Below, piece by piece: positions 1 through 64,000 of a DNA stretch of 64,000 bases. Origin of the DNA: a virus (taxonomy: Duplodnaviria > Heunggongvirae > Uroviricota > Caudoviricetes). The notes below the pieces were generated by a model. It searched no databases and was not told where the DNA came from. It saw only the letters and a program-made list of their open reading frames with translations. Where the stretch lies: the IMG/VR virus record IMGVR_UViG_2925846512_000001; one strand, given 5' to 3'. A program made the position numbers and the translations under genes. How positions within the stretch are numbered: the first letter of the stretch is position 1; every line of letters begins with the position of its first letter.

Positions 1-387
1 TTTGTCGTGTTCGGAATCGAAGATGCTTTGGTGGAGGATGTATTTGCCGGATTCTTTGCGCGGTAACTTGATCGCTTTCTGGCGTTCCAGCTCCTTGTAA
101 ATCTGCATTGCTTCAATTAGTACCGGCCTGCCGTTCATGAAGGGATCGCGCAACCTTACACGCTGGCCAACTCGACCCGTAATAAAGCTGTTTTCCTCTT
201 CCACCAGCACGATAAAACCCTTTTCCTCTTTTTCTCGCAATTCGCGCAGCAGCTGGAGTTCCATATCGCGGCGGCGTTCAGGGTAGCTGGTCCGCTCAGC
301 CATTATCAGCTCATTGTTGATCCATGCGGCAGTCATTGACGCCGGTTTGCCGACGCTCATCGAAACAACGCATATTTTCTTATCCAT
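1..387 (-). CDS. Mat-like (particle maturation) protein, N-terminal part only; gene runs off the window start
   Basis: ATG (rc) at 385-387; minus-strand frame open to position 1 (MDKKICVVSMSVGKPASM...). Sits directly downstream of ref, where P1 carries mat. No domain recognised. Confidence 0.4.
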   Translation of the reverse strand, partial: MDKKICVVSMSVGKPASMTAAWINNELIMAERTSYPERRRDMELQLLRELREKEEKGFIVLVEEENSFITGRVGQRVRLRDPFMNGRPVLIEAMQIYKELERQKAIKLPRKESGKYILHQSIFDSEHDK

Positions 388-576
388 AGCGCCCCTTATA
401 AAAAAGAAAAGCCACCAGCGGCGGCTTAGCAATACAACTGAAGGTAGCGCCCGGTACTCAGACTGTGCCGTCCATGGAATATTTGAAAAGGGATCCATCC
501 GTACCGGGCATGTGATGATTCTGACTGAAGTCACTTGTCAGTTGTCAATTATTTCAGATTAAAAATAATATATTTA

Positions 577-1137
577 TTAGTGCATGCTGTTTGCCATCTC
601 ATAGGCGTCAGCCAGCAACTCCATCTCTGACTTGTTCAGCAAGGTGAATTCTTTCTTGCCTCCAACCACACCATCGGCATGAACAGGGACCAGCCAGGGG
701 TATTTTTCTCTTACTTCAGCCGGTGCTGCATGCTGGTGGTGCCATCTACAAAGTGGCAATTGCTTTTTGTGACAACCAGGCGCGGTACGACCGGAGATAT
801 GGTGCAGAGACACCTCTTCAGATATTACTCCATGCATATAGCAGGCAATGCAGGGGAGAGCGCCAAGAGCATTGGCTATGCGCCGCTCCTCCGCCGTCGG
901 TGTTCGTCCCTTCAAGCCACGAGATTTTATTTTTACCGCGCTTTTCCGCGTTTTGCTGGCTGGTGGGCGCTCTTTCTGTTTAGCGATACGGCGGTCGATA
1001 GTATTCCGCATTTTCTGATATTGAGATTCTCGCCAGGCCGGATCAGCCAACTTCTCCCGTTGCCGAGCGATCGCTCGTTCTCTGGCTGCCTTCTGCCACT
1101 TACGGTGCTGTTCAATTTTTTGTTCGATTGTTTTCAT
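577..1137 (-). CDS. ref: Ref, recombination enhancement function (HNH-type endonuclease)
   Basis: 186-aa translation from the internal Met (MKTIEQKIEQHRKWQKAARERA...CIACYMHG...HHI..RWHH) matches P1 Ref as I remember it. Basic N-terminus and HNH Cys/His motifs. The track ORF extends upstream to 1242 through a T9 run. Confidence 0.85.
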   Translation of the reverse strand: MKTIEQKIEQHRKWQKAARERAIARQREKLADPAWRESQYQKMRNTIDRRIAKQKERPPASKTRKSAVKIKSRGLKGRTPTAEERRIANALGALPCIACYMHGVISEEVSLHHISGRTAPGCHKKQLPLCRWHHQHAAPAEVREKYPWLVPVHADGVVGGKKEFTLLNKSEMELLADAYEMANSMH

Positions 1138-1235
1138 ATGGCAAAAAAAAGGCGGCCTGATGGCCGCCAATGATGTCAAGGAGTTAAGTAATGGCAACGT
1201 CTTCGTAGTTGACAAAAACTGCGGCTCAATTATAG

Positions 1236-1252
1236 CAATCAATTAGAGCAAT
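1236..1252 (-). promoter_or_regulatory. C1 operator-like site upstream of ref (Op2-like)
   Basis: rc reads ATTGCTCTAATTGATTG, 14/17 to ATTGCTCTAATAAATTT. Lies 100 bp upstream of the ref start. Confidence 0.5.
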
Positions 1253-1383
1253 GGTAGAGATTTTGTTTATCGCGAATCACATTTTTTCACTTCAGTACCT
1301 GTGTGCTATACTCCTTCTTGATTGATTGGATGCGGAATACAAACCCGCTCTTTTGTGCAGCCTGGCTCCTTGCCAGGCTTTTT

Positions 1384-1695
1384 TTATTTCATCATGGAAG
1401 CTGTTAATGCTTTGGACCTTGCTGAACTGATTGAGAGGGCTTTGTCAACGTGCCCCAAAAATTCGCCAAACTCAGACATCACTTTAGCAAAACCGCGCCG
1501 TGCTTCTTCCTCGGTGGCATTCATCACGAAATGTTCAGCACTACGCATACTTCTGACAGGGAACGCAACGGATATTGAGTCAATATCAGGCATTCTATCG
1601 CTCAGCTTTACAGTGACAATGACGGCTGGCGACTGAATATTAGTGCTCACTGACAGCACTACATATTTTCCGTCGATGTTGAAATTCTTTCTCAT
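1384..1695 (-). CDS. hypothetical protein (position of P1 cra/hxr between cre and ref)
   Basis: 103-aa ORF with no recognisable domain. An operator-like site sits just upstream. Confidence 0.45.
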   Translation of the reverse strand: MRKNFNIDGKYVVLSVSTNIQSPAVIVTVKLSDRMPDIDSISVAFPVRSMRSAEHFVMNATEEEARRGFAKVMSEFGEFLGHVDKALSISSARSKALTASMMK

Positions 1696-1711
1696 ATGTC
1701 ACCATAAATAT

Positions 1712-1728
1712 CAAAGAATTAGAGCAAT
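1712..1728 (-). promoter_or_regulatory. C1 operator-like half-conserved site
   Basis: rc reads ATTGCTCTAATTCTTTG; the first 11 nt match the operator core. Confidence 0.35.
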
Positions 1729-1745
1729 CATTTACGCGTTAATGG

Positions 1746-2777
1746 CTAATCGCCATCTTCCAGCAGGCGCACCATTGCCCCTGTTTCACTATCCAGGTTA
1801 CGGATATAGTTCATGACAATATTTACGTTGGTCCAGCCACCAGCTTGCATGATCTCCGGTATTGAAACTCCGGCGCGGGCCATATCTCGCGCGGCTCCGA
1901 CACGGGCACTGTGTCCAGACCAGGCCAGGTACCTCTGACCAGAGTCATCCTTAGCCCCGTAAATCAATCGGTGAGTTGCTTCAAAAATCCCTTCCAGGGC
2001 GCGAGTTGATAGCTGGCTGGTGGATGATGGCGAGGCAACACCATTTTTTCTGACCCGGCAAAACAAGTAGTTATTCGGATCATCAGCCACACCAGAGACG
2101 GAAATCCATCGCTCGACCAGTTTAGTTACCCCCAGGCTAAGTGCCTTCTCTACACCTGCGGTGCTAACCAGCGTTTTCGTTCTGCCAATATGGATTAACA
2201 TTCTCCCACCGTCAGTACGTGAGATATCTTTAACCCTGATCCTGGCAATTTCGGCTATACGTAACAGGGTGTTATAAGCAATCCCCAGAAATGCCAGATT
2301 CCGTATATCCTGGCAGCGATCGCTATTTCCCATGAGTGAACGAACCTGGTCGAAATCAGTGCGTTCGAACGCCAGCGCCTGTTTTGCACGCTCACCGGCA
2401 TCAACGTTTTCTTTTCGGATCCGTCGCATGACCAGTGAAACAGCATTGCTGTCACTTGGTCGTGGCAGCCCGGACCGACGATGAAGCATATTTAGCTGGC
2501 CCAAATGTTGCTGGATAGTTTTCACTGCCAGACCGCGCGCCTGAAGATATAGAAGATAATCGCGAACATCTTCAGGTTCTGCGGGAAACCATTTCCGGTT
2601 ATTCAACTTGCACCATGCCGCCCATGACCGGCAAACGGACAGAAGCATTTTCCAGGTATGCTCAGAAAACGCCTGGCGATCCCTGAACATGTCCATCAGG
2701 TTCTTGCGAACCTCATCACTCGTTGCATCGACCGGTAATGCAGGCAAATTTTGGTGTACGGTCAGTAAATTGGACAT
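1746..2777 (-). CDS. cre: Cre site-specific tyrosine recombinase
   Basis: 343-aa translation (MSNLLTVHQNLPALPVDATSDEVRKNLMDMFRDRQAFSEHTWKML...RLLEDGD) is essentially P1 Cre. It differs from my memory of the reference at only a few positions (e.g. LMGNSDRC, ASPSSTSQ). Confidence 0.97.
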   Translation of the reverse strand: MSNLLTVHQNLPALPVDATSDEVRKNLMDMFRDRQAFSEHTWKMLLSVCRSWAAWCKLNNRKWFPAEPEDVRDYLLYLQARGLAVKTIQQHLGQLNMLHRRSGLPRPSDSNAVSLVMRRIRKENVDAGERAKQALAFERTDFDQVRSLMGNSDRCQDIRNLAFLGIAYNTLLRIAEIARIRVKDISRTDGGRMLIHIGRTKTLVSTAGVEKALSLGVTKLVERWISVSGVADDPNNYLFCRVRKNGVASPSSTSQLSTRALEGIFEATHRLIYGAKDDSGQRYLAWSGHSARVGAARDMARAGVSIPEIMQAGGWTNVNIVMNYIRNLDSETGAMVRLLEDGD

Positions 2778-2784
2778 TTAACAC

Positions 2785-3006
2785 TCAGATAATGGTTTTA
2801 AGTAAAGTGTACAGGATCGGCTCTGCCTTTACCTGTTTATGGTTCTCGTCATAGAAACGCCAGCGACCGCGCGTGCGTTCTATTTTCTCTTCACCGCGCG
2901 ATAATGACAGTTGACAACTATCACGATCAAACCCTTTTGCCCGCCAGTAACCACGGTTTTTCTCAAGCTCAATATGAGTGGACACTTTAGCAGCTGAATA
3001 TCCCAT
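2785..3006 (-). CDS. small hypothetical ORF between loxP and cre
   Basis: 73-aa ORF ending 7 nt before the cre start. No homology recognised; may be spurious. Confidence 0.2.
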   Translation of the reverse strand: MGYSAAKVSTHIELEKNRGYWRAKGFDRDSCQLSLSRGEEKIERTRGRWRFYDENHKQVKAEPILYTLLKTII

Positions 3007-3100
3007 TTTTCACCTCTGATTGATTGGTGGTGCTAAGTGCGCTACGCGAAATCTGGAGCACTAACACTGCCAACATTTCGCAGATTTTACGTAGCGCAAC

Positions 3101-3180
3101 CTTGATCAAATGATCAAGTGATCACTATTTGACCTGATAAGGTATTGAACTGTATGGATTTACAGGTAAATTGATCATGT
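3101..3180 (-). promoter_or_regulatory. cre upstream region with four GATC (Dam) sites
   Basis: GATC at 3104, 3112, 3120 and 3173. P1 cre promoters are known to be Dam-regulated. Confidence 0.4.
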
Positions 3181-3195
3181 TCAATAACCCTTAAG

Positions 3196-3229
3196 ATAAC
3201 TTCGTATAATGTATGCTATACGAAGTTAT
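3196..3229 (-). other. loxP recombination site (34 bp)
   Basis: ATAACTTCGTATA-ATGTATGC-TATACGAAGTTAT. The spacer is the reverse complement of the conventional GCATACAT, consistent with cre on the minus strand. Confidence 0.97.
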
Positions 3230-3273
3230 TAGGTCCGAAGAGGAGTTTACGTCCAGCTGCGCATAAAAATCAA

Positions 3274-3290
3274 GAATTATTAGAGCAATA
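3274..3290 (-). promoter_or_regulatory. C1 operator (Op99 cluster)
   Basis: rc reads TATTGCTCTAATAATTC, 15/17 to consensus. Confidence 0.6.
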
Positions 3291-3349
3291 AATTTTGAGA
3301 GAAAAATCCCACTCCACCAGCCAAAAACTGGATTGTTTTTCATTGTTGT

Positions 3350-3378
3350 TTGACAATTGCTCTAATAAATTATAGTTT
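3350..3378 (+). promoter_or_regulatory. promoter with embedded C1 operator, directed toward coi-c1
   Basis: TTGACA (3350-3355), then the 17-bp operator ATTGCTCTAATAAATTA (3356-3372), then a weak -10 TAGTTT. The operator fills the spacer. Confidence 0.65.
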
Positions 3379-3497
3379 TGCCGCCGTTTCGTAATACGAC
3401 TTTGGATTCACTATTTAATGTGTCTTCAGCGTTGTAGAGCGGCTCAGAAGGAAATGAGCAAACAGGGAAACCTTATACAACGGCATTACAGCTATGC

Positions 3498-3514
3498 ATT
3501 GCTCATCTTACACA
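3498..3514 (+). promoter_or_regulatory. weak C1 operator-like site
   Basis: ATTGCTCATCTTACACA; only the ATTGCTC core is conserved (9/17). Confidence 0.2.
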
Positions 3515-3610
3515 CAGCGCAATGTTGTTAGATTACCCCAGCATGGATCATGGGTGAAACAGTAGGTCAGAGCTTCAGGCTCTGTGTTGTCAATACAGTG
3601 AGGCATAATT

Positions 3611-3820
3611 ATGGCTTTCATTCCACCAACCATCGACGACGTTAGACATTGCTCTAACGCTTTATCTGTAGACCCTGCCGAAACCGACGCTGCCCGCGCC
3701 ATTGCTGAACACTACTCAAAGATATCCAATCAGGAGTACCGCATCACCCAAGACGACCTGGATGATCTCACTGACACAATCGAATATCTCATGGCCACTA
3801 ACCAGCCAGACTCACAATAA
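3611..3820 (+). CDS. coi: Coi, C1 inactivator
   Basis: 69 aa (MAFIPPTIDDVRHCSNALSV...), matching the size and sequence of P1 Coi as I remember it. Lies immediately upstream of c1. Confidence 0.8.
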   Translation: MAFIPPTIDDVRHCSNALSVDPAETDAARAIAEHYSKISNQEYRITQDDLDDLTDTIEYLMATNQPDSQ

Positions 3821-3930
3821 ATGCACTAATAAATCTATTATTTTCGTTGGATCCTTCTATAATGGTGGCCAACAACTCCCAGTGTAATCCGCTGTGAGTT
3901 GTTGGCCATGTCAATTCTGGAGGAGGATCA

Positions 3931-4782
3931 ATGATAAATTATGTCTACGGCGAACAACTGTACCAGGAGTTCGTCAGCTTCAGGGATCTCTTTCTAAAAA
4001 AAGCTGTTGCACGCGCCCAACACGTTGATGCCGCCAGCGACGGTCGTCCTGTACGCCCGGTTGTCGTTCTGCCGTTCAAAGAAACGGACAGCATTCAGGC
4101 TGAAATTGATAAATGGACTTTAATGGCGCGAGAACTGGAACAGTACCCAGACCTCAATATCCCAAAGACTATTTTATATCCAGTGCCTAACATCCTTCGC
4201 GGTGTGCGTAAGGTTACAACTTATCAGACAGAAGCTGTGAACAGCGTCAACATGACCGCTGGCCGCATTATTCATCTGATTGATAAGGACATTCGCATCC
4301 AGAAAAGCGCGGGGATCAATGAGCACAGTGCGAAATACATAGAGAACCTGGAAGCAACAAAAGAGCTAATGAAGCAGTACCCGGAGGATGAAAAATTCCG
4401 TATGCGTGTACACGGCTTTAGCGAAACAATGCTGCGCGTCCATTACATTTCCAGTAGCCCTAACTACAATGATGGTAAATCAGTTAGTTACCATGTGCCG
4501 CTGTGTGGTGTGTTTATCTGCGATGAAACTCTCCGTGATGGAATCATCATCAACGGTGAATTCGAGAAAGCAAAATTTAGCCTTTATGACTCTATAGAAC
4601 CGATCATCTGCGACCGCTGGCCGCAGGCAAAAATATATCGCCTGGCAGATATTGAAAATGTAAAAAAACAAATTGCCATCACTCGCGAAGAGAAAAAGGT
4701 CAAATCAGCCGCATCAGTTACGCGCAGCCGTAAAACTAAGAAGGGGCAGCCAGTAAACGACAACCCCGAAAGCGCGCAATAG
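3931..4782 (+). CDS. c1: C1 primary repressor of lytic functions
   Basis: 283 aa (MINYVYGEQLYQEFVSFRDLFLKKAVARAQ...), P1 C1 size and sequence. RBS GGAGGAG upstream. Many cognate operators are present in the window. Confidence 0.93.
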   Translation: MINYVYGEQLYQEFVSFRDLFLKKAVARAQHVDAASDGRPVRPVVVLPFKETDSIQAEIDKWTLMARELEQYPDLNIPKTILYPVPNILRGVRKVTTYQTEAVNSVNMTAGRIIHLIDKDIRIQKSAGINEHSAKYIENLEATKELMKQYPEDEKFRMRVHGFSETMLRVHYISSSPNYNDGKSVSYHVPLCGVFICDETLRDGIIINGEFEKAKFSLYDSIEPIICDRWPQAKIYRLADIENVKKQIAITREEKKVKSAASVTRSRKTKKGQPVNDNPESAQ

Positions 4783-4806
4783 TTTCTATCCGGCATGGTT
4801 AATGAG

Positions 4807-6291
4807 TTATTCATTAAGCCATGCCAGAGCTTCATCAACCTGCGCTTCGTCTTCGACGCTAAGCACTTCATCCTGGGGAACATAGTTCGCCAACATAGCG
4901 AAACAATATGTATCCCAATGGTCCGGTGAGTGCAGGTTGAGTTTTTTCTTCATATCTTCCTTTGACATCACCTTCCATTGACCTGCGGAATTTATCCCTA
5001 CCGGTATCTTTGATGCTTCCTCTATAGTCGCAGCCCCCTTATCAAGCCTCATACGCCCTGATTTTACAGCTTCTGCCGCCTGAATATTCGCGAAAGCGCG
5101 CATATCGAAATAAAGGCTTTTATCTTCACGGCTGTGCATCTTTTTACCCCAGCGGATACGCTGGACGGTAATGCCATAGCGTTCGTACATTAGATCAGCC
5201 GTCGATTTCCCCAAGCCATCGCCATCAATAGCTATGGTTATGTTCGGGAACCGTTCTGGGTTACATTCTGCGAAAATCTTGGCGGCTAACTGCGTTTCTG
5301 TAACGTCTGTGTATTCCAGCATACGATAGTTGATTACACGGCGTTTATTTCGCTGGCCGGACACCATCATGATATTAATAACGGACTTATCTCGTCCTGT
5401 GCCACCAGCAACGTCAACACATGCAACCCAGCCCCATCCTTTGGCAATCTTGACCTTTCGCCGCGTCGCCCGCTCAACCTCATCACGACCAAGAAGAAAG
5501 CCATCTTGAGATTTGGGAAATTCACCACGTACTTTGATCATGTACATGGGGTTATCACGACCGCCATACTCCGCAAGTTTTGCTCGTATAAATTTTGCAT
5601 CTACAAGCGGAGATTCTTCACTATTCAGTATTATCGCAGTAAACAATCCATCAGGATTTCCCGGGCGAATAGCTAGTCTGTGGTGTGAATCGTAGAAATA
5701 GCCTGAAGGTCGCGTAGGCTGGGAAAGAAGCAGAATACGGTTATCCTTACCGGTCAGCGCACCTGTTATCACACTGAATGCTTTATCACTCACACCCGAC
5801 GCTTCGTCGATGATATACAAGAGATGATCGGCGTGTTCACCAGCCAACGCCTCCTCATTCCCGGGGCGACAGGACTTTATCAATATTGTCCAAACACCCT
5901 TGCCAGTCACCTCAAAAAAAGACGTTTCTGTAAGAATGAAATACTTTGACAACCACGGGAATCTGCTAACAGCAGTAGCCCAATTGCTCTTTATGTATTT
6001 GAAAATACCATCAAGGACTTGCTGTCTTTTGTTAGCGACCAGAATGACGCGAGCGCCGGGGAAAAACATGATGAAGAGTATTGCAATGATACTCGTCATA
6101 TCCGATTTACCAGTACCATGGCCGGAGGTCACACTTGTCCAACTGCCGTCCTGCTGCGTGGACTCAATGATCTCATCCTGCTGCCAGGTTGGTGTCTTCC
6201 CAAACAACACATCAGCGGCCGCAATCCAGTCATAACGATATAGCGCCACAAGCTCGCGCCAACGTGGGTCCGTTACGCAACTTCTGGCCAT
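4807..6291 (-). CDS. pacB: PacB, terminase large (ATPase/nuclease) subunit
   Basis: 494 aa with Walker A GHGTGKS and a DExx box (IIDEASG). Translationally coupled to pacA (the pacA stop overlaps this start). Confidence 0.85.
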
Positions 6292-7484
6292 TAATCATCA
6301 TCCCCGTACAGTTTGCGGGTAACTTCTTCGTCTTCCTCCTCGTCTTCGTCCAGATCCTGTTCAAGCCATGCTTCGTTTGATATGCCTTCCGCATCGACAT
6401 CACCATAACCACCTGTATCGACGATATCGGCAATTTCTTCTCTACGATGCTCAATCCACAATGCGGCATCAGCGCGGCGGCTGGCGGCCCGTTCTCGCGC
6501 GATTTTATCCAGATCTTCAAGTGATGGAGCGCCAGATGCTGTTTGGTTTTCCTCATCATCGGTATTGGTCTTAGGAGCACGCAGATCGGCTTTGATTTGC
6601 TCCAGCATCAGGGGAGGCACTTTTCCTCCATGCGCCTCGATGAATTCAGCCGCTTCCAGCACTGACCAGTTATTTTCACGCTTTCGTTCGTATGCCAGCT
6701 TAACAATGCCAGCTTGCCCCATAGATAAAGCGTGCTTTTCCGCCTCCCGGCTTTCTTTTCGATAGTTATTCCGGATGCTGTAAATGGTGTTGATCAGGCT
6801 GCTTATCTGCGCGGAACAGCTGTTTAGCATGCTCGCGATACGGTATTCAGGCGGAGTACCTTCATCATCGTCTTTTTGCTGATCGCGCATTTCCTGCACT
6901 AGGCGAATACACGTATCCCTGGCGTTCTCCAGCATAAGGAGATGAGAAAGAGACTTTTCCAGAAGAGTGGTTTCCAGAACATCGGCCCCGGACCGACGCA
7001 ACATAGCGCGCGCGGCCTTCCGCGCTTCAACGTTATCTATCAGGTAATCGCCAGCTTCGAATTCAAAGCGTTCACCATCATCATCCAGGGTGTCGCGTTC
7101 CAGGCGATCACGTAAGGTCCGGTGGGCGCGGGTGATCACGTCATGATCATCTGAACGATCATTTATGCGCTTATTTTGGCGCTTCGCATTCTCGACTGCG
7201 GCACTGACAACGGCATTAACTCTTTGTTTTTCCGCTATTTCAGCCGAAATGTGATCACCTGCATGTTGATCATTAGAGTGATCAATGATCATGCTTTTTA
7301 GTGGCTTCCTGACTGGCTTATTTGGCTTGCGGCTGTCCGTAGTCCTGGTGTCTTCTTTGAAGGCACGGAGATAACGACGTGCGGTATTAGGGTTAAGATT
7401 AAACTCGGCGGCATACTGTGCGATGGTGTAACCACCATCTCGCGCCAGGCGAGCAAAATTCTTCTTGTGATCGTCCCAGGTCAC
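6291..7484 (-). CDS. pacA: PacA, terminase small/pac-recognition subunit
   Basis: 397 aa with an acidic C-terminus. It contains the pac site, as in P1. Confidence 0.85.
7131..7292. other. pac packaging site (162 bp) inside pacA
   Basis: Three TGATCA/CGATCA hexamers at 7133-7160 and four TGATCA hexamers at 7252-7291, all containing GATC. This is the 3+4 arrangement of P1 pac. Confidence 0.75.
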
Positions 7485-7569
7485 TTATGCTTCCTTTCGT
7501 AAAAACTCTTTTTGACGCGAGGGTAACGAAAGTCACATGTCAAAAGGCCCGGAACGGGCAAGCAATCAA

Positions 7570-8022
7570 TCAGATACGTGCGGATGTGGCATTACCGTAA
7601 TGACGGTGCTGACGGGCCACCTTATTGAAAAGTTGACGCGCCATTACCCAAGGCTGGTGCTCCCGGCGTTCCTTTTCGTCCTGCGTCATATAGAGTTCGT
7701 TCTGGAGTTTTTCATCAAACCGGCGCGGAGCGCGGCTACGGCGAAAGAATTCAGGATTCAGAGAGTGGATCTGAAATCTACGTGGGCGTGTACTGTCATC
7801 TATCAAAACAGACGAATACTTAGACACAGCGATAGCCTTTAAGCGCAGATAAACATCGCGCTTATCGACATCCAGATGCGGGTATTCCTTTTCAAGAATT
7901 GCTGCGAGTTCTTTCGCTGATAGAAGAGATTTAGTGCGGATCATGTAATCCGCAATCTCGTACGATGTTATTCGTGAGTGATTTATTTCCATGAAGTGGC
8001 GTCCCTGCCAGTTAAGTAACAT
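7570..8022 (-). CDS. lpa: Lpa, late promoter activator
   Basis: 150-aa ORF immediately upstream of pacA, the P1 lpa position, with an operator upstream. Recognition is by synteny and size. Confidence 0.65.
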   Translation of the reverse strand: MLLNWQGRHFMEINHSRITSYEIADYMIRTKSLLSAKELAAILEKEYPHLDVDKRDVYLRLKAIAVSKYSSVLIDDSTRPRRFQIHSLNPEFFRRSRAPRRFDEKLQNELYMTQDEKERREHQPWVMARQLFNKVARQHRHYGNATSARI

Positions 8023-8092
8023 CCTGTCACCTACTGATTAGCCCATGTCAACTAATCAACGTGGAATATAATACCCTCGATTAAAGAAATAG

Positions 8093-8109
8093 CAATACAT
8101 TAGAGCAAT
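8093..8109 (-). promoter_or_regulatory. C1 operator upstream of lpa (Op88-like)
   Basis: rc reads ATTGCTCTAATGTATTG, 14/17. Confidence 0.55.
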
Positions 8110-8110
8110 T

Positions 8111-9154
8111 TTATCTAACACTCGACGAATGACTTGTGATAACGCCCACTCCAAGCGCGTAATCAAAGAACAATCGTTGATGCATCGCCAACCTACCGTG
8201 CGTCTTCTCCCAATTATCGCGGTCACGCTCAATATCACGCTGGCATGACTGGCACAGAGGAATTGCGTAAATGTCATGCGCGCATAATCGACTATGACGA
8301 ACGATATAAGGCGTAATGTGAGCGCCAGCTCCCGCAGCTCCACACCCACAGCATGGACGGGAAGCAACAAAGTCCATGTACTCAGGTAATTTTAGCGATT
8401 GCAGTTTTGGTATTTTGAAATGCGCCATGCCAGGGTCGGAGTCAACATCCACAGGGCATACTTTTGCACGCATCGGCGCGGCGCGTTCTTCCATCATCTG
8501 AACATATGCTGTAGCGCGATCGTCATACGGGCGAATATCCGCCTCTTTCAGAGGTCCGCTATCCTGCGGAGTAGCCTTCATCTTATTTATTGATATGCGG
8601 CAGACTTCTTCCGGCATCAGGTGCATCATGTTGCGCATGAAAGCCCACCAGCACAGCTCCTGAATACTTAAATCATGGCTATTTGAAAGGCCCATTTCCT
8701 GACGGGCGACATCCAGTATCCAGTTAACGCGATTATTGTGCAGCGTTTCTTTCAGCTCATTAAAACCACGCATCCGGTAATGGTTATCGTGATGCCAGCA
8801 CAACAACACCGCGCTATTGTCTCGTTCAGCGTGGACAATATGGTTGTCACACCAACTACGATCTGCGGCCTGGCATTGACCCTCTTTCCTACGCAACCAC
8901 GCCACCAGCGCGTCAATTCCACCAATACGGCGAAACAGTTCATCGCTGTTAAAAAACGGCTGCAACGCCTCATTTGTTGCCATGGTTTGCTCGGTAACAA
9001 CGAGGCCGTCTTCCATGTGCTCGATTAACTCACGCGGCACCGGCTCCATAATAAATTTACGGCCAGCCTCCACCAGCTTTCTGACCTCCTGATCCACTTT
9101 GAACGTGGCGAGGCCAAGCTCTTTCTGTACAAATGGAGTAATTACGGCTTTCAC
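8111..9154 (-). CDS. hypothetical protein (position of P1 pdcB, post-doc)
   Basis: 347 aa, Cys-rich ([12 protein letters not shown]...C..C). No known domain recognised. Confidence 0.5.
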
Positions 9155-9181
9155 ATCACACCTTTAATCACTGATTGGGCT

Positions 9182-9382
9182 TTATCTGCTGCCCGGCATT
9201 CTCTGTTTAAGCACAACCATTTCCTGACGGCATAACACAGCAATAGCTGTCCTGGCACCAATTTGCTTACCAACCAGGTATTGCTTTACCTTGCGGCGAC
9301 TCACGCCATCAAGAAGCATCTTTAACGCTTCACGGGACAACTTGTTGTATTTGCGTGCCATTAATCTACTCCGCAGAACCAT
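9182..9382 (-). CDS. small basic protein (position of P1 pdcA)
   Basis: 66-aa ORF just downstream of doc. Confidence 0.35.
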
Positions 9383-9746
9383 ACAATCTACGTAACGTGT
9401 CGGCGACAGAAGATACAGATATCTCGCCAGTCGCAGCGCCTACGGTAAGGTCTGCCAGTTCAGGTGAATCAAATACCTGCACCCCGTTACGGCGTAGAAA
9501 TAGCAGCGCACTGTTTAGCGCGGTACGCTTATTGGCATCATTGAATATATGCCCTCTCGCTGTAGCCACCAGGTAGGTGGCAGAGACTTCGAAAAGGTCG
9601 GTGATCTCTTCGTAGGCAACTCTGGCCTGAACTCTCCCGATAATGGCCTCTGCCCTACCCGGATCAGACATTCCCGGCAGGCCGCCGTAGCGGCTTATAT
9701 TCGCATCATGAAGCGCAATAAGTTCTTCCGGTGATATATGCCTCAT
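9366..9746 (-). CDS. doc: Doc toxin (Fic-fold kinase), death on curing
   Basis: 126 aa ([40 protein letters not shown]...), P1 Doc. Confidence 0.95.
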
Positions 9747-9967
9747 TATCGGTTAACCAGTTCCTTGTTGGTGGAGTCCAGGGTGTCAAACAGGGATGCA
9801 AATTCAGCATCCAGCGCCGCTTTTTTGTAGGCTTCGAAAGTAGCCTTGCTGACAATTACTGCTGGCTCACGGCCTCTGCGGGTGATTTCAACCTCTTCCC
9901 CGGCTTCAACATTGTTGAGCACTTCAGAAAGGTTGCCACGCGCGGTACGGAAGTTAATGGATTGCAT
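9746..9967 (-). CDS. phd: Phd antitoxin
   Basis: 73 aa from the second Met ([39 protein letters not shown]...). Its stop overlaps the doc start (TAATG). Confidence 0.92.
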
Positions 9968-10039
9968 AAACACCTCGTGTACTCGTTATGTGTACACAAT
10001 TATAAACTTCACAGGCATAAAGCACCAGCCCTTTGCAGC

Positions 10040-10429
10040 TTAAATAACCGGACAATCATCAAACTCCCCACTTCTGGCATCATTGATGACATGAGTGATC
10101 ACACCAAAAACAGCATTACTGCCCGTGTATCCATCGTCATCTACTGGTAACGCCTCTTTCTTCCCGGTGCTTAAATCCTCCAGGTGCTGGCGCGGATACT
10201 TCCTGTATCTCTTTATGCGATATTCACCCTCCATAGCGCACACAAGCAGAGAACCATCAACCGGAGTAAGCGAGGAATCAACCACCAGCAAAGCACCCTG
10301 CAATATTCCCTCACGGTGATGGCTATCAGCTGCCCGCATGAAGTAGGTTGCTGATGGATGCCTGATTAGTTGCTGATCAAGAGAAATTCGGCTTTCAACA
10401 TAATCCGCCGCAGGAGAAGGGAAGCCCAT
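10040..10429 (-). CDS. humD: HumD, UmuD'-like SOS mutagenesis protein
   Basis: 129 aa with UmuD/LexA C-terminal protease-fold motifs (...GDSM-like...RVNGDSL...); matches P1 HumD in size and position. Confidence 0.8.
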   Translation of the reverse strand: MGFPSPAADYVESRISLDQQLIRHPSATYFMRAADSHHREGILQGALLVVDSSLTPVDGSLLVCAMEGEYRIKRYRKYPRQHLEDLSTGKKEALPVDDDGYTGSNAVFGVITHVINDARSGEFDDCPVI

Positions 10430-10448
10430 AGCGTTTTCACCTCAATAA

Positions 10449-10468
10449 TACTGTTCATTTATACAGTA
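10449..10468. promoter_or_regulatory. LexA (SOS) box between humD and the divergent lxr-region genes
   Basis: TACTGTTCATTTATACAGTA, i.e. CTGT-N8-ACAG with TA flanks. Confidence 0.65.
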
Positions 10469-10603
10469 TACATTAAAGAGACACCTTTGGTGCAAACGCG
10501 TTACGTACATCAACCACCGCTGATGATTTTGTGCTCTTTGCTACTATTCATCACCAACGGATCAGCGTAACCTCGTTGCCAATCAGTTAATAAGGAATTA
10601 GCT

Positions 10604-11188
10604 ATGCCTGCCCGCATTCCTCTCGATCCTGTATTGCCCAAAAATTTTGACTGCACTCCTAACGAGAAACGCTCTAAAGCTCAGCTGGACGCCTGGTGGG
10701 ACCATCCATATGGGGTTACACAACCTGACGGGAAAATTGTAGTTTATTGTCTGAATGGTGGGGCGTGGGACCGTCCATCCGTGCTTTGTTTGGCAGATAA
10801 CTATGATGAAGCCTGTGAACTTGCCGAAAGACAGCAGGCAAGCTGGGTAAAAACACGGTCTGAACCGACATTCATGTTTTCAAAAGAACCGCCATTTATA
10901 CTGGCGAGGATGCCGCAGCGACCGGATCATCAACAAGAAATTGTTGCTGAATTTTCCTCAAGGGATGAGATAAATCTCTTCTCATTAAAGCAGGAAGAAA
11001 GGGATCGCGTCGAAGTGTCTCCAACTCTCGACCACAACCGGATGAACCTGGCCCAGCTCGCCTGGTACAGCAAAGAATTAGAGATGTCTATTGCCCGGCT
11101 TGAAAACGAAAAAGCCGCTATCCAAGTCCAGCATGAAGTAGTTCTGAACCGGATTAGAGAAATGCAAAACGATAACAGGGGATTTTGA
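10604..11188 (+). CDS. hypothetical protein, probably SOS-regulated (position of P1 lxr)
   Basis: 194 aa with RBS AAGGAA. Divergent from humD across the LexA box. No domain recognised. Confidence 0.5.
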   Translation: MPARIPLDPVLPKNFDCTPNEKRSKAQLDAWWDHPYGVTQPDGKIVVYCLNGGAWDRPSVLCLADNYDEACELAERQQASWVKTRSEPTFMFSKEPPFILARMPQRPDHQQEIVAEFSSRDEINLFSLKQEERDRVEVSPTLDHNRMNLAQLAWYSKELEMSIARLENEKAAIQVQHEVVLNRIREMQNDNRGF

Positions 11189-11551
11189 ATGGCTAAAATC
11201 GAGTACCATCGCGATCGCGGTAATTACCTGGAAATATACGATCATGAATCTCTTAACGATATCAACGATGCGTTATATGAATACTGTGAAAAAACGAGCA
11301 TCACAGATGCACCTGATGCATTTGTCGAGCTACCGGTATATCTCCGCGACATCTATGCAATACGAACACCGCCCGTATCGGTAATTCACATTGGCTATGT
11401 CCGCCTGTCCATCGAAGAAGATGAAGATCGTTATATCGTGCGCCACTATACATTGGACAGAAAAGAGCTTCCCAATGAATGGAACATGAGTAATTTCTAC
11501 AACGGTGAATATGGCTTAAAACCCGCTAAGAATGGCGCGGGCATTGCGTAA
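11189..11551 (+). CDS. hypothetical acidic protein
   Basis: 120 aa; its start codon abuts the previous stop (TGAATGG), so it is co-transcribed. Confidence 0.45.
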   Translation: MAKIEYHRDRGNYLEIYDHESLNDINDALYEYCEKTSITDAPDAFVELPVYLRDIYAIRTPPVSVIHIGYVRLSIEEDEDRYIVRHYTLDRKELPNEWNMSNFYNGEYGLKPAKNGAGIA

Positions 11552-11562
11552 TAGCCTAACAA

Positions 11563-11802
11563 CTATTCTGTTTTCTGATATGCCGGATCGTTCCCTTTTG
11601 GCAACTGGAGGCTTAACTGCCGATAGTGCCGTAACCGTTCCATGAAATAGGTGCGCAGATTCTCTGGTTGCTCGCGGGCTACCTGTTCAGCTATGACAGG
11701 TATGTTCAATCGCTCTTTGTACGCCACACCGCTGGCAGCCAGATCAACGTTAACCTTATCCCGTTCTTCCTGACTTTTAGCTGCAATATTCCAGTCGCTC
11801 AT
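11563..11802 (-). CDS. hot: Hot, homolog of DNA polymerase III theta subunit
   Basis: 79 aa. The stretch [50 protein letters not shown] parallels E. coli HolE. Confidence 0.8.
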
Positions 11803-11804
11803 AT

Positions 11805-12077
11805 TTAAGGCTCACATTTCCAGATGGTATTCTGAACACCCGAACCGGGCGCAAGATTAGGGTTAGCGTTCGCGCTATGCTGATATACTGCTTTAGACTT
11901 CCCATATTGCTGACAGGCTTTATCTGCGGTTTTTTGCAGGCTATCCAGGCCATACCAACCATCTGACTGTATGCTTACCTTTTCACCGTCGTTGTATTGC
12001 ACCATTGCACACCCAGATATAGCCAGTATCGCGCCGACAATAACGCTTTTCCATAAAACTCTATGCAACATATACAA
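11805..12077 (-). CDS. small lipoprotein
   Basis: Signal peptide with lipobox LAISGC. Confidence 0.5.
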
Positions 12078-12116
12078 AAATCCCCTCTGTGAATTGAGGG
12101 GATTTTAGCATGGTGA

Positions 12117-12890
12117 TCAGATATCGGCCTTATTCGGAATTTTATCAGCCACCAGCGGCAATAAAGCCTTCGCCATTTCATGAACCAACATGGCATCAAT
12201 GACGCCTAGCGTATGGCCCGGCTTAATCTTTAATGCGGCCTCAAGATAGCCTCTTTCCAGAGTGGTTTTTACGCTTTTCTTGGGCGATTGTTGGGAACTA
12301 TCCGGAAAATCCGGATGGTTGCCAGCCACATAAGCTACCCGCAACCAGTGCATGAATGTTTCCGCAGACACACAACCGCAGTCCACATCGATTTTCCCGC
12401 GTTGCTGTTCCAGCCATTGCTCAAAATCTAACTTGTAAGCCTTACTTTCAGGTTCATCACCATTGAACTCGACTTTCTGCGACGCTATGAGAGCAGCTTC
12501 GTATTGTTCGCGAGTGACAACTGACTGGTATTCATCGCTATCAAGGTCACCGATTGGAAGCTCAATCTCACAACAAAAATTGCGCCCAAAGAAAGTGTCT
12601 TTTTTGTGGTCCGAGCCAAAAGCAAAAGTCGCGCATGGCGCCATTAAATTGGCACTGAGCAGGCGACAATCGATCATACCATCAGGCCACCCGCCGCACT
12701 TGGGCAGCTCCTTCACTAACAAGTCGATAAGCTTCATTTTTTTATCATCTTTGCAAGCCGCCAAAGCCATTTGGGCAAGTGCCAATACTTCATCTGCCGT
12801 ATATCCAGCACCGTGACCATACATTTCGATACGGGCGATAATCTCTGATATGCGTTCTTTAGTGATTCTTGTCATTTCTTTTTGCGCCAT
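12117..12890 (-). CDS. hypothetical Cys-containing protein
   Basis: 257 aa. No domain recognised. Confidence 0.45.
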   Translation of the reverse strand: MAQKEMTRITKERISEIIARIEMYGHGAGYTADEVLALAQMALAACKDDKKMKLIDLLVKELPKCGGWPDGMIDCRLLSANLMAPCATFAFGSDHKKDTFFGRNFCCEIELPIGDLDSDEYQSVVTREQYEAALIASQKVEFNGDEPESKAYKLDFEQWLEQQRGKIDVDCGCVSAETFMHWLRVAYVAGNHPDFPDSSQQSPKKSVKTTLERGYLEAALKIKPGHTLGVIDAMLVHEMAKALLPLVADKIPNKADI

Positions 12891-13246
12891 TTCTTTTCAC
12901 ATTCCTTAGTCCATTTTTCAATGTTCATTTTGGCAATATCAGTCATTCCATCACCTAAGAAATACTTTTTCCGGTATGCCTTGCACTTAAACCACACTAC
13001 AACAGCCACCAGCCAGAAAATAAAAGGCCATACAGCAATACCAACGACAGCCGCGATAAAGCCCAATAGCCATAAATGAAGCTCTCCAACTTCTGTTTCC
13101 GGCAATATTCTTAAAGAATTAAACAGCAGGCTGAACGAATGGTCGTATGCATTGGCAGTATAAGACATGCAATCCATATAATTAAAGTCATAGCCTGCGG
13201 CTGCCGCCCATAATGGGCGGTCAAGAAAATGTTTTAGTGTCATCAT
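12872..13246 (-). CDS. small membrane protein (2 TM) with a Lys-rich tail
   Basis: Hydrophobic segments LWLLGFIAAVVGIAVWPFIFWLVAVVVWF. Confidence 0.45.
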   Translation of the reverse strand: MMTLKHFLDRPLWAAAAGYDFNYMDCMSYTANAYDHSFSLLFNSLRILPETEVGELHLWLLGFIAAVVGIAVWPFIFWLVAVVVWFKCKAYRKKYFLGDGMTDIAKMNIEKWTKECEKKWRKKK

Positions 13247-13252
13247 ATAAAT

Positions 13253-13642
13253 TTAAGGTTCAGACCAGTTATCTTCAATAGCAATGCTTAATCTTTGTAG
13301 CCATTCTGCTAATTTCAGCATTGCTTCTCTTTCGCTTAAACCACGAGGAAAATCATCAAGTGAAATTGTTGGCTTGAATCCCCCGTAATTATCCATTTCA
13401 ACTGTCAGATTTTGTTCCAGCACGGTATTTCTTACGCGACTATTGTGCCGGAGCAAATATACTGAGCGTGATTTATTGGTTTTGTGGTCTAGCTTATATT
13501 CGGTAAGTATCATCTGGCTTTTGCCATGATTATTACCTCTCCACATACTTACCTCACTTAATAAAACAACTCCATGCGTAGTTGATGATTTTTTCCCACG
13601 TAATATAAATCTGCACTCCGGCAGTAAAACCAAAGCCAACAA
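13253..13642 (-). CDS. hypothetical protein (start uncertain; track start is TTG)
   Basis: 129-aa ORF. Its N-terminal region overlaps a better-looking 40-aa hydrophobic ORF in another frame (see findings). Confidence 0.35.
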   Translation of the reverse strand: MLALVLLPECRFILRGKKSSTTHGVVLLSEVSMWRGNNHGKSQMILTEYKLDHKTNKSRSVYLLRHNSRVRNTVLEQNLTVEMDNYGGFKPTISLDDFPRGLSEREAMLKLAEWLQRLSIAIEDNWSEP

Positions 13643-13724
13643 TTGCTGAAAAAATCAAAACATTTACTTTTGACATTATAAATTTTCTCTCGGTGTCGTA
13701 GGTTATAGCACCATAATTGATAAT

Positions 13725-13976
13725 TTAGTGAGTTAGCAGTTCCATTTTTTGGATGATTTCCGCATGAGCATCATCGTTGTCAACACTTAACTCGTTTAAT
13801 GCCTCTCGCACCACATCAACTTCTTCTGGTTGGAAGAAGTCATCTCGGTAGTCACCAAATAGAACCGAAACAAGCCTTCCACCAGCAACATCAAGATTGG
13901 CGCTAACAGGTGGCTCTTTACCATCCTCAAATTCGACTACAAAAGTTAATTTCCCCATCGTTACCACCAGCGACAA
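13725..13976 (-). CDS. small acidic hypothetical protein
   Basis: 83 aa. Confidence 0.4.
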   Translation of the reverse strand: MSLVVTMGKLTFVVEFEDGKEPPVSANLDVAGGRLVSVLFGDYRDDFFQPEEVDVVREALNELSVDNDDAHAEIIQKMELLTH

Positions 13977-14040
13977 ATTGAATACAAACCCAGTGCTGCC
14001 GCCATCACAATTCCTACCGTTGCGAATGCTTCAGGCCAGC

Positions 14041-14736
14041 TCATTGACCTGCCTCCTGGGGAGGTTCTGGTAGCAGCATCCAGAACAAGGCGTTCCCTAA
14101 CCAGGATAAAGTGCCGTCGCTCAACTCCACGTATTCCCCTTGCACCTGTCCTGCCATATACTCACCGTGCTTTGAATAAATTAAAATCCAATCATCTTGA
14201 GCGGGCATTCGCTCACTACAGCTTATCCAACCATCCGGAGTTGCCGGAGAGTTGCCCGATAGCTGGTTCAACTTGTAAGTTTGGCTTACAGGTTCGGCAC
14301 CATGAAGCATGGCGTCGCTCCGCTCTATGCCATCCAGCGCGATTCGCAGTGCCTGAATTGTGGTAGAGCTATCGTTTGGGGCTATTCCATATCGCTCGAA
14401 TACAGCTAAATGGTTGCGCATAATCTCAGGCGTAAGCTCTTTGTAAGCATAAGCAAGAGGCTCTGATGCATTATCCGGCACAACCGACGCAGGCGCGGCA
14501 GCATAAACAGGAATAACGTCCGCTTGCTCTTTATTGCTTTCATCCGTTAAAGCCCAGAATAATTTCCCGGCCGGATGTTTGAAAATATAAGCAACTGGAT
14601 CTGCTTCCAGCGCTGCCAGAGCAATTCGTGCCAGTTCTTCCGCTTCTTCTGCTGGCAGTACAACGTTGCTACCAGGTCCGTATGTTTCGCGCCACTGCTT
14701 GATTGTCAGTAGTCGCTCTTTGGTAATAGTGATCAT
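14041..14736 (-). CDS. hypothetical protein with a DUF551-like C-terminal region
   Basis: 231 aa. The C-terminus (WISCSERMPAQDDWILIY...G) resembles the small DUF551 phage domain. Weak. Confidence 0.4.
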   Translation of the reverse strand: MITITKERLLTIKQWRETYGPGSNVVLPAEEAEELARIALAALEADPVAYIFKHPAGKLFWALTDESNKEQADVIPVYAAAPASVVPDNASEPLAYAYKELTPEIMRNHLAVFERYGIAPNDSSTTIQALRIALDGIERSDAMLHGAEPVSQTYKLNQLSGNSPATPDGWISCSERMPAQDDWILIYSKHGEYMAGQVQGEYVELSDGTLSWLGNALFWMLLPEPPQEAGQ

Positions 14737-15320
14737 GCCGCGTTTCCTTCTTTCTTATTAACAATTACACCGTCATATATTTCATTAAGGTGCCCTCTCA
14801 ACTCCATGCGCCTTAATGCAGATAACATGTAATCGCATTCAACCTGCTTATTTCCAGTAAATGGCTTATCGTCAGGATTCCCCCAACAGCAATTACCCTT
14901 GGGCCACCCATGTACTTTCCGTACTCTTCCGTTAACAACGTGAAGTAATCCCCAGCCAGGTGGTAAATCCTCAATTGAAATAATTCCCGGCTCACTAATA
15001 AAGAATCGCCAGTCGCCCATTCCAAGAGACGGATTTTTACGAAAACGCTTTTTTCTATCTGCTAACAAGTCAGCACGAGAACACTTCGCTTCTATCAGGC
15101 ATGATGCTGAATTTCTGAATCCCATAGCATCTGGCTGTTCTCCGGTACTGGTTACAGCTATAAAGCGGTCATGAAAACAAACCTTGAACCCGTTGCGCTT
15201 AAGGAACTTATACGCAATCTGACAGAGTTCGCGGTGTGTTAACGCCATATCACTCTCCTTTAGTGCGCAAGAGGTTTTTCCAGCGGTTTTGCGCCGCGCT
15301 GGGCTTTTTGCAAAAACCAC
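14733..15320 (-). CDS. hypothetical protein, possible PD-(D/E)xK-fold
   Basis: 195 aa; the likely true start is the internal Met (MALTHRELCQIAYKF). D...E-A-K arrangement in FHDRF...CLIEAKCSRAD. Weak. Confidence 0.35.
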   Translation of the reverse strand: MVFAKSPARRKTAGKTSCALKESDMALTHRELCQIAYKFLKRNGFKVCFHDRFIAVTSTGEQPDAMGFRNSASCLIEAKCSRADLLADRKKRFRKNPSLGMGDWRFFISEPGIISIEDLPPGWGLLHVVNGRVRKVHGWPKGNCCWGNPDDKPFTGNKQVECDYMLSALRRMELRGHLNEIYDGVIVNKKEGNAA

Positions 15321-15438
15321 AATCCATCATCCCGTAATATTTCATCAACCCCATCCGTCGGTTGCTGAGTCTCACCCACTGCCAGACGCCAGGAGCGTTT
15401 CTACGAACTAACAGAATCTTTGCTTTACGGTTTTTCAT
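15250..15438 (-). CDS. small basic protein, paralog B (MKNRKAKILLVRR...)
   Basis: 62 aa. Its start overlaps the upstream paralog's stop (ATGA). Confidence 0.4.
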   Translation of the reverse strand: MKNRKAKILLVRRNAPGVWQWVRLSNRRMGLMKYYGMMDCGFCKKPSAAQNRWKNLLRTKGE

Positions 15439-15611
15439 CTTACAGCGTACCCTTTCTTCCGCCTGTTCTGTGACGCAGTAGGCTTACGCTTTGCGGCAAA
15501 AGCCACCTGACCAAATGGATGGAGTACCGCTATCTTATGGTTGCTAATAACCAGCTCCACCACACGCACAGGTCGCTGTAAAAAAAGTCGTTTTGCCTTA
15601 CGGTTTTTCAT
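15435..15611 (-). CDS. small basic protein, paralog A (MKNRKAKRLFLQR...)
   Basis: 58-aa ORF found by hand (below the track cutoff). It shares the MKNRKAK start and the 5' nucleotide sequence with the downstream paralog. Confidence 0.35.
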   Translation of the reverse strand: MKNRKAKRLFLQRPVRVVELVISNHKIAVLHPFGQVAFAAKRKPTASQNRRKKGYAVR

Positions 15612-15703
15612 CGCTTTGCTCTCCTGCGTCTCTTTGCTGCTCGTCGTGCCGCTGCAATACCGGTATGGCGGCGCTTTGGTGCCGGGATGATGTTGTCAGC
15701 CAT
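15608..15703 (-). CDS. Arg-rich 31-aa peptide (MADNIIPAPKRRHTGIAAARRAAKRRRRAKR)
   Basis: Found by hand; ATGA overlap with paralog A. Confidence 0.25.
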   Translation of the reverse strand: MADNIIPAPKRRHTGIAAARRAAKRRRRAKR

Positions 15704-15783
15704 CAGGACATACGGCTTTGCAATTAGCGCAGAAGCCCAAAAACGAGTCGGGTACGGTAACAAGCCGATACATGCCACACGCA

Positions 15784-16542
15784 TTACTCACCTCCTTTGA
15801 TGCGAATGCCTGCGGCGCGGATTGCATCGATGACTTCAGAAACTTTGTATGCCATTACCGTTTGGTAATCATCGTGAAAATCTGTTCGATGAAGCATGCT
15901 GCTACGTTCCGGGAGCGATATTTCCCGAGCATCCAGTTCCTTAACGCGTTCCTCCAGTTCGTAGACCCTGCATTGTTCTCTATCATCAATCAGATATAAC
16001 CCAAGACATTCGCTTTCTACCCAACCGCCAAAATCATGATCGTAACGCTCACATGAAAACTCACCGTCACCGTCCTTTGTTGGAATGGTGTAACTATCTA
16101 ATGGGCCACCATATGTCGGCACATTTCCCAATGTTGGATGCTCAATCCACATGAAAAATGCACGTCCGGTTATTGGGCAAATATCTGGCCGCCATTGGTT
16201 ACGAACAGCCTTGGTTTCGGATAATTCTTCAGCGTGTTGTTTTACTTCCTCAAGCTCAACTCTCAGCTTCCCTACCGTTAGCGCAATATCCTCGTTCTCC
16301 TGGTCGCGGCATTTTATGTATTGCTGGTTTCTTTCCCGTTCATCCAGTAGTGCCAGCACGGTTTCTGGTCCGGTCAGAAATTTGAAGGCGTTGAGCGCAT
16401 CAATATCCACACCGTAATCCTTAAGTTCCTGTTCAGTTAACAAATCATCATCAACTGGCAACATTAACAGGTGTTCCATTGCCGGAATTGCACGCTCTGC
16501 CGCCTCACGCAGTGCCTGATAGTCAATTGTCATTCTCGCCAT
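15784..16542 (-). CDS. hypothetical protein with coiled-coil segment
   Basis: 252 aa. Confidence 0.45.
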   Translation of the reverse strand: MARMTIDYQALREAAERAIPAMEHLLMLPVDDDLLTEQELKDYGVDIDALNAFKFLTGPETVLALLDERERNQQYIKCRDQENEDIALTVGKLRVELEEVKQHAEELSETKAVRNQWRPDICPITGRAFFMWIEHPTLGNVPTYGGPLDSYTIPTKDGDGEFSCERYDHDFGGWVESECLGLYLIDDREQCRVYELEERVKELDAREISLPERSSMLHRTDFHDDYQTVMAYKVSEVIDAIRAAGIRIKGGE

Positions 16543-17174
16543 CCTTCACAGTTGTAATCACTACAGCCTTCAAAATCATATGGGCTGTACTGCCAGGTTA
16601 TTTTTCCGCAATGCGGACAATTCCAACGCACCTTCCCGCTTCGCGACTTCTTTCTTCTGTTCTGCTCTTTCAACCAGTCAGGCATGACCAAACCTGCGCC
16701 CTGAACCATTGTTCTGCGGTTAAAGTTATTGATATTGAACGTCCGACGCTTTGCTGCATCAGCAATGGAAAATGGCAACCAAACTATTCCTGGTTCGTTT
16801 TTGTTGGCGACGCTAAAGATGGTCGCTTTACTGAAGTCATCTGTTGGCAATCCACCGTGTTGAAGCCAGTAAACATCGTTGCCGTTCCAGCTACCTTTTT
16901 TGTAGGCCACATACGCAGTGCAATCTGACTCAATCAGGCTTTCTGTGGGGATGTACTGGCAATCAACGTGCCACACAGCCATTGCATCCACGCTATCAGC
17001 GCAAACAGGCTGATCGATATCTCGTCCACAATTCCAGGCTTTTTGGGCTTCTTCCAGCGTGTAAACATGAGCGCGATCGATATCAGAACTGTAACCATTG
17101 CCGTTATGGCAATGGAATGAGGCGTTATTACCCACAGTTTCACGCAAGCACATCATGTAAAAGCGGTTATTCAC
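16530..17174 (-). CDS. hypothetical Cys-rich protein
   Basis: 214 aa ending CPHCGKITWQYSPYDFEGCSDYNCEGW. Confidence 0.45.
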   Translation of the reverse strand: MNNRFYMMCLRETVGNNASFHCHNGNGYSSDIDRAHVYTLEEAQKAWNCGRDIDQPVCADSVDAMAVWHVDCQYIPTESLIESDCTAYVAYKKGSWNGNDVYWLQHGGLPTDDFSKATIFSVANKNEPGIVWLPFSIADAAKRRTFNINNFNRRTMVQGAGLVMPDWLKEQNRRKKSRSGKVRWNCPHCGKITWQYSPYDFEGCSDYNCEGWRE

Positions 17175-17451
17175 TGGTTGCCTCCGCTTCCCACGTTTTC
17201 AGACTTTCACCACAGAACGGGCAAAATGAAACTCGAATAGGCGATTTAGAAAATTCACCAGACCGCAGCATGATCAGGTCTTGTGAATGAATTAATTCAT
17301 GGTTATAGATTTTGTATTTCAGCAGACCTTTTCGCGTCGTGTATTCAGCGTCATGCTCCAGGGATTGTGCCAACGCCGCGCACGGTTCTATCTTGTTGCC
17401 ATTAATTTGGCATTTTGACTCACTCACTGGTTGCCCCCTGAATACGCTCAA
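17167..17451 (-). CDS. small protein with C-terminal zinc ribbon (CPFCG)
   Basis: 94 aa. Confidence 0.4.
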   Translation of the reverse strand: MSVFRGQPVSESKCQINGNKIEPCAALAQSLEHDAEYTTRKGLLKYKIYNHELIHSQDLIMLRSGEFSKSPIRVSFCPFCGESLKTWEAEATSE

Positions 17452-18001
17452 ACTCTATTACCCACACCCAAGGATTAGCGTTCCAACTATCTTCGCCATA
17501 AATTGATTTCCATAGGCTACGGAAACCTGGGTAATGCTTATCGCCAATGAGGGTCGATTCTGTTGGTGCGCCCTCAGCCCTTGCATCGCATTCGCTGATA
17601 TCGTTCAACCGCTCAACGCGCACGTTGGTAATTTCCAGAAGAATGCGCGATGCCCAGCGCGGCATGTGAATTGATGGCGTCCACTTTTCTGATACTGGTT
17701 TATTACAAACCTCGACCGGAACCCGGTGCGTTTGTTCTGTCCAGGAGTTACGCACGCTTGCGCGATAAACCAGCGTTGCGACGTCCGTCGCTTTGCCATG
17801 TACCCGGTAGGTTTCGCGAACCCAAATACGATCGCCCGGTTGACCATATGGACAATGCTTGGCAAGCAACTCTGCGGCCACTGCCCGTCCATAGAATTTT
17901 TCTTCAACAATCCTGCGAGTCTGTGTTTTATTCCCGCCAAGAATTGCCCGGACCATCTCATCGTTAAAAATCATGCCGCGCTCTTTCACTTCGCCTTTCA
18001 T
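17420..18001 (-). CDS. ASCH-like domain protein
   Basis: 193 aa. N-terminus MIFNDEMVRAILGGNKTQTRR (GxK...R), typical of the phage ASCH/DUF3850 family. Confidence 0.45.
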   Translation of the reverse strand: MKGEVKERGMIFNDEMVRAILGGNKTQTRRIVEEKFYGRAVAAELLAKHCPYGQPGDRIWVRETYRVHGKATDVATLVYRASVRNSWTEQTHRVPVEVCNKPVSEKWTPSIHMPRWASRILLEITNVRVERLNDISECDARAEGAPTESTLIGDKHYPGFRSLWKSIYGEDSWNANPWVWVIEFERIQGATSE

Positions 18002-18005
18002 GCAT

Positions 18006-18092
18006 CCCCCTTACCCATGTGCGACGATGCCGCCAAAAGTGATAGAGAACAGCCAGAAATAGATCGCGGCCATAATGATTTTGAATGCCGTG
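18006..18092 (-). CDS. 28-aa hydrophobic peptide (MNTAFKIIMAAIYFWLFSITFGGIVAHG)
   Basis: Found by hand. RBS CAGGAG 8 nt upstream; preceded by a promoter/operator and a 5' hairpin. Confidence 0.3.
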
Positions 18093-18179
18093 TTCATATT
18101 TTCAGCTCCTGTGATTGATTGGATACATGCCGCGCCTTGCGGCATGTTTTTATTTTCACTTTCTCTGTTTTAAAAATCA

Positions 18180-18196
18180 ATATTTATTAGAGCAAT
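18180..18196 (-). promoter_or_regulatory. C1 operator with overlapping leftward promoter
   Basis: rc reads ATTGCTCTAATAAATAT (16/17), immediately followed by TTGATT-17-GAAAAT on the minus strand. Confidence 0.6.
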
Positions 18197-18702
18197 CATT
18201 GTTGATGGAGAAGCGCGTTTTCATACTCCCTGACCATTAACGTAAGCACGCCGTGCCTCCTGAAAACACGCGCCACTTCAATCTTATCTTCCAGCGCGAA
18301 CGCGATTTTACTTAGACCAATTTTCTTAAGGAGATCAATCTTTGCTGGGCCGTCATTTCTGTCATCGGTGGCAGGACGCATAGATAGCAAAGGCTCAGCC
18401 CCGTTTGTTACGTACTTCCGCAGCCAGGCTAGTGTTTTATCCCTTGCGATCTCACAGCGCCCGGTTACAAACCAGACCGTGTAAACGTTAAATAACTGGC
18501 GCACCATATCAATAACTGGAGTGATGGGAGTATCGGTGTCACAGGCGAGATTAAACTCGTTCCAGTCCTTTGTTAATGCACCTTTACCTGGTGGCGGAAG
18601 CAAATGCAGTCTGTCTTCAGTTGCCTCTGATATTGTTCCATCAATATCAACTATGACGATATACGGACGTTCCTGGTGTGCGTGTTTATTGAAAATACTC
18701 AA
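18196..18702 (-). CDS. HAD-superfamily phosphatase
   Basis: 168 aa; motif I VIVDIDGTIS (DxDxT) and a later VWFVTGR. Confidence 0.6.
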   Translation of the reverse strand: MSIFNKHAHQERPYIVIVDIDGTISEATEDRLHLLPPPGKGALTKDWNEFNLACDTDTPITPVIDMVRQLFNVYTVWFVTGRCEIARDKTLAWLRKYVTNGAEPLLSMRPATDDRNDGPAKIDLLKKIGLSKIAFALEDKIEVARVFRRHGVLTLMVREYENALLHQQ

Positions 18703-18774
18703 ATGCCCTCCTCATTGGACGAAAAAAATGCTGGTGGGCGCACTCCACCAGCATTAAAAGTGACACTGTAACTG

Positions 18775-41403: not shown

Positions 41404-42600
41404 ATGAGTGATTCCAGCCAGCTTCACAAGGTTGCTCAAAGAGCAAACAGAATGCTCAATGTTCTGACTGAACAAGTACAGTTGCAAAAGGATGAGCTAC
41501 ACGCGAACGAGTTTTACCAGGTCTATGCGAAAGCGGCACTGGCAAAATTGCCTCTACTGACTCGAGCGAACGTTGACTATGCCGTAAGTGAAATGGAAGA
41601 AAAGGGTTATGTTTTCGATAAACGCCCTGCTGGCTCTTCAATGAAATATGCGATGTCAATTCAGAACATCATTGACATATATGAACATCGCGGAGTGCCA
41701 AAATACCGGGATCGCTACAGCGAAGCGTATGTGATTTTCATCTCCAATCTTAAAGGCGGTGTGTCAAAAACTGTATCGACGGTTTCTCTGGCGCATGCAA
41801 TGCGTGCCCACCCTCATCTTCTGATGGAAGATTTAAGAATTCTGGTTATTGACCTTGATCCGCAATCTTCAGCAACGATGTTTTTAAGCCATAAACACTC
41901 TATTGGTATCGTAAACGCAACATCTGCACAGGCTATGTTGCAGAATGTAAGCCGTGAAGAGCTGTTAGAGGAGTTTATTGTTCCTTCTGTTGTACCTGGG
42001 GTTGACGTTATGCCTGCGTCGATTGACGATGCCTTTATTGCATCCGATTGGAGAGAGCTGTGCAATGAGCATCTACCGGGTCAGAACATCCATGCAGTCC
42101 TGAAAGAAAATGTGATTGATAAGCTGAAGAGCGATTATGACTTTATCCTCGTTGATAGTGGTCCTCACCTTGACGCCTTCCTGAAAAATGCTTTGGCCTC
42201 GGCCAATATACTGTTTACACCTCTGCCGCCTGCAACTGTCGATTTCCACTCATCGCTTAAATACGTTGCCCGCCTTCCTGAGTTGGTAAAACTCATTTCG
42301 GATGAAGGCTGCGAGTGCCAGCTTGCGACTAACATTGGTTTTATGTCCAAGTTGAGTAACAAGGCAGATCATAAGTATTGCCATAGCCTGGCTAAAGAAG
42401 TGTTCGGTGGGGATATGCTCGATGTCGTCCTCCCTCGCCTTGACGGTTTTGAACGTTGCGGCGAGTCTTTTGACACTGTTATTTCAGCTAACCCGGCAAC
42501 GTATGTTGGTAGTGCTGATGCATTGAAGAACGCGCGAATTGCCGCGGAAGATTTTGCTAAAGCAGTTTTTGACCGTATTGAATTTATCAGATCTAACTGA
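41404..42600 (+). CDS. parA: ParA partition ATPase (type Ia, with N-terminal DNA-binding extension)
   Basis: 398 aa; deviant Walker A NLKGGVSKT. Confidence 0.92.
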   Translation: MSDSSQLHKVAQRANRMLNVLTEQVQLQKDELHANEFYQVYAKAALAKLPLLTRANVDYAVSEMEEKGYVFDKRPAGSSMKYAMSIQNIIDIYEHRGVPKYRDRYSEAYVIFISNLKGGVSKTVSTVSLAHAMRAHPHLLMEDLRILVIDLDPQSSATMFLSHKHSIGIVNATSAQAMLQNVSREELLEEFIVPSVVPGVDVMPASIDDAFIASDWRELCNEHLPGQNIHAVLKENVIDKLKSDYDFILVDSGPHLDAFLKNALASANILFTPLPPATVDFHSSLKYVARLPELVKLISDEGCECQLATNIGFMSKLSNKADHKYCHSLAKEVFGGDMLDVVLPRLDGFERCGESFDTVISANPATYVGSADALKNARIAAEDFAKAVFDRIEFIRSN

Positions 42601-42616
42601 GGAGTAAGAAACCCCC

Positions 42617-43618
42617 ATGTCAAAGAAAAACAGACCAACAATTGGGCGAACCCTTAATCCTTCAATATTAAGCGGATTTGATAGTTCTTCAGCCTCTGGC
42701 GATCGAGTCGAGCAGGTATTCAAGTTATCAACTGGTCGCCAGGCCACATTTATTGAAGAGGTAATACCTCCGAACCAGGTAGAAAGCGATACCTTTGTTG
42801 ATCAGCATAACAACGGGCGTGACCAGGCATCTCTTACGCCAAAATCATTAAAAAGTATCCGAAGCACTATTAAGCATCAGCAATTTTACCCTGCAATAGG
42901 TGTTAGACGGGCTACAGGGAAAATTGAAATTTTGGATGGTTCCCGGCGTCGAGCTTCTGCCATCTTAGAGAACGTAGGGTTGCGGGTTTTAGTCACGGAC
43001 CAGGAGATCAGCGTTCAGGAAGCGCAAAATTTAGCGAAAGACGTTCAGACAGCATTGCAGCACAGCATTCGAGAAATAGGTCTGCGTTTGATGCGAATGA
43101 AAAATGATGGGATGAGTCAGAAGGATATTGCAGCCAAAGAAGGGCTGTCTCAGGCGAAGGTCACGCGTGCTCTCCAGGCAGCGAGTGCTCCGGAAGAATT
43201 AGTCGCCCTTTTCCCTGTTCAGTCGGAATTAACCTTTTCGGACTACAAAACGCTTTGTGCTGTTGGCGACGAAATGGGGAACAAGAATTTAGAGTTTGAT
43301 CAGCTTATTCAAAACATATCCCCGGAAATAAACGACATCTTATCCATTGAAGAAATGGCCGAAGATGAAGTTAAAAATAAAATCCTGCGCTTGATAACAA
43401 AGGAAGCCTCACTACTCACGGATAAAGGTTCTAAAGATAAGTCCGTAGTTACTGAATTATGGAAATTTGAGGACAAGGATCGCTTTGCAAGGAAGCGCGT
43501 GAAAGGCCGTGCATTTTCTTATGAGTTTAATCGACTTTCAAAAGAGCTACAGGAAGAACTCGACAGGATGATTGGGCATATCCTTAGAAAGAGCCTCGAT
43601 AAAAAGCCGAAGCCTTAA
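42617..43618 (+). CDS. parB: ParB centromere-binding protein
   Basis: 333 aa. Confidence 0.9.
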   Translation: MSKKNRPTIGRTLNPSILSGFDSSSASGDRVEQVFKLSTGRQATFIEEVIPPNQVESDTFVDQHNNGRDQASLTPKSLKSIRSTIKHQQFYPAIGVRRATGKIEILDGSRRRASAILENVGLRVLVTDQEISVQEAQNLAKDVQTALQHSIREIGLRLMRMKNDGMSQKDIAAKEGLSQAKVTRALQAASAPEELVALFPVQSELTFSDYKTLCAVGDEMGNKNLEFDQLIQNISPEINDILSIEEMAEDEVKNKILRLITKEASLLTDKGSKDKSVVTELWKFEDKDRFARKRVKGRAFSYEFNRLSKELQEELDRMIGHILRKSLDKKPKP

Positions 43619-43620
43619 AT

Positions 43621-43710
43621 TTTCGCCATTCAAATTTCACTATTAACCAACTGTTTTTAAAGTAAATCCATCTAAAATTTCAAGGTGAAATCGCCACGAT
43701 TTCACCTTGG
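43621..43710. other. parS centromere
   Basis: Box B TCGCCA and box A ATTTCAC motifs on both sides of an AT-rich IHF-like spacer (tcgccattcaaatttcac ... gtgaaatcgccacgatttcac). Confidence 0.85.
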
Positions 43711-43770
43711 ATTTTACCTTCCTCCCCTACTCCCGAAAAAAATAAAAAAATTGCTTGTCACGAGAAAGTC

Positions 43771-43792
43771 AACAAGTGACTTTCAATAAAAT
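43771..43792 (+). promoter_or_regulatory. late promoter-like motif upstream of the head gene
   Basis: AACAAGTGAC-N6-TAAAAT. Confidence 0.5.
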
Positions 43793-43822
43793 CTCTTCCG
43801 AAAAGGGATTCACACAAGTGCC

Positions 43823-45550
43823 TTGTGTTTAAGGAAGAGTAAATTGAGTAACTTACGCGAATACCAGAATCGTATTGCAGATATCGCAAAACGCTCTAAA
43901 GCTGTGCTTGGCTGGGCAAGCACTGCGCAGTTCGGTACTGATAACCAATTCATTAAAGATGATGCCGCGCGTGCCGCATCTATCCTTGAAGCTGCACGTA
44001 AAGACCCGGTTTTTGCGGGTATCTCTGATAATGCCACCGCTCAAATCGCTACAGCGTGGGCAAGTGCACTGGCTGACTACGCCGCAGCACATAAATCTAT
44101 GCCGCGTCCGGAAATTCTGGCCTCCTGCCACCAGACGCTGGAAAACTGCCTGATTGAGTCCACCCGCAATAGCATGGATGCCACTAATAAAGCGATGCTG
44201 GAATCCGTCGCAGCAGAGATGATGAGCGTTTCTGACGGTGTTATGCGTCTGCCTTTATTCCTCGCGATGATCCTGCCTGTTCAGTTGGGGGCAGCTACCG
44301 CTGATGCGTGTACCTTCATTCCGGTTACGCGTGACCAGTCCGACATCTATGAAGTCTTTAACGTGGCAGGTTCCTCTTTTGGTTCTTATGCTGCTGGTGA
44401 TGTTCTGGACATGCAATCCGTCGGTGTGTACAGCCAATTACGTCGCCGCTATGTGCTGGTGGCAAGCTCCGATGGCACCAGCAAAACCGCAACCTTCAAG
44501 ATGGAAGACTTCGAAGGCCAGAATGTACCAATCCGAAAAGGTCGCACTAACATCTACGTTAACCGTATTAAGTCTGTTGTTGATAACGGTTCCGGCAGCC
44601 TACTTCACTCGTTTACTAATGCTGCTGGTGAGCAAATCACTGTTACCTGCTCTCTGAACTACAACATTGGTCAGATTGCCCTGTCGTTCTCCAAAGCGCC
44701 GGATAAAGGCACTGAGATCGCAATTGAGACGGAAATCAATATTGAAGCCGCTCCTGAGCTGATCCCGCTGATCAACCACGAAATGAAGAAATACACCCTG
44801 TTCCCAAGCCAGTTCGTTATCGCGGCTGAGCACACGGTACAGGCGGCGTATGAAGCACAGCGTGAATTTGGTCTGGACCTGGGTTCCCTACAGTTCCGCA
44901 CCCTGAAGGAATACCTGTCTCATGAACAGGATATGCTGCGTCTTCGCATCATGATCTGGCGTACTCTTGCGACCGACACCTTTGACATCGCTCTGCCGGT
45001 TAACCAGTCCTTTGATGTATGGGCAACCATCATTCGTGGCAAATTCCAGACTGTATATCGCGACATTATTGAGCGCGTTAAATCTTCTGGTGCGATGGGG
45101 ATGTTTGCTGGTGCTGATGCAGCATCTTTCTTCAAACAGTTGCCGAAGGATTTCTTCCAGCCAGCCGAAGACTATATCCAGACTCCGTATGTTCACTACA
45201 TCGGTACCCTGTTCGGTAACGTGAAAGTGTACGAAGTACCTGCTGGTATTTGTAAGAACTTAACGACAGAGAACATTCAGTTCAGCTCGATGGATGTGCT
45301 GTGCTACGTCCGTGATGAAAATCCGGGTAAAGCAGGCTTCGTGACTGGTGATGCTGTCCCGGCTATCCCGTTCCAGCATCCGACCACTCCGGCGCTGGTC
45401 AACCGTACCACACTGTGGGGTTCGGCTATCAACGATATGCACCCACGCAACGGCGCTGATTACTTCACTCGTGTAACGCTGACAATGGCCAAAAAAGGCG
45501 GGCTTAACTTCATTAGCGGCGACACGATTGATGCCGGTGACTCTGAGTAA
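43823..45550 (+). CDS. major head protein (P1 gene 23)
   Basis: About 62 kDa. The track start is TTG at 43823; an alternative TTG at 43844 has an AAGGAAG SD 8 nt upstream (MSNLREYQ...). Adjacent to parS as in P1. Confidence 0.6.
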   Translation: MCLRKSKLSNLREYQNRIADIAKRSKAVLGWASTAQFGTDNQFIKDDAARAASILEAARKDPVFAGISDNATAQIATAWASALADYAAAHKSMPRPEILASCHQTLENCLIESTRNSMDATNKAMLESVAAEMMSVSDGVMRLPLFLAMILPVQLGAATADACTFIPVTRDQSDIYEVFNVAGSSFGSYAAGDVLDMQSVGVYSQLRRRYVLVASSDGTSKTATFKMEDFEGQNVPIRKGRTNIYVNRIKSVVDNGSGSLLHSFTNAAGEQITVTCSLNYNIGQIALSFSKAPDKGTEIAIETEINIEAAPELIPLINHEMKKYTLFPSQFVIAAEHTVQAAYEAQREFGLDLGSLQFRTLKEYLSHEQDMLRLRIMIWRTLATDTFDIALPVNQSFDVWATIIRGKFQTVYRDIIERVKSSGAMGMFAGADAASFFKQLPKDFFQPAEDYIQTPYVHYIGTLFGNVKVYEVPAGICKNLTTENIQFSSMDVLCYVRDENPGKAGFVTGDAVPAIPFQHPTTPALVNRTTLWGSAINDMHPRNGADYFTRVTLTMAKKGGLNFISGDTIDAGDSE

Positions 45551-45565
45551 TCAGGGGAAGTTCTC

Positions 45566-45590
45566 CGTTTAACATAGCGCCCCCGTGCGG
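45566..45590 (+). terminator. GC-rich hairpin after the head gene
   Basis: GCGCCCCCGTGCGGGGCGC. Confidence 0.4.
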
Positions 45591-45610
45591 GGCGCATAAC
45601 AGGGAAAGTT

Positions 45611-47200
45611 ATGTCTCAATATTCAATTCAACAGTCATTAGGTAATGCATCCGGCGTCGCGGTTAGCCCGATCAATGCCGATGCGACGTTATCTACCGGT
45701 GTTGCATTAAATAGCAGCTTGTGGGCTGGTATTGGCGTATTTGCGCGTGGCAAGCCGTTTACTGTTCTTGCGGTTACTGAGTCCAATTACGAAGATGTTC
45801 TCGGCGAACCGCTGAAGCCGTCTTCCGGCTCACAGTTCGAACCAATTCGCCATGTATACGAAGCTATTCAGCAAACGTCTGGTTATGTTGTTCGCGCTGT
45901 TCCGGATGATGCGAAGTTCCCGATTATTATGTTCGATGAATCAGGCGAACCGGCTTACAGTGCGTTGCCATACGGTTCTGAAATTGAACTTGATAGTGGC
46001 GAAGCCTTTGCTATCTACGTTGATGATGGTGATCCGTGTATTTCACCTACCCGTGAGTTAACCATCGAAACGGCAACAGCGGACAGCGCGGGTAATGAAC
46101 GCTTCCTCTTAAAACTGACCCAGACGACTTCGCTCGGCGTGGTAACGACCCTGGAGACACACACTGTGTCTTTGGCGGAAGAAGCGAAAGATGACATGGG
46201 CCGCTTGTGTTATCTGCCTACGGCTCTGGAAGCCCGTTCTAAATATCTGCGCGCGGTTGTTAATGAAGAGCTGATTTCGACAGCGAAAGTAACAAACAAA
46301 AAATCGTTGGCGTTCACTGGCGGTACCAACGGCGATCAGTCGAAAATCTCAACCGCTGCGTACCTGCGTGCGGTTAAAGTGCTGAATAATGCGCCGTACA
46401 TGTACACCGCTGTTCTTGGCTTGGGCTGCTATGACAATGCGGCTATCACCGCATTAGGTAAAATCTGTGCAGATCGCCTGATTGATGGCTTCTTTGATGT
46501 CAAACCGACATTGACGTACACGGAAGCGATCTCTGCTGTTGAAGATACCGGTTTACTTGGTACCGATTATGTAAGCTGTGCTGTCTATCACTACCCGTTC
46601 TCCTGCAAAGACAAATGGACCCAATCCCGTGTGGTCTTTGGTCTGTCTGGCGTGGCGTATGCGGCGAAAGCTCGTGGCGTCAAGAAAAACTCTGATGTCG
46701 GCGGTTGGCATTACTCACCGGCTGGTGAAGAACGTGCCGTCATTGCTCGTGCGTCAATTCAACCGCTGTATCCGGAAGATACCCCGGACGAAGAAGCAAT
46801 GGTCAAGGGCCGTCTCAATAAAGTATCTGTTGGCACCTCTGGCCAGATGATCATCGACGATGCTTTAACTTGCTGCACGCAGGATAACTATCTGCACTTC
46901 CAGCACGTCCCATCCCTGATGAATGCAATCAGCCGTTTCTTTGTCCAGTTAGCCCGACAGATGAAGCATAGCCCGGACGGTATTACTGCGGCTGGCCTGA
47001 CTAAAGGGATGACCAAACTTTTAGATCGCTTTGTCGCCTCCGGCGCTCTGGTGGCTCCTCGTGATCCTGATGCTGACGGTACAGAACCGTATGTGCTGAA
47101 AGTTACGCAGGCGGAATTCGATAAATGGGAAGTAGTCTGGGCCTGCTGCCCGACTGGCGTAGCCCGTCGTATCCAGGGCGTACCGCTGCTTATTAAGTAA
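45611..47200 (+). CDS. contractile tail sheath protein (P1 gene 22)
   Basis: 529 aa. The C-terminal region carries sheath-family motifs (GGWHYSPAGEERAV). Confidence 0.55.
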   Translation: MSQYSIQQSLGNASGVAVSPINADATLSTGVALNSSLWAGIGVFARGKPFTVLAVTESNYEDVLGEPLKPSSGSQFEPIRHVYEAIQQTSGYVVRAVPDDAKFPIIMFDESGEPAYSALPYGSEIELDSGEAFAIYVDDGDPCISPTRELTIETATADSAGNERFLLKLTQTTSLGVVTTLETHTVSLAEEAKDDMGRLCYLPTALEARSKYLRAVVNEELISTAKVTNKKSLAFTGGTNGDQSKISTAAYLRAVKVLNNAPYMYTAVLGLGCYDNAAITALGKICADRLIDGFFDVKPTLTYTEAISAVEDTGLLGTDYVSCAVYHYPFSCKDKWTQSRVVFGLSGVAYAAKARGVKKNSDVGGWHYSPAGEERAVIARASIQPLYPEDTPDEEAMVKGRLNKVSVGTSGQMIIDDALTCCTQDNYLHFQHVPSLMNAISRFFVQLARQMKHSPDGITAAGLTKGMTKLLDRFVASGALVAPRDPDADGTEPYVLKVTQAEFDKWEVVWACCPTGVARRIQGVPLLIK

Positions 47201-47209
47201 GGGAATACA

Positions 47210-48025
47210 ATGAGCAAAAACTTTTTTCAATCCGGGGCATTTTTGGGGAATGGACTGTCTCGTTTCGCTTTGAACTCTGATCCTGTGCAGCTGATGGAGT
47301 CTGCCCGAGCAAGCGCCGAACCGCCAACAGATCCGGTTATTAATAATAATCCGGAACCGGCGGCACAGACTAACGATAACGTTCCATCTGCCCCGGCTCC
47401 TGAGCAAATCCTGGAAGGGAAAGACGGTAAAGAATGGACCGTCGAACAGGCGCACCAGATGATTCTGGAAGCTGCAAATCGAAGTGCTATGCAAAATGCG
47501 TTGAGTGATGCGGCCGACGCCGTTTTCGCCTGGGCTGATAGCGGTGATCTGACTTTCGACTCCCTTGATGGTTTCGTTCAGGCTATCGCTGGTATCTCTG
47601 ATGACGACGACTCCGAAGTTACAGAAGAACAGGACGATGCCTATAACGAAGCATGGGCAAATGTTGCTGACTTCCTCGCAGCATGCGGTGTAGATGATGA
47701 CCTGATCGAAGCACTGGCTGACGATGAAGACGACGACGCAGCTGCTGATGTTGGTGCCTCTATCGCTGGTTTAGATAGCGACGACCGCGACGAACTGGAA
47801 GCGGCGTTTGTTGTTGCTGGCACTTCTGATGAAATGCTGACTGAAGCATTTAAGAAGGTTGTTCGTAACGGTGAGATCAAACTCATCCGTAAACGCCTGC
47901 GTAAAAAACGTCTGACTGCGGCTCAAAAATCGGCGCTGAAAAAAGCGCGTCGAAAAGCCCAGACCGGCGCGGCAAAACTTGCCCGCAAAAAGTCAATGAA
48001 ACTGCGCCGTAAGCGCCTTGGCTAA
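47210..48025 (+). CDS. acidic protein with Lys/Arg-rich C-terminal tail (P1 gene 21 position)
   Basis: 271 aa. Confidence 0.45.
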   Translation: MSKNFFQSGAFLGNGLSRFALNSDPVQLMESARASAEPPTDPVINNNPEPAAQTNDNVPSAPAPEQILEGKDGKEWTVEQAHQMILEAANRSAMQNALSDAADAVFAWADSGDLTFDSLDGFVQAIAGISDDDDSEVTEEQDDAYNEAWANVADFLAACGVDDDLIEALADDEDDDAAADVGASIAGLDSDDRDELEAAFVVAGTSDEMLTEAFKKVVRNGEIKLIRKRLRKKRLTAAQKSALKKARRKAQTGAAKLARKKSMKLRRKRLG

Positions 48026-48060
48026 AGGAGGAGGCCGGAGAACTCCGGCCTTTAACTTGA

Positions 48061-48642
48061 ATGGCACCTATTCCTTATGGGGTTTACAGCCAGGCTGACG
48101 GTGTATCGCCATTTCTGAAAGTTACTTTAACGAACTCTCAGTACCAGGTTACCGGATATATCAGCCAGGGGGCGGCAATGAACATGGCCCAGAATTGGGA
48201 AGCGCCGTTTACCGGTATGTCCATGGGATCTGTTGCTGGTGCCTTCAGTGGTTTTGCGCAGGTTGGTACTGAAACAACGTCGGTTGCCCGTTGGAACAGC
48301 TTAATGGTTTGGGAAGGGGGAACACCGCCGACTTTCACGCTGCCAGTAACTTTCATCGCTTTGTTTGACCCATTCACGGAGGTTTCAGGAGCTATCGCCG
48401 CATTGTCAGCGATGATTAGCCCGGAACTTAAAGATGCCAGTATTGGTGGTCGAATCCCGGAGCGCGTGACGCTAAACATTGGTCGCCGGATCAACATCAT
48501 TGATGTCGCTATCCAGGACATAAGTTTCGATCTCGATGCGCCCAGGGACAGCAATGGGCATTTCCTGAAAAACACCGTCAACCTCCAGTTGACCGGTTCT
48601 TCGATATATAACAGCTCCGATATTGTTCGGGCGTTCCAGTAA
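48061..48642 (+). CDS. tail structural protein
   Basis: 193 aa; preceded by a terminator hairpin GGCCGGAGAACTCCGGCC. Confidence 0.45.
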   Translation: MAPIPYGVYSQADGVSPFLKVTLTNSQYQVTGYISQGAAMNMAQNWEAPFTGMSMGSVAGAFSGFAQVGTETTSVARWNSLMVWEGGTPPTFTLPVTFIALFDPFTEVSGAIAALSAMISPELKDASIGGRIPERVTLNIGRRINIIDVAIQDISFDLDAPRDSNGHFLKNTVNLQLTGSSIYNSSDIVRAFQ

Positions 48643-48653
48643 AAGGATTTTAT

Positions 48654-49163
48654 ATGGGGCACAATAACACTAAGGGAAACCGTAAATTTATTAAGGGCCG
48701 CTATACTGCCAACGCGGCCAAAGGCGAACGACTGGTATCTTCTGAATTCCAGCTCACTTTTGCAGGCCATGAAGATATCAGCGTACTGGTTCGCACGTCG
48801 CAAATTCCTGAAATGACCCGCGAGGATGTGGAGGACTATGGTCCGAATGGTGTGAAGTTCAACCAGCACGGACCAATTCGAAACTCTGGGGAAATCCAGG
48901 TCCAGTGCGTGGAGACTATCGAAGGCGATATTCTTCAGTTCATCAAGGATCGCATTGCGGCGAAGGACTATGTTGATATCACGATGGCTGCTACCCCTGA
49001 ATCCAAATCTTCCGGGGTTAACGCTGTGACAAAAGCTGCTACAACAATTGAAATGTTGGACTGCAAAATCTACAGTGATGCAATCGACTTTAGTACCGAA
49101 GATGTGACTGCCGCTGTGCGCCCGTCACTTCGTATCGTCTACAACTGGATTGAGTGGGATTAA
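48654..49163 (+). CDS. tail tube-like / baseplate protein
   Basis: 169 aa; RBS AAGGA. Confidence 0.45.
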   Translation: MGHNNTKGNRKFIKGRYTANAAKGERLVSSEFQLTFAGHEDISVLVRTSQIPEMTREDVEDYGPNGVKFNQHGPIRNSGEIQVQCVETIEGDILQFIKDRIAAKDYVDITMAATPESKSSGVNAVTKAATTIEMLDCKIYSDAIDFSTEDVTAAVRPSLRIVYNWIEWD

Positions 49164-49181
49164 GAGTCATCCCTTGTATTT

Positions 49182-49207
49182 TAAAGCTCCTTCGGGAGCT
49201 TTTTTAT
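49182..49207. terminator. palindromic terminator hairpin
   Basis: AAAGCTCC-TTCG-GGAGCTTTTTTATT. Serves the tail operon and also lies at the 3' end of the hok locus. Confidence 0.6.
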
Positions 49208-49267
49208 TTGGAGATGAAAGGGTGCATTGAGGATACCTGACACACTAAGAGTGGCGGGGATCTCTCC

Positions 49268-50606
49268 CATAAGCGCTAACTTAAGGGTTGTGGTATTACG
49301 CCTGATATGATTTAACGTGCCGATGAATTACTCTCACGATAACTGGTCAGCAATTCTGGCCCATATTGGTAAGCCCGAAGAACTGGATACTTCGGCACGT
49401 AATGCCGGGGCTCTAACCCGCCGCCGCGAAATTCGTGATGCTGCAACTCTGCTACGTCTGGGGCTGGCTTACGGCCCCGGGGGGATGTCATTACGTGAAG
49501 TCACTGCATGGGCTCAGCTCCATGACGTTGCAACATTATCTGACGTGGCTCTCCTGAAGCGGCTGCGGAATGCCGCCGACTGGTTTGGCATACTTGCCGC
49601 ACAAACACTTGCTGTACGCGCCGCAGTTACGGGTTGTACAAGCGGAAAGAGATTGCGTCTTGTCGATGGAACAGCAATCAGTGCGCCCGGGAGCGGCAGC
49701 GCTGAATGGCGACTACATATGGGATATGATCCTCATACCTGTCAGTTCACTGATTTTGAGCTAACCGACAGCAGAGACGCTGAACGGCTGGACCGATTTG
49801 CGCAAACGGCAGACGAGATACGCATTGCTGACCGGGGATTCGGTTCGCGTCCCGAATGTATCCGCTCACTTGCTTTTGGAGAAGCTGATTATATCGTCCG
49901 GGTTCACTGGCGAGGATTGCGCTGGTTAACTGCAGAAGGAATGCGCTTTGACATGATGGGTTTTCTGCGCGGGCTGGATTGCGGTAAGAACGGTGAAACC
50001 ACTGTAATGATAGGCAATTCAGGTAATAAAAAAGCCGGAGCTCCCTTTCCGGCACGTCTCATTGCCGTATCACTTCCTCCCGAAAAAGCATTAATCAGTA
50101 AAACCCGACTGCTCAGCGAGAATCGTCGAAAAGGACGAGTAGTTCAGGCGGAAACGCTGGAAGCAGCGGGCCATGTGCTATTGCTAACATCATTACCGGA
50201 AGATGAATATTCAGCAGAGCAAGTGGCTGATTGTTACCGTCTGCGATGGCAAATTGAACTGGCTTTTAAGCGGCTCAAAAGTTTGCTGCACCTGGATGCT
50301 TTGCGTGCAAAGGAACCTGAACTCGCGAAAGCGTGGATATTTGCTAATCTACTCGCCGCATTTTTAATTGACGACATAATCCAGCCATCGCTGGATTTCC
50401 CCCCCAGAAGTGCCGGATCCGAAAAGAAGAACTAACTCGTTGTGGAGAATAACAAAAATGGTCATCTGGAGCTTACAGGTGGCCATTCGTGGGACAGTAT
50501 CCCTGACAGCCTACAAAACGCAATTGAAGAACGCGAGGCATCGTCTTAACGAGGCACCGAGGCGTCGCATTCTTCAGATGGTTCAACCCTTAAGTTAGCG
50601 CTTATG
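49268..50606 (+). mobile_element. IS186 (IS4 family), complete, with 10-bp target site duplication
   Basis: 23-bp terminal inverted repeats CATAAGCGCTAACTTAAGGGTTG / CAACCCTTAAGTTAGCGCTTATG. Flanked by direct repeat GGATCTCTCC at 49258-49267 and 50607-50616. Target reads GGGG-N6-CCCC. Confidence 0.9.
49317..50435 (+). CDS. IS186 DDE transposase
   Basis: 372 aa (GTG start; MPMNYSHDNWSAILAHIGKPEEL...), IS186/IS421 transposase sequence. Confidence 0.9.
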   Translation: MPMNYSHDNWSAILAHIGKPEELDTSARNAGALTRRREIRDAATLLRLGLAYGPGGMSLREVTAWAQLHDVATLSDVALLKRLRNAADWFGILAAQTLAVRAAVTGCTSGKRLRLVDGTAISAPGSGSAEWRLHMGYDPHTCQFTDFELTDSRDAERLDRFAQTADEIRIADRGFGSRPECIRSLAFGEADYIVRVHWRGLRWLTAEGMRFDMMGFLRGLDCGKNGETTVMIGNSGNKKAGAPFPARLIAVSLPPEKALISKTRLLSENRRKGRVVQAETLEAAGHVLLLTSLPEDEYSAEQVADCYRLRWQIELAFKRLKSLLHLDALRAKEPELAKAWIFANLLAAFLIDDIIQPSLDFPPRSAGSEKKN

Positions 50607-50628
50607 GGATCTCTCCCCACCAGGTCTC

Positions 50629-50784
50629 TTACCTTTCAGATTCGTAGGCTGTGAAGACAGTGACCTCCGTCTGGCCGGTTCGGATTCGTACCTCGCAGAG
50701 GTCTTTCCTCGTTACCAGTGCCGTCACAATGACGGTTAAACAGATGACGATCAGAGCGATTAACATCGCTTTTTGCTGCTTCAT
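50629..50784 (-). CDS. Hok-family type I toxin (RelF/HokD- and HokC-like), 51 aa
   Basis: Found by hand: MKQQKAMLIALIVICLTVIVTALVTRKDLCEVRIRTGQTEVTVFTAYESER. RBS AAGGAGAAG. Confidence 0.85.
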   Translation of the reverse strand: MKQQKAMLIALIVICLTVIVTALVTRKDLCEVRIRTGQTEVTVFTAYESER

Positions 50785-50842
50785 AGCCTGCTTCTCCTTG
50801 ACCTTTTGGTCGGTAAGAGGCTAATCTACGTATGCTAAGCAT
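50636..50842 (-). CDS. Mok-like overlapping reading frame (translational coupler for hok)
   Basis: 68-aa track ORF in the +1 frame, completely overlapping hok as mok does in hok/sok loci. Confidence 0.6.
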   Translation of the reverse strand: MLSIRRLASYRPKGQGEAGYEAAKSDVNRSDRHLFNRHCDGTGNEERPLRGTNPNRPDGGHCLHSLRI

Positions 50843-50965
50843 AGATATGGCCTCAGATTAATGTTAAGCGTCTTGCAGGACGCGTAATGTTATCTGGGGC
50901 TTTCTTCTATCTGCTTTTCGGGTAATGCCTGAAGCAGATAGCCTCAAGCACCCGCAACGATTGTA

Positions 50966-51211
50966 TCAATGTCTGGCTTTTTTTCTATAGAAATCACCTG
51001 GAAGGGTGAATATCCACATCAGAAGAAATGTTGCAGCAAACATGATCCCTAATGGCCAGACCGCGCCAAAGAAAATCCATACTAAGATCTCCTCTGCTTG
51101 TTCTTTGCGGTCGATATCGACAAGCATTTTTCGGCTGAACATGTATACACAGAAGCCAATACAAACATATCCTGCAAAAGCGATCGCTAACTGTAAAAAA
51201 TCAGATTGCAT
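50966..51211 (-). CDS. small membrane protein downstream of repL (rlfA position)
   Basis: 81 aa from the internal Met (MQSDFLQLAIAFAGYVCIGF...) with GAGG RBS. Two TM segments. Confidence 0.45.
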   Translation of the reverse strand: MQSDFLQLAIAFAGYVCIGFCVYMFSRKMLVDIDRKEQAEEILVWIFFGAVWPLGIMFAATFLLMWIFTLPGDFYRKKARH

Positions 51212-51241
51212 CTCCGACCTCAAACTGAAAACGCCAGGTGA

Positions 51242-51258
51242 CTCCAGATTAGAGCAAT
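51242..51258 (-). promoter_or_regulatory. C1 operator-like site within the 3' end of repL
   Basis: rc reads ATTGCTCTAATCTGGAG, 12/17. Confidence 0.3.
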
Positions 51259-51261
51259 CTA

Positions 51262-52107
51262 TCACCCTCTGAATCCTGCCGGTATACCCCATTGTTCGTT
51301 ATCTTTATTTTTGGCTAAAACCGCATTAAGAGCTTCGTTTACCGTCATGCAATGCGGCAGATTATCGAAGTTTGATACCCCGCCAATATCAGGAGAACGC
51401 TTGTTCTTCAGGTAAGCATATTTCCGCGCTGCCGCCTCTACCTTCTGCTTGAACTCATGTTTTTGAGCGCGTTTTTTGGATAACCGCAGATTGTCAGCCT
51501 TTGCTTTTGCCTCAGCGATCCATGAAGTCAATTTTTTGAGTCTGGTCGTTCCGGCACCGCCGGAAACTGATCTTTTTGTTTTTTTAACTTGTGACTTCTT
51601 ATTCTTTATTGCCACGTCATCCTGACAGGGGGAGGGGGTATCATTTTGACATGGGGGTGTGGATAAAAAATTAAATAAAGCCAATGTCTTAGCGAGAACA
51701 GCTTTAACCTTGGTTGCCGCTGAAGAGATCTTTAATTTGCTTTCAATCAGCGCATTTTTGGCTTGTTGTGCGAAGGCCAAAAAGGATGGTGTAAACCGGT
51801 ACAGGTTAGCGCGACGTTCACGGTGATCGCCGATAACAATCTCTACAGACAGAATTCCTTTGTTTACAGCTTCACGGAATGCACGAACGACGGTTGATTG
51901 GCTATAACCAGTTTCTGCCGCGATCAGGCGGTGAGGCTTGTGAATGAAGTATTCACTGGTTGTTGCCGCGAGATTTGCACATTGCGACAGGATATGCCCG
52001 GCGCTACGGGATAGACCGGAGTGTGTTACAAAGCAGGCCAATTCATAGCCAGAAAAAGTAAAATCGCTCATCGTTATACAGCTCAGGAAAGTGACTTTAG
52101 CCAGCAT
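51262..52107 (-). CDS. repL: RepL lytic replication initiator
   Basis: 281 aa containing MSDFTFSGYELACFVTHSGLSRSAGH...; second gene of the operator-controlled operon. Confidence 0.85.
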   Translation of the reverse strand: MLAKVTFLSCITMSDFTFSGYELACFVTHSGLSRSAGHILSQCANLAATTSEYFIHKPHRLIAAETGYSQSTVVRAFREAVNKGILSVEIVIGDHRERRANLYRFTPSFLAFAQQAKNALIESKLKISSAATKVKAVLAKTLALFNFLSTPPCQNDTPSPCQDDVAIKNKKSQVKKTKRSVSGGAGTTRLKKLTSWIAEAKAKADNLRLSKKRAQKHEFKQKVEAAARKYAYLKNKRSPDIGGVSNFDNLPHCMTVNEALNAVLAKNKDNEQWGIPAGFRG

Positions 52108-52136
52108 TACAATGCTGGTGGTTCTTACTACGTCTG

Positions 52137-52937
52137 TTAGCGCGTTGCCGCGACAGGTACCAGCACACCAGCATCAAGCAATCGCTTCATCAGCCACTGC
52201 TGACCTTTGCCGGTTATACGAGTCGTGAAAGAAATCCTGCTTCCATTGCTTGTATCGATCACGGTTTCTTTAAGGGTGAAATACCCACGGGATATGTATT
52301 CTTGTTTGGGGACGTTCCTGCGTTCACCGGTTGCGATCAGAATTCCGTTATCACGCAACCAGGTGAAGAGATAGTTTTGGCCCAGGCCGAGCACTTTGGC
52401 ATAGTTGCCGATTAGAACCCCGCTGGCGGTAGCAACGCGTTCGGCGAATTCGACTTTAGGTGCATCCATCAGCATTTTTTGCTCCAGCCGTTGCTTTTGC
52501 TCTGCCAGGTCAGCAGCCAAACGGAGAGCTTCTGGGAGGCTCTTCGGAATAGCAGGTTGTAATCTTCCGGCTCGATAGTCGATAAATGTCTGGTTTACCT
52601 TCAGCCGAAACGCGGGAGAAATCCAGCCTGCGTACTCCACTGCGAGCAATTCATGGGCAAAAGTGCCGCCGCCACGGCCTTCGAACGAAACTATGCAATT
52701 CTGCATAGTTTCTTTTTCAAGCTCTTCGATGAGCTGTTTGGCTGACAGCGTTCTTAGCCATTGAGCTGGCGCTTTATGGGCACCGAGTCCGCTCGCTCTG
52801 TGTAGAGCATTAAGGTTGTAACGGCCAGCGCGGTCGGTCGTAATTTCAACACCACAAATAACAGGCAGAGTGGTTGAAGGATCGACATTTTGATGAAGGT
52901 TTGATATATTCATATCCGCATTGAATGTTTGTTGCAT
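52137..52937 (-). CDS. kilA: KilA (KilA-N domain plus ANT-like C-terminal domain)
   Basis: 266 aa. Its C-terminal half is paralogous to the Ant C-terminus (PEALRLAA.LAEQK..LE...). Confidence 0.85.
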   Translation of the reverse strand: MQQTFNADMNISNLHQNVDPSTTLPVICGVEITTDRAGRYNLNALHRASGLGAHKAPAQWLRTLSAKQLIEELEKETMQNCIVSFEGRGGGTFAHELLAVEYAGWISPAFRLKVNQTFIDYRAGRLQPAIPKSLPEALRLAADLAEQKQRLEQKMLMDAPKVEFAERVATASGVLIGNYAKVLGLGQNYLFTWLRDNGILIATGERRNVPKQEYISRGYFTLKETVIDTSNGSRISFTTRITGKGQQWLMKRLLDAGVLVPVAATR

Positions 52938-53006
52938 TTTTTCTCCAAATTTGCATCAACCTTCAATCACCAGCTCGAAATGGTGATTCTTTGCACTTAG
53001 AAAACG

Positions 53007-53023
53007 AAATTTATTAGAGCAAA
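53007..53023 (-). promoter_or_regulatory. C1 operator Op53 for kilA-repL
   Basis: rc reads TTTGCTCTAATAAATTT, 16/17, 70 bp upstream of kilA. Confidence 0.75.
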
Positions 53024-53101
53024 TTTTTCTGACTCGATCCAGATCGGGTTGGACGATCTGCTCAGAAACCTGCCAGTTTGCTGGCAGGTTTTTTTCTTTT
53101 G

Positions 53102-54145
53102 TTAACCTATTGCTACTGGTTTTAACAAACCAGCATCAAGTAGCTTGCGAGTTAACCACTGCTGGCCTTTACCCGTTAATTGGGGCGTCAGCCGTATCTG
53201 GTAGCCATTTTCATCATCCAGCACCACTTCTTTCACTGTGAAATACCCGGCGTTAATATACTGCTGGCGCGGTACGTTTTTGCGCGCACCAAAAGCCATG
53301 AGAATGCCGTTCTGGCGCAACCATGAGAAAAGGGCGTTTTGCTTAAGTCCAACGACCTTTGCAAAGTTCCCGATCAGGATTCCATTAGCCACTGATACCC
53401 GGTCGGCAAAATCGACTTTAGGGGCAGCGGCCACCAGCTGTTGTTCCAGCTGCATTTTCTGTTCTGCTAACTCGGCAGCCAGGCGTAGAGCTTCTGGTAA
53501 TGTTTGGGGGATCGATGGGGTAGGGGAGTTTGCCTGCTGCAATTCTTCCAGTTTGTCGATCAGCGAACGGCGGACGGCTTTTGATTCGCGTGCGGCGACT
53601 CGCAGGGCTTGTTTGTAGGTCATGGTTATGACAACCATAGGCGTACCGCCACCTGGCGGCACGGTTGCACTTTTTGTGTAACCGTCCTCACCTTCTAATT
53701 CGTCGAGTATTTTTTCGATGAATTTGTTGTTCCGAACCTCTGGTTCCCCACATAACTTACGCGCTTCATTGACCATCTTTAACAGTGTCAGGCTGTCGAT
53801 TGTGTCTCCGGTGTTGGGGATGATATTCACGGCTGGTGCTGGCGTAGCTGACGTAACAGGTGCTGTTTTTTCAACATTCAAATTATTACCGGTCATTCTA
53901 TGTGCCTCCTTTCTCATTTCTGCTGCCACTGTTGCGTAACGTAGACGTCCTTGTTCAATCAAATAATCCCTGATCTCGGCTATCAGTAGCTTGTTGATCA
54001 CAGCCTTATCTGTTCGGGTATAAAAACGTCTGGTTATCATGAAATAGTTGGCAATTGCGCCGGGGATCTCCCGTGTCGGCATACAGGCAGTATGCAGGGC
54101 GATCGCTTCGGCTATGTCATTACGGGTGACGAGAGGTTTTTTCAT
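53102..54145 (-). CDS. ant1: Ant1/Ant2 antirepressor
   Basis: 347 aa, the P1 Ant1 size. In-frame internal starts would give Ant2. Confidence 0.85.
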   Translation of the reverse strand: MKKPLVTRNDIAEAIALHTACMPTREIPGAIANYFMITRRFYTRTDKAVINKLLIAEIRDYLIEQGRLRYATVAAEMRKEAHRMTGNNLNVEKTAPVTSATPAPAVNIIPNTGDTIDSLTLLKMVNEARKLCGEPEVRNNKFIEKILDELEGEDGYTKSATVPPGGGTPMVVITMTYKQALRVAARESKAVRRSLIDKLEELQQANSPTPSIPQTLPEALRLAAELAEQKMQLEQQLVAAAPKVDFADRVSVANGILIGNFAKVVGLKQNALFSWLRQNGILMAFGARKNVPRQQYINAGYFTVKEVVLDDENGYQIRLTPQLTGKGQQWLTRKLLDAGLLKPVAIG

Positions 54146-54363
54146 AAACCCCCCTGAACGTCGGCAGAGAAGGGGAGGCTCCAGTAACTAAGTGGATTGC
54201 GCGAGTTAGTTGAAAAACGGGCAGTAAAAATGCAGGGGCCGTCAGGCAATTGAGAGCGTGCTTCGTCTTCTGTTGCTGCGATAACGAAGTGATAGTGGTG
54301 TTTTTTACAGGAATAGAAACGCCAGATGAATTCTTGGCGTGCGCAAGGATTGGCATTAACCAT
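54142..54363 (-). CDS. icd: Icd, cell-division inhibitor
   Basis: 73 aa. Its stop overlaps the ant1 start (ATGA). Confidence 0.75.
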   Translation of the reverse strand: MVNANPCARQEFIWRFYSCKKHHYHFVIAATEDEARSQLPDGPCIFTARFSTNSRNPLSYWSLPFSADVQGGL

Positions 54364-54384
54364 AGTTACGGCCTCGTAAGTTGA

Positions 54385-54470
54385 TAAACAACCTGCGACC
54401 CGCTGCTAAACAGGTGGCAGGACGTGACGGGGTTAGCAGACTGGCACTTACGAAACCAGCAGGCCGAAGC
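54385..54470 (-). ncRNA. c4: c4 antisense immunity RNA (approximate limits)
   Basis: Non-coding interval between the operator-controlled promoter region and icd, where P1 encodes the c4 RNA. Exact ends cannot be set from sequence alone. Confidence 0.35.
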
Positions 54471-54675
54471 CTCCCCATCACGCCCCACCATAATTCGGGC
54501 GTAACGTGGTTTACGGACACAAAAATACCGCAATATCGGAAATCTGCGGTTGTCCGCGTAAGTATTCAGGCTGCTAAACCCGGTCGCAGAATTTGCTACG
54601 ACGGCGGCACTATAAGCCTGAACGATTAAAAGGTCAATATGATGTGAAAAGATAGCATTCGCGACTTAAAAATAC

Positions 54676-54692
54676 AAATTTATTAGAGCAGA
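54676..54692 (-). promoter_or_regulatory. C1 operator Op51 for the c4-icd-ant operon
   Basis: rc reads TCTGCTCTAATAAATTT, 15/17. Confidence 0.7.
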
Positions 54693-54973
54693 TTAGTGTC
54701 GTGCAATAGATATATTATTTGTGATGAAAAATAATGCAGAGGGATATTGTAACTTTAAGATGGATATCAATAGTCGATACATAAATTAAGTTAGCAATAA
54801 ACTATTAACTTAAGAAATAATGCAGATGGTGAACTTGTCTCTGACTTTTCAGCTATACACAATAAGTTAGGGATAGCTTATAAAAAGTTGATTAATTGAT
54901 ATAAGTCAATGGGAGTATTCTTGTTTACTTTCCGTTCTCGTGGTAACTTCTCGCCGGTTTTTGTTTTTCTGGG

Positions 54974-55495
54974 ATGATTCTTATGTCTAAAAAGTATACT
55001 TTATGCGCTCTTGTTGTATCTGCAATTCTTCTTTCTGGGTGTCAATCTAGCGGTGCTGATTATGCTGCCGATGTTTATGATACCGCTCAATTGAATTCGA
55101 AGCAGGAAACAAAGACAGTCAATATTATCTCTGTGCTTCCAGCTAAAGTGAAAGTTGATAATAAAGCTAATAAAGAAGCGGCACAGACATTTGGTGCGGT
55201 ACTGGGAGCTGTTGCTGGGGGCGTTGCCGGTTATAATGTTAAAGGCACATCGACACTGGGTGCTGTAGCTGGCGGTACTGGTGGTGCGGCTCTTGGTGCA
55301 GCGGCTGGTTCTTTGGTTAGTGATAAAACAATTGTTGAAGGTGTTTCACTGACTTATAAAGAAGGAACTAAGGTGTTCACTTCAACTCAAGTTGGTAAAG
55401 CATGCCAGTTTACAACGGGGCTTGCTGTGCTTATTTCAACTAAAGATAATGAAACTCGAATTCAGCCAAATGCTACTTGTCCAGAAAAGAAATAA
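54974..55495 (+). CDS. Gly/Ala-rich lipoprotein (sim-region candidate)
   Basis: 173 aa with lipobox LLSGC. Confidence 0.5.
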   Translation: MILMSKKYTLCALVVSAILLSGCQSSGADYAADVYDTAQLNSKQETKTVNIISVLPAKVKVDNKANKEAAQTFGAVLGAVAGGVAGYNVKGTSTLGAVAGGTGGAALGAAAGSLVSDKTIVEGVSLTYKEGTKVFTSTQVGKACQFTTGLAVLISTKDNETRIQPNATCPEKK

Positions 55496-55498
55496 TTT

Positions 55499-56038
55499 AT
55501 GAATAAAATTATTTTATTTCTAATCTTTTCTACGTTTAGTGTAGGCACTGCCTTGGCTAACTCGTTGCAAAGTCAAATTGCTGCTATTGCTCAAGCGGAA
55601 AATGAAGGGCGAGCTAAAGAGCAGCAAGCTGAGGATGCCAGAAAAGAACTTATTCGCCAACAAGCACAAGCTGAACGTATTAGAAGAGAAAAAGCAGCAT
55701 CTGCCGCTGCTGCACGCGAAAAACAGCGTGTTGCTGCAGAAAATGAACGTAGAGCGAAACGAGAAGCCGAGCTAGCAAATGACAAGAAGCGAGATCAAGC
55801 TTATGAGGATGAGCTTCGCAAGCTGCAACTCGAAAGCATGAAACTCGAACTGCAAGCAAAAGCGGCTCGTGTCCAGCGAGAAAACGATTTTATAGAGCAG
55901 GAGTTGAAGGAGAGAGCAGCTAAGACAGATGTAATTCAGTCTGAGGCTGATGCAAATAGAAATATTTCTACAGGAAGTAAAGATTTACTGCAAAGCGAAG
56001 GAAAAGCTAGAGAGAAGAAAGCTAGCAGTTGGTGGTAG
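55499..56038 (+). CDS. secreted coiled-coil protein (sim-region candidate)
   Basis: 179 aa; signal peptide, then a Glu/Arg/Ala-rich coiled coil. Confidence 0.45.
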   Translation: MNKIILFLIFSTFSVGTALANSLQSQIAAIAQAENEGRAKEQQAEDARKELIRQQAQAERIRREKAASAAAAREKQRVAAENERRAKREAELANDKKRDQAYEDELRKLQLESMKLELQAKAARVQRENDFIEQELKERAAKTDVIQSEADANRNISTGSKDLLQSEGKAREKKASSWW

Positions 56039-56065
56039 TAATCACTACGATTGCGAGCATACTGT

Positions 56066-56087
56066 CACAAATGACAACTCGTAGAAT
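56066..56087 (+). promoter_or_regulatory. late promoter-like motif
   Basis: CACAAATGAC-N6-TAGAAT. Confidence 0.5.
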
Positions 56088-56094
56088 CTGTTAA

Positions 56095-56685
<591 letters not shown>

Positions 56686-56695
56686 GGGGGCTGAT

Positions 56696-57307
56696 ATGGG
56701 GCTTAATGTTGCTTCAGTAAAGTCTTATGTATCTTCGGCATTAACGACGACATTATTTGGCTCCGGCGTTGGTGAGCGGGAAGTTGGTAAGCTGACGTCA
56801 ATCATCATGAACAAAATGCTGTTCGCGCAAGGATGGCAGTTCTCTGTCGAAGTTGATGGACTGGAGGGGGCAGACTTCTTTGCCAAAGACATTACCTACC
56901 ACGATTACAGCATCGAATATGAAACGATTAAAATCGGCGGAGGGAATATCCTTCAACCAACGGAGCGTTCGCCTGGGCAGATAACAATGATGGTCAGGGA
57001 TACCGTTGATGGCCTCGTTTTAGACTGGTTTAAGACGGCAAAAAGTCGGGTGATCAATCCGGACGGTACCGGGAATATACCGTCTAAATATTTGCTCAAT
57101 GTGCGTATTTATCGGTTGCTGTCTTCCGGCTTAACCAAACTGGAAAATGAGATGACGGTATTCCCGGTCACTACCGGCGATGTCACCTATGCGCGGGATC
57201 AGGTTACGGAATTTAAGTCATTCCCAATGACCTTCGCATTGCACAGCACGTTTAACCAATCCTCAAGTTCTTTGGCTTCCCTTCTGGGCTTTAGTTTTTC
57301 TCTTTGA
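56696..57307 (+). CDS. tail tube protein candidate (P1 tub position)
   Basis: 203 aa, adjacent to the sit/tape-measure region. Confidence 0.45.
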   Translation: MGLNVASVKSYVSSALTTTLFGSGVGEREVGKLTSIIMNKMLFAQGWQFSVEVDGLEGADFFAKDITYHDYSIEYETIKIGGGNILQPTERSPGQITMMVRDTVDGLVLDWFKTAKSRVINPDGTGNIPSKYLLNVRIYRLLSSGLTKLENEMTVFPVTTGDVTYARDQVTEFKSFPMTFALHSTFNQSSSSLASLLGFSFSL

Positions 57308-57321
57308 ATTAAGGAGCAAGG

Positions 57322-58203
57322 ATGCTTTTACCCCTTTTCCCGCTACCATCGCGGCCAACTGAATTGATCCAGTTCCGTCAGCCAAATATTGCTGATGCGA
57401 TGCGTTTCAACTCGATAACACCGGAGGAACAAGAACAACAGACAACGGCGTATTTAAAAGCCTTGCTGGCTGAACCCGCGAAACATGATCCCCTGACATG
57501 GACGGCGCAGGACCGGATTACCGCGTTATGGTGGATATTTACCGGCTCCCGTGAAACACCGGTCGAGACATTCACCTACACCTGTAAACATTGCGGTAAA
57601 GAGCATTATTACGATTGCGATATGAATGCTCTGGCTGAAGATATCCAGGTCCTGGAAGTGGAACCGTTCATTGACGATATTGAGGTGTCTGTAGAGGGCG
57701 TGCCTTATCAATGGCGTATCGTGCCGCTTGATGGTTGGGCAATGGAAATGCTGGAGATGCGCCGTGCAGCATTGCCACCTGAAGACGACGCGGAATTCAA
57801 AGAAGCGATCGTTGATTTGCGTTTTTGGGAATTCGCTTATCAGTGTGAACTTTATAACGATGTTAGCGGTACTCGTGAAGAGCAGGCTGAGCGTCGTTAT
57901 GAAACGATCAAACGGATGGCCATTGATACTGAATTTATGAAGCTGGCGGCACACATCCGGCTGGCTCATGAAAAGCTCGAACATGGTTTACCGTGCTACA
58001 TCGATAAAGGCGAAATGCGTCTTCGTCTCCCGCCGCACAAATGCCCAAACCAGGATACAAAGGAGTCCACAGAGGGTGCGTATACCCGTCTGTGGGTGCC
58101 CTTTCGGGCTACCGACTTCATTCCACAGGTGGGGATTGAAAAGCTATCAGACCTTAGTGTCCAACCTGGTTTTGTATGGGGGTATACCGATTCAGGACGC
58201 TGA
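57322..58203 (+). CDS. tail assembly protein (pmgB position)
   Basis: 293 aa. Confidence 0.4.
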   Translation: MLLPLFPLPSRPTELIQFRQPNIADAMRFNSITPEEQEQQTTAYLKALLAEPAKHDPLTWTAQDRITALWWIFTGSRETPVETFTYTCKHCGKEHYYDCDMNALAEDIQVLEVEPFIDDIEVSVEGVPYQWRIVPLDGWAMEMLEMRRAALPPEDDAEFKEAIVDLRFWEFAYQCELYNDVSGTREEQAERRYETIKRMAIDTEFMKLAAHIRLAHEKLEHGLPCYIDKGEMRLRLPPHKCPNQDTKESTEGAYTRLWVPFRATDFIPQVGIEKLSDLSVQPGFVWGYTDSGR

Positions 58204-58284
58204 AAGGCTCACTGAATCCTATGCGTTTTTCCTGTTGGAGAAACTGGAAGAAAAACTTAAACCGAAGCGGTAGGCGATAAGATC

Positions 58285-61200
58285 ATGGAAAGAAAAAACG
58301 CCAACATTGACGATGTGATAAGGACGGTTGAAACCGCCAGCGCAAAAGAGCTGGAAGAGCTTGCAGGTATTCGGGAAGCCGTTGAAGATTTGAAAGGTGG
58401 GCGAGTTGCTACAGTTGATCCTGTCTCTCGCAGTGTGTCGGCATTAAATCGCACAATCGAAAATTCCCGGCCAGACTTTGTGGCCAATGCGCCATCAGTG
58501 GACCCTATTGTTGAGGCAATGAAACGGCTTAATTTAGGGGACGTTTCTCGTGTAGTTCAGGAGGATGTTGCTCTACAGGAACCGCAGGCCAAATCAACTA
58601 CGCGAAAGGGTAAAAAACGACGCAAGAAGGCTATAACAGAAGATGTAAAGGCGCAACGGACCGAAGCAGCCGAACACGCTCGCGAAATGTTCGGTCAAAA
58701 AGGCGGTGCGCAAAAAAGCCAAAACCAACGCGATGCGCGTGGTCGTTTTATTGGAAAGTCAGGGAGTAAGGCCGCAGCGGAAGATGCCCGTGCTGAACGT
58801 GCTGAAAAGGCCAGGCGCAAAGAGGATGATGAGCGTCTAAATGCTGAATCAGGTTTATTAAAAAAACTGTCAAAAGTAGCTGAAGGCATAGGTAACCCTT
58901 CAGAGACTCGTGCCGTCGATGCGTTAGGTTATGCCGTTGCTGGTCCATTGTGGGCAGCAGGGAAGGAGCTTGGCGGGATATCAAAAGAAGTTGGTGGATC
59001 GCTTAATGGTGCCAGAAAGTCTATTGCCGATGTGATTCGTGGCAATGACGATAACAGCCGTAGAAAAGGTTTTTTTAGGCGTAAATCGCAAAATAGTGCC
59101 GATGTCGTTCAGGTTAACACCCAAAAACGGACGGTTCAGGAACTTCAGGATCAGACCAGCGAAATTAAAGAGGGCAATGACAAGATTCTCAGCGCCCTTG
59201 ATCAGATAGCCAAAAACACCGGGAAAAAGAAGGGCGGCTTGCTGTCCAAATTATTTAGCCTGTTAGGGAAGGGGGCCGGTGGCGTCGCGTCGTTGTTAAT
59301 GGGGCGTGGCATGCTGAAAAAAGCTGGAGCACTCGCTTTTGGCGCTCTGGGGGCAAAGAAACTTGTAGGAATGCTACGCGGTGGTGGCAAGAAGACTCTC
59401 GCCCATGAAGGCGGAGATTTAGCTGCCCGGGCAGCAGGTAAACTTGGATTAAAGGCAGTTGGTAAAGGGGCGTTACGCGCAATTCCCCTAGTCGGCACAG
59501 TGGCTGGAGGTATTTATGATGCGGTAACCGGTTGGAATGATACAGAAGCGCAACGTCGAGCGTTTGGGCTTAAATCAGGACAAGATCCATCATTCCAGCA
59601 AAAAGCCGCTTATACGTTAGCCAATGTTCTTGATTTGGGGGGACTGGTATCTGGTATTAGCAGTGCTATTGGTGATGTTCTCAAATCACTTGGATTTGAG
59701 GATATCGGCAATATGTTGCAATCATTTTCGACGGAAAGTATTGCCCAGGCCATTGATAGTGGGATTACCAACTTAGAAACATATATTTCTAACCTTGGCG
59801 ACACCATTTCTACCAAGTTCGATGATTACACAGCAAAGATTGGTGATGCTGTTTCAGCATGGTTTAGCGATACATCTAATAAGCTGCTTGAAAAGCTGGA
59901 TGCCATCAAAGACTTCTTTACTGTCGATAACCTGAAACAGGTTTTCAGTGATGCAATTGATAGTGCAATTGACTTCATTAAGAACCCAGGGAAACACATT
60001 AAAGAGGCGGCTGGTAATATTTGGGATGGGGTTAAAAATTTACCCGGTAAAGCATTAGATGCAGCGGTTGATGCCGTTAAAAATACCCCTGCGGCAATGA
60101 TTGTATCAAAAATACCCAATCCGATCGGCGAGGCTAATGCGAAAGAAATCACTCCAGAGTTAAAAGCTCCGGTTAATAGCCACCAGGAGACGTCTAATTC
60201 TAAAACTGAATCCGATGCCAAACAGAGTAATATTGCTACCCGCGTGATAAATGCGGCACTGGACACAGCGAAAGATAGCAATAAAACAGTTAAACAAACT
60301 GCCAATCAGATTATCAATGCAAATGCCGTAGAAACGGGCAATAGCGCGTTGCAGAAAATTGATAAAGCTATTGGTCAAAATAGCTCGTCATCATCCTCGC
60401 TTAATACCACTGGCACCAGGAATGACATTCAGAAAGCTGCGGATACCTACAATAATGGCAACTTGGATGTAAAAGTCGGAAGTCTTGGCGCTGAAGGTAA
60501 GGCAAATCTCGATAAGTTGGCTCCGTATTTTGCTGAACTAGAGAATAAATATGGCCTTCCTGAAGGTACTCTTTACGCGATCGCTGCAACTGAATCTGGT
60601 GGTGATCCTAACGCAAAATCTACGCTTACAAGATCACCAAATGGAAAGCTAAGTGGTGGCGCTCTCGGAATGTTCCAGTTTACGAGCGTTGCTCGTGAGG
60701 AAACTGGATTATCCCGGGAAGATTCTTTTAATCCGGAAAAATCGGCAGAAGCTGCGGCTCTTCTCATGAGCAAGTATCTGAAGCAAGCCAATGGAGACTT
60801 AAACGAGGCCATCACTGCATATAACGCTGGGTTTGGCACTATCAATAAGTGGAAAAAAGGCACAGGTGACTTATCGAAAGAAAACCGTGAGTACGCGATC
60901 AAGGTCAATACTCATCGTGCTCGCTATTTAGGTGGTGAAATCTATACACCTGGAGCAGGAGCACAGGGTGGGGCGCAATATGGAGTGAGGGGACCACTGC
61001 CTGATAACGCTGTTATCGATCAGTCTACTGGCTTGGCGTTTACCCCTGGTGATAGCCCGTTTGAGAAAGGCGGTCTGGTAGACAAAATCGGCAATGCTGT
61101 TGGCGTTAACGATCTGGTCAACAAATTCATGAATGGCCGGGGTATGCGTCGGGAAGTCGTTCAGGGAACGCTCGAAGAACGTGCACGAGGGAAGGGGACC

Positions 61201-61707
61201 GCAACAGCAGCTGGCAATGTGTATGTTGATACTCCGATGCCAGTTGAAGAGGCGCGTCCGGTGGCCAGCAACTCAAGTTACTTTGACCAACTCGGCGCAC
61301 AAATGGGGATTGATGGACTATTCGATAAACTCCGCAACTCGCCGGGGATGCGGAAAAATAATGCGCCTGAACCAGCCTCCACGTCCCTGGTGACGACTGC
61401 CGCCAACGATTTGCAGCAACCAACCGGTCGTATGCAGATAGACGGACAGGTTATTAGTGACCTTGGCGGCTCCGGTGCCAAGCCGACAATGCAGTTGGCT
61501 GATAATACCGTTTCACTTGATGGTGAAACGAAGCGGCTGTTTGCGCAGATGACCTCATTGCTTGCCAGGATTGAAGAGCACACTAAAGACTCGGCGAAAG
61601 GCCAGGGAACTGTCGTAAAGGTCAGCACGCCTCAACCGGGCGTTATGCGCACGGTGCCACTGTCAATTGATGATCCGTTGATGAATGACTACGCGAGAGT
61701 TGATTGA
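58285..61707 (+). CDS. sit: Sit, structural injection transglycosylase / tape-measure-like protein
   Basis: 1140 aa. SLT lytic transglycosylase motifs near the C-terminus (ATESGGDPNA...GALGMFQFTS...AYNAG); long helical N-terminal part. Confidence 0.9.
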   Translation: MERKNANIDDVIRTVETASAKELEELAGIREAVEDLKGGRVATVDPVSRSVSALNRTIENSRPDFVANAPSVDPIVEAMKRLNLGDVSRVVQEDVALQEPQAKSTTRKGKKRRKKAITEDVKAQRTEAAEHAREMFGQKGGAQKSQNQRDARGRFIGKSGSKAAAEDARAERAEKARRKEDDERLNAESGLLKKLSKVAEGIGNPSETRAVDALGYAVAGPLWAAGKELGGISKEVGGSLNGARKSIADVIRGNDDNSRRKGFFRRKSQNSADVVQVNTQKRTVQELQDQTSEIKEGNDKILSALDQIAKNTGKKKGGLLSKLFSLLGKGAGGVASLLMGRGMLKKAGALAFGALGAKKLVGMLRGGGKKTLAHEGGDLAARAAGKLGLKAVGKGALRAIPLVGTVAGGIYDAVTGWNDTEAQRRAFGLKSGQDPSFQQKAAYTLANVLDLGGLVSGISSAIGDVLKSLGFEDIGNMLQSFSTESIAQAIDSGITNLETYISNLGDTISTKFDDYTAKIGDAVSAWFSDTSNKLLEKLDAIKDFFTVDNLKQVFSDAIDSAIDFIKNPGKHIKEAAGNIWDGVKNLPGKALDAAVDAVKNTPAAMIVSKIPNPIGEANAKEITPELKAPVNSHQETSNSKTESDAKQSNIATRVINAALDTAKDSNKTVKQTANQIINANAVETGNSALQKIDKAIGQNSSSSSSLNTTGTRNDIQKAADTYNNGNLDVKVGSLGAEGKANLDKLAPYFAELENKYGLPEGTLYAIAATESGGDPNAKSTLTRSPNGKLSGGALGMFQFTSVAREETGLSREDSFNPEKSAEAAALLMSKYLKQANGDLNEAITAYNAGFGTINKWKKGTGDLSKENREYAIKVNTHRARYLGGEIYTPGAGAQGGAQYGVRGPLPDNAVIDQSTGLAFTPGDSPFEKGGLVDKIGNAVGVNDLVNKFMNGRGMRREVVQGTLEERARGKGTATAAGNVYVDTPMPVEEARPVASNSSYFDQLGAQMGIDGLFDKLRNSPGMRKNNAPEPASTSLVTTAANDLQQPTGRMQIDGQVISDLGGSGAKPTMQLADNTVSLDGETKRLFAQMTSLLARIEEHTKDSAKGQGTVVKVSTPQPGVMRTVPLSIDDPLMNDYARVD

Positions 61708-62063
61708 TGGCCAACAATAATGAAATTGATCCTTTACTGACGCTGGAGTTATCCGGCGTAAAAACGTATGAGTCTCAGGAGGAGGCCTGGGGCGCTCGTT
61801 TATATGAGTGGCTAAACACTTATCAGGGTGAGGTATACGGAGATCCGTCATGGGGCAATGTTTTACCGCAGTTTAAACACGAACCGACCAACTTGTCGCA
61901 TGTTCAAATTGCGGTTGAGGCAATGCTGTTGCAAAAACTGACGGTAGATTTACCTGACATACCGATTTCTGGCTTGTCAGTAGCCGAGGGAGATGCTTTT
62001 GATAAGTTGAAAATATCCATTCGTATCAGGGATATAACTATCACACAGGACGTGGTGCTATGA
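61704..62063 (+). CDS. small tail/baseplate protein (pmgA position)
   Basis: 119 aa; ATGA overlap with sit. Confidence 0.4.
   Translation: MMANNNEIDPLLTLELSGVKTYESQEEAWGARLYEWLNTYQGEVYGDPSWGNVLPQFKHEPTNLSHVQIAVEAMLLQKLTVDLPDIPISGLSVAEGDAFDKLKISIRIRDITITQDVVL

Positions 62064-64000: not shown

What the first reader, a model, noticed from the sequence alone, without database searches (positions are those of the whole stretch)
49164..50965. Complete hok/mok/sok-type type I toxin-antitoxin locus inside a P1-like genome that already carries phd/doc
A 51-aa Hok toxin (MKQQKAMLIALIVICLTVIVTALVTRKDLCEVRIRTGQTEVTVFTAYESER) is closest, from memory, to RelF/HokD and HokC. It has a fully overlapping Mok frame and a leader carrying the tac/ucb-like elements (GGGTGCTTGAGGCT...AGCCTCTTACCGACC...CAAGGAGAAGCAGGCTATG). 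A Sok-like antisense RNA is expected on the plus strand around 50834-50890. The locus sits between the tail-structure genes and the repL/rlf genes. In my recollection P1 has pmgF/rlfB there and no hok locus. It would be a second, independent addiction or abortive-infection module on the prophage-plasmid.
Basis: partly seen in the sequence, partly recalled or inferred. Interest (0 to 1): 0.6.

Follow-up and report, generated by a model that had tools for sequence, protein, structure and literature searches.

The report
IS186-split hok/sok toxin–antitoxin locus
A real hok/mok/sok toxin–antitoxin cassette sits between bplB and repL of this P1-like plasmid-prophage, but three quarters of the flagged interval is an IS186 insertion that cuts off the locus's 3' control element, and both the cassette and the insertion are common and already described.

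Summary
The Hok peptide, the overlapping mok frame, the structured leader and the Sok position are all confirmed: Pfam HOK_GEF E=2.4e-22, and Rfam sok 114.9 bits against a cut-off of 59. The locus is not "complete". Window 49268-50606 is an intact IS186, one mismatch from K-12 IS186A. It carries a 10-bp target duplication, GGATCTCTCC, and lies in the GGGG-N6-CCCC hairpin 22 nt after the hok stop codon. The insertion moves the fold-back inhibitory element (fbi, 49220-49232) and the terminator 1.35 kb away from hok. K-12 hokC/gef and hokE carry IS186 at the same point. Among P1-like plasmids in PLSDB, however, the hok cassette is the commoner state: 216 intact, 161 with IS186 as here, 34 with IS186 reversed, against 99 of the reference type. 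It is annotated hokD or MokW, and Venturini 2019 reported the same IS186 with the same repeat. The window is 100% identical over the 2.8 kb compared to Salmonella plasmid p16-6773.2. The most likely state is a hok locus that is transcribed and held in check by Sok but no longer able to kill plasmid-free cells. Ordinary and already known; low interest.

The parts
49183..49202 (.). Hairpin AAAGCTCCTTCGGGAGCTTT. It is the terminator of bplB on the + strand and the last hairpin of the uninterrupted hok mRNA on the - strand. It is still inside the sequence shared with reference P1, where homology ends at 49205.
   Evidence: Terminator scan; fold of the reconstructed mRNA; P1 breakpoints
49220..49232 (-). 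fbi (fold-back inhibitory) element, CCUCAAUGCACCC in mRNA sense. It is complementary to tac and now lies 1.35 kb from the rest of the hok mRNA.
   Evidence: In the 427-nt mRNA reconstructed from the empty site, nt 373-385 pair with nt 1-12 in both the MFE and the centroid fold, z = -8.2. The homologous element sits beyond IS186A at K-12 hokC.
49258..49267 (.). Left copy of the 10-bp target-site duplication, GGATCTCTCC.
   Evidence: Comparison with the empty site in MH422554. The same repeat is reported for pSvP1 in PMC6906374.
49268..50606 (+). IS186 (IS186/IS421, IS4 family), 1339 bp, with terminal inverted repeats CATAAGCGCTAACTTAAGGGTTG. The ends are ambiguous by 1-2 nt because the terminal bases match the target.
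   Evidence: 1 mismatch in 1337 nt against K-12 IS186A. The window holds 1349 bp more than the empty site, which equals the IS plus a 10-bp duplication.
49317..50435 (+). Intact IS186 transposase (InsL) ORF, 372 aa from a GTG start. PGAP starts it at 49323.
   Evidence: ORF list; Pfam DDE_Tnp_1 E=6e-27; annotated as an IS421 family transposase in identical plasmids
50607..50616 (.). Right copy of the target-site duplication, GGATCTCTCC.
50607..50628 (-). Remnant of the hok 3' UTR. The 5' arm and loop of the hairpin GGUGGGGAGAGAUCCCCGCC remain. The stem is cut from 9 predicted pairs to 4.
50629..50784 (-). hok toxin gene, 51 aa, HokD/RelF type. The ORF is intact.
50636..50842 (-). mok reading frame, 68 aa, overlapping hok in another frame. 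A GAGG Shine-Dalgarno motif lies 8 nt upstream of the ATG.
   Evidence: PHROG 37205 E=8e-21; the Shine-Dalgarno motif pairs with the upstream complementary box (ucb) in the closed fold
50798..50827 (+). Probable Sok promoter, TTGACC-18 nt-TAATCT. Its -35 hexamer overlaps the hok Shine-Dalgarno region.
   Evidence: Read from the sequence. Its position fits a 5' end at 50834 mapped from sokC. The consensus scan did not pick it up.
50834..50908 (+). Predicted Sok antisense RNA: a single-stranded 5' tail over the mok start, a long hairpin, and a U-rich tail.
   Evidence: Homology to the annotated K-12 sokC; fold -30.4 kcal/mol, z = -4.6
50779..50953 (-). hok mRNA leader. It holds tac (50942-50953, GGGUGCUUGAGG), ucb, the mok Shine-Dalgarno motif and the Sok target.
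   Evidence: Rfam RF01794 114.9 bits, E=9e-27, full-length match
50960..50987 (-). hok promoter, TAGAAA-16 nt-(TG)TACAAT. It places the transcription start near 50953.
   Evidence: Promoter scan, 9 of 12 matches plus an extended -10 TG. The start coincides with the first base of the Rfam match.
50966..51292 (-). Neighbouring small ORF: 81 aa from 51208, or 108 aa from 51292. Function unknown. It belongs to the same variable cassette but not to the toxin-antitoxin unit.
   Evidence: PHROG 3772 E=2.6e-53 over residues 28-108. Homology with reference P1 resumes only at 51248.

Best explanation
This is a HokD/HokW-type hok/mok/sok type I toxin-antitoxin cassette. In many P1-like (IncY) phage-plasmids it occupies the variable slot between bplB and repL, in place of P1's pmgF-rlfB-rlfA. 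In this copy an IS186 element has transposed into its preferred GGGG-N6-CCCC target. That target is the stem-loop lying 22 nt after the hok stop codon.

How the intact cassette works (shown in silico here, mechanism taken from R1 hok/sok). The roughly 427-nt hok mRNA is closed by pairing of its 5' tac element with the 3' fbi element. The closed form is inert and long-lived. Slow 3' trimming back to the stem-loop opens the mRNA. It is then either destroyed through Sok and RNase III, or, in cells that have lost the plasmid and therefore Sok, translated through mok into the membrane toxin.

What changes in this copy (inferred). The fbi element and terminator are 1.35 kb away and the protective stem-loop is halved. 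The transcript runs into IS186. K-12 gef has IS186 in the same orientation, and its mRNA is described as about 644 nt long and ending inside the IS. No stable closed pool can build up. The mRNA should be open to Sok from the outset and should be kept down while the plasmid is present. The most likely outcome is that toxin, mok, Sok and both promoters survive as sequence, but the locus no longer carries out post-segregational killing. This is the state described for K-12 hokC and hokE.

Shown: the parts, the insertion, the displaced fbi element, the recurrence and the distribution. Inferred: the loss of function.
For: Identity of the locus.

The insertion. The empty site GGCGGGGATCTCTCCCCACC is present at 100% flank identity in MH422554. 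The IS is 99.9% identical to K-12 IS186A. The target matches the preferred site 5'-GGGG(N6/N7)CCCC given in PMC6925257. The 64-kb window holds only one other such site.

Same insertion point in paralogous loci. The K-12 junctions read hokC GGGGAGUGAUCCC|AUAAGCG and hokE GGGGAGUAAUCCC|AUAAGCG. The window reads GGGGAGAGAUCCC|AUAAGCG.

Role of fbi. In the reconstructed 427-nt mRNA, nt 1-12 pair with nt 373-385 in both MFE and centroid folds, at z = -8.2. Without the 3' end, tac folds locally or onto ucb. The tac/fbi closure and its release by 3' processing are described for R1 in PMC9841398. That paper also found that substitutions weakening the last 3' stem-loop of the truncated mRNA abolish toxicity.

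Literature on IS-bearing loci. hokA, hokC and hokE are 'suggested to be inactivated' by insertion elements (PMC12214031). [quoted passage not shown]

Distribution.
Against: No expression or killing data exist for this copy. The hok ORF, mok, Sok and both promoters are untouched. They remain intact in 161 + 34 plasmids that carry the IS, which could mean some function is retained. MFE folds of the IS-interrupted transcript changed with the 3' end I chose, so they do not establish which conformation dominates. K-12 gef with IS186 is reported to be still transcribed and regulated. Even intact chromosomal hok loci failed to mediate post-segregational killing in earlier tests (bioRxiv 10.1101/2025.08.07.668861). 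The intact P1-type cassette may therefore never have been an addiction module at all.
Confidence: 0.8

Rival explanations
1. The locus is still a working second addiction or abortive-infection module despite IS186. The mRNA would end inside the IS, and some other structure would take over the role of fbi. Alternatively, Hok would be released whenever transcription is shut off, for example by an infecting phage.
For: All coding and 5' regulatory parts are intact. The hok ORF is identical in the IS-bearing and IS-free alleles examined. [quoted passage not shown]
Against: The fbi element is 1.35 kb away and the 3' stem-loop is halved. R1 mutagenesis shows that this stem-loop is needed for toxicity. 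The equivalent K-12 loci are regarded as inactivated. No substitute pairing partner for tac appeared consistently in the folds.
Confidence: 0.2
2. The IS186 insertion itself deleted rlfA, rlfB and pmgF and brought in the toxin gene. This is the reading given for pSvP1 in Venturini et al. 2019.
For: [quoted passage not shown]
Against: 216 PLSDB plasmids and several phage records have the hok cassette in place of pmgF-rlfB-rlfA with no IS at all. The IS is flanked by a perfect 10-bp duplication of a site that is contiguous in those records. This is the signature of a simple insertion. The IS also occurs in both orientations at the same site.
Confidence: 0.02
3. The match is a chance ORF or a decayed hok pseudogene with no toxin-antitoxin organisation.
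For: None beyond the short length of the ORF.
Against: Pfam E=2.4e-22 and Rfam at 114.9 bits over the whole model. 48 of 51 residues are identical to K-12 HokD. There is 89-92% nucleotide identity over 360 nt to hok loci of lambdoid phages.
Confidence: 0.01

Closest known systems
E. coli K-12 hokC (gef)/mokC/sokC with IS186A
   Same: The leader, the Sok position and the peptide family are the same; Hok is about 80% identical. IS186 is inserted in the same GGGG-N6-CCCC hairpin about 20 nt after the stop codon and in the same orientation. The fbi element is left on the far side of the IS.
   Different: hokC is chromosomal, between dnaJ and nhaA. Its mok is annotated in frame with hokC, whereas here mok is in a different frame, as in R1. 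The Sok hairpin here carries an extra 18 nt.
E. coli K-12 hokE/sokE with IS186B
   Same: IS186 lies in the equivalent hairpin, GGGGAGUAAUCCC|IS, 18 nt after the stop codon.
   Different: The IS is in the opposite orientation, as in the 34 PLSDB P1-like plasmids. The Hok peptide is much more divergent.
hok/sok (parB) of plasmid R1
   Same: The architecture matches: a weak hok promoter, tac/ucb/mok Shine-Dalgarno/dcb (downstream complementary box) leader logic, an overlapping mok, antisense Sok across the mok start, and, in the empty-site allele, tac-fbi end pairing.
   Different: R1's locus is uninterrupted and is experimentally shown to mediate post-segregational killing. This copy has lost the contiguous fbi element.
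HokD (RelF) of the Qin prophage, and hok loci of lambdoid phages (annotated HokD, HokW or MokW)
   Same: These are the closest peptides: 48 of 51 residues match K-12 HokD. The 360-nt hok/sok unit is 89-92% identical at nucleotide level to Rac-like and other lambdoid phages.
   Different: K-12 hokD sits directly downstream of relBE. It is said to lack canonical toxin-antitoxin components through rearrangement. Here the full 5' leader and Sok are present.
P1-like plasmids and phages with the same cassette: MH422554 'Punavirus P1', pSvP1 and pTZ20_1P (Venturini 2019), Salmonella p16-6773.2
   Same: The bplB-hok-orf81-repL arrangement is the same. pSvP1 and p16-6773.2 have the same IS186 with the same 10-bp repeat.
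   Different: None for p16-6773.2, which is 100% identical over the 2.8 kb compared. MH422554 is the IS-free allele.

Membership tests
[quoted passage not shown] | Hok/Gef toxin peptide of about 50 aa with an N-terminal transmembrane segment | tested here: met
   PF01848 E=2.4e-22 over residues 6-47. 48 of 51 residues identical to K-12 HokD.
[quoted passage not shown] | Overlapping mok reading frame with its own Shine-Dalgarno motif upstream of hok | tested here: met
   68-aa ORF at 50636-50842 (-), with GAGG 8 nt before the ATG. Translational coupling itself cannot be tested here.
[quoted passage not shown] | Structured hok mRNA leader (tac, ucb, Sok target) | tested here: met
   Rfam RF01794 114.9 bits against a gathering score of 59, model positions 1-157 of 157.
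[quoted passage not shown] | cis-encoded antisense Sok RNA across the mok translation-initiation region | tested here: inconclusive
   The position maps from the annotated sokC to 50834 to about 50910. The hairpin folds at z = -4.6. A TTGACC-18-TAATCT promoter is visible in the sequence but fell below the scan's threshold. There are no expression data.
[quoted passage not shown] | 3' fbi element contiguous with the mRNA and pairing with the 5' tac element | tested here: not met
   fbi (49220-49232) is separated from hok by the 1339-bp IS186. The feature is met in the empty-site allele.
[quoted passage not shown] | Post-segregational killing or toxicity on loss of Sok | not testable with these tools
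   Needs plasmid-stability and rifampicin-killing assays.
IS186 (IS4 family insertion sequence) | Element of about 1.34 kb with 23-bp terminal inverted repeats and one DDE transposase gene | tested here: met
   1 mismatch in 1337 nt against K-12 IS186A. Inverted repeats CATAAGCGCTAACTTAAGGGTTG at both ends. DDE_Tnp_1 E=6e-27.
IS186 (IS4 family insertion sequence) | Target-site duplication at a GGGG(N6/N7)CCCC target | tested here: met
   The empty site is GGGGATCTCTCCCC and the duplication is the 10-bp GGATCTCTCC. The consensus is quoted in PMC6925257.
Reference P1 lytic-replication-associated region (pmgF-rlfB-rlfA) | pmgF, rlfB and rlfA present between bplB and repL | tested here: not met
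   Homology to AF234172 stops at window 49205 and resumes at 51248.

The most novel reading that the evidence does not exclude
IS186 insertion into the hok 3' hairpin may be more than a neutral accident. It could be a recurrent, possibly selected, off-switch for hok in P1-like phage-plasmids. It has occurred at least twice independently, once in each orientation. About 47% of hok-bearing P1-like plasmids in PLSDB carry it (195 of 411). A junction of the same kind is present in 820 of 5426 complete E. coli genomes. If selection favours silencing hok while keeping the ORF, or if the IS-bearing allele has a changed role such as phage exclusion on transcription shut-off, that would say something new about how mobile elements tame their own toxins.
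Probability: 0.15. Interest if true: 0.35.

Novelty: already known. Interest (0 to 1): 0.15.

Why it matters
It matters little beyond correct annotation. This P1-like plasmid carries phd/doc plus a hok/sok cassette whose 3' control element has been cut off by IS186. It should therefore not be counted as having two working addiction systems without a test. The one wider point is that the conserved GGGG-N6-CCCC hairpin of hok mRNAs is a natural IS186 target. Hok loci on chromosomes, prophages and phage-plasmids are therefore hit at the same nucleotide again and again. The published reading that IS186 deleted rlfA, rlfB and pmgF in such plasmids is not supported by the IS-free alleles.

Tried and rejected
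1. The sigma-70 consensus scan did not report a Sok promoter on the + strand. I placed it by eye (TTGACC-18-TAATCT) and by homology to sokC, so it is an inference.
2. Other Rfam hits in the region were all below their gathering scores and were treated as chance: CRISPR-DR46 on the bplB terminator, ceN48, sbrA, and a 21-bit reverse-strand sok hit.
3. MFE folds of IS-interrupted transcripts of 380-800 nt gave different partners for tac depending on the arbitrary 3' end. One was a weak pairing inside IS186 at 644 nt. I do not use these folds to decide the active or inactive state.
4. My first attempt at a reversed-junction query was mis-built. It was rebuilt and searched.
5. The original IS186 target-consensus paper (PMC95536) is not held. 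The consensus is cited second-hand from PMC6925257. Pedersen and Gerdes 1999 could not be read either, so its conclusions are cited through PMC12214031, PMC3562002 and the 2025 bioRxiv survey.
6. The large protein-database, structure-prediction and metagenome tools were not used. Nothing about this locus needed them.
7. The reading that IS186 caused the replacement of rlfA, rlfB and pmgF was considered and rejected.

Full report
**What is in the interval.**
A 68-aa ORF overlaps it in another frame at 50636-50842. The peptide matches Pfam HOK_GEF (PF01848) at E=2.4e-22 and PHROG 251 'MokW-like host killing' at E=4.9e-32. The sequence upstream, 50779-50953 (-), begins GGGUGCUUGAGGCU. It matches the whole Rfam sok model (RF01794) at 114.9 bits, against a gathering score of 59.

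A promoter-like site, TAGAAA-16-(TG)TACAAT, ends at 50960. This places the transcription start at the first base of the Rfam match. Mapping the annotated K-12 sokC through an alignment places Sok at 50834 to about 50910 on the plus strand. That stretch folds into a long hairpin with a U-rich tail (-30.4 kcal/mol, z = -4.6). It is preceded by TTGACC-18-TAATCT, which I read from the sequence because the scan's threshold missed it. phd/doc is present at 9369-9967.

Positions 49268-50606, three quarters of the flagged interval, are an insertion sequence. It carries an intact DDE transposase gene (49317-50435, +) and inverted repeats CATAAGCGCTAACTTAAGGGTTG at both ends. It differs from K-12 IS186A at 1 of 1337 positions.

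A phage record deposited as 'Punavirus P1' (MH422554) is 100% identical on both flanks and lacks the element. Its sequence there reads GGCGGGGATCTCTCCCCACC. The window has 1349 extra bases, which equals a 1339-bp IS plus a 10-bp duplication, GGATCTCTCC. The target fits the preferred IS186 site 5'-GGGG(N6/N7)CCCC (PMC6925257). The 64-kb window contains only one other such site, at 31405.

**Where the insertion sits in the toxin-antitoxin unit.**
I rebuilt the uninterrupted mRNA from the empty-site record. It is 427 nt, running from the start site to the hairpin that also terminates bplB. Nucleotides 1-12 (tac, GGGUGCUUGAGG) pair with nucleotides 373-385 (CCUCAAUGCACCC) in both the minimum-energy and the centroid structures, at z = -8.2 against shuffles. 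The mok Shine-Dalgarno motif is paired with an upstream box.

This is the tac/fbi end-pairing that keeps full-length R1 hok mRNA inert until its 3' end is trimmed (PMC9841398). The IS186 target is the stem-loop GGUGGGGAGAGAUCCCCGCC at nt 332-352, between the hok stop codon (nt 325) and fbi. In the window, fbi (49220-49232) and the terminator (49183-49202) are therefore 1.35 kb from hok, and the stem-loop keeps only 4 of its 9 predicted pairs. PMC9841398 also reports that substitutions weakening the last stem-loop of the truncated R1 mRNA abolish toxicity. The locus is not 'complete'.

**The same lesion elsewhere.**
In E. coli K-12, IS186A lies about 20 nt after the hokC stop codon and IS186B lies 18 nt after the hokE stop codon. 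In mRNA sense, the junctions are:
- hokC: GGGGAGUGAUCCC|AUAAGCG
- hokE: GGGGAGUAAUCCC|AUAAGCG
- this window: GGGGAGAGAUCCC|AUAAGCG

This is the same nucleotide of the same hairpin, and the hokC fbi element lies on the far side of the IS. The literature treats hokA, hokC and hokE as inactivated by insertion elements (PMC12214031). It describes gef/hokC with IS186 as having a disrupted fbi, although the gene is still transcribed as an mRNA of about 644 nt that ends inside the IS and is regulated by its antisense RNA (PMC3562002). The window has the hokC orientation.

**Distribution.**
Homology with the window stops at 49205 and resumes at 51248. That arrangement is the minority among P1-like plasmids in PLSDB:

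| Arrangement between bplB and repL | PLSDB records |
|---|---|
| Uninterrupted bplB-hok-orf81-repL | 216 |
| hok cassette with IS186 as in the window | 161 |
| hok cassette with IS186 at the same site, reversed | 34 |
| Reference P1 type (pmgF-rlfB-rlfA) | 99 |

I checked one reversed case, CP099239. It has the same duplication and an identical Hok. The insertion has therefore happened at least twice in this lineage.

The window's arrangement is in 150 of 5426 complete E. coli genomes. A hok-IS186 junction of this orientation is in 820 of them, including chromosomal prophage hok and hokC. Sampling is clonal, so these counts are not event counts.

Over the 2.8 kb compared, the window is 100% identical to plasmid p16-6773.2 (IncY, 91.9 kb) of Salmonella 1,4,[5],12:i:- and to four other Salmonella plasmids. 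PGAP names the gene hokD and GenBank phage records call it MokW. The 360-nt hok/sok unit is 89-92% identical to hok loci of Rac-like and other lambdoid phages, which suggests where the cassette came from.

**Prior description.**
Venturini et al. [quoted passage not shown] They attributed the deletion to the IS. The IS-free alleles and the perfect duplication show that the substitution came first and that the IS is a later simple insertion. A 2025 survey found hok enriched in prophages and large plasmids. I found no paper that spells out the loss of fbi in P1-like plasmids, but it follows directly from the K-12 precedent.

**Most likely working.**
Shown here:
- all the parts of the locus;
- the insertion and its target;
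- the displaced fbi element;
- the closed fold of the intact allele.

Inferred from R1 and K-12:
- the IS-bearing allele is transcribed into IS186;
- it cannot form the closed long-lived mRNA pool;
- it is exposed to Sok and RNase III from the outset;
- it has lost post-segregational killing while keeping an intact toxin ORF.

I put about 0.65 on that functional inference and near certainty on the structural description. The main rival, at about 0.2, is that the locus still works, for example in phage exclusion. Even intact chromosomal hok loci failed killing assays in earlier work, so the role of the IS-free cassette in P1-like elements is itself untested.

**Verdict.**
This is a correctly spotted hok/sok locus that is wrongly called complete. 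It is not new: it is annotated in hundreds of records, it is present in genomes named P1, and it has been described in print. Interest is low.

Noticed in passing
window 50966-51292 (-): A small ORF lies between the hok promoter and repL: 81 aa from 51208, or 108 aa if started at 51292, where it would overlap the repL stop. It matches PHROG 3772 (unknown function, E=2.6e-53) and has two hydrophobic stretches. It travels with hok in the cassette that replaces pmgF-rlfB-rlfA.
   Followed up: partly
window 50641-50646 (-), Hok codon 47: Tyr47 is encoded by UAC followed by G (UACGAA). This is the TadA A-to-I editing motif, and HokC, HokD and HokE are reported to be recoded Tyr to Cys at the equivalent position (PMC12214031). 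The editing site is conserved in this copy.
   Followed up: partly
window 50865-50882 (Sok hairpin / hok leader): The second leader hairpin carries 18 extra nucleotides (ACGCGUCCUGCAAGACGC in mRNA sense) relative to K-12 hokC/sokC and the Rfam consensus. This lengthens the predicted Sok from about 59 to about 75 nt.
   Followed up: no
window 31405-31419: This is the only other GGGG(N6/7)CCCC site in the 64 kb (GGGGCAAGGTTCCCC), and so a second potential IS186 target. It is unoccupied here.
   Followed up: no
window 49183-49202: The bplB terminator hairpin is shared. Read on the minus strand, it is also the terminal hairpin of the uninterrupted hok mRNA. The breakpoint with reference P1 (49205/49206) lies immediately next to it, only 14 nt from fbi.
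   Followed up: partly
L006 (CP099239.1) 2350-3740, and 33 other PLSDB plasmids: IS186 is inserted at the identical hok hairpin with the same duplication but in the opposite orientation. This is an independent insertion event in the same phage-plasmid family.
   Followed up: yes
PMC6906374 (pSvP1) compared with window 49206-51247: The published interpretation that IS186B caused the deletion of rlfA, rlfB and pmgF is contradicted by 216 plasmids that have the substitution without any IS.
   Followed up: yes
L003 (K-12 15000-17600) compared with window 50636-50842: K-12 mokC is annotated in frame with hokC, as an N-terminal extension. The window's mok is in a different frame, as in R1. A 1-nt difference in the leader (TAGATTAGCC against TAGAGT-GCC) accounts for this.
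   Followed up: no

Follow-up and report, generated by a model that had tools for sequence, protein, structure and literature searches.

The 64-kb window analysed in this study (the whole stretch of DNA, 64,000 nucleotides in length) contains a complete IS186 element, which lies within the hairpin that follows the stop codon of a hok toxin gene. Judged from its sequence the window is a P1-like (Punavirus, IncY) phage-plasmid. It is very probable that IS186 inserted here in situ, at a hot spot which the 3' hairpins of hok loci offer to this element repeatedly, and that the locus would thereby have been disabled as an addiction module. The coordinates of all features are given in Table 1.

The surroundings of the locus agree in gene order and sequence with P1-like genomes. 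The gene bplB is located upstream and repL, kilA, ant and icd are located downstream, the flanks of the insertion are 100% identical to MH422554.1, and positions 48600-51400 are 100% identical to the IncY Salmonella plasmid NZ_CP039862.1. The reference genomes of P1 and P7 differ in that their bplB-repL interval contains rlfA, rlfB and pmgF (or rapA and rapB) in place of hok. The terminator-like hairpin of bplB is unbroken and lies outside the insertion.

The window contains just two copies of CATAAGCGCTAACTTAAGGGTTG, one at 49268-49290 (plus strand) and one at 50584-50606 (minus strand), where none would be expected by chance, and these two copies therefore set the limits of the element. As described for IS186, which is expected to measure about 1.34 kb, it comprises 1339 bp and ends in perfect 23-bp terminal inverted repeats, so that the original prediction of a complete element with such repeats was borne out at both ends by exact sequence search. 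In a nucleotide alignment 1338 of the 1339 bases are identical to IS186A of E. coli K-12 (99.93%). The only mismatch, at IS position 425 (window position 49692), changes a Gly to Ser and accounts for the one amino-acid difference between the encoded transposase and InsL1 of K-12. The element contains a single DDE open reading frame of the InsL type (PF01609, E = 5.9e-27). It had been described as a GTG-initiated transposase of 372 amino acids; GTG 49317, however, is merely the start of the longest open reading frame, while ATG 49323 is the start both in K-12 insL1 and in the PGAP annotation of the identical plasmid, which results in 370 amino acids. The transposase and hok genes are convergent.

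Table 1. Features of the IS186-hok region; positions refer to the window.
Feature	Position	Strand	Basis
Terminator-like hairpin closing the upstream phage gene bplB	49183..49202	+	Terminator scan; bplB annotation in homologous records
fbi (fold-back inhibitory) element of hok mRNA	49220..49232	-	Predicted pairing with nt 1-12
Target-site duplication GGATCTCTCC, left copy	49258..49267		Repeat search and empty site in MH422554.1
IS186 (IS4 family)	49268..50606	+	1339 bp, perfect 23-bp inverted repeats, near-identity to K-12 IS186A
IS186 transposase, InsL-type, 370 aa, DDE	49323..50435	+	PF01609; ATG as in K-12 insL1
Terminator-like hairpin and T-run within IS186, on the hok-sense strand	50034..50053	-	Consensus scan only
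Target-site duplication GGATCTCTCC, right copy	50607..50616		Repeat search and empty-site comparison
hok toxin gene, 51 aa, hokD type	50629..50784	-	PF01848; HokD identity
mok-like overlapping frame, 68 aa, putative	50636..50842	-	Open reading frame list only; position as in K-12 mokC
hok mRNA 5' leader	50779..50953	-	Rfam RF01794; fold
Sok-like antisense RNA region, inferred	50834..50910	+	Local alignment to annotated K-12 sokC
tac element of hok leader	50942..50953	-	Rfam match and fold
Promoter-like site of hok mRNA (TAGAAA, 16-nt spacer, TG, TACAAT)	50960..50987	-	Consensus scan

IS186 is flanked by two copies of GGATCTCTCC. The repeat search scored this repeat as 12 nt, since the match continues into the terminal C and G of IS186; the duplication itself is 10 bp. 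If IS186 and one copy of the repeat are deleted (48600-49267 joined to 50617-51400), the resulting 1452 bp match MH422554.1 (Punavirus P1) exactly. Therefore GGATCTCTCC is a genuine target-site duplication and the insertion took place in situ; a perfect 10-bp duplication around the element had been predicted, and the alignment shows it to be exact. The distance between the hok stop codon and the duplication is 12 nt, as stated in the original prediction for the hok gene on the opposite strand, and 22 nt separate the stop codon from the end of IS186.

The target GGGGATCTCTCCCC and its duplication GGATCTCTCC follow the rule which was reported for IS186, i.e. GGGG(N6/N7)CCCC, used in both orientations (Lee et al. 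2016, PMC5009759), with GG-N6-CC being duplicated. The target reads GGGG-ATCTCT-CCCC in the orientation of the window and GGGG-AGAGAT-CCCC in the sense of the mRNA. Its motif forms the apex of a GC-rich stem-loop which starts 10 nt past the hok stop codon. This 3' hairpin is now split, its fbi-side half being the left copy of GGATCTCTCC together with GG at 49256-49257 and its hok-side half the right copy together with CC at 50617-50618.

Motifs of this kind are rare, with 19 N6 and 35 N7 sites in K-12 (PMC5009759). In the 64-kb window the hok hairpin is the only N6 site, and one N7 site is located at 31405-31419. The latter, which is intergenic, served as a control: 434 plasmid records have it intact and none has it occupied. 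For the P1-type hok site PLSDB contains 216 empty loci, 161 loci filled in the orientation of the window and 34 filled in the opposite orientation, i.e. an occupancy of 47% of the plasmid records, where the counts from PLSDB as well as those from IMG/VR refer to records and not to independent events and are inflated by clonal spread. Plasmid NZ_AP027749.1 for example carries an inverted IS186 at the same site with the same duplication. The proposed comparison with other P1-like plasmids thus yielded both an exact empty site and IS186 in both orientations at one site.

When IMG/VR was scanned for the IS186 end, 102 ends were obtained, 100 of which were usable. About 55 of these 100 adjoin a hok 3' hairpin (51 were classed automatically, by an adjoining hok ORF or fbi, and four by eye). 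If locus haplotype, duplication and orientation are taken together, the hok-linked ends represent at least 14 different combinations, and they span hokC, hokE, P1-type, several lambdoid and hokD-type loci. E. albertii NBRC 107761 likewise carries IS186 in a hokE-like locus, where the duplication reads GGTTTTACCC. In the scan of genome contigs, which covered one genome per species, many matches come from unrelated assemblies contaminated with IS186 of E. coli.

The hairpins of the individual hok loci offer an explanation for these repeated insertions, because the hokC-, hokE-, hokD- and P1-type loci have the IS186 motif in the same hairpin. The hairpins of hokA (GGG-N8-CCC), hokB (GGGG-N5-CCCC) and hokD (GGGG-N7-CCCT) in K-12 itself are non-canonical and unoccupied in this strain. 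Hairpins of the hokD type with one mismatch do hold IS186 in some prophages of IMG/VR. The suggestion that hok 3' stems of the type GGGG-N6-CCCC are recurrent hot spots of IS186 is well supported by the many loci, both orientations and the locus-specific duplications. Other hot spots of IS186 are already known, namely fimA and menC (PMC5009759) and the lon promoter (Durrant et al.). They have in common with the hok hairpin the target rule, the use of both orientations and repeated independent insertions. However, these are promoter or coding sites with selectable phenotypes, whereas the hot spot in the window belongs to the RNA structure of a type I toxin mRNA and is common to many mobile elements.

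The excess of IS186 at hok 3' hairpins might also be due to selection, either instead of target preference or besides it. According to this explanation, which we regard as unlikely though worth considering, insertions that disable the toxin would be kept or favoured and insertions at other motif sites would be purged. An occupancy of 47% at the hok site versus none of 434 records at a second intergenic motif site of the same replicon is consistent with such a process, and so are the widely differing frequencies at which motif sites are hit (Lee et al. 2016, PMC5009759). Durrant et al. moreover propose that it may be adaptive for hok/sok to be disrupted by mobile elements. On the other hand the control site has a 7-nt spacer, and from the counts in PMC5009759 we calculated that an N7 site receives several-fold fewer insertions than an N6 site. 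Variation from site to site is present even in mutation-accumulation lines with minimal selection (PMC5009759). Finally, IS186 is never found in the hok ORF or promoter, though simple inactivation would permit that.

A further step would be to regard the terminal 3' stem-loop of hok mRNAs as the place on mobile elements where IS186 mainly lands in nature, beyond a coincidence of motifs. We consider this rather doubtful. If it were true, the stem-loop might be a harmless harbour linked to mobile elements, with IS186 being moved between hosts on phage-plasmids and prophages; or hosts or elements might gain from IS186 turning off hok addiction modules. Such a pattern agrees with about half of the IS186 ends on viral contigs and with the 47% occupancy of the P1-type hok locus among plasmid records.

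The hok locus next to the element lies on the minus strand. Its toxin belongs to the Hok/Gef family (PF01848, E = 2.4e-22) and is 96% identical to HokD of K-12 versus 82% to HokC. No Pfam match was obtained for the mok-like frame in the family search. The leader with the Sok target matches RF01794 over its full length with 114.9 bits (gathering score 59), which points to conservation of the RNA structure. Some weak Rfam matches nearby (CRISPR-DR46, ceN48, sbrA) stayed under their gathering scores and were taken as chance. The Sok-like region differs from K-12 sokC by an additional hairpin of 18 nt. The promoter-like site terminates 6 nt upstream of the 5' end of the hok mRNA as defined by Rfam.

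For hok mRNAs a mechanism is described in which a tac and an fbi element take part (PMC9841398). To look at these elements the intact hok mRNA was reconstructed from the empty-site allele and folded at lengths of 387-427 nt. In the predicted fold nt 1-12 (tac) pair with nt 373-385 (fbi) with a probability of 0.99, and the energy of the tac-fbi duplex is -21.9 kcal/mol. The sequence at 49219-49233 had been proposed to be the fbi, which is in good agreement with the pairing of 49220-49232 in the folded mRNA. Its partner, however, had been sought around 50918-50931, while tac is located at 50942-50953; the original position was off by 22 nt.

In the filled allele the fbi lies on the far side of IS186, displaced by 1349 bp from the body of the hok mRNA, as the original prediction of a toxin frame parted from its fbi had assumed. 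The insertion also splits the stem-loop past the stop codon, and the predicted energy changes from -22.6 kcal/mol in the intact form to -9.7 kcal/mol. Only the reconstructed empty-site allele, and not the window, yields a contiguous mRNA (about 390 nt) with a fold-back of tac and fbi. A folding check of the mRNA without the displaced fbi had been suggested; with IS186 present the 5' end of the hok mRNA folds locally in most of the read-through lengths modelled. Only one arbitrary read-through RNA of 644 nt displayed a pairing of the 5' end with a distal region, which is weak, rich in wobble pairs (probability 0.57) and no better than that of shuffled sequences.

We also looked for a sequence within IS186 which could act as a surrogate fbi. 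The best duplexes (-19.5 and -17.9 kcal/mol) correspond to the expectation from shuffled sequences (mean best -19.5 kcal/mol), compared to -21.9 kcal/mol for the true fbi, and distal pairing was seen with only one arbitrary 3' end. The surrogate was therefore rejected.

The hok/sok (parB) locus of plasmid R1 resembles the locus in the window with respect to the Hok/Gef toxin, the overlapping mok frame (putative in the window), the leader with the Sok target and the tac-fbi fold-back, and it contains a GC-rich stem-loop about 10 nt past the stop codon as well. The R1 hairpin GGGC-GCAG-GCCC is non-canonical and does not represent an IS186 motif; in the window, by contrast, the hairpin is split and the fbi displaced. 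The hok transcripts of R1 have lengths of about 398 and 361 nt. Going by these lengths, we take the post-stop hairpin in the window to be equivalent to the terminal stem-loop of the processed R1 hok mRNA. Its position and the comparison with the R1 hairpin likewise suggest that it is probably the counterpart of that stem-loop.

Mutations which weaken the last 3' stem-loop of the truncated hok mRNA abolish toxicity, probably via the attack of exonucleases (Le Rhun et al. 2022, PMC9841398). In K-12 the gef (hokC) mRNA has a length of about 644 nt and ends inside IS186; its fbi and its processing are thought to be disrupted, and gef is nevertheless reported to be still transcribed and still under control of the antisense RNA (PMC3562002). 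The hok loci of K-12 that bear IS elements are regarded as non-functional according to Pedersen and Gerdes (1999), as quoted by a citing paper.

These data point to the following course of events. A P1-like (IncY) phage-plasmid received a copy of IS186 by transposition in situ. Given the preference of its transposase for the rare GGGG(N6/N7)CCCC motif, of which GG-N6-CC is duplicated, the apex of the hok hairpin was the sole N6 target that the window offers. The insertion split the hairpin and moved the fbi by 1349 bp, while leaving the sequences of hok, mok and Sok as well as the hok promoter untouched. By analogy with gef/hokC of K-12, hok transcripts presumably run into IS186 and terminate there, and the terminator-like hairpin at 50034..50053 is a possible stop site for them. 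Such transcripts would form neither a stable inert fold-back of the 5' and 3' ends nor a protective 3' stem-loop. With both of them lost, a long-lived toxin mRNA for post-segregational killing would therefore no longer be stored. The hok locus thus appears to be silenced or, at the least, unable to act as an addiction module. Since gef of K-12 is reportedly still transcribed and regulated by antisense RNA, "silenced" may be too strong a word.

The same observations on gef also speak for the opposite reading, that the insertion did not inactivate the locus but created a toxin gene under different regulation, whose longer mRNA ends in IS186, is still repressed by Sok and is possibly repressed further by convergent read-through from the transposase gene. 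In its favour the insertion in gef/hokC is the same and a transcript of about 644 nt is reported, the hok, mok, Sok and promoter sequences of the window are intact, and a terminator-like site exists inside IS186 on the hok strand. Nonetheless, the fbi and the terminal stem-loop, which are known needs of a stable and inert mRNA pool, are missing, and no IS-derived surrogate of the fbi exceeds random expectation. The IS-bearing hok loci of K-12 moreover are considered non-functional (Pedersen and Gerdes 1999, as quoted by a citing paper). We therefore judge an active toxin gene of this kind to be improbable and favour the disabled addiction module.

The likeness of the window to K-12 is most evident for IS186A at hokC (gef), and the original prediction that this arrangement is reproduced proved right in position, spacing, orientation and motif. 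In both cases IS186 resides in a GGGG-N6-CCCC hairpin 10 nt past the stop codon and is flanked by a 10-bp duplication which begins 12 nt from the stop, the transposase gene is convergent with hok, and the fbi is found on the far side of the element. However, the target in K-12 is GGGG-ATCACT-CCCC, the locus is chromosomal and not part of a phage-plasmid, the toxin is 82% and the hok mRNA region 83% identical to that of the window. The alignment with the K-12 interval, which had been recommended as a check, shows that the insertion point is the same and the hok regions are alike, but the duplication is GGATCACTCC in K-12 and GGATCTCTCC in the window. The two insertions are independent events.

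IS186B at hokE of K-12 lies in a homologous hairpin (GGGG-AGTAAT-CCCC) and has a 10-bp duplication too. Here the orientation of the element relative to hok is opposite, the spacer measures 9 nt instead of 10, and the Hok protein is very divergent. Of the three K-12 loci which had been listed as disrupted by IS elements downstream of the toxin, hokC and hokE carry IS186 there, but hokA does not; its IS150 is located upstream, within mokA.

It was also proposed that the IS186-hok block had been captured from a chromosome, for example from a dnaJ-IS186A-hokC-nhaA interval like that of K-12, by recombination into a P1-like plasmid. The shared insertion point, orientation and 12-nt spacing and the identity of 99.93% between the IS copies would be expected from such an event, but a capture was rejected: both flanks run exactly into P1-type sequence, dnaJ and nhaA sequences are absent, the exact empty site is known from MH422554.1 and 216 plasmid records, the hok mRNA region is just 83% identical to hokC in spite of the nearly identical IS copies, the toxin is of the hokD type, and both copies of the duplication have the local T and not the A of hokC. 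A single ancient insertion common to hokC, hokE and the P1-type hok locus was rejected: each locus has its own version of the duplication on both sides of the element, IS186 does not always point in the same direction, and the loci share just 83% identity, compared to 99.9% between the IS copies.

Insertion in situ at a recurrent hot spot is thus the reading we retain. Its principal elements have all been published before: IS186 beside hokC and hokE of K-12, the target motif of IS186, and insertion hot spots linked to hok, since hok/sok homologs were described near insertion hot spots of mobile elements in E. coli and K. pneumoniae (Durrant et al.). In the literature searched we found neither an explicit statement which identifies the hot spot as the post-stop hairpin owing to its match to the IS186 motif nor a report of the high IS186 occupancy of hok in P1-like phage-plasmids. 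Both are modest extensions of what is known, and no new mechanism is involved.

The likeness to hokC of K-12 accordingly reflects the repeated and independent targeting of one RNA-structure element and not the capture of a gene. As a simple rule, IS186 is liable to split any hok locus with a post-stop hairpin of the form GGGG-N6-CCCC. For the annotation of genomes this means that hok genes split by IS186 are probably disabled addiction modules. Judging by the occupancy, close to half of the P1-like phage-plasmids with this hok locus seem to hold an interrupted copy, which bears on the maintenance of these plasmids.

Among the phage-collection matches H1-H8, the hok hairpin site is empty in all phage-deposited P1-like records that contain the hok locus of the window (about six distinct phages), whereas 47% of the plasmid records with a P1-type hok site are occupied by IS186. 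Given the small number of distinct phages, this difference may be due to chance.

One viral contig, L061, carries an IS186 copy whose flanking repeats are not identical: the hok-side copy reads GGATCTCTCC, and the copy facing the fold-back inhibitory (fbi) element reads GGATCACTCC. Because the two repeats differ and the fbi-side flank corresponds to the haplotype of L082, the sequence suggests that recombination took place inside IS186 between two IS-bearing P1-type variants.

The window contains only one other IS186-type motif, GGGGCAAGGTTCCCC, which is of the N7 type. This intergenic site has a tRNA-like sequence beside it and resembles a terminator. No IS186 was found at this site in the plasmid records, in 434 of which it is intact.

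Exact IS186 ends were also found by the genome-contig scan in assemblies labelled as Marinobacter, Kocuria, Streptosporangium, Bradyrhizobium, Aerococcus, a Prevotella MAG and others. The flanks of several of them are K-12 hokC, hokE or P1-hok sequence. Contamination with E. coli DNA or chimeric contigs almost certainly account for all of these matches.

The mode of disruption at the hokA locus of K-12 differs from the IS186 cases, as there an IS150 is located upstream of the toxin gene, within mokA, and sets the sokA remnant apart.

Features described in this part, with window coordinates unless another record is named
Feature	Record or locus	Position	Strand	Remark
IS186 with differing flanking repeats	L061, IMGVR_UViG_2923350032_000001	7151-8489
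N7 motif	window	31405-31419
18-nt insertion	window	50863-50880
ORF of at most 108 aa between hok and repL	window	50966-51292	minus	PGAP: 81-aa hypothetical protein
hokA with IS150	L028, K-12	3720448-3722111
IS186 ends in assemblies labelled Marinobacter, Kocuria and others	L008, L009, L010, L012-L014, L017, L020-L022, L024-L026			genome-contig matches

Relative to hokC/sokC of K-12, the hok leader/Sok region of the window contains an 18-nt insertion, GCGTCTTGCAGGACGCGT, which forms a small hairpin and is an insertion in the Rfam alignment as well. The small ORF between hok and repL includes a hydrophobic stretch and has no Pfam match. In the compared region (window 49164-51261) the bplB-repL interval comprises hok/sok and this ORF, while the reference P1/P7 genomes have rlfA, rlfB and pmgF (or rapA and rapB). 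Among P1-like genomes this interval is a position whose cassette varies.
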